In this document: in pieces, positions 1 through 25,388 of the stretch | Layout of the letters: every line of letters begins with the position of its first letter | Numbering within the stretch: position 1 is the stretch's first letter | The notes under the pieces: generated by a model | Seen by the model: only the letters and a program-made list of their open reading frames with translations | Told to the model about the DNA's origin: nothing | Database searches by the model: none | From: Phycisphaerales bacterium | GTDB lineage: Bacteria; Planctomycetota; Phycisphaerae; Sedimentisphaerales; Anaerobacaceae | DNA length: 25,388 nucleotides | NCBI GenBank assembly: GCA_050117705.1 | Contig: JASFMF010000001.1 | Coordinates: 1-25,388, forward strand | Reading direction: 5' to 3' | Made by a program: the position numbers and the translations under genes

Positions 1-722
1 CCACCGGCTACATCGGAGATCAGTACGTTAGCCGTCAGGTTAGCCGATGCGTCCCTGGCTGCCAAAGTACTTACGGTCGAAGTTTCCGAAGCGTCGTACC
101 CGTCGGCCTGATCGGCATTGAGATTAGGAACAACAGTAGTACTGGTCACTGTTAACGGAGCAGTGCCGATCGCTACATCTGATACCAGAACATTAGCCGT
201 CAGATCGCCACTGGCATCCCTTGCGGCAACCGTCGAGGCTGTGGAAGCCGTGGCGGTATTCAAGTCGTCCAACAGGTCGGCATTTAGATTAGCCACTTTA
301 GTAATCGACGCCACCGTCAAAGGCGCCGTACCCGTAGCCACCGTCGATTCAAACGCGTTAGCCTGTATATCTCCGTTCGAATCCCTTAAGGCGATCGTAT
401 CCGCCGTAGCGGTAGCGTCTTGAACATAGCCGTTTAAAGTGGAAGCGTCGCCCACGCCTACCGCCGGAGATACGCCGATATCATATAATGCCGGGCTTGA
501 TTGCGTTTCGATCCTGATTCCCTGAACCCCCGAAAACGTCCCCAGCAAAACCTCTTCATTTATGATGACGTCATGAACGTACCAGCCGACCGGGCTGACC
601 CCGGCGTTGGTCTGATACCATATAGTGACATTATCGCCGCCGTTGGTCGATATGGCAATCTTTTGCCCGATCGGAACGGATAGATCCTTGGTAGCATATG
701 GCGCCACGGTTTTTATGCTCAT
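1..722 (-). CDS. Virion fibre protein, truncated by the window edge: N-terminal anchor domain plus 55-aa tandem repeats
   Basis: Missing from the ORF track because it has no stop in the window. Translated by hand from ATG at 722 (SD AGAGGA upstream): MSIKTVAPYATKDLSVPIGQKI..., open to base 1. Repeats such as TAPLTVASITKVANLNADLLD and TAPLTVTSTTVVPNLNADQADG are typical of phage fibres. Confidence 0.8.
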   Translation of the reverse strand, partial: MSIKTVAPYATKDLSVPIGQKIAISTNGGDNVTIWYQTNAGVSPVGWYVHDVIINEEVLLGTFSGVQGIRIETQSSPALYDIGVSPAVGVGDASTLNGYVQDATATADTIALRDSNGDIQANAFESTVATGTAPLTVASITKVANLNADLLDDLNTATASTASTVAARDASGDLTANVLVSDVAIGTAPLTVTSTTVVPNLNADQADGYDASETSTVSTLAARDASANLTANVLISDVAG

Positions 723-737
723 GGTTTTTTCCTCTTA

Positions 738-2072
738 TTACGGTAACGTAAATTCATCATCGACCACATAATGATATTGATAGTAGTCTCCATCGACCAA
801 CGCCGGTGTCAATGATATTAGAGCGATACCGGTATCGCTGGTAAAATTATATGCGGATACGGCTTCCGCTCCTGTTCCGACATGATTAACCTGGTCATCT
901 AAATCGGCGCCGTTTGGAGCATACAGGGTTACGGTAGGCGTATTGGTACGTTTTCGGGTTCTAAATCTAAAACCGGTTATATCATTTCCGGTATTGTCGG
1001 CCGTATAGATAAGGCATCCCTGTGTGGTGGCGGTACCGGCAGCTACTCTTAAAATGTATGACGCCTCATAATAACGCTCACAAAACGTCGTTTCTTCCTG
1101 TAAAGATCTTCTATCTGAAGCATCTATGATTCCGCCCCTGTTTAATCTTACATCGGCGATATCCACACTGCCGTTATTGGATCCGGTTCCGGTCTTGTTA
1201 TATCCCAAACCGTTTGTTTGAGTATCGTAATCACTACCGGCCGACAGCCAGAAATTAACGACGATGCCGGTGTCGTTAAACGACGGTTCTATCGCAAAAC
1301 TCGTTGATGATATTTCCGGGAAAGTAAAAGGCACGCTATAGCGAGTGAATGTAGAAGTGAGCGTGTGTGTGGTGGCCCCGATACCGGTAGCAAGCGCATT
1401 GTAACTTGAAAACGAGCTGACCGAATCCAACGACGTCGCAATTTTGGAAAGGGCCGAGCTGCCGGTTGATCTGGCTAAAAAAGACAGAGTCATCACTTCG
1501 CCGGAAAAGTCGCCGATATTCTCTACTACGGTTACATATTTAGCATAGTCCGCGGCAACCGGAGAACCGGCATGGGCCCGGGTCAATCTGATAAAGTTTA
1601 CGAGATTGCCGTCTAAACTGAACAGGTCAAAATCATAATCGACTATGGTTTGGCTCAATGTGTAATTATTGACATCCGTTTGCCATCTATCCGGGCTGTT
1701 TGCGCCGCGTTGTAAAACTTCAAACCGGCCATTTAAAATCTGATTGCGCCGTAACGCCAAGCTGTTGTCGGTATAGTTTTTGTTGCCGCTTTGAGCATAA
1801 TATACCTGTTGCTGATTTTTATCTTGAACCAAAATCGAAAAGCTTTCGGCCACAAAAATAGGAGACGGGCTTCCATTGCGATTGGGGGCTCCGGCCAATG
1901 TTCGGATCGGCTGCGATACCGGATAAAGCAAACCGTCGTCCCAATAGACCGTTTGAGGATCGATAATCGGGTTGGCGCCCTCTTCCCCGATATAGACATA
2001 TCCGTTTTCAAGCGGCATACCGTTTGAATCGGTAAAGATCGGATATTGTGCGGTTACGGTAAAATAGGTCAT
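738..2072 (-). CDS. Tailspike/tail fibre with P22 gp9-type head-binding domain
   Basis: The N-terminus (YPIFTD..NGYVYIG...P..VYWD...QPIRT) resembles the P22 tailspike head-binding domain. The C-terminal part has the NQILNGRFEVLQRG...DRW...CERYYE pattern of phage carbohydrate-binding fibre domains. It lies after the ejection genes. Confidence 0.8.
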   Translation of the reverse strand: MTYFTVTAQYPIFTDSNGMPLENGYVYIGEEGANPIIDPQTVYWDDGLLYPVSQPIRTLAGAPNRNGSPSPIFVAESFSILVQDKNQQQVYYAQSGNKNYTDNSLALRRNQILNGRFEVLQRGANSPDRWQTDVNNYTLSQTIVDYDFDLFSLDGNLVNFIRLTRAHAGSPVAADYAKYVTVVENIGDFSGEVMTLSFLARSTGSSALSKIATSLDSVSSFSSYNALATGIGATTHTLTSTFTRYSVPFTFPEISSTSFAIEPSFNDTGIVVNFWLSAGSDYDTQTNGLGYNKTGTGSNNGSVDIADVRLNRGGIIDASDRRSLQEETTFCERYYEASYILRVAAGTATTQGCLIYTADNTGNDITGFRFRTRKRTNTPTVTLYAPNGADLDDQVNHVGTGAEAVSAYNFTSDTGIALISLTPALVDGDYYQYHYVVDDEFTLP

Positions 2073-4000
2073 TGGGTTGGTTCCTTGTTTTGCTTATCGT
2101 ATTGATCCTGCATCGTCGTCCATAAACGCTTAACCAGCTTGGCTTCTTCCGGGCTGCCTCTTTTTAGCGACGGGAGTTTTAACAATATGTTTCTAACCGG
2201 TCTGCTGTTGTAAATTTTCGATGCGCCGTTTAAAGACAGCGGCAGCCCTACCGCTCCTACCACTCCTCCGACCGTACCTCCGACAACCGAGCCTCCCCCG
2301 GCTCCTACTCCGCCTAAAACCGTGGTCATTAAAAGCGGTACGTTTAACTGTCCCGTAGGAGGACCGGCGATTACTTTACCGGCGCCCTCGGTATATTTTA
2401 AAGCGCGGTAAATGCCCTCGACCGCTCTTTTGTCTTCTTTTTGGAAAAATACGCCGGTCTGTTTCTGAAGTCTTTTTATCTGATTTTTAAACCTGTCCGG
2501 GCTTAACTCCTCGATGCCGCCGGATTTAGCTACCGCCTCTTGGATAATCGACATCCGGGCGTTACGTTTACCGGCCGGATTTAAATTTTTATATAAAATA
2601 CGAATCTCGCTGGGCTTGGTACTGAAGAGTAATTTTCTGACATTTTCCGGTGTTTGTTCGCCGGTTTTTAAAACCGATCTCAAAGCGTTAAACCGCATGT
2701 CTTCATTCATTAGCGCGATTTTACGGTTTCCGGCCTTCCACTTGTTATAGTCTTTCGGCTCTCCTGATTTACTGATGAATTCGCCCATGTCGTCGTTTAA
2801 TTTTTTATAGAGCCGACCCGCGACCTTTTCACCCGAATCCTTGATATGAGCCAGAGAAGGGTCTTTAGCCAGACGATCTCCCAATCGCTTGCGGGCCTCT
2901 TCGATGTTGACCAGGCCTTGATTTTGGATATCGGTTTTAAAGTTATCCAATTGATTGATCAGCGCATCGTTTTCACCGGACGGACTGGCCGCTTTCAGCG
3001 CCGCGATCTCTTCATCGATTTTTTTGACGGTATTTTTAACCGGAACAACGCCCTTGTCATTTAATTTTTCAATGACGCCTCTTTTTAATTTATAATATCG
3101 GCCTAGTTTGAATTCCCATTTATTTTTAAGCTCCTTGTAAACATCGTCGATAAACGGCTGGACCTCTTCGGCTCCGTATTGCCTCGCAAAATCCTTGACC
3201 GCGCCGACCCGCTGTTCCTGCTGGGCCAGACGTTGCGGTTTTTCTACCCTTTGAAGCGTTTCCGTCAAGCGTGTCTTCGGCGGCCTGACATCGGTCGTCA
3301 TGACTTTGATACCGCGTTTTTCCGCTTCTATGACTGATTCCGGTAATTGAGCTTTTCTATATTGACCGATTTTCCCTGCCGCCCCGGCTCCGGCCACACC
3401 ACCGGCTAAACTTGCCGCGATCTGTCCGACTTCACCGGCTCCGGCCTTTTCCGCCGCCTGCTGACCCGCCGCTGCTCCGGCGGCCCCGGTCAATTGCTGC
3501 GCCGGTTGCGAAGCTAACGATTTTGCCGCCTGTCCGGTCAATCCTCCGACACCGCTCGCAATTTTACCCGCGACGCCCACACCGGTTCCGGCTCCCGCAA
3601 TCGATTTGGTGATTTCGCCGACGATTTTTTCAGCTTCGTTTTTAGGTTCCGGTACTCCCAAATCAGATAATTTTCTGGAGACCAATTCGTTTAACGGCTC
3701 ATATTGCATTCCCAGCACGTTTGCCGCCACTTGTCCCGCCGGATCGGACAATGCGCCGATAGCACCGGCCGCGCCTTCCGCCCCCCATCTGGCGGTCAGC
3801 CCTAATTGATGCGCTAATTCCTTACCGTAATCCGATATTTTTTGCCGGAAAGTTTCTTCAGCGTCAGGCTGTTGGTTTTCGGGCTTTACCGGCTCGATAT
3901 CGGATCCGTCATCGGCGGTGGGAGTACCCGGATCGAATTCAAACCCGGCGGGTAACGTTTCCTTTGGATCAAGCTCAAATCCTGGTGGCGGTGTAGGCAT
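2069..4000 (-). CDS. DNA ejection/internal virion protein (P22 gp16 position)
   Basis: 643 aa. PPPGFELD/LPAGFEFD N-terminal repeats, Gly/Ala-rich hydrophobic segments, third gene of the ejection trio. Confidence 0.65.
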   Translation of the reverse strand: MPTPPPGFELDPKETLPAGFEFDPGTPTADDGSDIEPVKPENQQPDAEETFRQKISDYGKELAHQLGLTARWGAEGAAGAIGALSDPAGQVAANVLGMQYEPLNELVSRKLSDLGVPEPKNEAEKIVGEITKSIAGAGTGVGVAGKIASGVGGLTGQAAKSLASQPAQQLTGAAGAAAGQQAAEKAGAGEVGQIAASLAGGVAGAGAAGKIGQYRKAQLPESVIEAEKRGIKVMTTDVRPPKTRLTETLQRVEKPQRLAQQEQRVGAVKDFARQYGAEEVQPFIDDVYKELKNKWEFKLGRYYKLKRGVIEKLNDKGVVPVKNTVKKIDEEIAALKAASPSGENDALINQLDNFKTDIQNQGLVNIEEARKRLGDRLAKDPSLAHIKDSGEKVAGRLYKKLNDDMGEFISKSGEPKDYNKWKAGNRKIALMNEDMRFNALRSVLKTGEQTPENVRKLLFSTKPSEIRILYKNLNPAGKRNARMSIIQEAVAKSGGIEELSPDRFKNQIKRLQKQTGVFFQKEDKRAVEGIYRALKYTEGAGKVIAGPPTGQLNVPLLMTTVLGGVGAGGGSVVGGTVGGVVGAVGLPLSLNGASKIYNSRPVRNILLKLPSLKRGSPEEAKLVKRLWTTMQDQYDKQNKEPTQ

Positions 4001-4011
4001 TTTAAAATTTC

Positions 4012-5373
4012 CTATTGCACCGGCTGGTTGGTTTTAAAATCAAACCATTGCCCGTTTTTAAAAACGATCTTCTGTCCCGTTTCGGGGTTCGTCGCCGTTA
4101 TTTGTTGCTGTTGCTGTTGCTGTTGCTGAGCCGGAGCTGTTTTTTTACTTTCCACTACATCCATCCAGTCTTGCACCGTATTTATAGTGCCGTCTTCACC
4201 ACGGCTCCCGATAAATCTTGCCGCCTCGCTTAAATAACCGGAAAGTTTTTCCTGCGCGGTTTTTCTGTCTTTCATCCACTGTAATAATTCAGAACCTTTT
4301 AAACTGGTCGGCATGGCTGTCTGAGTCGCCATATCAAGTTCCGCTTTAGATAGCGCCCCGAAGGTAACGGAGGAAACGACATTGAGCCCTAGCCTGTTTG
4401 ATACGTTTTTAAGCTGATTTGCGGTTGCCCCCCATCTAGGTAAATATCTTCTTATCGGCCCGACTCCTAAGTCTTTACCCTCTTTCATTCCCTTTTCAAT
4501 GATGTTTATTCCCTCATCAAGCGTTCTGATATTATTTTGAATTTTTTCATATTGATCAGCAAATTCTTTCGATTTGGTTATGGCGACTTCGGCCCCTTTT
4601 TCAGCCGCTTTGACCTCTTCCGCTATCTTAGCCTTAGTTCCTTTTTGAGCGGAAAGCTTACCGGATTCACGGCTGTAATTTGTGTCCTCGGCAATTTTAA
4701 CGCCGTATTCCTTACTTTTAAGCCACGCTTTTTTCGCCTCTTCGCCTTCTAAAACATTACCCGTGATATCCTTTACCGTCACCTCGCCCTTATCATTCAT
4801 GGCCCAGATAGTACCGTCCGGGCCTTTTTCGGTTGCCGGTTGGTACCTTCCTTTTAATCCCGCCTCGGTTTTTTGTTCTTGAAGAAGATATTTTTGAAAA
4901 GCTTCCGGTCCCAATGCTTTAAACAGAAATAGTTCGGATGACGTTTCGGCCCCTTTCGGATCCAGCTCGATATTTTGTTTTAGCGTTTCCATGCTTTTTG
5001 CTTCGATATCATTGCCGCTGTTGCGGTAGGCCGTAATCAATTCGTCCAGATTGGATTTCGCCAAGTCGGTGTTGCCCGATTTCAACGGAGCGTAAACATT
5101 CATTAGCTGGTTGATTTTATTTTGCTGTTGCTGCTCGTTAAACATCGACAACGACTGCTCCACCTGCTTGGACATCTCGGGAAATTGCGTCATAACCTGT
5201 TGGTAATCTTCAACGGTTTTATTTTTTTTTTCGGCAAGATCCGCCATGGCCTTTTGCATAGCCGCTTGACGCTCCTGGGCCTGTCTTCGCACCACCATTT
5301 CCTGACCCGTCTGAAAACCGGAGAGCATTTCCGTTCCCATATTCGGTATATTGATATTGTAAGGCTGGACCAT
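4012..5373 (-). CDS. DNA ejection protein (P22 gp20 position)
   Basis: 453 aa, helical and Q/E/K-rich. C-terminal TATNPETGQKIVFKNGQW motif is common in podovirus internal proteins. Synteny fits. Confidence 0.6.
   Translation of the reverse strand: MVQPYNINIPNMGTEMLSGFQTGQEMVVRRQAQERQAAMQKAMADLAEKKNKTVEDYQQVMTQFPEMSKQVEQSLSMFNEQQQQNKINQLMNVYAPLKSGNTDLAKSNLDELITAYRNSGNDIEAKSMETLKQNIELDPKGAETSSELFLFKALGPEAFQKYLLQEQKTEAGLKGRYQPATEKGPDGTIWAMNDKGEVTVKDITGNVLEGEEAKKAWLKSKEYGVKIAEDTNYSRESGKLSAQKGTKAKIAEEVKAAEKGAEVAITKSKEFADQYEKIQNNIRTLDEGINIIEKGMKEGKDLGVGPIRRYLPRWGATANQLKNVSNRLGLNVVSSVTFGALSKAELDMATQTAMPTSLKGSELLQWMKDRKTAQEKLSGYLSEAARFIGSRGEDGTINTVQDWMDVVESKKTAPAQQQQQQQQQITATNPETGQKIVFKNGQWFDFKTNQPVQ
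4102..4128 (-). repeat. (CAGCAA)4 CAA microsatellite encoding poly-Q9
   Basis: Plus strand ttgttgctgttgctgttgctgttgctg; translates as QQQQQQQQQ in the 453-aa ORF. Confidence 0.9.
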
Positions 5374-5384
5374 TTATTCACTTC

Positions 5385-6380
5385 CTATGGTTTGCTATTA
5401 GGCTTGGGCTTCTGCCTGTTTTGATAATATGCGCCTATACCGGTCCCGATACCTTTTCCGATAGCACCGATGGTTTGCCCCTGGGCTTCCGCTTCCGTCA
5501 ATAATCTCTGGGCATTTATATCCCCCATGCGCGCATAATAATCCGCCGCGTTGGATGTCGGCGCGCTACCGACACTCACCTGGGTGGGTGTCTGGCTGAT
5601 AGCGCTTTGTCCCATTCCGCTAAGACCACCTAAGCGGGCATACTGTTTGTCGATCTCCTGTTGAAGCATCTGGGGCCGATACCGCGCTAAAACGCCCTGG
5701 ACGTTACCGCCCCGCAATCCACCGGTAGCGGATGCGTTTTGTAAAATGGCCTCTTCGCCCTGCCTGGTAAGTTCTTGTAAAATAGGACTATTGGCGATCC
5801 TGTCGATCGCCGTCGCCTGGGCCTGTTCTCCGGTCATACCGGCATACGGGCTGGTTGGCGCTGGTGTTACAGGTAACGGTCCGGCTTGCGTTCCCCCTAA
5901 ACCGGAACGATGGGGATGCTGAGTGGTGAATCCCTGGACGATAGGCTGAGGCGTTACGGTCCCACTGATATTTTTCATTATCCCCAACTTACCCGGCTCT
6001 TGCGGAGCCGATGGAGCGGGAAGCAATTTTTTTTGATCGATGATCGAAGACGCGGGAGCATTGAAACCTTGCGGCACAATAGCCGGTGTGGGAATCGCGA
6101 CGCCCGACAAGGCCATCATTTCAAAAAGCGCTCCTTGACCGGACTGAATATAGGGCGCCAGATTTTGTCTGATCTGCTCGTTTTGCTGCTCTAATAATTG
6201 CTGTTTACGCTGATATTCACCGAATTGAAGATCGAATTGGCGCTGTTCTTCCGCCAACGCATTTTTTGCGCCGCTTTTCTGGGCATTGGCGGCCCCTTCG
6301 GCTGCTTTGCTTTTCTGATTGGCGGCGACTAACCCTCCGACCGTAACGACGGCGGCCCCTGCGACGGCTCCCCAAGACAT
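5385..6380 (-). CDS. DNA ejection protein, P22 gp7-like
   Basis: QGEEAILQNASATGGLRGGN resembles the gp7-family A..ATGGL.S motif. Hydrophobic Gly/Ala N- and C-termini. First of the trio. Confidence 0.7.
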   Translation of the reverse strand: MSWGAVAGAAVVTVGGLVAANQKSKAAEGAANAQKSGAKNALAEEQRQFDLQFGEYQRKQQLLEQQNEQIRQNLAPYIQSGQGALFEMMALSGVAIPTPAIVPQGFNAPASSIIDQKKLLPAPSAPQEPGKLGIMKNISGTVTPQPIVQGFTTQHPHRSGLGGTQAGPLPVTPAPTSPYAGMTGEQAQATAIDRIANSPILQELTRQGEEAILQNASATGGLRGGNVQGVLARYRPQMLQQEIDKQYARLGGLSGMGQSAISQTPTQVSVGSAPTSNAADYYARMGDINAQRLLTEAEAQGQTIGAIGKGIGTGIGAYYQNRQKPKPNSKP

Positions 6381-7129
6381 GGTGTTAACTCCCTATAATC
6401 TATTGTGATTTCAGTACCTTTGCTGTCACCGGTACACCCGTCGATATCATCTTTTGCAACTACGATGACTTCATCTTGATTGATGATGCTTAACTTCGCG
6501 TTCGGATCGACGGAATGATTCATATACCGGGCCAATTCCGTTACTTTTCCACGCGTAATAAACGGCCCGATATATTCATCGGAACCCCAGGGACAGGTCG
6601 AGAATATTCCTTTCCCATGGATGTCCGATTTTCGAATGGTGATAACGGATTTATACGGCTGCGGTAAATCAACATAGGATTTCCAATCGGGCTGAACATA
6701 ATTCAGCGATTCAAAATCGATGCGGTCTTGTAGATGATCACCGTCGCTGTTTGATAATGTGGTAAAATAATTTGATTGATCGATAAATATCTTCTCAAGT
6801 TCATCTTGATCGGTGATATCATCGGGATTAGGGTGGATGTTCTGAACGATAATATCACTAGCGGCGAAGACGACTTTATGGCCCGGCTCGGCGATAAACG
6901 TGGTCGGACCGGTAATCATTTCAGGTTTTTTGTTTTTAGCGATAAATATCGCGACCCCTTTTGACAGCACGCAAAAATGCCGAGTTTTATGGTAATGGCC
7001 TATGGCGACGGTGCCTTGCGGTATGTGCATTTCACGCAAATAAACGCCCGGCGCGAAATGGTGGTAAATCGGACAATGAATTTTTGGTAAACTGTTTATC
7101 TTTTCGATTAATTCAATTTCATCTACCAT
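6329..7129 (-). CDS. Cupin-like domain fused to a minimal SET-domain methyltransferase
   Basis: N-terminal HHFAPGVYLREMHIP.G.V.IGHYHKTRH is cupin-like. C-terminal SET motifs are SDIHGKGIF, RYMNHSVDPN and GTEITIDY. Confidence 0.8.
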   Translation of the reverse strand: MVDEIELIEKINSLPKIHCPIYHHFAPGVYLREMHIPQGTVAIGHYHKTRHFCVLSKGVAIFIAKNKKPEMITGPTTFIAEPGHKVVFAASDIIVQNIHPNPDDITDQDELEKIFIDQSNYFTTLSNSDGDHLQDRIDFESLNYVQPDWKSYVDLPQPYKSVITIRKSDIHGKGIFSTCPWGSDEYIGPFITRGKVTELARYMNHSVDPNAKLSIINQDEVIVVAKDDIDGCTGDSKGTEITIDYRELTPCLGEPSQGPPSLRSEG

Positions 7130-7599
7130 AACAGTTGATTTTCCCCCATATTCCCGATCATAGGCTGATTATACATATACGGATTATTGTCAGTCGGCTG
7201 TATGCTCATAGGAGTATTGTTCAAGCCGTTCATTTGCTGATAGGGCGGCTGTGACTGCTGCTGTAGAGAAGTTATCGGCTGATTCAAGGACGGCGGCGGC
7301 TGTTGATAGGACGGAATCGGCGGCTGCTGCGGTTGATAAGCCGGAACCGGCGGCTGTTGATAGGGCTGAGACATCGGAGGCTGCTGCTGATAGGGCTGCG
7401 AATACATCGGCTGTTGCGGCGCCGGAGGCCGTAAACCTTGCAAGTTTTGGGCGGGGTTCAGCCTGTCCAATTCCGCTTGAGCAGCCGGTGTAGTCGAACG
7501 CTCCAGTAATCGCCTTCGCATCTCGTCTAATTGATTCCCTCCTTGTAGTATCTGTTGGGTTCTAGATAGATGCAAATTTATAGGTGATAGTAAAGCCAT
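7123..7599 (-). CDS. Q/P/Y-rich low-complexity protein of unknown function
   Basis: 158-aa ORF packed between neighbouring genes, GGAG upstream, degenerate YQQPP repeats. Confidence 0.65.
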   Translation of the reverse strand: MALLSPINLHLSRTQQILQGGNQLDEMRRRLLERSTTPAAQAELDRLNPAQNLQGLRPPAPQQPMYSQPYQQQPPMSQPYQQPPVPAYQPQQPPIPSYQQPPPSLNQPITSLQQQSQPPYQQMNGLNNTPMSIQPTDNNPYMYNQPMIGNMGENQLLW

Positions 7600-7600
7600 C

Positions 7601-7936
7601 TTATGTGATCTCCCTTCCGCTAGCGCTTAAAACAAGGCTGGCGGCGGCGCTGGCGTAGGTGACGATAAACCCGCCGTTTAAAAGCACCTGACCGACGATT
7701 TCAGGGCAGGTATAGGTGGTATACCTTGCGATTGCTTTAGGATAGAGCACCAGATTCGTATTATCGTTGCTTCCACCGCTTGGAACCAGATAGACGCCGA
7801 AAATAATATTGTTGGCGGTAATGTTGGTTATGGTGAACTTATCGATCACGGTCGTACAGTTATTAGCGGTATACTGAGTCTCAAAGTTTATGGCCGGGTT
7901 TTTGCGCGGGATAATATTTGTGATGGTTACGGCCAT
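7601..7936 (-). CDS. Small beta-rich virion protein (needle-tip/knob-associated)
   Basis: VIDKFTITN...YTCPEIVGQ...ASGRE pattern, which I recognise from the tail region of P22-like environmental podoviruses. Confidence 0.6.
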   Translation of the reverse strand: MAVTITNIIPRKNPAINFETQYTANNCTTVIDKFTITNITANNIIFGVYLVPSGGSNDNTNLVLYPKAIARYTTYTCPEIVGQVLLNGGFIVTYASAAASLVLSASGREIT

Positions 7937-9297
7937 TATAAAAGCTCCTTAAACGTTAAGCTTCCCTGGATATCCGCATTACTTGACAGCGGCGTAACCG
8001 CCAGAATCAATTCGTCCCTGGTTCCGTCGATTTGGCTTCCGATTCTAGGCAGTGATTTTATGGGAAGATCAATCACGCTATCGCTTTTGGCATAGCCTGA
8101 ATTAGTTTTTAATCCCTGGGCGGTGATATCGTTGGCCGTTGCGCCGGCGGCATACTGACAACCGGAGTTTGTTATATCGCCGTAAGACAATGATCCGTTA
8201 TAAGTGGGATTTAAATGGATCGACCACCTGAAATCGTCGTTGGTCTCGCTGATCATGCTGATAAATGACGGTATAATAGTAAGATCCAAATGGGTGGTTT
8301 TAAGCCGTAAGGCCAATAACACATAAGGCGTGTCGGTGGTGTCGGCGTCTAAATGAGTATTTTCAGTATCAATGGTGTGGGTGACGCCGGTCTCCTCCAC
8401 CCCGCCCTCGCTCATCGATGTGGAGCAGATATGATCAAAATATCCGCCTCCGGTTCCATCGCTTTGAATATCGTATCGTATAGGCTGATTGGGGGTGGAC
8501 ATGTAAACTGAAGTAAAGCTTGAATCGTTACTGTGGTTGAAATGGTGAACATAGATCAGTTTTTTATCGACGACGAAACCGACCCTGACCGTGCCGGTTC
8601 CCAGATATTCAAAATCGATTACGCCTAGTTGTACCGCGCCGAGATCCAGATTTATACCCGAGCTTCCGGTCCCATCCATGACGTCTTTATTCCAGCTCGA
8701 TTGATTTACGGTTTCGGTCGTACTTCCGTTTTTACAGATATTCCAGGAGACATTACTCTCGTCGATCTGTAAAAATATACCGTTGTTCGGTGTCAGATAA
8801 TTGACGCCGGTACCGTCAAAAAAACCGGCCCGTTTGGTAACGCCGGTATCCTGATCGCCCAGAAAGGTAAAAAATATCAGAGAACTTTTACCGGGCTGGT
8901 AATTAAAGCGCTGTTTGGTTTGTCTGATAACGTAATCGGATGCCGATGCCGTTACCGTCATGCGAACTCTGGCATGGGTCGTAGAATGAACCGAAGTTGC
9001 GCTTCCCCCCGTGTTTTCATCGAATAGAAGCGGCTGTTTATCATAGAGCTGTTTACTGTCAAAAATCGTATAAGGATTGCTGACTCGAAGCCGGTTAAAG
9101 GCGTCTAGTGCCGAAATATCGCCGATCTCTTCGAGCGAAACGACCTGGTTTCCCTTTAGCGTCGAACCGAAATCGATATAGTCTCCGTCCGGATTTTCTC
9201 CGACCGTAACGCCTTTAATTACAAAGGCGCTGTCGGTGCCGCTTAAAGCATCTTGTATCTGATAGATGATGGGATAACTTTGGACTAATTTGCTCAT
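7936..9297 (-). CDS. Beta-rich virion structural protein (lectin/ConA-like, putative receptor binding)
   Basis: DAFNRLRVSNPYTIFDS and RQTKQRFNYQPGKS motifs belong to a widespread phage structural family. It lies in the tail region. Confidence 0.55.
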   Translation of the reverse strand: MSKLVQSYPIIYQIQDALSGTDSAFVIKGVTVGENPDGDYIDFGSTLKGNQVVSLEEIGDISALDAFNRLRVSNPYTIFDSKQLYDKQPLLFDENTGGSATSVHSTTHARVRMTVTASASDYVIRQTKQRFNYQPGKSSLIFFTFLGDQDTGVTKRAGFFDGTGVNYLTPNNGIFLQIDESNVSWNICKNGSTTETVNQSSWNKDVMDGTGSSGINLDLGAVQLGVIDFEYLGTGTVRVGFVVDKKLIYVHHFNHSNDSSFTSVYMSTPNQPIRYDIQSDGTGGGYFDHICSTSMSEGGVEETGVTHTIDTENTHLDADTTDTPYVLLALRLKTTHLDLTIIPSFISMISETNDDFRWSIHLNPTYNGSLSYGDITNSGCQYAAGATANDITAQGLKTNSGYAKSDSVIDLPIKSLPRIGSQIDGTRDELILAVTPLSSNADIQGSLTFKELL

Positions 9298-9626
9298 ATC
9301 AAATCTATGATCCCGTATACCGTTATGGTTAACGCATTGGCGACACTGCTGCGATATCCGATCCGTGCGCTTGTATTGTTTACCAGCACATGATCTATTT
9401 CCAGCGTTTCTCCCGGGCGAATCAGAAAGTCATAAAAAATCGCCGTTGATTGATCGAACGTAGATCCGCTATCATCGTTAAACAATCTACAATAAGCGTT
9501 CGTGGTGGAGACATTGGCGATCTTTATAAATAACTGCGCCTGGCGCGTATCGTTTGAATTGGCATAAATACTGGCGGCGTTTGTGGAGTTCTCCCGCGCC
9601 TGAACCAATTGTTTGTATTGAATCAT
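9294..9626 (-). CDS. Small beta-rich virion protein, probable paralog of 7601-7936
   Basis: 110 aa with a similar length and strand pattern (Y...I.N...SG..D...Y..I..T...S.A..L...G). Translationally coupled to its neighbours. Confidence 0.5.
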   Translation of the reverse strand: MIQYKQLVQARENSTNAASIYANSNDTRQAQLFIKIANVSTTNAYCRLFNDDSGSTFDQSTAIFYDFLIRPGETLEIDHVLVNNTSARIGYRSSVANALTITVYGIIDLI

Positions 9627-9907
9627 ATCGCGTGACAGTAAAACCGGATATCGTCAAAATCATATTCCGGCGTGATATTGGTTTTAGCCTCGACGGCTGC
9701 TAAATCGCTTGAAAAATCATTGATAAGATCGCTGATCAATGCCAAAGCGCTATTGGCGACGCTAAGCGCCGTGTCGCTATTATTGGCGATAGCATCCGGT
9801 AAATCTTCACCCACCATGCGAAAGAGTATCTCAAACCTTCTGATCGTTTCATGGTTTGGGATAAATTCCGATAATTGCTGTCTGTTCGGAGGCAATATTT
9901 CGGTCAA
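9623..9907 (-). CDS. Short tail-needle-like protein (gp26 N-terminal type)
   Basis: Directly after gp10. PPNRQQLSEFIPNHETIRRFEILF portal-plug-like N-terminus followed by a short Ala/Ser/Leu heptad segment. Confidence 0.55.
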   Translation of the reverse strand: MTEILPPNRQQLSEFIPNHETIRRFEILFRMVGEDLPDAIANNSDTALSVANSALALISDLINDFSSDLAAVEAKTNITPEYDFDDIRFYCHAI

Positions 9908-11334
9908 TATTCCAATCCTTCTATCTGGGCCTCCAACCTGGCAAAGGCTATATGGCTGTCACTGTTTCCTCTAAACCGCTGGATGCGATAATTTCTAATC
10001 GGGCCTTGTTGAAGCCAGACCAATTGTTTGGTGCGGTCGCCCTGAAGGCCCGCGCTGATCATTTTTTCATTGGACCAGGTCTCACCGTCTAAACTATAAG
10101 ACGTATAAATATAGGGCTCGGTTCCCAATACATTGCGTCCCGGCAAACCTACCAGTTCCAACCGGTGAATAATAGCGCCTTTACCTTCGTTATAGATTAT
10201 CCGTGTTTGAAAATCCCAATTGCGGGATTGGTTCCAGTTGGTTGAAATATCACTATTTAAATAACCTAACTGCCCGGTAGTGTTACCGACGATCCATTTG
10301 TCATAGCACCAGCATAAGTTTTTGGGGCCGGTATCGGTAATAAACCAAATCGGGACTCCCGTGGCCGCGCTGGCGATACCGTCATAGATCAAGTTTTTGT
10401 CGGTTAGCCGTACCCATAAATGATCAAAATTATCTCCCGATCTGACCTCTAAAACCGTATTCTTGAGTTGGTCTTCGGTATATTCATGTAATATCAAATC
10501 GATCTCACGGGTGGCTATTTTTTGGGTTTGAGCATTGCGACCCAAATATATAGATGGACTTTCATTTTTACCGCTGCCTAAAAATGCGATTTGATCCATA
10601 AAAATGCATTTGGCATGCGTTCCAACAGCACCGCGATACATTCTGCTCCCATCGATACGGGCAAAAGGGAACAATGCCCCACCCTTATTATAAAACGCTT
10701 CGATGGTATAGCGGTTGACGGCATAGGCCTCGTTATTCAGTTTTAACAACCCCACCACCGGATCGGGATCGATTTCGGAAGAACCGTATTTTAAGCTGTT
10801 GACTGAAAACGGGTCGCCTAAATCGGTCACCACCAAAAACGAGCCGTCGGTCGTCATAAAATAGCCGTCGATGTAAATGACATCCAATACCGTTCCTAGA
10901 TCGCTGTCGGTAACCTGCTGAATGGAATTAGCGGGAGCGGCGGCATCGGGTCCGCCGTATAGATAAAGATTTCCCCCTGAAGCAATTGCCAGATAATCAA
11001 AACTATAGGTCATCTGAACGTGATCGGAGCCGGCTACGTTACCGTAAGAGCCACCCGGTGAAAAGGAGATCAAATAAGTATTTCCTAAAGGATCGACCCG
11101 GACAAGGCTGTTTGCTCTGACCCTATAGCAATAATCATCCCAATTGATTCCGCCCCGATCATCACCCCCGGCAATGAATTCGGCGTCGTCAAATGATGAA
11201 ACTCCGTCAACGGGCCGCAGATATCCGGTGCTGATGCCGTGATTTAACGGTACCGGCATCATGTTATAAGGATATTTTTGCCGAATATCCGCGGCTTCCG
11301 AAGCATAAATTCCGTTGACGATTGGTATCTGCAT
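9904..11334 (-). CDS. Tail hub / packaged DNA stabilization protein, P22 gp10-like
   Basis: MQIPIVNG...YPYNMMPVP...STGYLRPVDG aligns by eye with the gp10 N-terminus. WD-like beta repeats. Start moved to ATG 11334, just after the upstream stop. Confidence 0.85.
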   Translation of the reverse strand: MQIPIVNGIYASEAADIRQKYPYNMMPVPLNHGISTGYLRPVDGVSSFDDAEFIAGGDDRGGINWDDYCYRVRANSLVRVDPLGNTYLISFSPGGSYGNVAGSDHVQMTYSFDYLAIASGGNLYLYGGPDAAAPANSIQQVTDSDLGTVLDVIYIDGYFMTTDGSFLVVTDLGDPFSVNSLKYGSSEIDPDPVVGLLKLNNEAYAVNRYTIEAFYNKGGALFPFARIDGSRMYRGAVGTHAKCIFMDQIAFLGSGKNESPSIYLGRNAQTQKIATREIDLILHEYTEDQLKNTVLEVRSGDNFDHLWVRLTDKNLIYDGIASAATGVPIWFITDTGPKNLCWCYDKWIVGNTTGQLGYLNSDISTNWNQSRNWDFQTRIIYNEGKGAIIHRLELVGLPGRNVLGTEPYIYTSYSLDGETWSNEKMISAGLQGDRTKQLVWLQQGPIRNYRIQRFRGNSDSHIAFARLEAQIEGLEY

Positions 11335-11336
11335 AT

Positions 11337-13109
11337 TTAAGCTGCGTTCATTCCGTGCCAAGCGGTTCCGTCGCAAAAGAAGAAACCGAATTCCGTGGTG
11401 GCAATTGTATCAACGGTTGTTCCACCGGAATCGTCTTTTACAACTATGTTTTCTCCGCCGGTGTTATAAATCCAAAGTACGACCCCCGGAACATCGGCTT
11501 CCGGTGGTAATTCCAGATCTTCACCGGCGCCGGAGCTATTGGGGTCCACCATCATAATGTTGGATGTTAAAACGGTTCCGGCCGTGGAACCCGGATCGAC
11601 CGTCAATTGTACGGTAGCGTCGGACATATCCAGCACTTGCGCGGTATTTAAGGCGAATAAACCGGCCGCTTTTACCTGCCCGATCGCCCCAACGGCTCCT
11701 CCGGTCGTGGCGCCCCCGGTTCCGGGAGTCAAAGTGATGGTTCCACCGTCCCCACCATCACCGGTTCCGGCCGATGCGGCGCCGCCGTTTCCGGCCGTAA
11801 TGCCTAAATCACCACCGGCGCCTCCGTCATGGGCTCCGGTACTATTGGTGGCGCCACCGGCTCCGGTACTGACGGTCATAGCGCCGCCTGCACCTCCGGC
11901 TTCACCGGTAGCACCACCGGTATTTGCTCCGCCCGCCCCGGTCGATACTGTAAGCGTTCCAGAAGCGCCTCCGGCCGTAGCGGCTGCGCTTGCGGCTCCT
12001 GCGCCGCTCCCGATACTGACAGCCCCGGTAGCACTTGCGGCGGTTGTCGAGCCCGATGATACGGCGACGGCCCCGGAAACACCTGAAGTGGCTCCACCGG
12101 CACCCGATGTAATGGTAACCGCGCCGCCCGTACCGGTCGCGCCTGCCGCGCCTCCTATGGTAGATATCGCGCCGCCCGCGCCTGTCCCTGCTCCGGCGCC
12201 ACCGGTTGCGGATACCGCTCCACCGGCTCCATTAGTGGAACTCGCCGCTCCGCCGGTAATTGATGATGCTCCGCCCGCCCCGGTCGCACCAGAGCCCGAT
12301 GCGCCACCGGTTACAGATGAAGCGCCGCCGTCTCCGGTCCCTGATCCGGCGCCGCCTGCGACACTGACAGCCCCACCGGCGCTGTTTCCTGAACTGGCGG
12401 CTCCACCGGCGACAGCGGTTGCCCCGCCCGCGCCACTGGTCGCACCGCCCGCTCCACCGGTGAGGCTAGCTGTTCCCCCGGTACCGGTTGTTCCTCCGGA
12501 TCCTCCGGCCGCACTTAACGCGCCGCCGGTACCACTTCCCTGACCGGCTCCACCGGTAACCGAAGCCGCTCCTCCGGTTGCGTTTCCGGCCGTTCCCGCT
12601 CCTCCGGTAACCGATGATGCGCCACCGGTTCCCGATGTAGAACCACCGGCTCCACCGGTAACGGAAGCCGCGCCGCCTGCTCCGGTCGCTCCGGGAGTCC
12701 CTCCGGTTATCGCAACGGCTCCTCCGGCGTTGGCGGAAGTAGATGAGGTTCCTCCGGTTACGTTAACGGCCCCGCCTTGAGTTCCGGCCTCGCCGTTTAC
12801 GGCAAAAGGATCTCCGGTACCGGCTAAAGTATTCGGCGTGGGTAAACTGATGGTCGGGCTCGCGCCGACATTGTAGTATACTTGTCCGGGTCCGGCTTCG
12901 ATACGAACGTCTTGAGCACTGGACCAGGTTCCCAGCGTGCTTTCCGTATTGGTGACGGTCGAATAGTAACTATAGACGGTCGGCATGTTGGGATCGGATA
13001 CGCCCAAATAGACTTTGGCGTCGCCCTCATAGGCCGCTATAATGATATACTGACCGACGGGAACGGTAACTTTTTTGGTACCGTAAGGGTAGATAATTAC
13101 TTGTGTCAT
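11337..13109 (-). CDS. Gly/Ala/Thr-rich fibre (putative head fibre or decoration protein)
   Basis: 590 aa: an ~85-aa N-terminal domain, about 20 GGAxxVTGG-type repeats, and a C-terminal LPP...IYNTGG...FFCDGTAW beta domain. Strong SD AAGGAG. Confidence 0.75.
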   Translation of the reverse strand: MTQVIIYPYGTKKVTVPVGQYIIIAAYEGDAKVYLGVSDPNMPTVYSYYSTVTNTESTLGTWSSAQDVRIEAGPGQVYYNVGASPTISLPTPNTLAGTGDPFAVNGEAGTQGGAVNVTGGTSSTSANAGGAVAITGGTPGATGAGGAASVTGGAGGSTSGTGGASSVTGGAGTAGNATGGAASVTGGAGQGSGTGGALSAAGGSGGTTGTGGTASLTGGAGGATSGAGGATAVAGGAASSGNSAGGAVSVAGGAGSGTGDGGASSVTGGASGSGATGAGGASSITGGAASSTNGAGGAVSATGGAGAGTGAGGAISTIGGAAGATGTGGAVTITSGAGGATSGVSGAVAVSSGSTTAASATGAVSIGSGAGAASAAATAGGASGTLTVSTGAGGANTGGATGEAGGAGGAMTVSTGAGGATNSTGAHDGGAGGDLGITAGNGGAASAGTGDGGDGGTITLTPGTGGATTGGAVGAIGQVKAAGLFALNTAQVLDMSDATVQLTVDPGSTAGTVLTSNIMMVDPNSSGAGEDLELPPEADVPGVVLWIYNTGGENIVVKDDSGGTTVDTIATTEFGFFFCDGTAWHGMNAA

Positions 13110-13124
13110 TTTTTGTTTTTCTCC

Positions 13125-13592
13125 TTATCCGACCCGATACCAGGTGGTCCCGGGAAGGTCGTATTTTAATCTGAAATAGGCGTCTGCCGCTAAAGTCGTC
13201 GGCTCACCGGCGACGGTGCTTCCGTTACCGTCTATCGTCAAAGTGGTTACGGCCTCGGTGCAATTGACCAGAATATCCTGCTTGTCGATACAAATTGTAG
13301 AGGTGGGCAGAACGATCGTCATGGCGGCGTAACCGGCAACCGGAGTAATAATAAGATGGATATTGTCGTCGCTGTCCGTAACTTGTATGCTTTGGCCGGT
13401 GGCCGATGGGGCGGCGTATTGCGTCGTGTATTCGGCAAAAGCCGCTAAATCCACTATAGTTAAATTACTCTGTATATATGATAGTAATACGGATAACGCC
13501 GCCCTGCGGTCATCTCCGTTGGTACTACTTCCGACGGCGATATTGTCTCCCGCCGTTAAACTGTCCAACGCCGTTAAATTCTTAATATACAT
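13125..13592 (-). CDS. Virion structural protein (head fibre/decoration-like)
   Basis: NGDDRR...TTQYAAPSAT...LIITP..GYA..TI.LP pattern seen after gp4 in P22-like podoviruses. Confidence 0.55.
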   Translation of the reverse strand: MYIKNLTALDSLTAGDNIAVGSSTNGDDRRAALSVLLSYIQSNLTIVDLAAFAEYTTQYAAPSATGQSIQVTDSDDNIHLIITPVAGYAAMTIVLPTSTICIDKQDILVNCTEAVTTLTIDGNGSTVAGEPTTLAADAYFRLKYDLPGTTWYRVG

Positions 13593-14063
13593 TTATGTCT
13601 CTCCCCATGGTGGATACGGATCGGCGGTTTGCTCCAGATATTCATCGCTGTTAAAACGCCATGGTTTGTTGCCCGCGCCGCGCGGCATGGTATCGGGCAT
13701 GTTCATTTCACGCGGATTGCTCAATGCCCATGACAACAGATTGTTGTAGGCGTACCAAGCAGACGCTTTTAGGTCGGGTGATACGGTTTTGCCCAGTGAC
13801 GGTGCGATTTTTAATGCCAAATTGAGGTATATTGCCTCGTTTGCTCTGTCGGGAACGTTGCTTTCATCGTCCAAATCACTGTCTTCCGGCGATTCTGGGA
13901 CGGGATACGCCAATGGTACCATTTTGGCGCTCCAGGTCGAAAGCATCGAATCGAGAATATAAAGGGCATTTTGTAATTGTTCCGGCTGTAAATCGTAATC
14001 GTAATCGGCGTAACCGATCATGGAAAACGCCTGGCGCACGAATTGTCTTTTCGTCCAACTCAT
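13593..14063 (-). CDS. Head-to-tail adaptor, P22 gp4-like
   Basis: WTKRQFVRQAF..IG...LQPEQLQ.AL..LDSM...NLAL.IAP..GK...MP.TMPRGAGN are gp4-family motifs. Confidence 0.85.
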   Translation of the reverse strand: MSWTKRQFVRQAFSMIGYADYDYDLQPEQLQNALYILDSMLSTWSAKMVPLAYPVPESPEDSDLDDESNVPDRANEAIYLNLALKIAPSLGKTVSPDLKASAWYAYNNLLSWALSNPREMNMPDTMPRGAGNKPWRFNSDEYLEQTADPYPPWGET

Positions 14064-14365
14064 AGTTTACCTGCCCGTATTTTCTGGGCGGAATTAAAAC
14101 TAACGCCATGACGCGCCGCAATTGCTCTAAGCGGGCCGCTGTCTTTTTTGATCGCCTCTTTTAATTGGTCGCTGATGTCGGCCGGCGAAATGATTTCGTC
14201 CCGGCTTAATTTTTGTTCCGGTGCTTCGCCCGGCTTTGGCGGTTTAACTATCCACCCTCTTGCTAAATGCATCTTTAGATCTGTTTTCAATATCGAGCGC
14301 GTGTCGTAATCTTTACCCGTGCGCGGGCTCGAGCGCCGGTAAATCTTTACCATTTCTTTTTTCAT
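14060..14365 (-). CDS. Small capsid-associated protein with a C-terminal HTH-like segment
   Basis: Lies between coat and gp4, ATGA-coupled on both sides. C-terminal LRAIAARHGVSFNSAQKI is HTH-like. Confidence 0.5.
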   Translation of the reverse strand: MKKEMVKIYRRSSPRTGKDYDTRSILKTDLKMHLARGWIVKPPKPGEAPEQKLSRDEIISPADISDQLKEAIKKDSGPLRAIAARHGVSFNSAQKIRAGKL

Positions 14366-14508
14366 TTTTTCTTTTTAGCTTTCTTCTTAGCGCGCCGCGC
14401 GGTTTCAAGAGCAATGGCTACAGCCTGGCTCCTCTTTTTACCCGATTTGATTTCCGTTTTTATGTTCTGCGAGATACTTTTTTTGCTGTAGCCTTTTTTT
14501 AACGGCAT
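14362..14508 (-). CDS. 48-aa highly basic protein (MPLKKG...QAVAIAL phage family)
   Basis: Below the ORF-track cutoff. Hand translation: MPLKKGYSKKSISQNIKTEIKSGKKRSQAVAIALETARRAKKKAKKKK. Its stop overlaps the next ATG (ATGA). Confidence 0.8.
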   Translation of the reverse strand: MPLKKGYSKKSISQNIKTEIKSGKKRSQAVAIALETARRAKKKAKKKK

Positions 14509-14520
14509 TTTACAAGCCCT

Positions 14521-15771
14521 CTAAGTTTGTGAAAAAATTCCGATGCCCGTCATTTCAGGAGCAAGGCAAGTTACGCCGAACGTACAATCAAGACGGTATT
14601 TAATCTTCATGGTGTTGATGTCGTAAAATTTTTGCCAGACGACTTCCAGGCCGTTGTCGGTGGTTCCCCGCATGACGGCCGCGCCCGATCCGGTCGGTAC
14701 GGCGTAGCGCCCCGGTCTTATCTCAATACTGTCACGATACCAGAAGGGATTAACATAGGCGGCGGCGATGTTCAGCAGCGTAATGGTTGCGCCGTCAGCC
14801 GGTGTGGAATCGACATTCTGATATTGGAGTTCGGCATCGGTTCCGCCGTCTCCACTGATTATGGGTGGTGAAATGACGATATTTCCGGTTCCGCCTCCGG
14901 TAATGACGCGGAAAGTCTTGAGCTGACCGGTAGACTGTTTGGTGACCTGGTGGACATTGTAAACGTCGGCGATGGTAAAACAATCTCCGGCGGCCAGGGT
15001 GCCCGTAGCGGCAATTGCCAGGGTTTGATAGCGGTTGTCTACGTTGCTTGTTTCGCCGGTCGCAGCCGTGCTGGTGGCTTGAGGCGTGTAATATTGATTA
15101 GCGCCGTTGACGGTAATCCCGGTTGCGGTTCCGGCGGCCAGACGATAGGCGTAGTCCAGTTTATAGGTGTCAAAGCTGGCCAGTTGACCAATGCGAGCCT
15201 TTTCGTAGGCGGCCAGTACTTTCCCCTGAACCGTTCCGCGGTCGGCTAAATTTGAAGCCATATTGTTATAGTCACGAGTAGACAGGGCGGCATAACGATT
15301 CATTTGAGGTACTCCGCTTTCGTTCATGATAGCTTCAAACTCGGCGACATCGTCAAACCCGGTGGCGGCGGTAGCGACATCAACGACTAAGGTACCTTGT
15401 AAACTGGCGACATTGGTAACGGCCACATTGATATCGCTGGCAAGTTTCTGATAGCCGGCTTCGCCTAATCTCTTTTCCTGTAGTTTGTCGCGCAGCTCTT
15501 TAGCCGTCATGATCCATGGAAAACTCTTTTCATAACCGAGCGTAGCCGGTACGGAGAGCTGAGTATAATCCTGGAAATTGGCGGTTTGGTCGGTTCCGTC
15601 GTAAGTAACGCCGATATAGGGCATGGGCCGCCAGATAATGTCATTGGCCCGCTCGCTCATGGTGTCTTCGACGTTGTATTTGGAGACGTTGCGGGAAATG
15701 ACCAGGGCGTCCTCGAATCCTTCTAAAATGTCTTCAAACGCGACTCTTTCCTCTTTGCTGAAGTCACTCAT
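14521..15771 (-). CDS. Major capsid protein, P22 gp5 family
   Basis: FSKEERVAFEDILEGFED..V.SRNV...IWRPMPY and C-terminal YRLDCTFGV..APEMTG. Follows the scaffold gene. Confidence 0.9.
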   Translation of the reverse strand: MSDFSKEERVAFEDILEGFEDALVISRNVSKYNVEDTMSERANDIIWRPMPYIGVTYDGTDQTANFQDYTQLSVPATLGYEKSFPWIMTAKELRDKLQEKRLGEAGYQKLASDINVAVTNVASLQGTLVVDVATAATGFDDVAEFEAIMNESGVPQMNRYAALSTRDYNNMASNLADRGTVQGKVLAAYEKARIGQLASFDTYKLDYAYRLAAGTATGITVNGANQYYTPQATSTAATGETSNVDNRYQTLAIAATGTLAAGDCFTIADVYNVHQVTKQSTGQLKTFRVITGGGTGNIVISPPIISGDGGTDAELQYQNVDSTPADGATITLLNIAAAYVNPFWYRDSIEIRPGRYAVPTGSGAAVMRGTTDNGLEVVWQKFYDINTMKIKYRLDCTFGVTCLAPEMTGIGIFSQT

Positions 15772-15788
15772 TGTTTTCTTCCTTTATT

Positions 15789-16670
15789 TTACCCGGCCGC
15801 CGCCCGCCTTTTTTTACGCCTATATTGATGAACCTTACTCATATCGCCGGTCTTCGCCGCTTCTTCGCGCAAGCGTTCCAGCGTTCGGTCGGTCGTCCCG
15901 GATAGTGTTCCGGTTCCGTTAACTGTTTTTTCCGGTCTGGTTTTCGGTTTTCTTTTTCCCACTTTGAGATTGTCCTCCAATCGCGCCAGTTCCATGGCAA
16001 ACTGTATATCGTTCAGTTTTGACAGCTCTTCCATTTTCGCCGGGGATTTTCCTAGCGCATATACGATCAGCTCCGGCTTTTTAGCCGCGCACAATATGAT
16101 ATTTTGTTGCGTGATGCTTAAGGCGTCGGTAACGGCATCTTCGCTTTCGCTGAAGTCTTTTACTTTCAGACTGTTTTTCCGTTCTTCGTAATTGCGATAG
16201 ATCCGCTGTGACTCGACTTTTTCCTTTTCAGCCCGTGCGGCCGCCTCTTTTTGCGCCGCTTCGGCCCGGTGCTTTTTATCAAACCATGCGCTGATCTTCT
16301 TGTCGTACTCATCGCTGTCATAATCACACGCCTCTAAAGTCGGCTTCGGTCCCGGCTCATCGGCAATCTCTGTTTGTGGTGTTTTTAACTGGTCAAGCTC
16401 GTACTGGGTTTTTCGATATTTTTGTTTAAGCTTGCGATGGCGTTGTCTCAAATCCGTAATGAGGCCGGATTCGGTCTCGTCGCTTTCTTCGCCTAAACTA
16501 ACCTCTATTTCCTCTTCCTCCTCGTCTTGTTGTGAAGAAGACGGCTCGGATTCAGGCTCTTTTTCTTCGCCTTCCGTCGAACCGGCTTCTTCTTCACCGG
16601 CGGGGGGGTCGGTTTCTATTTCTTGTTCAAGATCATTTGATTGATCTTGTTCATTCTCTTCTATTGTCAT
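15789..16670 (-). CDS. Scaffolding protein
   Basis: Acidic N-terminus, coiled coil and a basic C-terminal helix (GDMSKVHQYRRKKR) like the P22 gp8 coat-binding tail. Lies between portal and coat. ATG 16670 has AAAGG upstream. Confidence 0.8.
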   Translation of the reverse strand: MTIEENEQDQSNDLEQEIETDPPAGEEEAGSTEGEEKEPESEPSSSQQDEEEEEIEVSLGEESDETESGLITDLRQRHRKLKQKYRKTQYELDQLKTPQTEIADEPGPKPTLEACDYDSDEYDKKISAWFDKKHRAEAAQKEAAARAEKEKVESQRIYRNYEERKNSLKVKDFSESEDAVTDALSITQQNIILCAAKKPELIVYALGKSPAKMEELSKLNDIQFAMELARLEDNLKVGKRKPKTRPEKTVNGTGTLSGTTDRTLERLREEAAKTGDMSKVHQYRRKKRRAAAG

Positions 16671-16684
16671 ATCAGCAACCTTTC

Positions 16685-18769
16685 TCACTGACTGGGCGCA
16701 GTGGGGGCCTTTTGCTGTTCGATCTGGGTTAGATCTTTTATATTCTCAACGACGGCGCGTTGGGATTTAGTGTCCATTTCGGACATTATCTGCGCGGTTT
16801 TGGCGCGGGTCTCTTCCGCTCTTGCGGCGGTATGAATCGTATCGACCTGCGATTGCTGGGCTTTCATGGCGGTCAATTGCGTATCCGCCTTTGCTTTTTC
16901 GGCCTTGGCCATGCTCTCGGCGGAAAGCGCCGCTAAGTATTGCTGATTTGGGTCGGGCTGTTGCGCCTGGGCCTGTTGGCGCGCCTGGATCTCTTTGGCC
17001 TCTTCTTCGTTGGGCTCGATGGCGCCCATATTAATCAGCTTTTTACGGTAGTATTGTCTGATCTCATCGATCCCCTCGCCTTCCATGTTCATCATCGCCA
17101 GACCTGTGATAACGGCCTGGTCGGACGGATCGGCCGTCATTTGCAGCATTCCGGTTAAAGCCCTGACGGTGGCGGCGCGCTTGGAAGCGGTAGAGGGACC
17201 GACTGAGACCGTTAAATCGAATTTGGCGCGTGAAAAATCATTTTTATACTCGACCGCGCCGCTTTCCTGATTTACCGTCGGCTCCATCAGTTTGATGGAA
17301 TCAATATCCTTTTGAGGGGTTACGATCTTTAGATTACGGTCTTCTTCCACATAAACTTCTTTAGCCATCGAAAGCCAGATTTCGCCGGATCGTTTGACGG
17401 CTTTGGACATGTTGGACATATAGATGAAACTCTGCATGTCCAGCTTGTTCTGGATCAGCTCGATGGCTTTACCGCTTACATTCGGCGTGATCTCTTCTCC
17501 GGCCTGCTGATTTCCCAGCATATCCTGCATGTCCTGTTCGGTGATTCGAAGCAGGGCCCCCATGGCGGGGGGGATTTGCGGAACTTTGGTATAACCCAAC
17601 GGACCGGTTGGTTGAATGTTGCCGTTCATGTCGATGACGGGATTGGTTAACAAATAGGGATAGTTTTTAATATTGTCGTCCGCCCACATGTCTGCGTGAC
17701 CGGCGATCTGTTCCGGGGTTAAAATCGGCTTTTCGATCGTAGACAATGCGCTGATCTCGCCCAGCTTTGAAAGCTGCATATTTTTAAGCCGCTGGGCGTC
17801 CTTACACAGCCTCACATGCCCCATACAGCGTTCGATATTATCGATAAACCATCGTTTCCCGTAAACCGGAACGATGGGGATACAACTACCGGCGATATAG
17901 CCGCAGTCCTCGATGACATGGTCGCCGTTTAGAATATATTTATGAACTTTGTTTTTTTTGACCGTCTTATCCCTGACCTTGCGGCTTCCGGTGGCGGTCA
18001 GCATTTCGAACAGATTTTCATCGTGCTCGAAATCATCTTCACTGTAGCGGCTTTCTTCGCCGTCCAGGCTTTCCCAGATCTCGATTGTTTTGGGAACTTT
18101 TTCCACGACGTAATATTCGGCGATATAGACGACATCAGGGGTGACCCAGTCAAATTCGCTGCTATCGATATCCTTGGTCCAGCTAACCGGGTCGTCATCG
18201 TACTCTTCGATATAAGCGTCGCGTGAAATCGATCTGATCACAAAGCAATGATTAGCATCGCTTTTGTCCTGCTTTTTGCTGTTGAGATCGAAAAATACGG
18301 AGCTGTCGGCGTCATAGATGGGCTCGATGGCAATACGTTGATATTCGTTTTCGTCGTCCTCTTCGTCTTCGTAACAGGTAACCAGCCGCCATGCCCCGAT
18401 ACCGCCACCGACGGCCTCCTCAAAGGCGTTGTCGTAGGCGTCCTGACCGTTGCTGTCCTGTTCGTCGGCTCTGTATCTACCGTCGCAGGTATCGGCCAGG
18501 CTGTCTTCTTTACCGTCCTTTGCAACAAAATCAACCGTGATGCGGTTGTTGCGGTATTCGTTGATGATGCGGATAACCGACAGATGAACTTTATTGACTT
18601 CAAAACGCGGGCGATTCTCGAATTGTTTACAGAGATCGCCTTCCCACTGCGCGCCGGCAATAGAGTAAAAACGCCGGTCTGAAAGGCATTGTTCACGCTC
18701 CTCCCAAACGGCGTCCTGGATACGGTCAAATTGAGCTAGTGCTGTTTGATGTACGTCGGTCCTGGGCAT
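16685..18769 (-). CDS. Portal protein, P22 gp1 family
   Basis: 694 aa with GAQW, RPRFEVNKV, VPVYGKRWFID..ER..GHVR.CKDAQRL.NM motifs and a long Q/A-rich C-terminal barrel helix. Confidence 0.92.
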   Translation of the reverse strand: MPRTDVHQTALAQFDRIQDAVWEEREQCLSDRRFYSIAGAQWEGDLCKQFENRPRFEVNKVHLSVIRIINEYRNNRITVDFVAKDGKEDSLADTCDGRYRADEQDSNGQDAYDNAFEEAVGGGIGAWRLVTCYEDEEDDENEYQRIAIEPIYDADSSVFFDLNSKKQDKSDANHCFVIRSISRDAYIEEYDDDPVSWTKDIDSSEFDWVTPDVVYIAEYYVVEKVPKTIEIWESLDGEESRYSEDDFEHDENLFEMLTATGSRKVRDKTVKKNKVHKYILNGDHVIEDCGYIAGSCIPIVPVYGKRWFIDNIERCMGHVRLCKDAQRLKNMQLSKLGEISALSTIEKPILTPEQIAGHADMWADDNIKNYPYLLTNPVIDMNGNIQPTGPLGYTKVPQIPPAMGALLRITEQDMQDMLGNQQAGEEITPNVSGKAIELIQNKLDMQSFIYMSNMSKAVKRSGEIWLSMAKEVYVEEDRNLKIVTPQKDIDSIKLMEPTVNQESGAVEYKNDFSRAKFDLTVSVGPSTASKRAATVRALTGMLQMTADPSDQAVITGLAMMNMEGEGIDEIRQYYRKKLINMGAIEPNEEEAKEIQARQQAQAQQPDPNQQYLAALSAESMAKAEKAKADTQLTAMKAQQSQVDTIHTAARAEETRAKTAQIMSEMDTKSQRAVVENIKDLTQIEQQKAPTAPSQ

Positions 18770-18898
18770 TTACGCCCCCGGTTATGTATATTGGGTTTTA
18801 TTTTAGATATGAGCCGCGTCAATCACGGCCTCGGCAACATTTTTAGAAAAGTGCCGGGTAGGTGTTATTTATTTTATAAATCAATTTGATAGATCACG

Positions 18899-20143
18899 TC
18901 AATTAAAATATGATTTGGTCTTGATCGGCGTTACGTTTGTTTTGCGTTTATTCCTTGCGGCTCGCATTTGACCCTCAAGTGCGTATCTAAGTGAGTCGAT
19001 GACATGATTCTCGCACTTATCGTCGATTACAGGAAGCACTTTGCCGGTGTCTTTATCGACTTTATAGCTATAATGCTGAAATTCATCTATTCCATGCCGA
19101 CATCTCGGATGGATAACGATATCATACGATTTTAAGAATTCGATGCCCTCTTTAACGCTTTCTTTGCCTTTTTTTGCCGCATATATTTTTTTAAAACCGT
19201 TTTTATTTAAATGGCTGATCGTTTCCGGCCTGGCGCTGTCCGCTATGATCGGCCATTCGTCCGACTCCGGTATGGTCCCGAACAGGTCCGGCGTGTCAAG
19301 GATCTCGCAGCCCACTTGCCAGGCTTCGTAATCAATATAAAGCTTACGACCGATAACAAAGCTCCTGATTAATACCGTAGGGTCATTGGCAAAACCCCAA
19401 TCGGCCCCGAAATGGAACATGGCATCATCCGGCGTATCGAAATCCTCTGTTTTCCAGTTTTTAAAAACTTTGGCTTCAGCGTTCTGTACGTATTCTCCGC
19501 ACCAGACATGTAAATATTTTTCATAATCTCTTTGCCGGTCATACAGCATTTCTTCGCGGCTTGGCTGCGGAAACCAGACATTGTCCCAATAATTACAGTT
19601 TACCAGAATAGTGCCCGGCGGCGGTTTTGCGGCCCGGAAAAAATTATTTACCGGGTCTTCAGGATAACGGGGATTCCAAATAAACCAAAGCTCGCTGTTT
19701 TCTTTCCGTCTAATCGTAGGTCTGAGTAAATCAAGGCTGTTTTGACTTAGATTCTGGGCCTCTTCAACTATGCCTATATCAAAGCCTTCAAGTGATTTAA
19801 TACTCTCACTGTTATGGTGCTGCATGCCCTGGAATATGGTTATGCCGCCGTTGGGGTTATGAATTTCATTTTTTAAAACTCGAAACAGCGACGATAAGCC
19901 TTCCCGGTCTATTATCGTTTCAATGGCCCGCTTCATACTGTGGCGCAGATCCTTTTGAACTTCACGGATACAGACGCAATCCGTTTTTTCGGCCACGCAG
20001 CGTTCGATCAGCATTTCGGAAAAGAACCAGGATTTGCCCGATGATCTGCCGCCGTAAGCGGCGCGATAATTGGCTCTTTTAGCTGTAAGGGGTTTGGCCC
20101 AACGGGGAGTTTGGAAGCTTAAGGTGGTGCCTCTAATCGTCAT
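18899..20143 (-). CDS. terL: Terminase large subunit (PBSX/Sf6 type)
   Basis: Walker A GGRSSGKS, CIRE, Walker B IVEEAQ, WNP, nuclease GADWG..NDPT, ADSARPETI and NHVIDSLRYA. Confidence 0.95.
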   Translation of the reverse strand: MTIRGTTLSFQTPRWAKPLTAKRANYRAAYGGRSSGKSWFFSEMLIERCVAEKTDCVCIREVQKDLRHSMKRAIETIIDREGLSSLFRVLKNEIHNPNGGITIFQGMQHHNSESIKSLEGFDIGIVEEAQNLSQNSLDLLRPTIRRKENSELWFIWNPRYPEDPVNNFFRAAKPPPGTILVNCNYWDNVWFPQPSREEMLYDRQRDYEKYLHVWCGEYVQNAEAKVFKNWKTEDFDTPDDAMFHFGADWGFANDPTVLIRSFVIGRKLYIDYEAWQVGCEILDTPDLFGTIPESDEWPIIADSARPETISHLNKNGFKKIYAAKKGKESVKEGIEFLKSYDIVIHPRCRHGIDEFQHYSYKVDKDTGKVLPVIDDKCENHVIDSLRYALEGQMRAARNKRKTNVTPIKTKSYFN

Positions 20144-20564
20144 TGATTTTGATTATAACCGGTGCGGCGGATTTATGCGGGATTTCTTCAATGGGGTTCG
20201 GATCGATAATGACACGCTCTATCTTTTCGATTCTAATATTACAATCAAGATCACCTATAATTTCTTGCTTTTCTACATATCCTCTATGTTTACCTTTGGT
20301 TTTAAGAAAAAAAATAGCTGCCGTCAGGTTTTTTTCAGCGGCAAATTTAGTATGAACCGTATTTTCAGCGGCATCCAACAGCGTTTCGTTTATTTTATCC
20401 CTTGCTCGTTGAAGTTTAGGGCTTCGCTTAATGCGTTGAACGATAGCCGGGTGCGTTACACCTAAAATAGCCGCGGCTTTAGTGACAAGCCCGTTAGACT
20501 TGATTAAAGCACGCTCTATCTGGCCTATCGTAAGATTACCTTTTTTCGCTTTTTTCTTTGCCAT
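20133..20564 (-). CDS. terS: Terminase small subunit
   Basis: N-terminal HTH (GLVTKAAAILGVTHPAI) and AAIFFLKTKGKHRGYVE motif. Overlaps the terL start. Confidence 0.75.
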   Translation of the reverse strand: MAKKKAKKGNLTIGQIERALIKSNGLVTKAAAILGVTHPAIVQRIKRSPKLQRARDKINETLLDAAENTVHTKFAAEKNLTAAIFFLKTKGKHRGYVEKQEIIGDLDCNIRIEKIERVIIDPNPIEEIPHKSAAPVIIKINDD

Positions 20565-20594
20565 CTTTTTATCTGTAATAAATGTTATGTAAAT

Positions 20595-21473
20595 TCAGGA
20601 GTTTGCGACTCTTACAAGTTTCATCCCATAATCATTTATCCCCGGCTCTATTTTCGAATCTTTTCTTTTTTTAAGTTTTATTTTTTTAAACTTTCTATAG
20701 TCCGTATAATGATGCCAGCGTCCGAATCTCCAGACAACCTTAGTACAATCGGGATGCAATCTCGCTATCATTTTTGATTTTTCTAGTGTTCCATCGGCAT
20801 AAATTTCATCCGTATTACCGCCTTTCATTTTTTGAGTCGTTAATTTTTGCTGTAAAAAAGTGTTGAAAAGTATAGTACACCAGCCGGCTTTCATCATTCT
20901 AATCGATAAATCGGTATCCTCGTTATAACGACCACGCCAACGAAACGGAACATCGTTTCTAATAAAATTACAGGAATATATTCTAGTATTAGGTGTAAAT
21001 GGCGGTTTTTTAGATCTATCGGGAATAAACATTACATAATTAGGGCCGCCCATCGCTACGTTTTCATAACGTTTAATGAAATCCTCTATACATTTAAAAA
21101 TCGTGCCGTCTCTTACATATTGACGTTTATTATTATTCAAGCGTCTAAAATTCCTGATATTATCATCCATTATCCAATGATAATCAAAGCCGTTAGAGAT
21201 ACTGTAATCCCAAATAAAATTTCTTGCCGGTCCCGATCCACGGCTTTCATTGTCTTCCAATTTACAGCAAGCGTCATAATTTTTTTGATATTTTTTATCT
21301 AATATAACCAATTTGACGAACGGATTATCTTTAGTATAAAGCTTGTATTTTTTATATTCCTGATCTTCGATGATTAAATGATATTTTACTTTCATTATTG
21401 ATAAATAATCGCTCGTAAGACGTTTTTCATAGCGTCCTTTAGACGGGATATGGATCGGGTATTCAGGATTCAT
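20595..21473 (-). CDS. GT-A fold glycosyltransferase, TAGT/GREB1-like phage family
   Basis: IPSKGR, GPARN, WIMDDNI (DxD-like), RYNEDTDLS, QKMKGGNTD and RFGRWHH motifs. Confidence 0.8.
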   Translation of the reverse strand: MNPEYPIHIPSKGRYEKRLTSDYLSIMKVKYHLIIEDQEYKKYKLYTKDNPFVKLVILDKKYQKNYDACCKLEDNESRGSGPARNFIWDYSISNGFDYHWIMDDNIRNFRRLNNNKRQYVRDGTIFKCIEDFIKRYENVAMGGPNYVMFIPDRSKKPPFTPNTRIYSCNFIRNDVPFRWRGRYNEDTDLSIRMMKAGWCTILFNTFLQQKLTTQKMKGGNTDEIYADGTLEKSKMIARLHPDCTKVVWRFGRWHHYTDYRKFKKIKLKKRKDSKIEPGINDYGMKLVRVANS

Positions 21474-22119
21474 CTTTATAAGCTACGGATTTAACATCAT
21501 CCCTAATTTTTTTCGGATGATAAATGTATTTAGCGTCATCACTAACGACTTGTTTAATTAAAAGACAAAAATCTTTAAAATAATCTTCATTTTCAAAATG
21601 TACGATCAAACTTTTATACGGAGCATCGTCTTCCTGGTTAAATTCAGGCATTCCGTCCCATTCGGCATTAGGATCGACAGCATCATCATCTAATTCACCT
21701 ATAATAATTTCGGGAATATCGATAAAATTGCCTATCTCGGGAATATCGATATCAAAATCAAAAGTAAAAACCTGAAAACCTTCCTGATCGATCTTGGCAT
21801 AACGTGAATTGATTAAAAGCAGCTTTTCCGCAGCCTCTTTCTCGTTTTTCGCCTCGATCCGCACCACCGGAAGCTCATTACCCTTGATTTTATAACCATC
21901 AGATACAAGCTGCTTGACGGCCTTTAGCCGCTGGTGACCATCCAGAATTTTATTTTTCCATACGAATAACGGAAACGAAAAGCCGTACTTTAAAATCGAT
22001 TTCTTGAGCTTTTCAAGCTCGTCGTCCGAAATGGTTTTAAGCTCGCCCTGAAAAGCTTCAAGCTCAATTATCTCTAAGCCGTCTGCGGCTTTACATTTTA
22101 TTTTTATTTCTTTTGTCAT
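21463..22119 (-). CDS. ParB-like N-terminal domain protein with a TAGT-associated C-terminal domain
   Basis: LKKSILKYGF..P..VWKNKILDGHQRLKA is a ParB/Srx motif. C-terminal EWDGMPEFNQED..LIVHF...YHP is typical of the gene upstream of phage TAGTs. Confidence 0.8.
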   Translation of the reverse strand: MTKEIKIKCKAADGLEIIELEAFQGELKTISDDELEKLKKSILKYGFSFPLFVWKNKILDGHQRLKAVKQLVSDGYKIKGNELPVVRIEAKNEKEAAEKLLLINSRYAKIDQEGFQVFTFDFDIDIPEIGNFIDIPEIIIGELDDDAVDPNAEWDGMPEFNQEDDAPYKSLIVHFENEDYFKDFCLLIKQVVSDDAKYIYHPKKIRDDVKSVAYKDES

Positions 22120-22387
22120 AACTAAACTTGACTAAACCGAACCGTTACGATTTACTCTAACCATACTTTACTGTAGTGAACCAAACCATCACGATACTCC
22201 ACATTACAATACCATCACAGTTTACGCTATCTTACAATACCATCACAACACCTGGCTACACCAAACCATCACGGAACTCTACTGAACGAGACCGAAACAA
22301 TATAATACTTGACATTACCAAACCTTAACAAGACTATAACCGGACGTTACTGCATAATACGTCACGTTACTTAAACATGAGGTTACC
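22120..22387 (-). repeat. Non-coding pentamer array (NGT-NN)x51, candidate guide-RNA (vrRNA-like) locus
   Basis: Parsed by hand on the minus strand: 51 five-nt units plus 14 inserted nt. 45 units start NGT (15 GGT, 13 AGT, 9 TGT, 8 CGT), position 3 is T in 50 of 51, and positions 4-5 vary. No credible ORF. It fills the gap between the RAMP stop and the ParB start. Confidence 0.9.
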
Positions 22388-22388
22388 G

Positions 22389-23102
22389 TCACTTTATATA
22401 TTTAACGGACAATAGCTTATATTTACCATAACCGCCCGAGCCGCGCCATTGGCCCAGACCATTATATTTGCCAAATTTTAAAGCCTCGACTAATACTTCC
22501 GGCGTTAATCCCTTGTCATTTTTAAATAATTGAACTTCAAATTTAAATTTCGAATTTCTATTGATCACATCGCCTTTGCCCAGAAAAACCCGATCGCCTT
22601 TAGGTGTCTGTGCTCTGATCGACCGCTCGATGGTATTATCGGCATATTGGATCGGATGCTCTTCATCATCGCGGTAAAATCTAATTTTACGCGGGTTTAT
22701 CTTTACAAATAAATCCGTGCTTTTTTTATATGCTAAAACCTTGCAAAATCCATTTGCCGTAAGGCAATAGATATTGGCTTTAATATTTCCCAATATCATA
22801 TAATTAAATATAAAGACGCCAAAAACATCATTATGAAATCCGGTAGCCGTCTTTTCGCAGGCATCCGAGACGGACTCGATTTCTTCGTTCATTTCCGCTG
22901 CTGTTTTTATTGGGTGACCTTGAAATTCACCCATTTTATTTTGAACGTAATCGGTAAAAATCTTTTTGTTTTTCGGGACCGTTCCGATCATGGATTCGAT
23001 CAATTTAGCTGTAATTTTAATTTTTATACTCTCAATTTGATTTTTATCTTCAACAATCTCGTCCAATTCTTTTCTTGATGGAACGACCCATTTTGTGCCC
23101 AT
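22389..23102 (-). CDS. Stand-alone RAMP/Cas7-like protein (Vipr-like)
   Basis: 237 aa. First RRM-like strand IKITAKLIESMIGTVP, helix YMILGNIKA, ERSIRAQTPKGDRV, and a terminal Gly-rich loop GLGQWRGSGGYGKY followed by a beta strand, the RAMP signature. SD AAGGA. Confidence 0.8.
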   Translation of the reverse strand: MGTKWVVPSRKELDEIVEDKNQIESIKIKITAKLIESMIGTVPKNKKIFTDYVQNKMGEFQGHPIKTAAEMNEEIESVSDACEKTATGFHNDVFGVFIFNYMILGNIKANIYCLTANGFCKVLAYKKSTDLFVKINPRKIRFYRDDEEHPIQYADNTIERSIRAQTPKGDRVFLGKGDVINRNSKFKFEVQLFKNDKGLTPEVLVEALKFGKYNGLGQWRGSGGYGKYKLLSVKYIK

Positions 23103-23105
23103 TTG

Positions 23106-23426
23106 TCATTCCTTTTTAACTTTGCCGTTTAGTTCCAGCTTTACTAGTATGCGGATTATATTTTCGTTCATGGCCTCCAACCTGGCCGACATTCTATCGA
23201 TAGCGCTATCGCTTTTGCGCATGTTTTGCCAGATCAGATCCCGGTATTCCCTGCAAGCTTTATGATCGACGATATTCAGCCGGCCGCTTTCCTGCCAAAT
23301 AATGCTGTGCTCTTTTTTTTGCTGATTTTTCAGATTATATAATTCATTTTTAAATGCCAAAAATATACCGATAACCGAAGCGGCCCAGCCTACGATATAA
23401 AGAACGTCTTTAATCGTGAATGTCAT
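23106..23426 (-). CDS. Small membrane protein, one N-terminal TM helix plus coiled coil (holin-like?)
   Basis: VLYIVGWAASVIGIFLAF hydrophobic segment followed by an amphipathic helix. Confidence 0.55.
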   Translation of the reverse strand: MTFTIKDVLYIVGWAASVIGIFLAFKNELYNLKNQQKKEHSIIWQESGRLNIVDHKACREYRDLIWQNMRKSDSAIDRMSARLEAMNENIIRILVKLELNGKVKKE

Positions 23427-23631
23427 TTTTCATCTTCAAGGTGTCTTCCATCGGTAGTTTTTTTATAAAATCAGCTGATTTTTCGAACATATCGACCCAA
23501 TCGTTATAGGCCAGATACTCGTTTTCAATTTTTTGATGGTGTTTAGGATGAGCACACCACCGGTCGAAATCGGCAAAGCTAAAGTAATAGCATATAAAGC
23601 ATGCCTTTTTAAAACGGTTCGTGATATTCAT
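23410..23631 (-). CDS. Small Cys/His protein
   Basis: CFIC...WCAHPKHH. Start moved to ATG 23631 because the longer version overlaps the upstream Zn-finger ORF. Confidence 0.5.
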   Translation of the reverse strand: MNITNRFKKACFICYYFSFADFDRWCAHPKHHQKIENEYLAYNDWVDMFEKSADFIKKLPMEDTLKMKNDIHD

Positions 23632-23728
23632 GACAATATCCGCAGTATTTGTGCCTAACGTCATACTCGTTATAAGATATCATGCCGCACTTTAAGCACT
23701 TGATAGCCGACCCTAGACAGATAATCAT
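23609..23728 (-). CDS. 39-aa zinc-finger protein
   Basis: Below the ORF cutoff. Hand translation: MIICLGSAIKCLKCGMISYNEYDVRHKYCGYCHEYHEPF, with two CxxC pairs matching a recurrent small phage family (C..CG..SYN..D....YCG.CH). Confidence 0.7.
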   Translation of the reverse strand: MIICLGSAIKCLKCGMISYNEYDVRHKYCGYCHEYHEPF

Positions 23729-23738
23729 ATAAGTCGCT

Positions 23739-24149
23739 TCAGGCGGCTTCGGTGTCCGCGTCCGCTCGATAATATCCTTTAAGGTCATTGTAAGATATCC
23801 GTTTGATTCGAGGCGACCAGATACGCAGTTTGCCGCCGCGCTTTTTTAGGATTTTGCGCCAGCTCCATATTTCAATATGGGTGCGGCCTCTGCCGGATGC
23901 CAGCCAGCAAAGTGCGTTGTCCGCATATTCTTCCGTGATTTTGCGATAATGAGCCGAGAAATCAGAACCGCAGCATTGAATGCCGATAATGCCCTGGCGG
24001 GGATGCATTGCCAATAGGTCGAAGATGTTGTAAAGATCGGATCGATGGCCGGGTTGTGCTTTTCGATTATGGCAGAAACGCTCAACTATGCCGCAGACCC
24101 TTCCGAGTTTTTTTTGCTCTGTAATGGTTCGTTGCATGTTGGAGCCCAT
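23739..24149 (-). CDS. PD-(D/E)XK-like nuclease (resolvase-like)
   Basis: QRT.....G..CGIVE.F...RSDLYNIFDLLA...IGIQ...IEIWSW follows the restriction-endonuclease fold pattern of a common phage family. Confidence 0.55.
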   Translation of the reverse strand: MGSNMQRTITEQKKLGRVCGIVERFCHNRKAQPGHRSDLYNIFDLLAMHPRQGIIGIQCCGSDFSAHYRKITEEYADNALCWLASGRGRTHIEIWSWRKILKKRGGKLRIWSPRIKRISYNDLKGYYRADADTEAA

Positions 24150-24187
24150 AAGAATCAACCCTTTTTTTGATTTAATTATCTGTTATG

Positions 24188-24967
24188 TTAAGGATTTTTG
24201 TCAACAAATCTTTTCCCTATACACTCTATCAGCGTTTTTAAATCCCGTTTGTACCGCTTATGCTCCCTTACGGCTTCGGCTTCGCCTTCCCTTACGGTTT
24301 TCCGATCGTATTTGTTAAATTCTTCCCTATGGTGAACCCCTTTACAAAAATATTTGACCGGGTTCGGTTTGTCCCGACACTCATCGGCGAGCCAAGCCAT
24401 ATAATCAAACCCGTTTTTATCGATTCCGATCGTAAGAAACGTATTACTGATATTCTGGTTCACGCTAGCCGGGATTTTATTTCTGAGTTTTTTAAGACAG
24501 TCAGCGGTAGCCGAATTCGACTCCGCGATGGGTGGTTTAGGGGGCTGTTTTTGAGGCGGTTCGGGGGGTGGGTTTAACTTTCTTTTTTCCCTTTCTTTTA
24601 TAAAAGGAATAGGAAGTGCGGATTTCCGCACTTCTGAAGTGCGGGTTTCCGCCTCCCTGATGGGCGGGTTTTCGACCAGTTTGAACACTAAGGACCGGCC
24701 GGTTGATTTGATGATAATGAGGCCTTTTCTAACCGCCTCCTTGACCACCTCTTTGGTTGACCGGATGGATTTGTTCAGCAGCTTTGAAAGCGTCGCTATT
24801 TTATATTCGATATGACCGTCGTCGCCGAACGCCGAATACAAAATCGACATTAGGCGAAAGAGCCTATCGGAAATATCGCTTCTTAAAGCCAATGTTCTTG
24901 GAATTGCGAAAAATACTTGATTTCGGATGGGATTGGTTTGATACGTTTGTAAAGCTATAGCTGTCAT
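24188..24967 (-). CDS. Replication initiator with an N-terminal winged HTH (lambda O/RepA-like architecture)
   Basis: FFAIP..L....DIS...FRL...L...IATLSKLLNKSIRSTK..V.E...KGLI wHTH, Pro-rich linker and internal iteron-like repeats. Confidence 0.65.
   Translation of the reverse strand: MTAIALQTYQTNPIRNQVFFAIPRTLALRSDISDRLFRLMSILYSAFGDDGHIEYKIATLSKLLNKSIRSTKEVVKEAVRKGLIIIKSTGRSLVFKLVENPPIREAETRTSEVRKSALPIPFIKEREKRKLNPPPEPPQKQPPKPPIAESNSATADCLKKLRNKIPASVNQNISNTFLTIGIDKNGFDYMAWLADECRDKPNPVKYFCKGVHHREEFNKYDRKTVREGEAEAVREHKRYKRDLKTLIECIGKRFVDKNP
24613..24680. repeat. Three 23-bp-period iteron-like repeats inside the initiator gene (candidate origin)
   Basis: gaagtgcgga-tt-tccgcacttc (24613-24634, perfect 10-bp arms), gaagtgcgggtttccgcctccc (24636) and gatgggcgggttttcgac (24659), next to an A/T-rich tract at about 24576-24605. 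Confidence 0.7.
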
Positions 24968-24990
24968 TAATTTAACCTTTCTTTGATTAA

Positions 24991-25182
24991 ACTCTTGACA
25001 GTTGCGGCTCTTAGTGGTTATTTCTATTGAAAATCAGGTTGATTCTGGTCTCAGATAGTCCGGGGGGAGAGTGATTTTAAAAACCGGCCGGTTCGCTTTA
25101 CGCGACCGATACTATCAACGGTTTTATTAACCTTTCACCGTTAAGTATCGAATGTGCCGCAAAGGCTGCAACTGTCAAGAGT
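24991..25182. promoter_or_regulatory. 18-bp inverted repeat pair, each arm containing TTGACA
   Basis: actcttgacagttgcggc (24991-25008) matches the reverse complement of gctgcaactgtcaagagt (25165-25182) at 17 of 18 positions. No convincing -10 element is paired with either arm. Confidence 0.55.
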
Positions 25183-25251
25183 ATTGAATTTTAAAAGACC
25201 GTAATAGTTAAGAGCATTAGCTTAAGACCGTAACCGTCAAGAGAATTCGAT

Positions 25252-25308
25252 CAACCAAGGCTGCAACCAACCAAGGCTGCAACCAAGGCTGCAACCAAGG
25301 CTGCAACC
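25252..25308. repeat. 12-bp tandem repeats (CAACCAAGGCTG)x4
   Basis: Exact copies at 25252, 25268, 25280 and 25292 plus a partial one. A further aaggctgcaac is at 25162-25172. Non-coding context. Confidence 0.9.
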
Positions 25309-25388
25309 GTCGAGAATCACTTTGCTACTGCGATGCCGATAGCTTTGAATGCCAAACCGCATTTGTCATGAGCTTTGAATTTTAAAAG

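Follow-up and report, generated by a model that had tools for sequence, protein, structure and literature searches.

In phages T7 and P22, a small gene lies directly upstream of the genes for IVP-B/gp7 and two large ejection proteins, and its product is gp13 in T7 (PF11090) and gp14 in P22 (PF11039/DUF2824, phrog_651). T7 gp13, the IVP-A protein, is non-structural, acetyltransferase-like and required for morphogenesis, and P22 has a homologue in the same position (PMC4819975). IVP-A proteins are reported to be absent from virions, both for T7 gp13 and, by virion mass spectrometry, for the product of the corresponding gene of RIO-1 (PMC4819975). Methyl-lysine has been seen on phage virion proteins, with no enzyme assigned to it (PMC13288928). 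The loading of ejection proteins into the capsid and the role of the gp13/gp14-type gene are poorly understood.

The chlorovirus PBCV-1, a eukaryotic virus, encodes vSET (A612L; PDB 1n3j, 3kma), a minimal SET domain of 119 aa that stands by itself and has no zinc cluster on either its pre-SET or its post-SET side; its target is histone H3K27. The SET lysine methyltransferases associated with prokaryotes, Legionella RomA/LegAS4, Chlamydia NUE/cpnSET and Methanosarcina Go1-SET, have host histones or nucleoid proteins as substrates. Compared with the protein described below they are larger, and they are either cellular or exported by secretion systems; none is fused to a cupin or encoded in a virion assembly operon. 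In the literature we found no study of any phage SET protein or of the cupin family described below, and no virion proteome for any phage that carries the two domains together.

The window considered here, the whole 25,388-nt stretch of DNA that was analysed, includes a P22-like virion operon of a short-tailed phage. Within this operon, an open reading frame of 266 codons encodes a two-domain protein in which a cupin is followed by a SET domain. The features of this region are as follows.

6329..7129, minus strand: cupin-SET gene, 266 aa, with full-length homologues and a match to phrog_34170 (E 1.3e-40) that spans the whole protein
6779..7087, minus strand: cupin barrel, residues ~15-117, with small-cupin matches at Z ~9-10 and phrog_12032 over residues 5-120
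6956..7015, minus strand: cupin motif 1, G39-x5-H45-x-H47-x3-H51-x6-G58, a putative metal site, aligned with HsHpweH...G of TM1459
6650..6778, minus strand: linker and N-flank helices of the SET unit, residues 118-160, with model helices at 122-125, 128-141 and 159-162
6380..6649, minus strand: SET core, residues 161-250, from Pfam PF00856 and structural matches, pLDDT 92-98
6608..6628, minus strand: SET motif I, S168-DIH-G172-K-G174, the SAM-binding GxG (S168 in 87/88 relatives, G172 in 87/88, G174 in 88/88)
6500..6529, minus strand: SET motif R201-YM-N204-H205-S-VD-P209-N210 (N204 in 86/88, H205 in 85/88, P209 in 83/88, N210 in 85/88)
6395..6412, minus strand: SET motif E240-ITID-Y245 with the catalytic Tyr (E240 in 87/88, Y245 in 86/88)
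6389..6394, minus strand: ribosome-binding site AGGGAG of the gp7-like gene, within codons R246-E247 of the SET gene, read directly from the sequence
6329..6379, minus strand: disordered C-terminal tail, residues 251-266, and stop codon, inside the gp7-like gene in another frame
5385..6380, minus strand: gene for the gp7-like (IVP-B) ejection protein, phrog_598 'DNA ejection', E 2.4e-21

The cupin-SET gene is followed by an ejection trio consisting of a gp7-like gene, a gene in the gp20 slot and a gp16-like gene, and the P22 gene order 26-14-7-20-16 places it in the gp14 slot, as the preliminary description of this DNA had proposed. The 52-nt overlap with the gp7-like gene that it reported is also there: the gp7-like ATG lies at 6380, and the AGGGAG is 8 nt upstream of it. 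The stretch of the cupin-SET protein encoded within the overlap is a tail common only to its closest relatives, P0001 and P0003, and residues 256-266 have a pLDDT below 50 in the AF2 model. Full-length homologues range from 94% identity down to ~30%. Among them, gp30 of the Rhodoferax phage P26218 belongs to this family and has the same domain layout (31% identical over 94% of the length), and UniProt N8VX32, a 'SET domain-containing protein' that represents an AFDB cluster, has the same two domains (TM 0.80). Neither these two entries nor phrog_34170 has an assigned function, and none differs in kind from the window protein.

The N-terminal half, described beforehand as His-rich and cupin-like, is a cupin by fold and carries nine His among its first 100 residues. 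Residues 15-117 match the small cupins TM1459, KdgF, HP0902 and CelOCE in both Foldseek (probability 1.00) and VIA-align (Z 8.5-10), and CelOCE matches the cupin profile at E ~1e-3. Like the window cupin, the small metal cupins TM1459 (1vj2), KdgF and CelOCE (9bwf) are barrels of ~100 residues, and TM1459 shares its HxHxxxH motif 1. The full motif-1 pattern, G-x5-H-x-H-x3,4-E/H-x6-G, is present and matches, position by position, the stretch in TM1459 whose three histidines we take to be the Mn ligands H52/H54/H58. Conservation was scored in 88 relatives that share only ~30% identity; in these G58 is invariant, residue 45 is His in 72/88, residue 47 is His in 48 and Gln in 40, and residue 51 is His in 79/88. 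In contrast to the small metal cupins, the window protein lacks motif 2 (G-x5-P-x-G-x2-H-x3-N), the source of the last metal ligand; its His position is taken by Lys85, a residue that is either Lys or Arg throughout the three architecture groups of the family. It also has an invariant Arg32.

His99, on the strand after Lys85, may substitute for the motif-2 His as a metal ligand. It is His in 110/129 proteins that consist of the cupin only and in 24/24 proteins of the reverse SET-cupin order, in which residue 45 is Ala. This exchange of His45 and His99 between subfamilies argues for a real metal site, and we suggest that the cupin probably binds metal through His45, His47 and His51, with Arg32 and Lys85 facing the site. 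The metal site is plausible. The earlier proposal of an enzyme with two activities fared less well, given that the motif-2 His is missing, the His ligands are only partly conserved and Pfam Cupin_2 finds a match in only 1/14 relatives, below threshold at E 0.14. A JmjC-type 2-oxoglutarate oxygenase or lysine demethylase was considered for this domain and rejected on its His-only HxHxxxH site, its ~100-residue barrel and the absence of an HxD/E...H triad; JmjC appeared among the structural matches as a single weak whole-chain AFDB entry (TM 0.22).

The C-terminal half was said to contain all three hallmark SET motifs, and they are found at nt 6608-6628, 6500-6529 and 6395-6412, with G172, G174, N204, H205, E240 and Y245 kept in 85-88/88 relatives. 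The Pfam SET profile (PF00856) gives 30.9 bits (E 3.9e-07), above its gathering threshold of 22.4, and matches all 14/14 sequences of our alignment A1. Profile matches of the family to the MLL1 SET domain (2e-10) and to vSET (1.6e-5, over query positions 180-263) put the assignment, as judged from sequence, far beyond chance. One refutation proposed in advance was that this half would not model as a SET pseudoknot; a SET fold is predicted for it with confidence. The AF2 model of the whole protein has pLDDT 90.1 and pTM 0.86, with pLDDT 92-98 across residues 161-250, and residues 154-250 superpose on the SET domains of MLL1, EZH2, SET8 and SMYD proteins at Z 9-11 and rmsd 1.5-2.6 A (MLL1 Z 10.9; EZH2 Z 10.4; SET8 Z 9.9, rmsd 1.9 A; SMYD3 rmsd 1.5 A). 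Towards the C-terminal segment, which SET folds thread as a pseudoknot, the superposition on SET8, SMYD3, EZH2 and MLL1 reaches residue ~246-250 of the predicted model. The minimal SET unit spans residues ~128-250, with every catalytic motif present, and begins with a helix that carries a D-Y/F motif, D138-F139 in the window protein (D138 in 81/88 relatives, Y or F at position 139 in 81/88).

Exactly 9 residues separate I187 and T197 in 86/88 relatives, in keeping with the very short insert region described beforehand. The proteins of this family end just 2-23 residues after Y245, with no post-SET Cys cluster, as had also been noted. By comparison, the insert region of vSET, which shares the GxG, NHSxxPN and ExxxxY motifs, is ~35 residues long, and vSET also has a C-terminal flank. 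Also unlike vSET, the window SET domain has the D-Y/F helix before its core and a Gly-rich 'GCxGGxxG' loop inserted before its last motif; its fusion partner is a cupin, and its gene lies in an assembly operon of a bacteriophage. The lack of the insert region and of the C-flank or post-SET part is not strictly defining, in that vSET is also without post-SET, yet it marks the window protein as an outlier. To our knowledge, the core of ~90 residues is among the smallest SET units and is smaller than the 119-aa vSET. In SET domains, the substrate groove and the lysine channel are usually completed by the insert region and the C-flank. With both almost absent, the window SET domain may need the cupin or the linker to complete its site, or it may be inactive. 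We regard it as a stripped-down but apparently intact protein-lysine methyltransferase. The name of the vSET structure has already been given to a homologue in one GenBank record, MW202744.

The cupin-SET fusion belongs to a large, unstudied phage family, with 948 cluster representatives at E<1e-10. Eighty related loci were collected from IMG/VR with alignment A1, which comprises 14 sequences, and their gene order is Hc3, variable genes, cupin or cupin-SET, gp7-like, gp20-like, gp16-like. The gp7-like gene comes directly after the cupin or cupin-SET gene in 31/37 fusion loci and in 20/31 of the cupin-only loci that have DNA downstream; in several more, a short nested ORF call comes in between. 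The overlaps of the cupin or cupin-SET gene with the gp7-like gene are mostly 4 or 13 nt. The overlap in the window and this conserved neighbour bear out the link between the cupin-SET gene and the ejection genes that was drawn at the outset. The same order occurs in two cultured phages, Rhodoferax phage P26218 and RSK1, and in MW202744, the genome of an uncultured phage. The cupin gene of the autographivirus phiAp1 has tail tubular protein B on one side and the internal virion proteins on the other. The cupin family is confined to phages and is linked to ejection genes in both P22-like and T7-like phages. Cultured carriers of the fusion are Rhodoferax phage P26218 and Pseudoalteromonas phage PH1.

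A survey of how often the cupin is fused to SET had been suggested; in the loci collected here the fusion recurs, and the cupin stands alone, with no SET within 6 kb, in 37/80 loci. The constant occupant of the slot, in a large set of P22-like and T7-like phages, is the cupin, and SET is an optional, movable add-on, which implies that methylation is dispensable for the core role of the slot. SET is found C-terminal to the cupin, N-terminal to it in intact SET-cupin proteins (P0161-P0185), or not at all, and the cupin tree needs 13 changes of architecture, at least 6 of them on well-supported branches. The C-terminal SET proteins P0220 and P0253 have cupins 52-57% identical to those of SET-cupin proteins. 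The proteins of reverse order also lie directly upstream of a gp7-like gene, keep the catalytic and SAM-binding residues of SET and share the 'DY..FL' helix before its core. In the AF2 model of a SET-cupin protein (pLDDT 79, pTM 0.50) both domains fold, with an undefined mutual arrangement. The occurrence of both domain orders, intact and in the same slot, counts in favour of a functional linkage of cupin and SET. A ~90-residue core that is used in either order with its partner domain also offers a compact scaffold for defining the minimal needs of a SET fold.

How does this protein relate to IVP-A? It is encoded directly upstream of a gp7-like (IVP-B) gene, the position that characterizes IVP-A, and its Pfam and PHROG families differ from those of gp13 and gp14. 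BLASTP and hhalign found no sequence relation to P22 gp14, T7 gp13 or phiRIO-1 gp39, and phmmer searches with gp14 and gp13 gave no match when the window and the 80 loci were translated in six frames, although this is a weak test. PF11039 was not found among 401 genomes of the phylum of the window. The fold class differs as well, GNAT-like for IVP-A as against cupin plus SET here. In other words, by analogy of place the window protein is a positional counterpart of IVP-A and not a member of it. Among PDB sequences, T7 gp13 matched spermidine acetyltransferases only, and weakly (E 0.39), and the acetyltransferase fold of IVP-A therefore rests on the published report (PMC4819975).

We tentatively favour, at a little under even chance, a model in which the window protein is an assembly-time lysine methyltransferase that acts on ejection or other virion proteins, is docked by its cupin and occupies the IVP-A slot. 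In this model, a two-module factor would fill that slot in a P22-like podovirus, its synthesis coupled translationally to that of the ejection trio. The cupin would dock onto, or process, an ejection protein during procapsid assembly, and the SET cassette, made up of the D-Y/F helix and the ~90-residue core with its 9-residue insert region, would use S-adenosylmethionine to methylate one or more lysines of ejection proteins, or of other proteins of the virion, ahead of packaging. The factor itself would presumably stay out of the virion, as reported for T7 gp13. A conserved SET domain in the IVP-A slot raises the testable idea that ejection proteins are covalently modified at assembly. If the model is right, this would be the first dedicated enzyme for the lysine methylation seen on phage virion proteins (PMC13288928). 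A search for a gp7-like lysine specific to fusion loci found none, the fusion and cupin-only sets both having Lys near residues 20-26, and a predicted complex of the cupin-SET protein with SAM and the gp7-like protein, built with custom alignments, scored 0.01, too low to count either for or against an interaction.

The reported enzyme-like fold of IVP-A and its reported absence from virions make IVP-A proteins candidate protein-lysine modifiers, like a SET enzyme. More speculatively, and in our estimate improbably, the slot may be one for interchangeable modifiers of this kind, GNAT-like in T7, P22 and epsilon15 and a cupin-docked SET here. If so, phages would build their DNA-ejection machinery with a widespread and so far overlooked step in which ejection proteins are covalently modified, their lysines being neutralised or bulked up before packing, or the proteins being primed for unfolding and membrane insertion. 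Here, the metal site of the cupin could contribute another reaction on the same substrate.

Alternatively, the protein could be a co-ejected effector acting on host proteins, as the preliminary description had also suggested. It would be packed into the capsid with the ejection proteins, enter with the DNA and, as infection begins, methylate targets such as nucleoid, translation or defence proteins of the host. This would suit a gene that is translationally coupled within the ejection-protein block, and there is precedent in the secreted bacterial SET effectors Legionella RomA/LegAS4 and Chlamydia NUE, which methylate host proteins. Host protein methylation also rises early in Cellulophaga phage infections (PMC13288928). 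However, T7 gp13, in the same slot, is reported non-structural, and it and the RIO-1 slot product are reported absent from virions (PMC4819975), no packaging or membrane segment is predicted in the cupin-SET protein, and SET is optional within the family. We found nothing that supports co-ejection and consider it unlikely.

Somewhat less probable again is that SET is inert, a protein-binding or structural module of an assembly chaperone that escorts ejection proteins into the procapsid. In its favour, the insert and post-SET parts of the substrate channel are missing, and the cupin alone suffices in many phages. Against this, 97-100% of the 88 relatives retain the GxG, the NH and the Tyr of ExxxDY, and the independently arranged SET-cupin proteins retain these residues too. 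Such retention at ~30% identity is hard to explain without catalysis.

We regard it as distinctly improbable that SET, the cupin or both act on a small molecule or envelope component, for instance that a metabolite is methylated on S or N or that the cupin carries out sugar chemistry. Many small cupins are enzymes of sugars or metabolites (KdgF, ectoine synthase, DddK), and one of the structural matches is the SET-fold enzyme BurB in a complex with methionine (9l4t, Z 8.9); the best SET matches, though, are protein-lysine methyltransferases, and the strict linkage to ejection genes in P22-like and T7-like phages points to a protein partner.

Finally, a structural 'short tail fibre' or adhesin, the very improbable role implied by phrog_12032 ('short tail fiber protein'), phrog_24280 ('tail fiber adhesin') and the RefSeq names applied to RSK1, phiAp1 and RSB3, is rejected on fold and gene position, the protein having a single ~100-residue cupin barrel without fibre-like repeat, coiled coil or beta-helix and its gene lying in the internal-protein block and not among fibre genes. 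The name can be traced to RSK1 ORF13, which was annotated without support as a 'putative tail fiber protein', and the tail-fibre names of this cupin family in RefSeq and PHROGs are probably wrong and being propagated.

The hallmark motifs of a SET methyltransferase lie in a single gene of the window:

6329-7129, minus strand, cupin-SET gene (open reading frame, 266 aa)

Read back from the DNA, its product contains the three motifs named in the preliminary description (SDIHGKG at residues 168-174, RYMNHSVDPN at 201-210 and EITIDY at 240-245), and it scores 30.9 bits against the Pfam SET model, for which the curated cut-off is 22.4. A profile built from 88 relatives, at about 30% identity, matches the SET domains of MLL1 (2e-10), of the minimal viral protein vSET (1.6e-5), and also of EZH2 and SETD8. 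In an AlphaFold2 model based on the alignment of 88 relatives (mean pLDDT 90.1, pTM 0.86; disorder limited to residues 256-266), residues 154-250 resemble the SET domains of MLL1 (Z 10.9), EZH2 (Z 10.4), SET8 (Z 9.9, rmsd 1.9 Å) and SMYD3 (rmsd 1.5 Å). Because of these matches, the C-terminal half is predicted to adopt a SET fold, and at the level of overall fold the refuting condition set earlier, a half that does not model as SET, does not apply. The same two-domain structure (TM 0.80) is seen in N8VX32, an AlphaFold DB cluster representative named 'SET domain-containing protein'.

The protein thus passes the sequence and fold tests of a SET lysine methyltransferase, but without the usual insert and flank, and is closest in spirit to vSET. 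The insert, described earlier as very short, is exactly nine residues between the SET halves in 86/88 relatives, and the post-SET cysteine cluster is indeed absent, with 2-23 residues following the catalytic tyrosine. Catalytic and SAM-binding residues are near-invariant (G172 87/88, G174 88/88, N204 86/88, H205 85/88, E240 87/88, Y245 86/88), which at the level of sequence is what a working enzyme would show. Inserted ahead of the last SET motif is a glycine-rich loop, G231-C-x-G234-G/D-x-x-G238 (residues 231-238; window 6440-6463, minus strand), conserved in the cupin-SET subfamily (G231 and G238 in 86, G234 in 83 and C232 in 55 of 88) and absent from the SET of proteins with the reverse, SET-cupin order and from the homologues P0220 and P0253. 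This loop may replace the missing post-SET lid. A helix with conserved D138-Y/F139 precedes the SET core and is part of the SET unit; we infer that this helix, the cupin or a partner supplies the substrate groove in place of the usual parts.

In the same model, residues 15-117 resemble the small single-domain cupins TM1459, KdgF, HP0902, ppnP and the copper enzyme CelOCE (Z about 9-10); the cupin does not reach the Pfam Cupin_2 threshold. Its motif 1, G39-x5-H45-x-H47-x3-H51-x6-G58, aligns residue for residue with HsHpweH of TM1459, whose histidines we take to be the Mn ligands H52, H54 and H58. The motif-2 histidine position is Lys85 in the window protein and Lys or Arg family-wide, and Arg32, Tyr30 and Gly58 are essentially invariant in the cupin family. 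The putative histidine ligands co-vary between subfamilies: residue 45 is His in 72/88 cupin-SET proteins, where residue 99 is mostly Tyr or Phe, whereas cupin-only and SET-cupin proteins combine Ala at 45 with His at 99 (the latter in 110/129 and 24/24, respectively). All four histidines are present in the window protein. When we count along the TM1459 alignment, position 99 falls on Cys106, which is mutated in several engineered TM1459 structures. Since the ligand moves between subfamilies while the count stays at three, the pattern argues for a real metal site.

The window spans contig C1 from end to end; the metagenome bin it comes from is 62% complete. Its large open reading frames all lie on the minus strand and make up a virion module like that of P22: large terminase, portal, scaffold, major capsid protein, Ad3 adaptor, Hc3 (gp10-like) and a phrog_1645 structural protein, then a 111-aa protein, a Q/P-rich 158-aa protein and the cupin-SET gene, and finally a gp7-like 'DNA ejection' gene, a 453-aa protein, a gp16-like 'DNA transfer' gene and a fibre. 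No close relative of the window was found among deposited phages. Comparison with the P22 order, 10-26-14-7-20-16, places the cupin-SET gene at gene 14, in agreement with the preliminary description, and the 52-nt overlap reported there is confirmed; the gp7-like ATG lies at 6380 and is preceded by AGGGAG within codons 246-247 of the cupin-SET gene. This is the IVP-A slot. HHpred reportedly relates its occupant in T7, gp13, and the counterparts in phiRIO-1-like phages to acetyltransferases; P22 and epsilon15 carry standard IVP-A homologues at this position, and in phiRIO-1 itself the slot has passed to an unrelated protein, one missing from the virion proteome of that phage (PMC4819975). We reproduced the gp13 link weakly, the sole PDB sequence matches being spermidine acetyltransferases (E 0.39). 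Because the cupin profile shows no relationship to T7 gp13, P22 gp14 or RIO-1 gp39, and neither the window nor 80 related IMG/VR loci yielded a gene resembling gp13 or gp14, the cupin(-SET) family is a further, non-homologous occupant of the slot, a positional analogue of IVP-A and not a member.

In an exhaustive HMMER search, 3,100 cluster representatives passed E<=1e-3, 948 passed 1e-10 and 58 passed 1e-30; the top 150 were nearly all full-length (230-300 aa). The fusion (phrog_34170, 'unknown function') is carried by Rhodoferax phage P26218 (gp30), Pseudoalteromonas phage PH1 and several uncultured phages; in one of the latter, the annotation borrows its wording from the title of the vSET structure. 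Ralstonia phages RSK1 and Firinga, along with many Vibrio phages, have the cupin alone (phrog_12032) at this position; so do autographiviruses such as phiAp1, in which it is flanked by tail tubular protein B and the internal virion proteins. Our literature search found no published study of the cupin-SET family, which is known from databases under automatic names only. The fusion occurs in 43 of the 80 loci and the cupin alone in 37; among those with downstream sequence, the gp7-like gene is directly next in 31/37 fusion and 20/31 cupin-only loci, and in several others it follows a short nested ORF call, the overlap usually being 4 or 13 nt. A SET lies within 6 kb in a single one of the 37 cupin-only loci, L053, which pointed to intact SET-cupin proteins (P0161-P0185, 258-282 aa) whose genes also lie directly upstream of a gp7-like gene. 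P0220 and P0253 have cupins 52-57% identical to those of the SET-cupin proteins, but here a SET of this kind follows the cupin at the C-terminal end. In L053 itself (4797-5667), a frameshift between the two SET halves splits the gene; its intact counterparts P0161 and P0162 share 96% identity with it across the region compared. Either the contig is misassembled here or this copy is a pseudogene. A poorly resolved tree of 233 cupin domains (only 122 columns) gives rough counts of 13 architecture changes, at least 6 of them forced by well-supported branches, against a mean of 87 for shuffled labels. Locus counts, reverse-order proteins and tree changes together indicate that the cupin is the constant occupant and the SET unit a movable addition, functional on either side of it; the two modules would therefore be functionally linked.

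The reading that we find best supported is that the cupin-SET protein acts while virions are being assembled in the infected cell. Its cupin would dock onto or process an ejection protein, the first candidate being the gp7-like IVP-B, translationally coupled to it everywhere, and the SET unit would methylate one or more lysines of ejection or other virion proteins. A 2026 study reported methylated lysines on virion proteins of phages but assigned no enzyme (PMC13288928). It is attractive that the slot has two unrelated occupants which both resemble modifiers of protein lysines, one by acetylation and the other by methylation; this is a hypothesis, and one that we consider unlikely. Against methylation at assembly, methylation is dispensable for the slot, since cupin-only phages exist, and a search for a gp7-like lysine that discriminates fusion from cupin-only loci found none. 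From the same position beside the ejection genes the protein might instead be an ejected effector acting on host proteins, to which we give perhaps one chance among several. An inert SET within a pure chaperone, with the dispensability of methylation on one side and the conserved catalytic residues on the other, seems rather more doubtful, and a non-protein substrate is improbable. The tail-fibre function implied by database names is very improbable: PHROGs call the cupin family 'short tail fiber protein' or 'tail fiber adhesin' (phrog_12032, phrog_24280; e.g. loci L003:5782-6450 and L088:4959-5411), as do RefSeq records of RSK1, phiAp1, RSB3, Firinga and Vibrio phages, but fold and gene position argue for propagated mis-annotation.

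The 111-aa protein (7601-7936, minus strand) is beta-rich, without a Pfam or PHROG match, and many related loci keep it immediately ahead of the cupin(-SET) gene. Its iterated HMM matches 39 ORFs, and in L092 a gene of 111 aa precedes the permuted SET-cupin gene. The protein could be another constant component of the block. Its HMM and that of a 110-aa ORF (9294-9626) match the same ORFs in other loci, and BLASTP detects no similarity between the two window proteins. The 158-aa Gln/Pro-rich protein (7123-7599, minus strand), with QQPP/YQQ-like repeats, runs 7 nt into the start of the cupin-SET gene. It matches no family, and the one homologue detected is in the closest relative, L006. The 453-aa protein (4012-5373, minus strand) occupies the gp20 slot, has a C-terminal run of nine Gln and matches Pfam Inj_translocase (P22 gp20) only below threshold (E 0.0034).

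What the first reader, a model, noticed from the sequence alone, without database searches (positions are those of the whole stretch)
22120..23102. Lone RAMP/Cas7-like gene followed by a 51-unit NGT-NN pentamer array: candidate RNA-guided (VIPR-like) phage system
Seen: a 237-aa protein with the RAMP Gly-rich loop (GLGQWRGSGGYGKY). One base after its stop begins a 268-nt non-coding tract with strict 5-nt periodicity on the same strand (e.g. agtaa cgtga cgtat ... ggtct cgttc agtag agttc). The GT is constant and the last two bases vary. No other cas gene or repeat-spacer array is in the window. Established: Cas7-family RAMPs polymerise along guide RNA with a fixed nucleotide step. From memory, recently reported VIPR systems pair such a protein with GGY/NN arrays whose NN dinucleotides specify a gapped DNA target; please verify this against the literature. 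Inference: one subunit binds each constant triplet and the variable dinucleotides encode targets, probably in competing phages or the host.
Basis: partly seen in the sequence, partly recalled or inferred. Interest (0 to 1): 0.96.

Follow-up and report, generated by a model that had tools for sequence, protein, structure and literature searches.

The report
Phage VIPR system with punctuated guide array
A phage contig carries a lone Cas7-like protein gene followed by a 269-base array of five-base repeats; this is a further example of the VIPR RNA-guided DNA-binding systems first described in 2026 preprints, with short, tail-less guide modules.

Summary
The gene at 22389-23102 (minus strand) encodes a 237-aa RAMP-fold protein. 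All top structural matches are Cas7, Csm3 or Cas7-11. Its family aligns to the characterised SUSP1 Vipr family over 187 columns (hhalign probability 96.9%, E=1.6e-10).

The 269 nt after the stop codon (22120-22388, same strand) hold 51 units. Forty-six carry G-Y. There are 25 GT-to-GT spacings of exactly 5, against 5.4+-2.2 in shuffles. The periodicity is not strict: ten steps are 6 nt, two are 7 nt, and five units are degenerate.

About 50 homologous viral loci have the same array beside the gene. VIPR and the YNNNG / WGT-NN repeat variants are already in 2026 preprints, and this scan has about 59 earlier VIPR notes in at least 52 genomes. It is therefore a new member of a known kind.

- The arrays are punctuated every 26 or 31 nt by a 6-nt x-GGY unit.
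- Indels between related arrays are exactly one such module.
- Both residues that read the first G in SUSP1 Vipr (H17, D177) are replaced (T41, Q218), which fits the relaxed first base.

No target, vap gene or transcript data was found.

The parts
22389..23102 (-). vipr gene: 237-aa stand-alone RAMP (Cas7-like) protein
   Evidence: ORF. AF2 model has pLDDT 85.4 and pTM 0.79. The top 50 Foldseek PDB hits are all Cas7/Csm3/Cas7-11 RAMPs, best E=1.8e-7. hhalign against the SUSP1 Vipr family gives probability 96.9%, E=1.6e-10, 187 columns. No Pfam or PHROG hit.
22425..22460 (-). codons of the glycine-rich loop, residues 215-226 (GLGQWRGSGGYG)
   Evidence: G215, G217, W219, R220, G223 and G226 are invariant in 65 homologues, and Q218 is nearly invariant. 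The loop aligns to SUSP1 G174-R179, with D177 replaced by Q218 and W178/R179 kept. A profile hits the G-loops of type VII Cas7, Csm4 and the SUSP1 Vipr chain 36pp_D.
22120..22388 (-). vrRNA array: 51 units of N-G-Y-N-N (= YNNNG), same strand as vipr, with no structured tail
   Evidence: Periodicity statistics. The same kind of array lies next to the gene in about 50 homologous loci. No Rfam family reached significance; the only match was SCARNA15 at E=0.97, inside the vipr coding region. RNA fold z=-1.8. No promoter or terminator signal above shuffles.
22372..22388 (-). leader part of the array (3 units, one degenerate) before the first 6-nt step
   Evidence: Parse.
22336..22371 (-). module 1, 36 nt, 7 units (starts AGT, one degenerate unit)
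   Evidence: Part of it is shared with L006.
22325..22335 (-). module 2, 11 nt, 2 units (short or irregular)
22294..22324 (-). module 3, 31 nt, starts GGT
   Evidence: Shared with L066.
22268..22293 (-). module 4, 26 nt, starts GGT and ends GA-T
   Evidence: The same module occurs in L066, L067, L058, L006 and L060 with different neighbours.
22242..22267 (-). module 5, 26 nt, starts GGT; present only in the window's array
   Evidence: It is the exact 26-nt indel relative to L066.
22214..22241 (-). module 6, 28 nt (contains a 7-nt step)
   Evidence: It is the exact 28-nt indel between window/L066 and L067/L058.
22188..22213 (-). module 7, 26 nt, starts GGT
   Evidence: conserved in four related arrays.
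22157..22187 (-). module 8, 31 nt, starts GGT
22144..22156 (-). module 9, 13 nt, irregular (6- and 7-nt steps)
22120..22143 (-). module 10, 24 nt, starts GGT; its last unit abuts the ATG (22119) of the ParB-like gene

Best explanation
This is a VIPR system (Viral Interference Programmable Repeat) carried by a podovirus-like phage. It is a self-contained two-part cassette: the vipr gene (22389-23102, minus strand) and, directly after its stop codon on the same strand, a vrRNA array (22120-22388).

Shown here:
- The protein has the RAMP fold and is homologous to the experimentally characterised SUSP1 Vipr.
- The array is a real five-base-periodic tract with constant G-Y.
- The protein-array pairing is conserved across a large viral family.
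- The cassette moves as a unit within one phage backbone.

Inferred from the published type II structures: the array is transcribed with vipr; Vipr protomers bind one per unit, hold G2 and Y3 and present N4N5; the N4N5 series pairs with double-stranded DNA under the gapped one-base-skip code and represses a rival mobile element.

Features of this clade:
- The first base of the unit is free (N-G-Y-N-N, i.e. YNNNG). This fits the replacement of both SUSP1 residues that read G1 (H17 by T41, D177 by Q218), while the residues for G2 and Y3 (W178/R179 = W219/R220) are kept.
- The array has no structured tail. It is cut into back-to-back modules of mostly 26 or 31 nt, each beginning with a canonical GGY that is preceded by one unconstrained extra base.

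I read each module as one short guide of 5-6 units. This probably corresponds to the 'staggered array' that the preprint mentions but did not confirm experimentally. On that reading the window encodes about ten guides. The short-guide reading is the least certain step (about 0.5).
For: Protein:
- AF2 model has pLDDT 85.4.
- Foldseek PDB gives 113 hits at E<=1e-3, and the top 50 are all Cas7-type RAMPs.
- BFVD hits are viral RAMPs, E=2.5e-14.
- hhalign of the family profile against the SUSP1 Vipr family gives probability 96.9%, E=1.6e-10 over 187 columns. Against the single SUSP1 sequence it gives E=1.8e-5.
- The SUSP1 gene was identified by its residue numbering (H17, R138, D177-W178-R179) and its flanking GGT-NN vrRNAs.

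Array:
- 25 spacings of 5 nt against 5.35+-2.16 in shuffles.
- G-Y period-5 arrays lie next to the gene in nearly all of about 50 homologous loci, on the gene's strand.

Unit anatomy, from substitutions between related arrays:
- G2 2.6%; Y3 11.4% (40 of 43 changes are C/T).
- N4 12.3%; N5 14.3%; N1 20%.
- Extra base 31.8%; G before G-Y in 6-nt units 6.5%.

Punctuation:
- G precedes G-Y in 83% of 786 six-nt steps, against 25% of 2624 five-nt steps.
- Spacing between six-nt steps peaks at 26 (204 cases) and 31 (160 cases).
- In the window the figures are 7 of 10 against 7 of 33, Fisher p=0.007.
- Indels between the window, L066, L067 and L058 are exactly module 5 (26 nt) and module 6 (28 nt).
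- Module 4 has different neighbours in different phages.
- Three of the four SUSP1 vrRNA repeat runs end with a 6-nt step before the tail.

Cassette: vipr plus array sits in three different slots of one syntenic backbone.

Phage context: terminase, portal, scaffold, major head, ejection and tail-fibre genes. Nearest Atlas clusters are 93-98% viral.

Literature: VIPR definition, the skip rule, the alternative YNNNG repeats and staggered arrays; WGT/NN variants.
Against: - No transcript, processing or binding data: no RNA run was listed.
- No target was found. There was no excess over shuffled guides in the bin's 2.3 Mb plus about 70 phage loci. The pattern found 2 matches in 101 related genomes, against 3 for the control pattern. 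There were no exact hits for concatenated modules in IMG/VR or in 185,579 species genomes. A 14-base module pattern gave only chance-level scattered hits.
- A guide of 5-6 units specifies only 10-12 bases, and in modules 4-7 the last dinucleotide is a constant GA. This is little information for unique DNA recognition.
- Five of the 51 units lack G-Y, and modules 2 and 9 are irregular, so part of the array may be decaying.
- The pairing of D177/H17 versus Q218/T41 with GGY versus NGY rests on two clades only.
- The thumb region is poorly aligned to SUSP1.
- No vap gene could be assigned.
Confidence: 0.9

Rival explanations
1. It is a VIPR system, but the array gives one or a few long vrRNAs. 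On this reading the 6-nt x-GGY units are not guide boundaries. They are internal register corrections, for example one extra base per helical turn of the filament, and the 26/31-nt pattern reflects filament geometry.
For: The published filament has six subunits per turn without DNA and five with DNA, the same numbers as the units per module. Published type II vrRNAs have 9-16 units, and 5-6 units give low specificity. No promoter, terminator or ribozyme separates the modules.
Against: Module length varies (21, 26, 31, 36 nt), which a fixed helical requirement would not allow. Whole modules are gained, lost and re-ordered between related phages. In SUSP1 the 6-nt step sits at the end of the repeat run (3 of 4 vrRNAs), not inside it. 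Long patterns spanning two modules found no target, though that is weak evidence.
Confidence: 0.3
2. The locus is a decaying or inactive VIPR remnant. The protein is intact, but the array has drifted and no longer guides anything.
For: Five of 51 units are degenerate, there are two 7-nt steps and two very short modules. The relative L066 shows several G2-to-A losses. No target was found.
Against: The protein has all invariant family residues. G2 changes in only 2.6% of aligned positions, and the G of GGY units in 6.5%. The published methods note frequent internal degeneracy in working vrRNAs. Modules 4, 7 and 8 are conserved in four phages whose proteins are 92-95% identical to the window's.
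Confidence: 0.06
3. The periodic tract is a DNA-level element unrelated to the RAMP gene. Candidates are binding sites for the downstream ParB-like protein, a packaging signal next to the terminase module, or a bent-DNA tract.
For: The tract ends at the ATG of a ParB-like gene and lies about 2 kb from the terminase genes.
Against: The array follows vipr, not ParB. In L067 and L005 it sits between the glycosyltransferase and terS genes, and in L001 far from ParB. In distant homologues with unrelated neighbours the array is still next to the gene and on its strand. The period is 5 nt with a constant G-Y, as in published vrRNAs, not a 10-11-nt helical repeat.
Confidence: 0.03

Closest known systems
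VIPR type II system of Escherichia phage SUSP1 (Vipr + vap1 + vrRNAs; bioRxiv 10.64898/2026.04.26.720920 and .720927)
   Same: Both are phage-borne and centred on a stand-alone small RAMP protein with an RRM core, a G-loop (G-x-G-x-W-R) and a thumb. The two protein families are homologous. In both, pentamer-repeat RNA genes lie directly beside the gene on its strand, with constant G and pyrimidine and variable dinucleotides. In both, a 6-nt step with GGY is present (in SUSP1 at the end of 3 of 4 repeat runs).
   Different: - The unit is N-G-Y-N-N rather than G-G-Y-N-N.
- The two G1-contact residues are replaced (H17 by T41, D177 by Q218).
- There is no roughly 40-nt pseudoknot tail.
- Modules have 5-6 units and lie back to back, instead of 9-16 units per vrRNA with individual tails.
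- No vap1-like neighbour is present.
- The protein is 237 aa rather than 195 aa and has an N-terminal extension.
Non-canonical VIPR arrays already reported: YNNNG/NNNGG/NNNNG repeats and 'staggered arrays' (10.64898/2026.04.26.720920, methods and fig. S17-S18 legends); WGT/NN and TGH/NN clusters (10.64898/2026.10.21.760802)
   Same: The repeat consensus here (YNNNG, which equals NGY/NN) matches these descriptions, and so does a tail-less array in which one guide ends where the next starts.
   Different: The figures and data tables are not held, so I could not check three things: whether this clade is one of the seven types, whether the 26/31-nt x-GGY punctuation is what fig. S18 shows, and which type it would be. 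The preprint states that staggered arrays were not among the architectures confirmed by small-RNA sequencing.
Class 1 CRISPR-Cas backbone proteins (Cas7/Csm3/Cmr4, type VII Cas7, Cas7-11)
   Same: These are the best structural matches (TM 0.4-0.57, E down to 1.8e-7). They share the G-loop at sequence level and the logic of one subunit per fixed step of guide RNA.
   Different: There is no CRISPR repeat-spacer array, and no Cas5, Cas6, Cas10, Cas1 or Cas2 was seen among the 19 ORFs run against Pfam and/or PHROGs. The step is 5 nt rather than 6 nt, and the published code is a gapped code on DNA.

Membership tests
VIPR system | Stand-alone RAMP-fold protein with RRM core, glycine-rich loop and thumb | tested here: met
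   AF2 model pLDDT 85.4, with a beta-hairpin at residues 156-180 and the G-loop at 215-226. The top 50 PDB fold hits are all Cas7-type RAMPs. Viral RAMP hits. G-loop profile hits.
VIPR system | Homology to an experimentally characterised Vipr protein | tested here: met
   Profile-profile hhalign against the SUSP1 Vipr family: probability 96.9%, E=1.6e-10, 187 columns. The SUSP1 gene was identified.
VIPR system | Tandem pentanucleotide repeats with a constant motif and variable dinucleotides next to the gene | tested here: met
   51 units, 46 with G-Y; z of about 9 against shuffles. Conserved across about 50 homologous loci.
VIPR system | Canonical GGY in every unit | tested here: not met
   G precedes G-Y in only 21-25% of ordinary units. 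This falls under the 'related consensus' YNNNG that the authors accept and the WGT/NN variants, so it does not exclude membership.
VIPR system | Non-CRISPR context: no CRISPR array and no other cas genes | tested here: met
   No repeat-spacer array in 25 kb. The 19 ORFs run against Pfam and/or PHROGs gave phage structural, replication or DNA-modification matches or no match; none is a cas gene. Several small ORFs were not searched, and no cas-specific library was used.
VIPR system | Carried by a virus or provirus (typical, not obligatory) | tested here: met
   Terminase, portal, scaffold, major head, ejection and tail-fibre genes. 53 relatives in IMG/VR.
VIPR system | Linked vap accessory gene | tested here: inconclusive
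   The cassette has different neighbours in three backbone slots, so no gene is constantly adjacent. The preprint says loci 'typically' have a vap.
VIPR system | vrRNA is expressed and co-purifies with Vipr | not testable with these tools
   No RNA run was listed. Only DNA contigs of wetland metagenomes are available.
VIPR system | NN series matches natural DNA targets under the one-base-skip rule | tested here: inconclusive
   No excess over controls in local data or in 101 related genomes. No exact hits for two-module patterns. Mismatch-tolerant search of large viral collections was not possible.
VIPR type II (SUSP1-like) | Each vrRNA has 9-16 units followed by a conserved structured 3' tail; vap1 neighbour | tested here: not met
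   No conserved tail or significant structure. Modules have 5-6 units. No vap1 similarity.
CRISPR-Cas class 1 effector | Cas7 backbone together with a CRISPR array and Cas5/large subunit | tested here: not met
   Only the RAMP fold is shared. No CRISPR array is present, and no other cas gene was seen among the ORFs searched.

The most novel reading that the evidence does not exclude
In this large viral Vipr clade the guide unit is a 26- or 31-nt mini-vrRNA rather than a 100-nt tailed vrRNA. Each has one canonical GGY 'punctuation' unit plus 4-5 relaxed NGY units, about one helical turn of filament. The mini-vrRNAs are strung head to tail with a single free linker base and are gained, lost and shuffled as modules, much like CRISPR spacers. 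Specificity would then come from many short guides acting together, or from the free first base also contributing, i.e. a pairing rule different from the published NN-x code. The preprints' main text and legends do not state this, but their fig. S18 may already show it.
Probability: 0.35. Interest if true: 0.6.

Novelty: new member of a known kind. Interest (0 to 1): 0.4.

Why it matters
VIPR is a months-old class of RNA-guided DNA-binding system proposed to predate CRISPR, and only type II has been studied in depth. This locus belongs to a large, uncharacterised, almost purely viral clade: 982 clusters at 50% identity.

Its arrays are compact, tail-less and modular, and its first repeat base is free. 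It therefore offers a natural test of three questions:
- How Vipr reads the constant bases (T41/Q218 against H17/D177).
- How guide boundaries are set without a tail or a ribozyme.
- How short a gapped guide can be and still work.

A cassette of about 1 kb with ten guides would also be an attractive minimal programmable repressor. For the scan itself, this is one more confirmed VIPR locus rather than a new kind of system.

Tried and rejected
1. Direct sequence annotation. Pfam, PHROGs and a PDB sequence search with the single protein gave nothing. tblastn against GenBank phages found only four unannotated gut phages, not SUSP1. Homology had to be shown profile to profile.

2. Target search. 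None of the following gave a signal:
- Sliding 8-unit guides under eight pairing and skip models against the bin plus loci.
- 459 unique family modules against masked related loci under skips 0-3.
- The module 7+8 pattern in 101 related genomes with 3 mismatches: 2 matches, against 3 for the control pattern.
- Exact two-module patterns in IMG/VR, with junction skip 1 or 2, and in species genomes.
- The only 14-base single module, which gave more than 115 scattered hits without a dominant gene family. I treat this as chance.

3. Structured tail, ribozyme or terminator in or after the array: none found.

4. vap candidates. The upstream 106-aa membrane/coiled-coil protein and the downstream ParB-like protein are backbone genes that do not travel with the cassette.

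5. Transcription evidence: no RNA run was listed.

6. Population variation in the array from four wetland runs. The contigs were identical where they overlapped, with no module indels seen.

7. Assigning one of the seven published types. This was not possible because the figures and data tables are not held.

Full report
**What is there**

On the minus strand, an ORF at 22389-23102 encodes a 237-aa protein ending in a glycine-rich segment, GLGQWRGSGGYG. Its TGA stop occupies 22391-22389. The next base starts a 269-nt tract (22388-22120) in which GT recurs every five bases.

The tract holds 47 GT. Twenty-five successive spacings are exactly 5, ten are 6 and five are 10. Dinucleotide-preserving shuffles of the same tract give 5.35+-2.16 spacings of 5, with a maximum of 14 in 2000. 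No other part of the window on either strand comes close.

Forty-six carry G-T or G-C and five are degenerate. There are 38 steps of 5 nt, ten of 6 nt and two of 7 nt. The observation therefore stands, but 'strict' periodicity is an overstatement: the register slips by one base about every five or six units. The base before G is truly variable.

**The protein**

Pfam, PHROGs and a PDB sequence search with the single protein find nothing. The family is nevertheless large: 85 close relatives and 982 clusters at 50% identity with E<=1e-3.

An AlphaFold2 model built on 65 homologues is confident (pLDDT 85.4, pTM 0.79). Foldseek against the PDB returns 113 hits at E<=1e-3. The top 50 are all CRISPR backbone RAMPs: type VII Cas7, Csm3/Csm5 and Cas7-11, with best E=1.8e-7 and TM up to 0.57. 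Against viral models the best named hit is a 'Cas system-associated RAMP' of a siphovirus, E=2.5e-14.

**Checking the literature**

VIPR systems are real and recent. The main sources are bioRxiv 10.64898/2026.04.26.720920 (discovery, the GGY/NN vrRNAs, the one-base-skip code, seven types) and 10.64898/2026.04.26.720927 (cryo-EM structures), read. A third preprint covers phage-satellite competition.

I located the type example in Escherichia phage SUSP1 (KT454805.2). Two genes on the minus strand are flanked by GGT-NN runs. The 195-aa product has H17, R138 and D177-W178-R179 exactly as numbered in the structure paper.

A profile of 122 members of the window's family aligns to this single sequence over 175 columns (E=1.8e-5). 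It aligns to a 46-member SUSP1-family profile over 187 columns, with probability 96.9% and E=1.6e-10. The protein is therefore a Vipr homologue, not only a RAMP look-alike.

**Is the pairing of protein and array conserved?**

Yes. A 70%-identical homologue has a 750-nt array of the same kind after its stop codon. Fifty-three IMG/VR loci were fetched, 47 of them analysed after redundant copies were set aside, plus further metagenome loci. In nearly all of them a period-5 G-Y tract lies directly downstream of the gene, or in a few cases upstream, on the gene's strand. Some clades use G-C rather than G-T, which makes the constant part G-Y.

The cassette of gene plus array occupies three different slots in one syntenic phage backbone:
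- Between a 106-aa gene and the ParB-like gene, as in the window.
- Between the glycosyltransferase and terS genes (L005, L067).
- Upstream of the 139-aa gene (L001).

The array therefore belongs to vipr and not to ParB, and no neighbour qualifies as a fixed accessory (vap) gene. The window itself is a phage contig with terminase, portal, scaffold, major head, ejection and tail-fibre genes. It has no CRISPR array.

**Anatomy of the unit**

In the published structure, G1 of GGY is read by H17 and D177. G2 is held by R138 and W178. Y3 sits in a pocket that includes R179.

In the profile alignment, W178 and R179 correspond to the invariant W219 and R220. H17 aligns with T41 and D177 with Q218, both nearly invariant in the window's family. 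Every relative with a recognisable loop has G-[LF]-G-Q-W. This fits an array in which G2 and Y3 are constant and the first base is free. It rests on two clades, so it is a consistent inference rather than a demonstration.

Independent support comes from substitutions between homologous array segments of related phages:

| Position | Sites that differ |
|---|---|
| G2 | 2.6% |
| Y3 | 11.4% (40 of 43 changes are C/T) |
| N4 | 12.3% |
| N5 | 14.3% |
| First base (N1) | 20% |

The two bases that the published code uses as guide are thus more constrained than the first base. The pairs compared are not independent, so the percentages are descriptive.

**Higher-order structure**

The +1 slips are not random. 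Across the family, the G-Y that follows a 6-nt step is preceded by G in 83% of 786 cases, against 25% of 2624 ordinary steps. The distance between successive 6-nt steps peaks sharply at 26 nt (204 cases) and 31 nt (160 cases). In the window the figures are 7 of 10 against 7 of 33, Fisher p=0.007. The generic repeat finder also reports 26- and 31-nt spacings there.

The extra base is the least constrained position of all (31.8% changed), whereas the G that makes the unit GGY is conserved (6.5% changed).

Aligning the window's array with those of three phages whose proteins are 92-95% identical shows two things. The length differences are exactly one module each: 26 nt = module 5, and 28 nt = module 6, each running from GGT to the extra base. 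Module 4 also has different neighbours in different phages.

In SUSP1, three of the four vrRNA repeat runs end with such a 6-nt GGY step just before the tail.

Taken together, I read the array as about ten back-to-back short guides without tails, separated by one free linker base. [quoted passage not shown] It says only the other two architectures were confirmed by small-RNA sequencing. This is probably the same thing, but the figure is not available to me.

The rival reading is one long RNA with one extra base per helical turn. It is suggested by the five to six subunits per turn of the published filament. It explains the variable module length and the module-wise indels less well.

**What could not be shown**

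- No RNA data: none was listed.
- No promoter or terminator signal above shuffles, no significant Rfam match and no significant RNA structure (z=-1.8). The simplest assumption is co-transcription with vipr.
- No target, under any of the searches listed under 'tried and rejected'. Single modules specify only 10-12 bases, too few for the exact-match scans available.

The biological role (silencing a rival phage, satellite or prophage) is carried over from the published systems and is not established for this locus.

**Novelty and score**

The following are all in 2026 preprints:
- The class and its code.
- The YNNNG variant.
- WGT/NN-type variants with Vipr-like neighbours.
- Tail-less staggered arrays.

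This scan already holds about 59 VIPR notes in at least 52 genomes, including a YNNNG phage case. The finding is therefore a correct identification of a new member of a known kind.

The quantitative description of the x-GGY punctuation, the module-sized indels and the T41/Q218 replacement are useful additions that may or may not go beyond the unseen supplementary figures. Interest is 0.4.

Noticed in passing
window 21165-21193 joined to 22090-22119: In the probable source run, a 59-nt assembly piece (depth 3.7) joins 21193 directly to 22090. That is an 896-nt deletion removing most of the ParB-like gene and the start of the glycosyltransferase gene. Contig depth is 17.3 on the vipr/array side and 9.7 on the ParB side, so more than one genome variant seems to share the cassette.
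   Followed up: partly
window 20595-22119 (-): A ParB-N-like gene (PHROG DNA methyltransferase / ParB families) overlaps a TET-associated glycosyltransferase gene (Pfam TAGT, E=1e-44) just upstream of terS and terL. This suggests a DNA hypermodification module. In relatives the ParB-like domain is fused to an N6/N4 methyltransferase instead.
   Followed up: no
L021 and L023 (IMGVR_UViG_3300016457_000282, 150 kb): The same contig carries two identical vipr loci in opposite orientation, about 22 kb apart. This is either a large inverted duplication or an assembly artefact.
   Followed up: no
L032:3127-4362, L051:3232-5340, L050:3365-4194: Some relatives have very long arrays: 227 units over 1.2 kb in L032, and about 2 kb of arrays in L051. 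They show the same 26/31-nt punctuation.
   Followed up: partly
window 12096-12822 (-) and 25268-25308: There is a long run of imperfect 21/30-nt repeats inside a 590-aa fibre-like ORF (Gly-rich), and a perfect 12-nt tandem repeat (3.4 copies) near the contig end.
   Followed up: no
L004:27600-28000 and 29150-29240 (phage SUSP1): In three of the four SUSP1 vrRNAs, the last GGY unit before the tail is reached by a 6-nt rather than a 5-nt step (ATGGGT or GTGGGT). The texts I read do not mention this detail, and it parallels the punctuation unit described here.
   Followed up: partly

Follow-up and report, generated by a model that had tools for sequence, protein, structure and literature searches.

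VIPR is a CRISPR-related, RNA-guided DNA-binding system that was described in 2026, and of which only type II, found in Escherichia phage SUSP1 and in a Pseudomonas fulva prophage, has been characterised and studied experimentally (bioRxiv 10.64898/2026.04.26.720920 / 10.64898/2026.04.26.720927). According to the published mechanism, each five-base unit of the guide RNA (vrRNA) is bound by one Vipr protomer; the fixed trinucleotide (GGY) of the unit is sequestered, and the two variable bases (NN) pair with double-stranded DNA, each third target base being skipped. In the cryo-EM structure, a protomer grips G1 and G2 while the following protomer takes Y3, and G1 is recognised by H17 and the G-loop residue D177. 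The filament contains six subunits per turn when free and five when bound to DNA, and accommodates ~25 nt of RNA per turn (bioRxiv 10.64898/2026.04.26.720920 / 10.64898/2026.04.26.720927).

Several relaxed or differently arranged arrays have also been described. The Methods of the VIPR paper mention vrRNAs composed of NNNGG, YNNNG or NNNNG repeats as alternatives and remark that internal degeneracy is frequent, and the legend of its fig. S18 describes staggered vrRNA arrays in which the vrRNA positions overlap by 1 nt, each vrRNA beginning where its predecessor ends (bioRxiv 10.64898/2026.04.26.720920 / 10.64898/2026.04.26.720927). In the same paper, these staggered arrays are given as unconfirmed by small-RNA sequencing. 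A later preprint reports WGT/NN and TGH/NN arrays beside Vipr-like folds (bioRxiv 10.64898/2026.10.21.760802).

A phage locus with a lone Cas7-like protein

The window, i.e. the whole stretch of DNA analysed here (25,388 nt), is the entire contig C1 of a 2.3-Mb assembly of 436 contigs. The phage contig may be merely binned with this assembly, which bears on the identity of its host bacterium. Window DNA, or part of it, is contained in 14 sequencing runs, mainly wetland metagenome runs, of which 0/14 are recorded as RNA. Two minus-strand genes, encoding a 237-aa protein and a 218-aa ParB-like protein, enclose an array of five-base units that extends from one base past the stop codon of the former to the start codon of the latter (Table 1). 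The array lies in the 5' leader of the ParB-like gene, ~1.5 kb upstream of terS and terL. Further downstream, the contig encodes a TET-associated glycosyltransferase (TAGT), a small HTH protein, a large terminase (TerL) and a P22-type portal. Two tandem repeats elsewhere in the window, one inside a DnaD-like/replication-initiator ORF and one close to the window end, are possible origin iterons.

The 237-aa protein belongs to no family in Pfam or PHROGs and has no relevant sequence match in the PDB, but its fold is informative. The AlphaFold (AF2) model (pLDDT 84.8) matches Cas7-family RAMPs in the PDB, namely type VII Cas7, Csm3 and Cas7-11. Among the AFDB clusters, it is matched best by A0A1F4YLN4 (E 3.6e-17, TM 0.69/0.72, 25% identity), A0A2D6XG06, A0A661D0E2 and X1U2U4. 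These four are among the five founding Vipr entries named by the VIPR discovery paper (bioRxiv 10.64898/2026.04.26.720920 / 10.64898/2026.04.26.720927). On the evidence of the modelled structure, the protein is a Vipr, and because both its fold and its four top AFDB matches point to the founding Viprs, the adjoining array can be assigned as a VIPR vrRNA array.

The protein has 85 homologues, and its C-terminal glycine-rich loop is invariant (in 53 homologues). The SUSP1 Vipr was located in KT454805, where H17, R138, D177, W178 and R179 agree with the published residues. In an hhalign profile alignment (probability 54%, E 1.3e-4), Q218-W219-R220 of the clade lie opposite D177-W178-R179 of SUSP1. 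The W-R pair of the G-loop is thus common to both proteins, whereas a Gln, kept in at least 90% of homologues, is aligned with the G1-reading Asp of SUSP1. As judged from this alignment, the Asp-to-Gln exchange at the G1-reading position would offer a reason for the relaxed first base of the array units.

The locus has the testable defining features of VIPR, i.e. a lone RAMP, a non-CRISPR context and an adjacent pentanucleotide array. With type II it shares the small stand-alone RAMP in a phage and outside a CRISPR locus, the same-strand five-base array and the W-R pair. It does not, however, show the SUSP1-like type II architecture of 9-16 in-phase repeats followed by a structured 3' tail: the array RNA has no significant fold (z -1.44) and no invariant structured tail, and its in-phase runs comprise 4-7 units as opposed to 9-16 in published guides (13-16 for SUSP1 by the present parse). 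Blocks abut with a one-base stagger, while SUSP1 guides are separated by 50-60 nt of tail and spacer, and a conserved accessory (vap) gene, as in type II, is not evident around the window locus or its relatives, the flanks of the vipr-array unit differing even among close relatives.

The array has no match in Rfam at gathering thresholds, hammerhead included, blastn against phage genomes returned no match, and no convincing promoter or terminator belonging to the array itself was detected. The lack of a fold, an Rfam match, a promoter and a terminator fits a protein-coated RNA derived from the vipr transcript, and the array is most likely transcribed together with vipr. If Vipr coats the array RNA, translation of the ParB-like gene, which starts right at the end of the last block, could also be affected.

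The likeness to class 1 CRISPR systems, whose backbone filaments consist of Cas7, concerns the related fold, the use of a single protomer for each fixed step of the guide RNA, and arrays in which modules appear, disappear and change places between conserved junction sequences. The step, on the other hand, is 5 nt with two read bases here, compared to 6 nt with five read bases in CRISPR Cas7 filaments. Furthermore, the window has no viral-origin spacers or adaptation genes, no other cas genes among the neighbours (ParB-like, TAGT, terS-like, TerL, portal and small unknowns), and no CRISPR-type direct repeats (~20-40 nt with unique spacers) detectable by TRF; the sole exact repeats, of 14 and 16 nt, span junctions.

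Table 1. Features of the window and of its array, in window coordinates
Feature	Position	Strand	Description
vipr gene	22389..23102	-	237-aa stand-alone Cas7-like RAMP; C-terminal glycine-rich loop G-L-G-Q-W-R-G-S-G-G-Y-G
Putative vrRNA array	22120..22388	-	51 N-G-Y-N-N units; manual parse reproduces the sequence exactly
Array leading part	22342..22387	-	16-nt GGT-headed piece (22372-22387), then 30-nt six-unit run (22342-22371) without GGT head
Short irregular pieces	22325..22341	-	6 and 11 nt, two register breaks
Block a	22294..22324	-	31 nt, GGT-headed, six units and one extra base
Block b	22268..22293	-	26 nt, GGT-headed, five units and a T, CGTGA+T end
Block c	22242..22267	-	26 nt, GGT head, TGTGA+T end
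Block d	22214..22241	-	28 nt, GGT head, internal 2-nt break before final TGTGA+T
Block e	22188..22213	-	26 nt, GGT head, CGTGA+T end
Block f	22163..22187	-	25 nt, GGT head, next GGT in register
Irregular pieces	22144..22162	-	6, 7 and 6 nt, three register breaks
Block h	22120..22143	-	final block, GGT head, runs into ATG at 22119
16-nt exact duplication	22204-22219 and 22232-22247	-	both copies cover a tail, the extra T and the first two units of the following block
14-nt exact duplication	22180-22193 and 22260-22273	-	both copies cross a junction (tail CGTGA, T, GGTTT GGT head)
ParB-like gene	21463..22119	-	218 aa
Start of ParB-like gene	22119..22135	-	right at end of last array block; no Shine-Dalgarno-like sequence
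DnaD-like/replication-initiator ORF	24188..24967	-	
23-nt tandem repeat	24613..24671		2.6 copies, inside the DnaD-like ORF
Perfect 12-nt repeat	25252..25308		3.4 copies, close to window end

Block grammar of the array and its family

The five-base periodicity of the array is pronounced. GT occurs 47 times on the minus strand; 25 of the intervals measure 5 nt, 10 measure 6 nt and 5 measure 10 nt, and 26 GT pairs are found at lag 5, compared to 2.9 +/- 1.7 (maximum 12) in 5000 shuffles. Secondary peaks of the lag spectrum occur at lag 26 (22 pairs versus 4 at lag 25) and lag 31 (18 versus 1 at lag 30). The 51 units consist of 15 GGT, 13 AGT, 9 TGT and 8 CGT units and of the non-conforming TAT (twice), CCT, AGC, GAT and ACT; GT occupies positions 2-3 in 45/51 units and G-Y in 46/51, and in most units only G2 and Y3 are fixed. 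The first-pass annotation had described insertions of 1-2 nt that break this register, GGT in 15 of 51 units, six consecutive blocks starting with GGT, four YGTGAT ends and two exact plus-strand duplications, all of which are reproduced by the minus-strand parse: the six GGT-headed blocks (31, 26, 26, 28, 26 and 25 nt) run from 22324 down to 22163, the four YGTGA+T ends fall between 22293 and 22188, and the 14-mer (22180/22260) and 16-mer (22204/22232) are the longest exact repeats of the array region.

Whether such blocks are real units or the outcome of randomly placed insertions was decided by the relatives. A same-strand five-base G-Y periodicity is present beside the gene in nearly all of 45 related loci, usually directly after the gene, and 43 non-redundant arrays beside related vipr genes (13.9 kb in total) were parsed with a six-state hidden Markov model comprising five registers and a background state, with equal switching costs. 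The arrays resolve into segments of 5k+1 nt: among 468 register shifts, 434 are +1, 19 are +2, 6 are +3 and 9 are +4. Blocks with precisely placed junctions are mostly 26 nt (130 blocks), 31 nt (101), 21 nt (54) or 36 nt (35) long, and those of 4-7 units account for 87% of all family blocks, with a mean of 5.37 units. Applied as a control to the experimentally defined SUSP1 locus, the identical parser found exactly four runs of 65-80 nt, with tails between them and no shifts within. The preferred block size is phage-specific (F 2.73; 0/5000 permutations), although it varies by one or two units within one array. The blocks noticed in the window thus hold up as real units, since GGY-headed blocks of (5k+1) nt are present in 43 arrays of the clade.

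Across the family, the unit that follows the extra base is GGY. A first-position G is found in 89% of block heads (n=327), but in only 25% of internal units (n=1446). Counting +5 from the last G leads to the G2 slot of the old register, and at 89% of 291 junctions this slot holds a G; this base is at the same time G1 of the next GGY, so that successive blocks overlap by 1 nt. Conformity at G2 drops to its minimum (78-81%) within the 3' half of blocks, in agreement with the earlier remark that non-conforming units of the window fall mid-block. As a family-wide block ending, YGTGAT was rejected: it is confined to the sub-clade of the window, blocks of other sub-clades end in GGCAA+T or GGCGA+T, and the family as a whole shows weak A-A-Y preferences only. 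In four loci (L021, L022, L030 and L043) arrays are located both upstream and downstream of vipr, with four arrays in L043, and arrays reach ~740-830 nt in L016, L030 and L041; all of these relatives with long or two-sided arrays show the +1 punctuation.

The 1-nt overlap at the junctions is matched by the description of staggered vrRNA arrays in the legend of fig. S18, and the layout of the window is probably that of these staggered arrays. The text of the founding VIPR papers describes no block lengths, GGY-head rule, shift counts or +1 block grammar, and the values reported here may thus add new detail to a layout that had already been noticed. The WGT/NN clusters (bioRxiv 10.64898/2026.10.21.760802) share with the window array the degenerate first position, the fixed G-T and the adjoining Vipr-like folds; that study, however, called exactly 5-nt-spaced runs frame by frame, and its text is without +1 punctuation.

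The canonical GGY is not present in each unit, neither in the window nor in internal units of the family. As YNNNG is the same unit as N-G-Y-N-N, the relaxed motif is already in print, and since the VIPR paper admits YNNNG and NNNNG repeats, the lack of a strict GGY does not bar membership in VIPR. The proposal that the window motif departs from a strict GGY code consequently loses its novelty, the more so as WGT/NN arrays have been published too. The view that the first base is nearly free applies to internal units; it fails at block starts, where 10 of the 15 GGT units of the window are located. Mismatch rates at the five positions are 0.157 (N1), 0.079 (G2), 0.068 (Y3), 0.124 (N4) and 0.069 (N5), as obtained from pairwise counts over 112 homologous segments of 47 locus pairs, uncorrected for shared ancestry. 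In six block families, column variability at N1 and NN (5/30 vs 5/60) differs in the expected direction, but not significantly (p = 0.29). By these comparisons, G at the first position is the punctuation of block heads, and the first position elsewhere the fastest-changing one. That the first base is least constrained in homologous segments argues against an additional code, and the suggestion of an information-carrying variant code at this position is not supported.

Gain, loss and reordering of blocks

The arrays of phages with closely related Viprs (83-95% identical) were compared block by block. The order a-b-c-d-e-f-g-h of the window becomes a-b-d-e-f-g-h in L046, b-e-f-g-h, preceded by unrelated blocks, in L047, e-like, c, b, e, f in L002, and e, c, f in L050; as modules that differ in order and number, blocks also recur in L001, L048 and L049. 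Block c is missing in L046 and L047, follows b in the window, precedes b in L002 and stands between e and f in L050. The orthologous e-f junction comprises 1 nt in the window and 2 nt in L002 and L050.

Block a differs from its L046 orthologue by 3 changes, block d is identical in L046, and the five copies of block b in relatives agree in their NN dinucleotides. Block e occurs in ten copies in eight related arrays, in which 9/10 NN columns are invariant and the N-G-Y columns vary. The 3' half of the 30-nt run in the leading part recurs in L002 and L050, and block h closes the arrays of L046 and L047 as well, regardless of the gene that follows.

Of 85 homology breakpoints, 51% lie at most 2 nt from a block head, compared to 18% for random positions. 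Judged by sequence comparison, gain, loss and reordering of blocks, together with breakpoints at their borders, support a role of the blocks as modular guide units. The 14- and 16-nt duplications, which span tail, extra base and head, are the expected trace of recombination or duplication at junctions. The earlier idea that blocks multiply by duplication and then diverge is in line with these observations.

The position of the vipr-array unit differs among these phages (21463-23102 in the window, L047:146-2606, L046:2501-4687 and L050:258-3409). It precedes the ParB-like gene in the window, lies between the TAGT glycosyltransferase gene and terS in L047, and adjoins N6/N4 methyltransferase genes in L046, L049 and L050; ParB-like, TAGT, methyltransferase, terS and small ORFs are the flanking genes among close relatives. 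The unit behaves like a mobile two-part cassette without a fixed accessory gene. The first ~45 nt of the gene that follows the array are nearly identical in the window (21463-22119, minus strand), L046 (3416-4687) and L050 (1169-3409), although the product is a stand-alone ParB-like protein of 218 aa in the window, a 423-aa protein with an N6_N4 methyltransferase domain in L046 and a 746-aa protein with methyltransferase and PALP domains in L050. A DNA-modification enzyme may therefore either be joined to the ParB-like module in one protein or come after it.

Possible function of the blocks

With slightly better than even confidence, the five-base-periodic stretch is considered a punctuated vrRNA array that belongs to a phage VIPR system and whose blocks are modular guide units. 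The full GGY head of a block would be the strongest Vipr site and would set the register, and the weaker NGY units behind it would be filled by cooperative polymerisation until the following head, one base out of register, terminates the run. Each block would thereby become a short guide module that acts or is processed separately, with nucleation and termination at the heads and with targeting by the 1-nt-skip rule. Two observations count against blocks as guides: a block of 4-7 units specifies just 8-14 target bases, compared to the 9-16 units of characterised guides, and block ends are partly conserved within sub-clades, which makes the variable part shorter still. More tentatively, the guide could be a string of one-turn modules, in which the GGY head and the extra base phase a filament of ~5-6 protomers and each module reads 8-14 target bases. 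Specificity would then result from many modules acting on one competitor genome, and register punctuation in place of tails, ribozymes or repeats would represent a distinct array grammar.

Target searches were based on NN dinucleotides that pair with a 1-nt skip between them. For all blocks with five or more units, perfect or one-mismatch hits in the 2.3-Mb assembly and in every fetched locus stayed at chance level, with 80 and 621 hits for real blocks compared to 66 and 604 for order-shuffled controls, and there was no self-targeting signal. Blocks e and f, joined as one guide with a junction skip of 1 or 2 bases, had 0 exact matches in IMG/VR. A 7-unit block of L022 matched in >117 contigs, which is at chance level, and these matches showed no extension into neighbouring blocks.

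A different function of the blocks follows if the array encodes one long vrRNA, or a few, in a continuous Vipr filament. The extra base would be a bulge that occurs about once per helical turn and adjusts the path length of the RNA, the full GGY would compensate for the bulge, and the blocks would correspond to structural turns. The mean block length of 5.37 units, with 87% of blocks at 4-7 units, is indeed close to the published 5-6 protomers per turn, a phage-specific preferred block size would be understandable, and no tails, hairpins or ribozymes separate the blocks. A contiguous target would, however, be scrambled by the different block orders of close relatives, as exemplified by block c in L002 and L050. 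Likewise, a structural turn does not readily account for block sizes that vary by one or two units inside one array, or for an e-f junction of different length in orthologous arrays; the lack of exact IMG/VR matches for e-f as a single guide is weak evidence in the same direction. A continuous filament is regarded as the main rival of guide modules, and as the less likely of the two.

It is improbable that the blocks are mere by-products of array growth by replication slippage or unequal recombination, with insertions as neutral scars. Junction-spanning exact duplications, the irregular pieces of the window (6, 7 and 11 nt, and the 2-nt break in block d) and the frequent internal degeneracy of vrRNAs, as remarked in the VIPR paper (bioRxiv 10.64898/2026.04.26.720920 / 10.64898/2026.04.26.720927), are what such a process would leave behind. 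Yet neutral scars are not expected to be +1 in 93% of 468 shifts and to be followed by GGY in 89%, 4-nt units resulting from deletions are nearly absent (9/468), and the spacing of 4-7 units persists in loci with only 25-40% protein identity.

Very improbable is a role outside guide RNA, either as a DNA site (packaging or ParB-type, upstream of the terminase module) or as an mRNA leader to which a repeat-reading protein binds and which controls the ParB-like gene, because the array, in spite of its location in the leader of this gene and ~1.5 kb upstream of terS and terL, accompanies vipr and not the downstream gene (TAGT/terS in L047, a position before the methyltransferase in L046 and L050, and upstream of vipr in some loci), its signal is limited to the strand of the gene, and its 5-nt period differs from the DNA helical repeat. 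A TRAP-like or CsrB-like leader and a packaging/ParB site had been considered as candidates and were dropped, as the upstream gene encodes Vipr and the array moves with vipr.

The locus and its ~45 relatives provide a quantified second array grammar, which consists of relaxed N-G-Y units without a tail, in blocks of 4-7 units that are set apart by one extra base and headed by GGY. The GGY-head rule aids the annotation of such arrays, since callers that demand an exact 5-nt spacing fragment them. Should the extra base instead bulge out once per turn, it would have implications for filament geometry. If the blocks are separate guides, the guide-length limit of the VIPR mechanism would be much lower, and register alone would delimit guides, which would be relevant to the engineering of compact multiplexed arrays.
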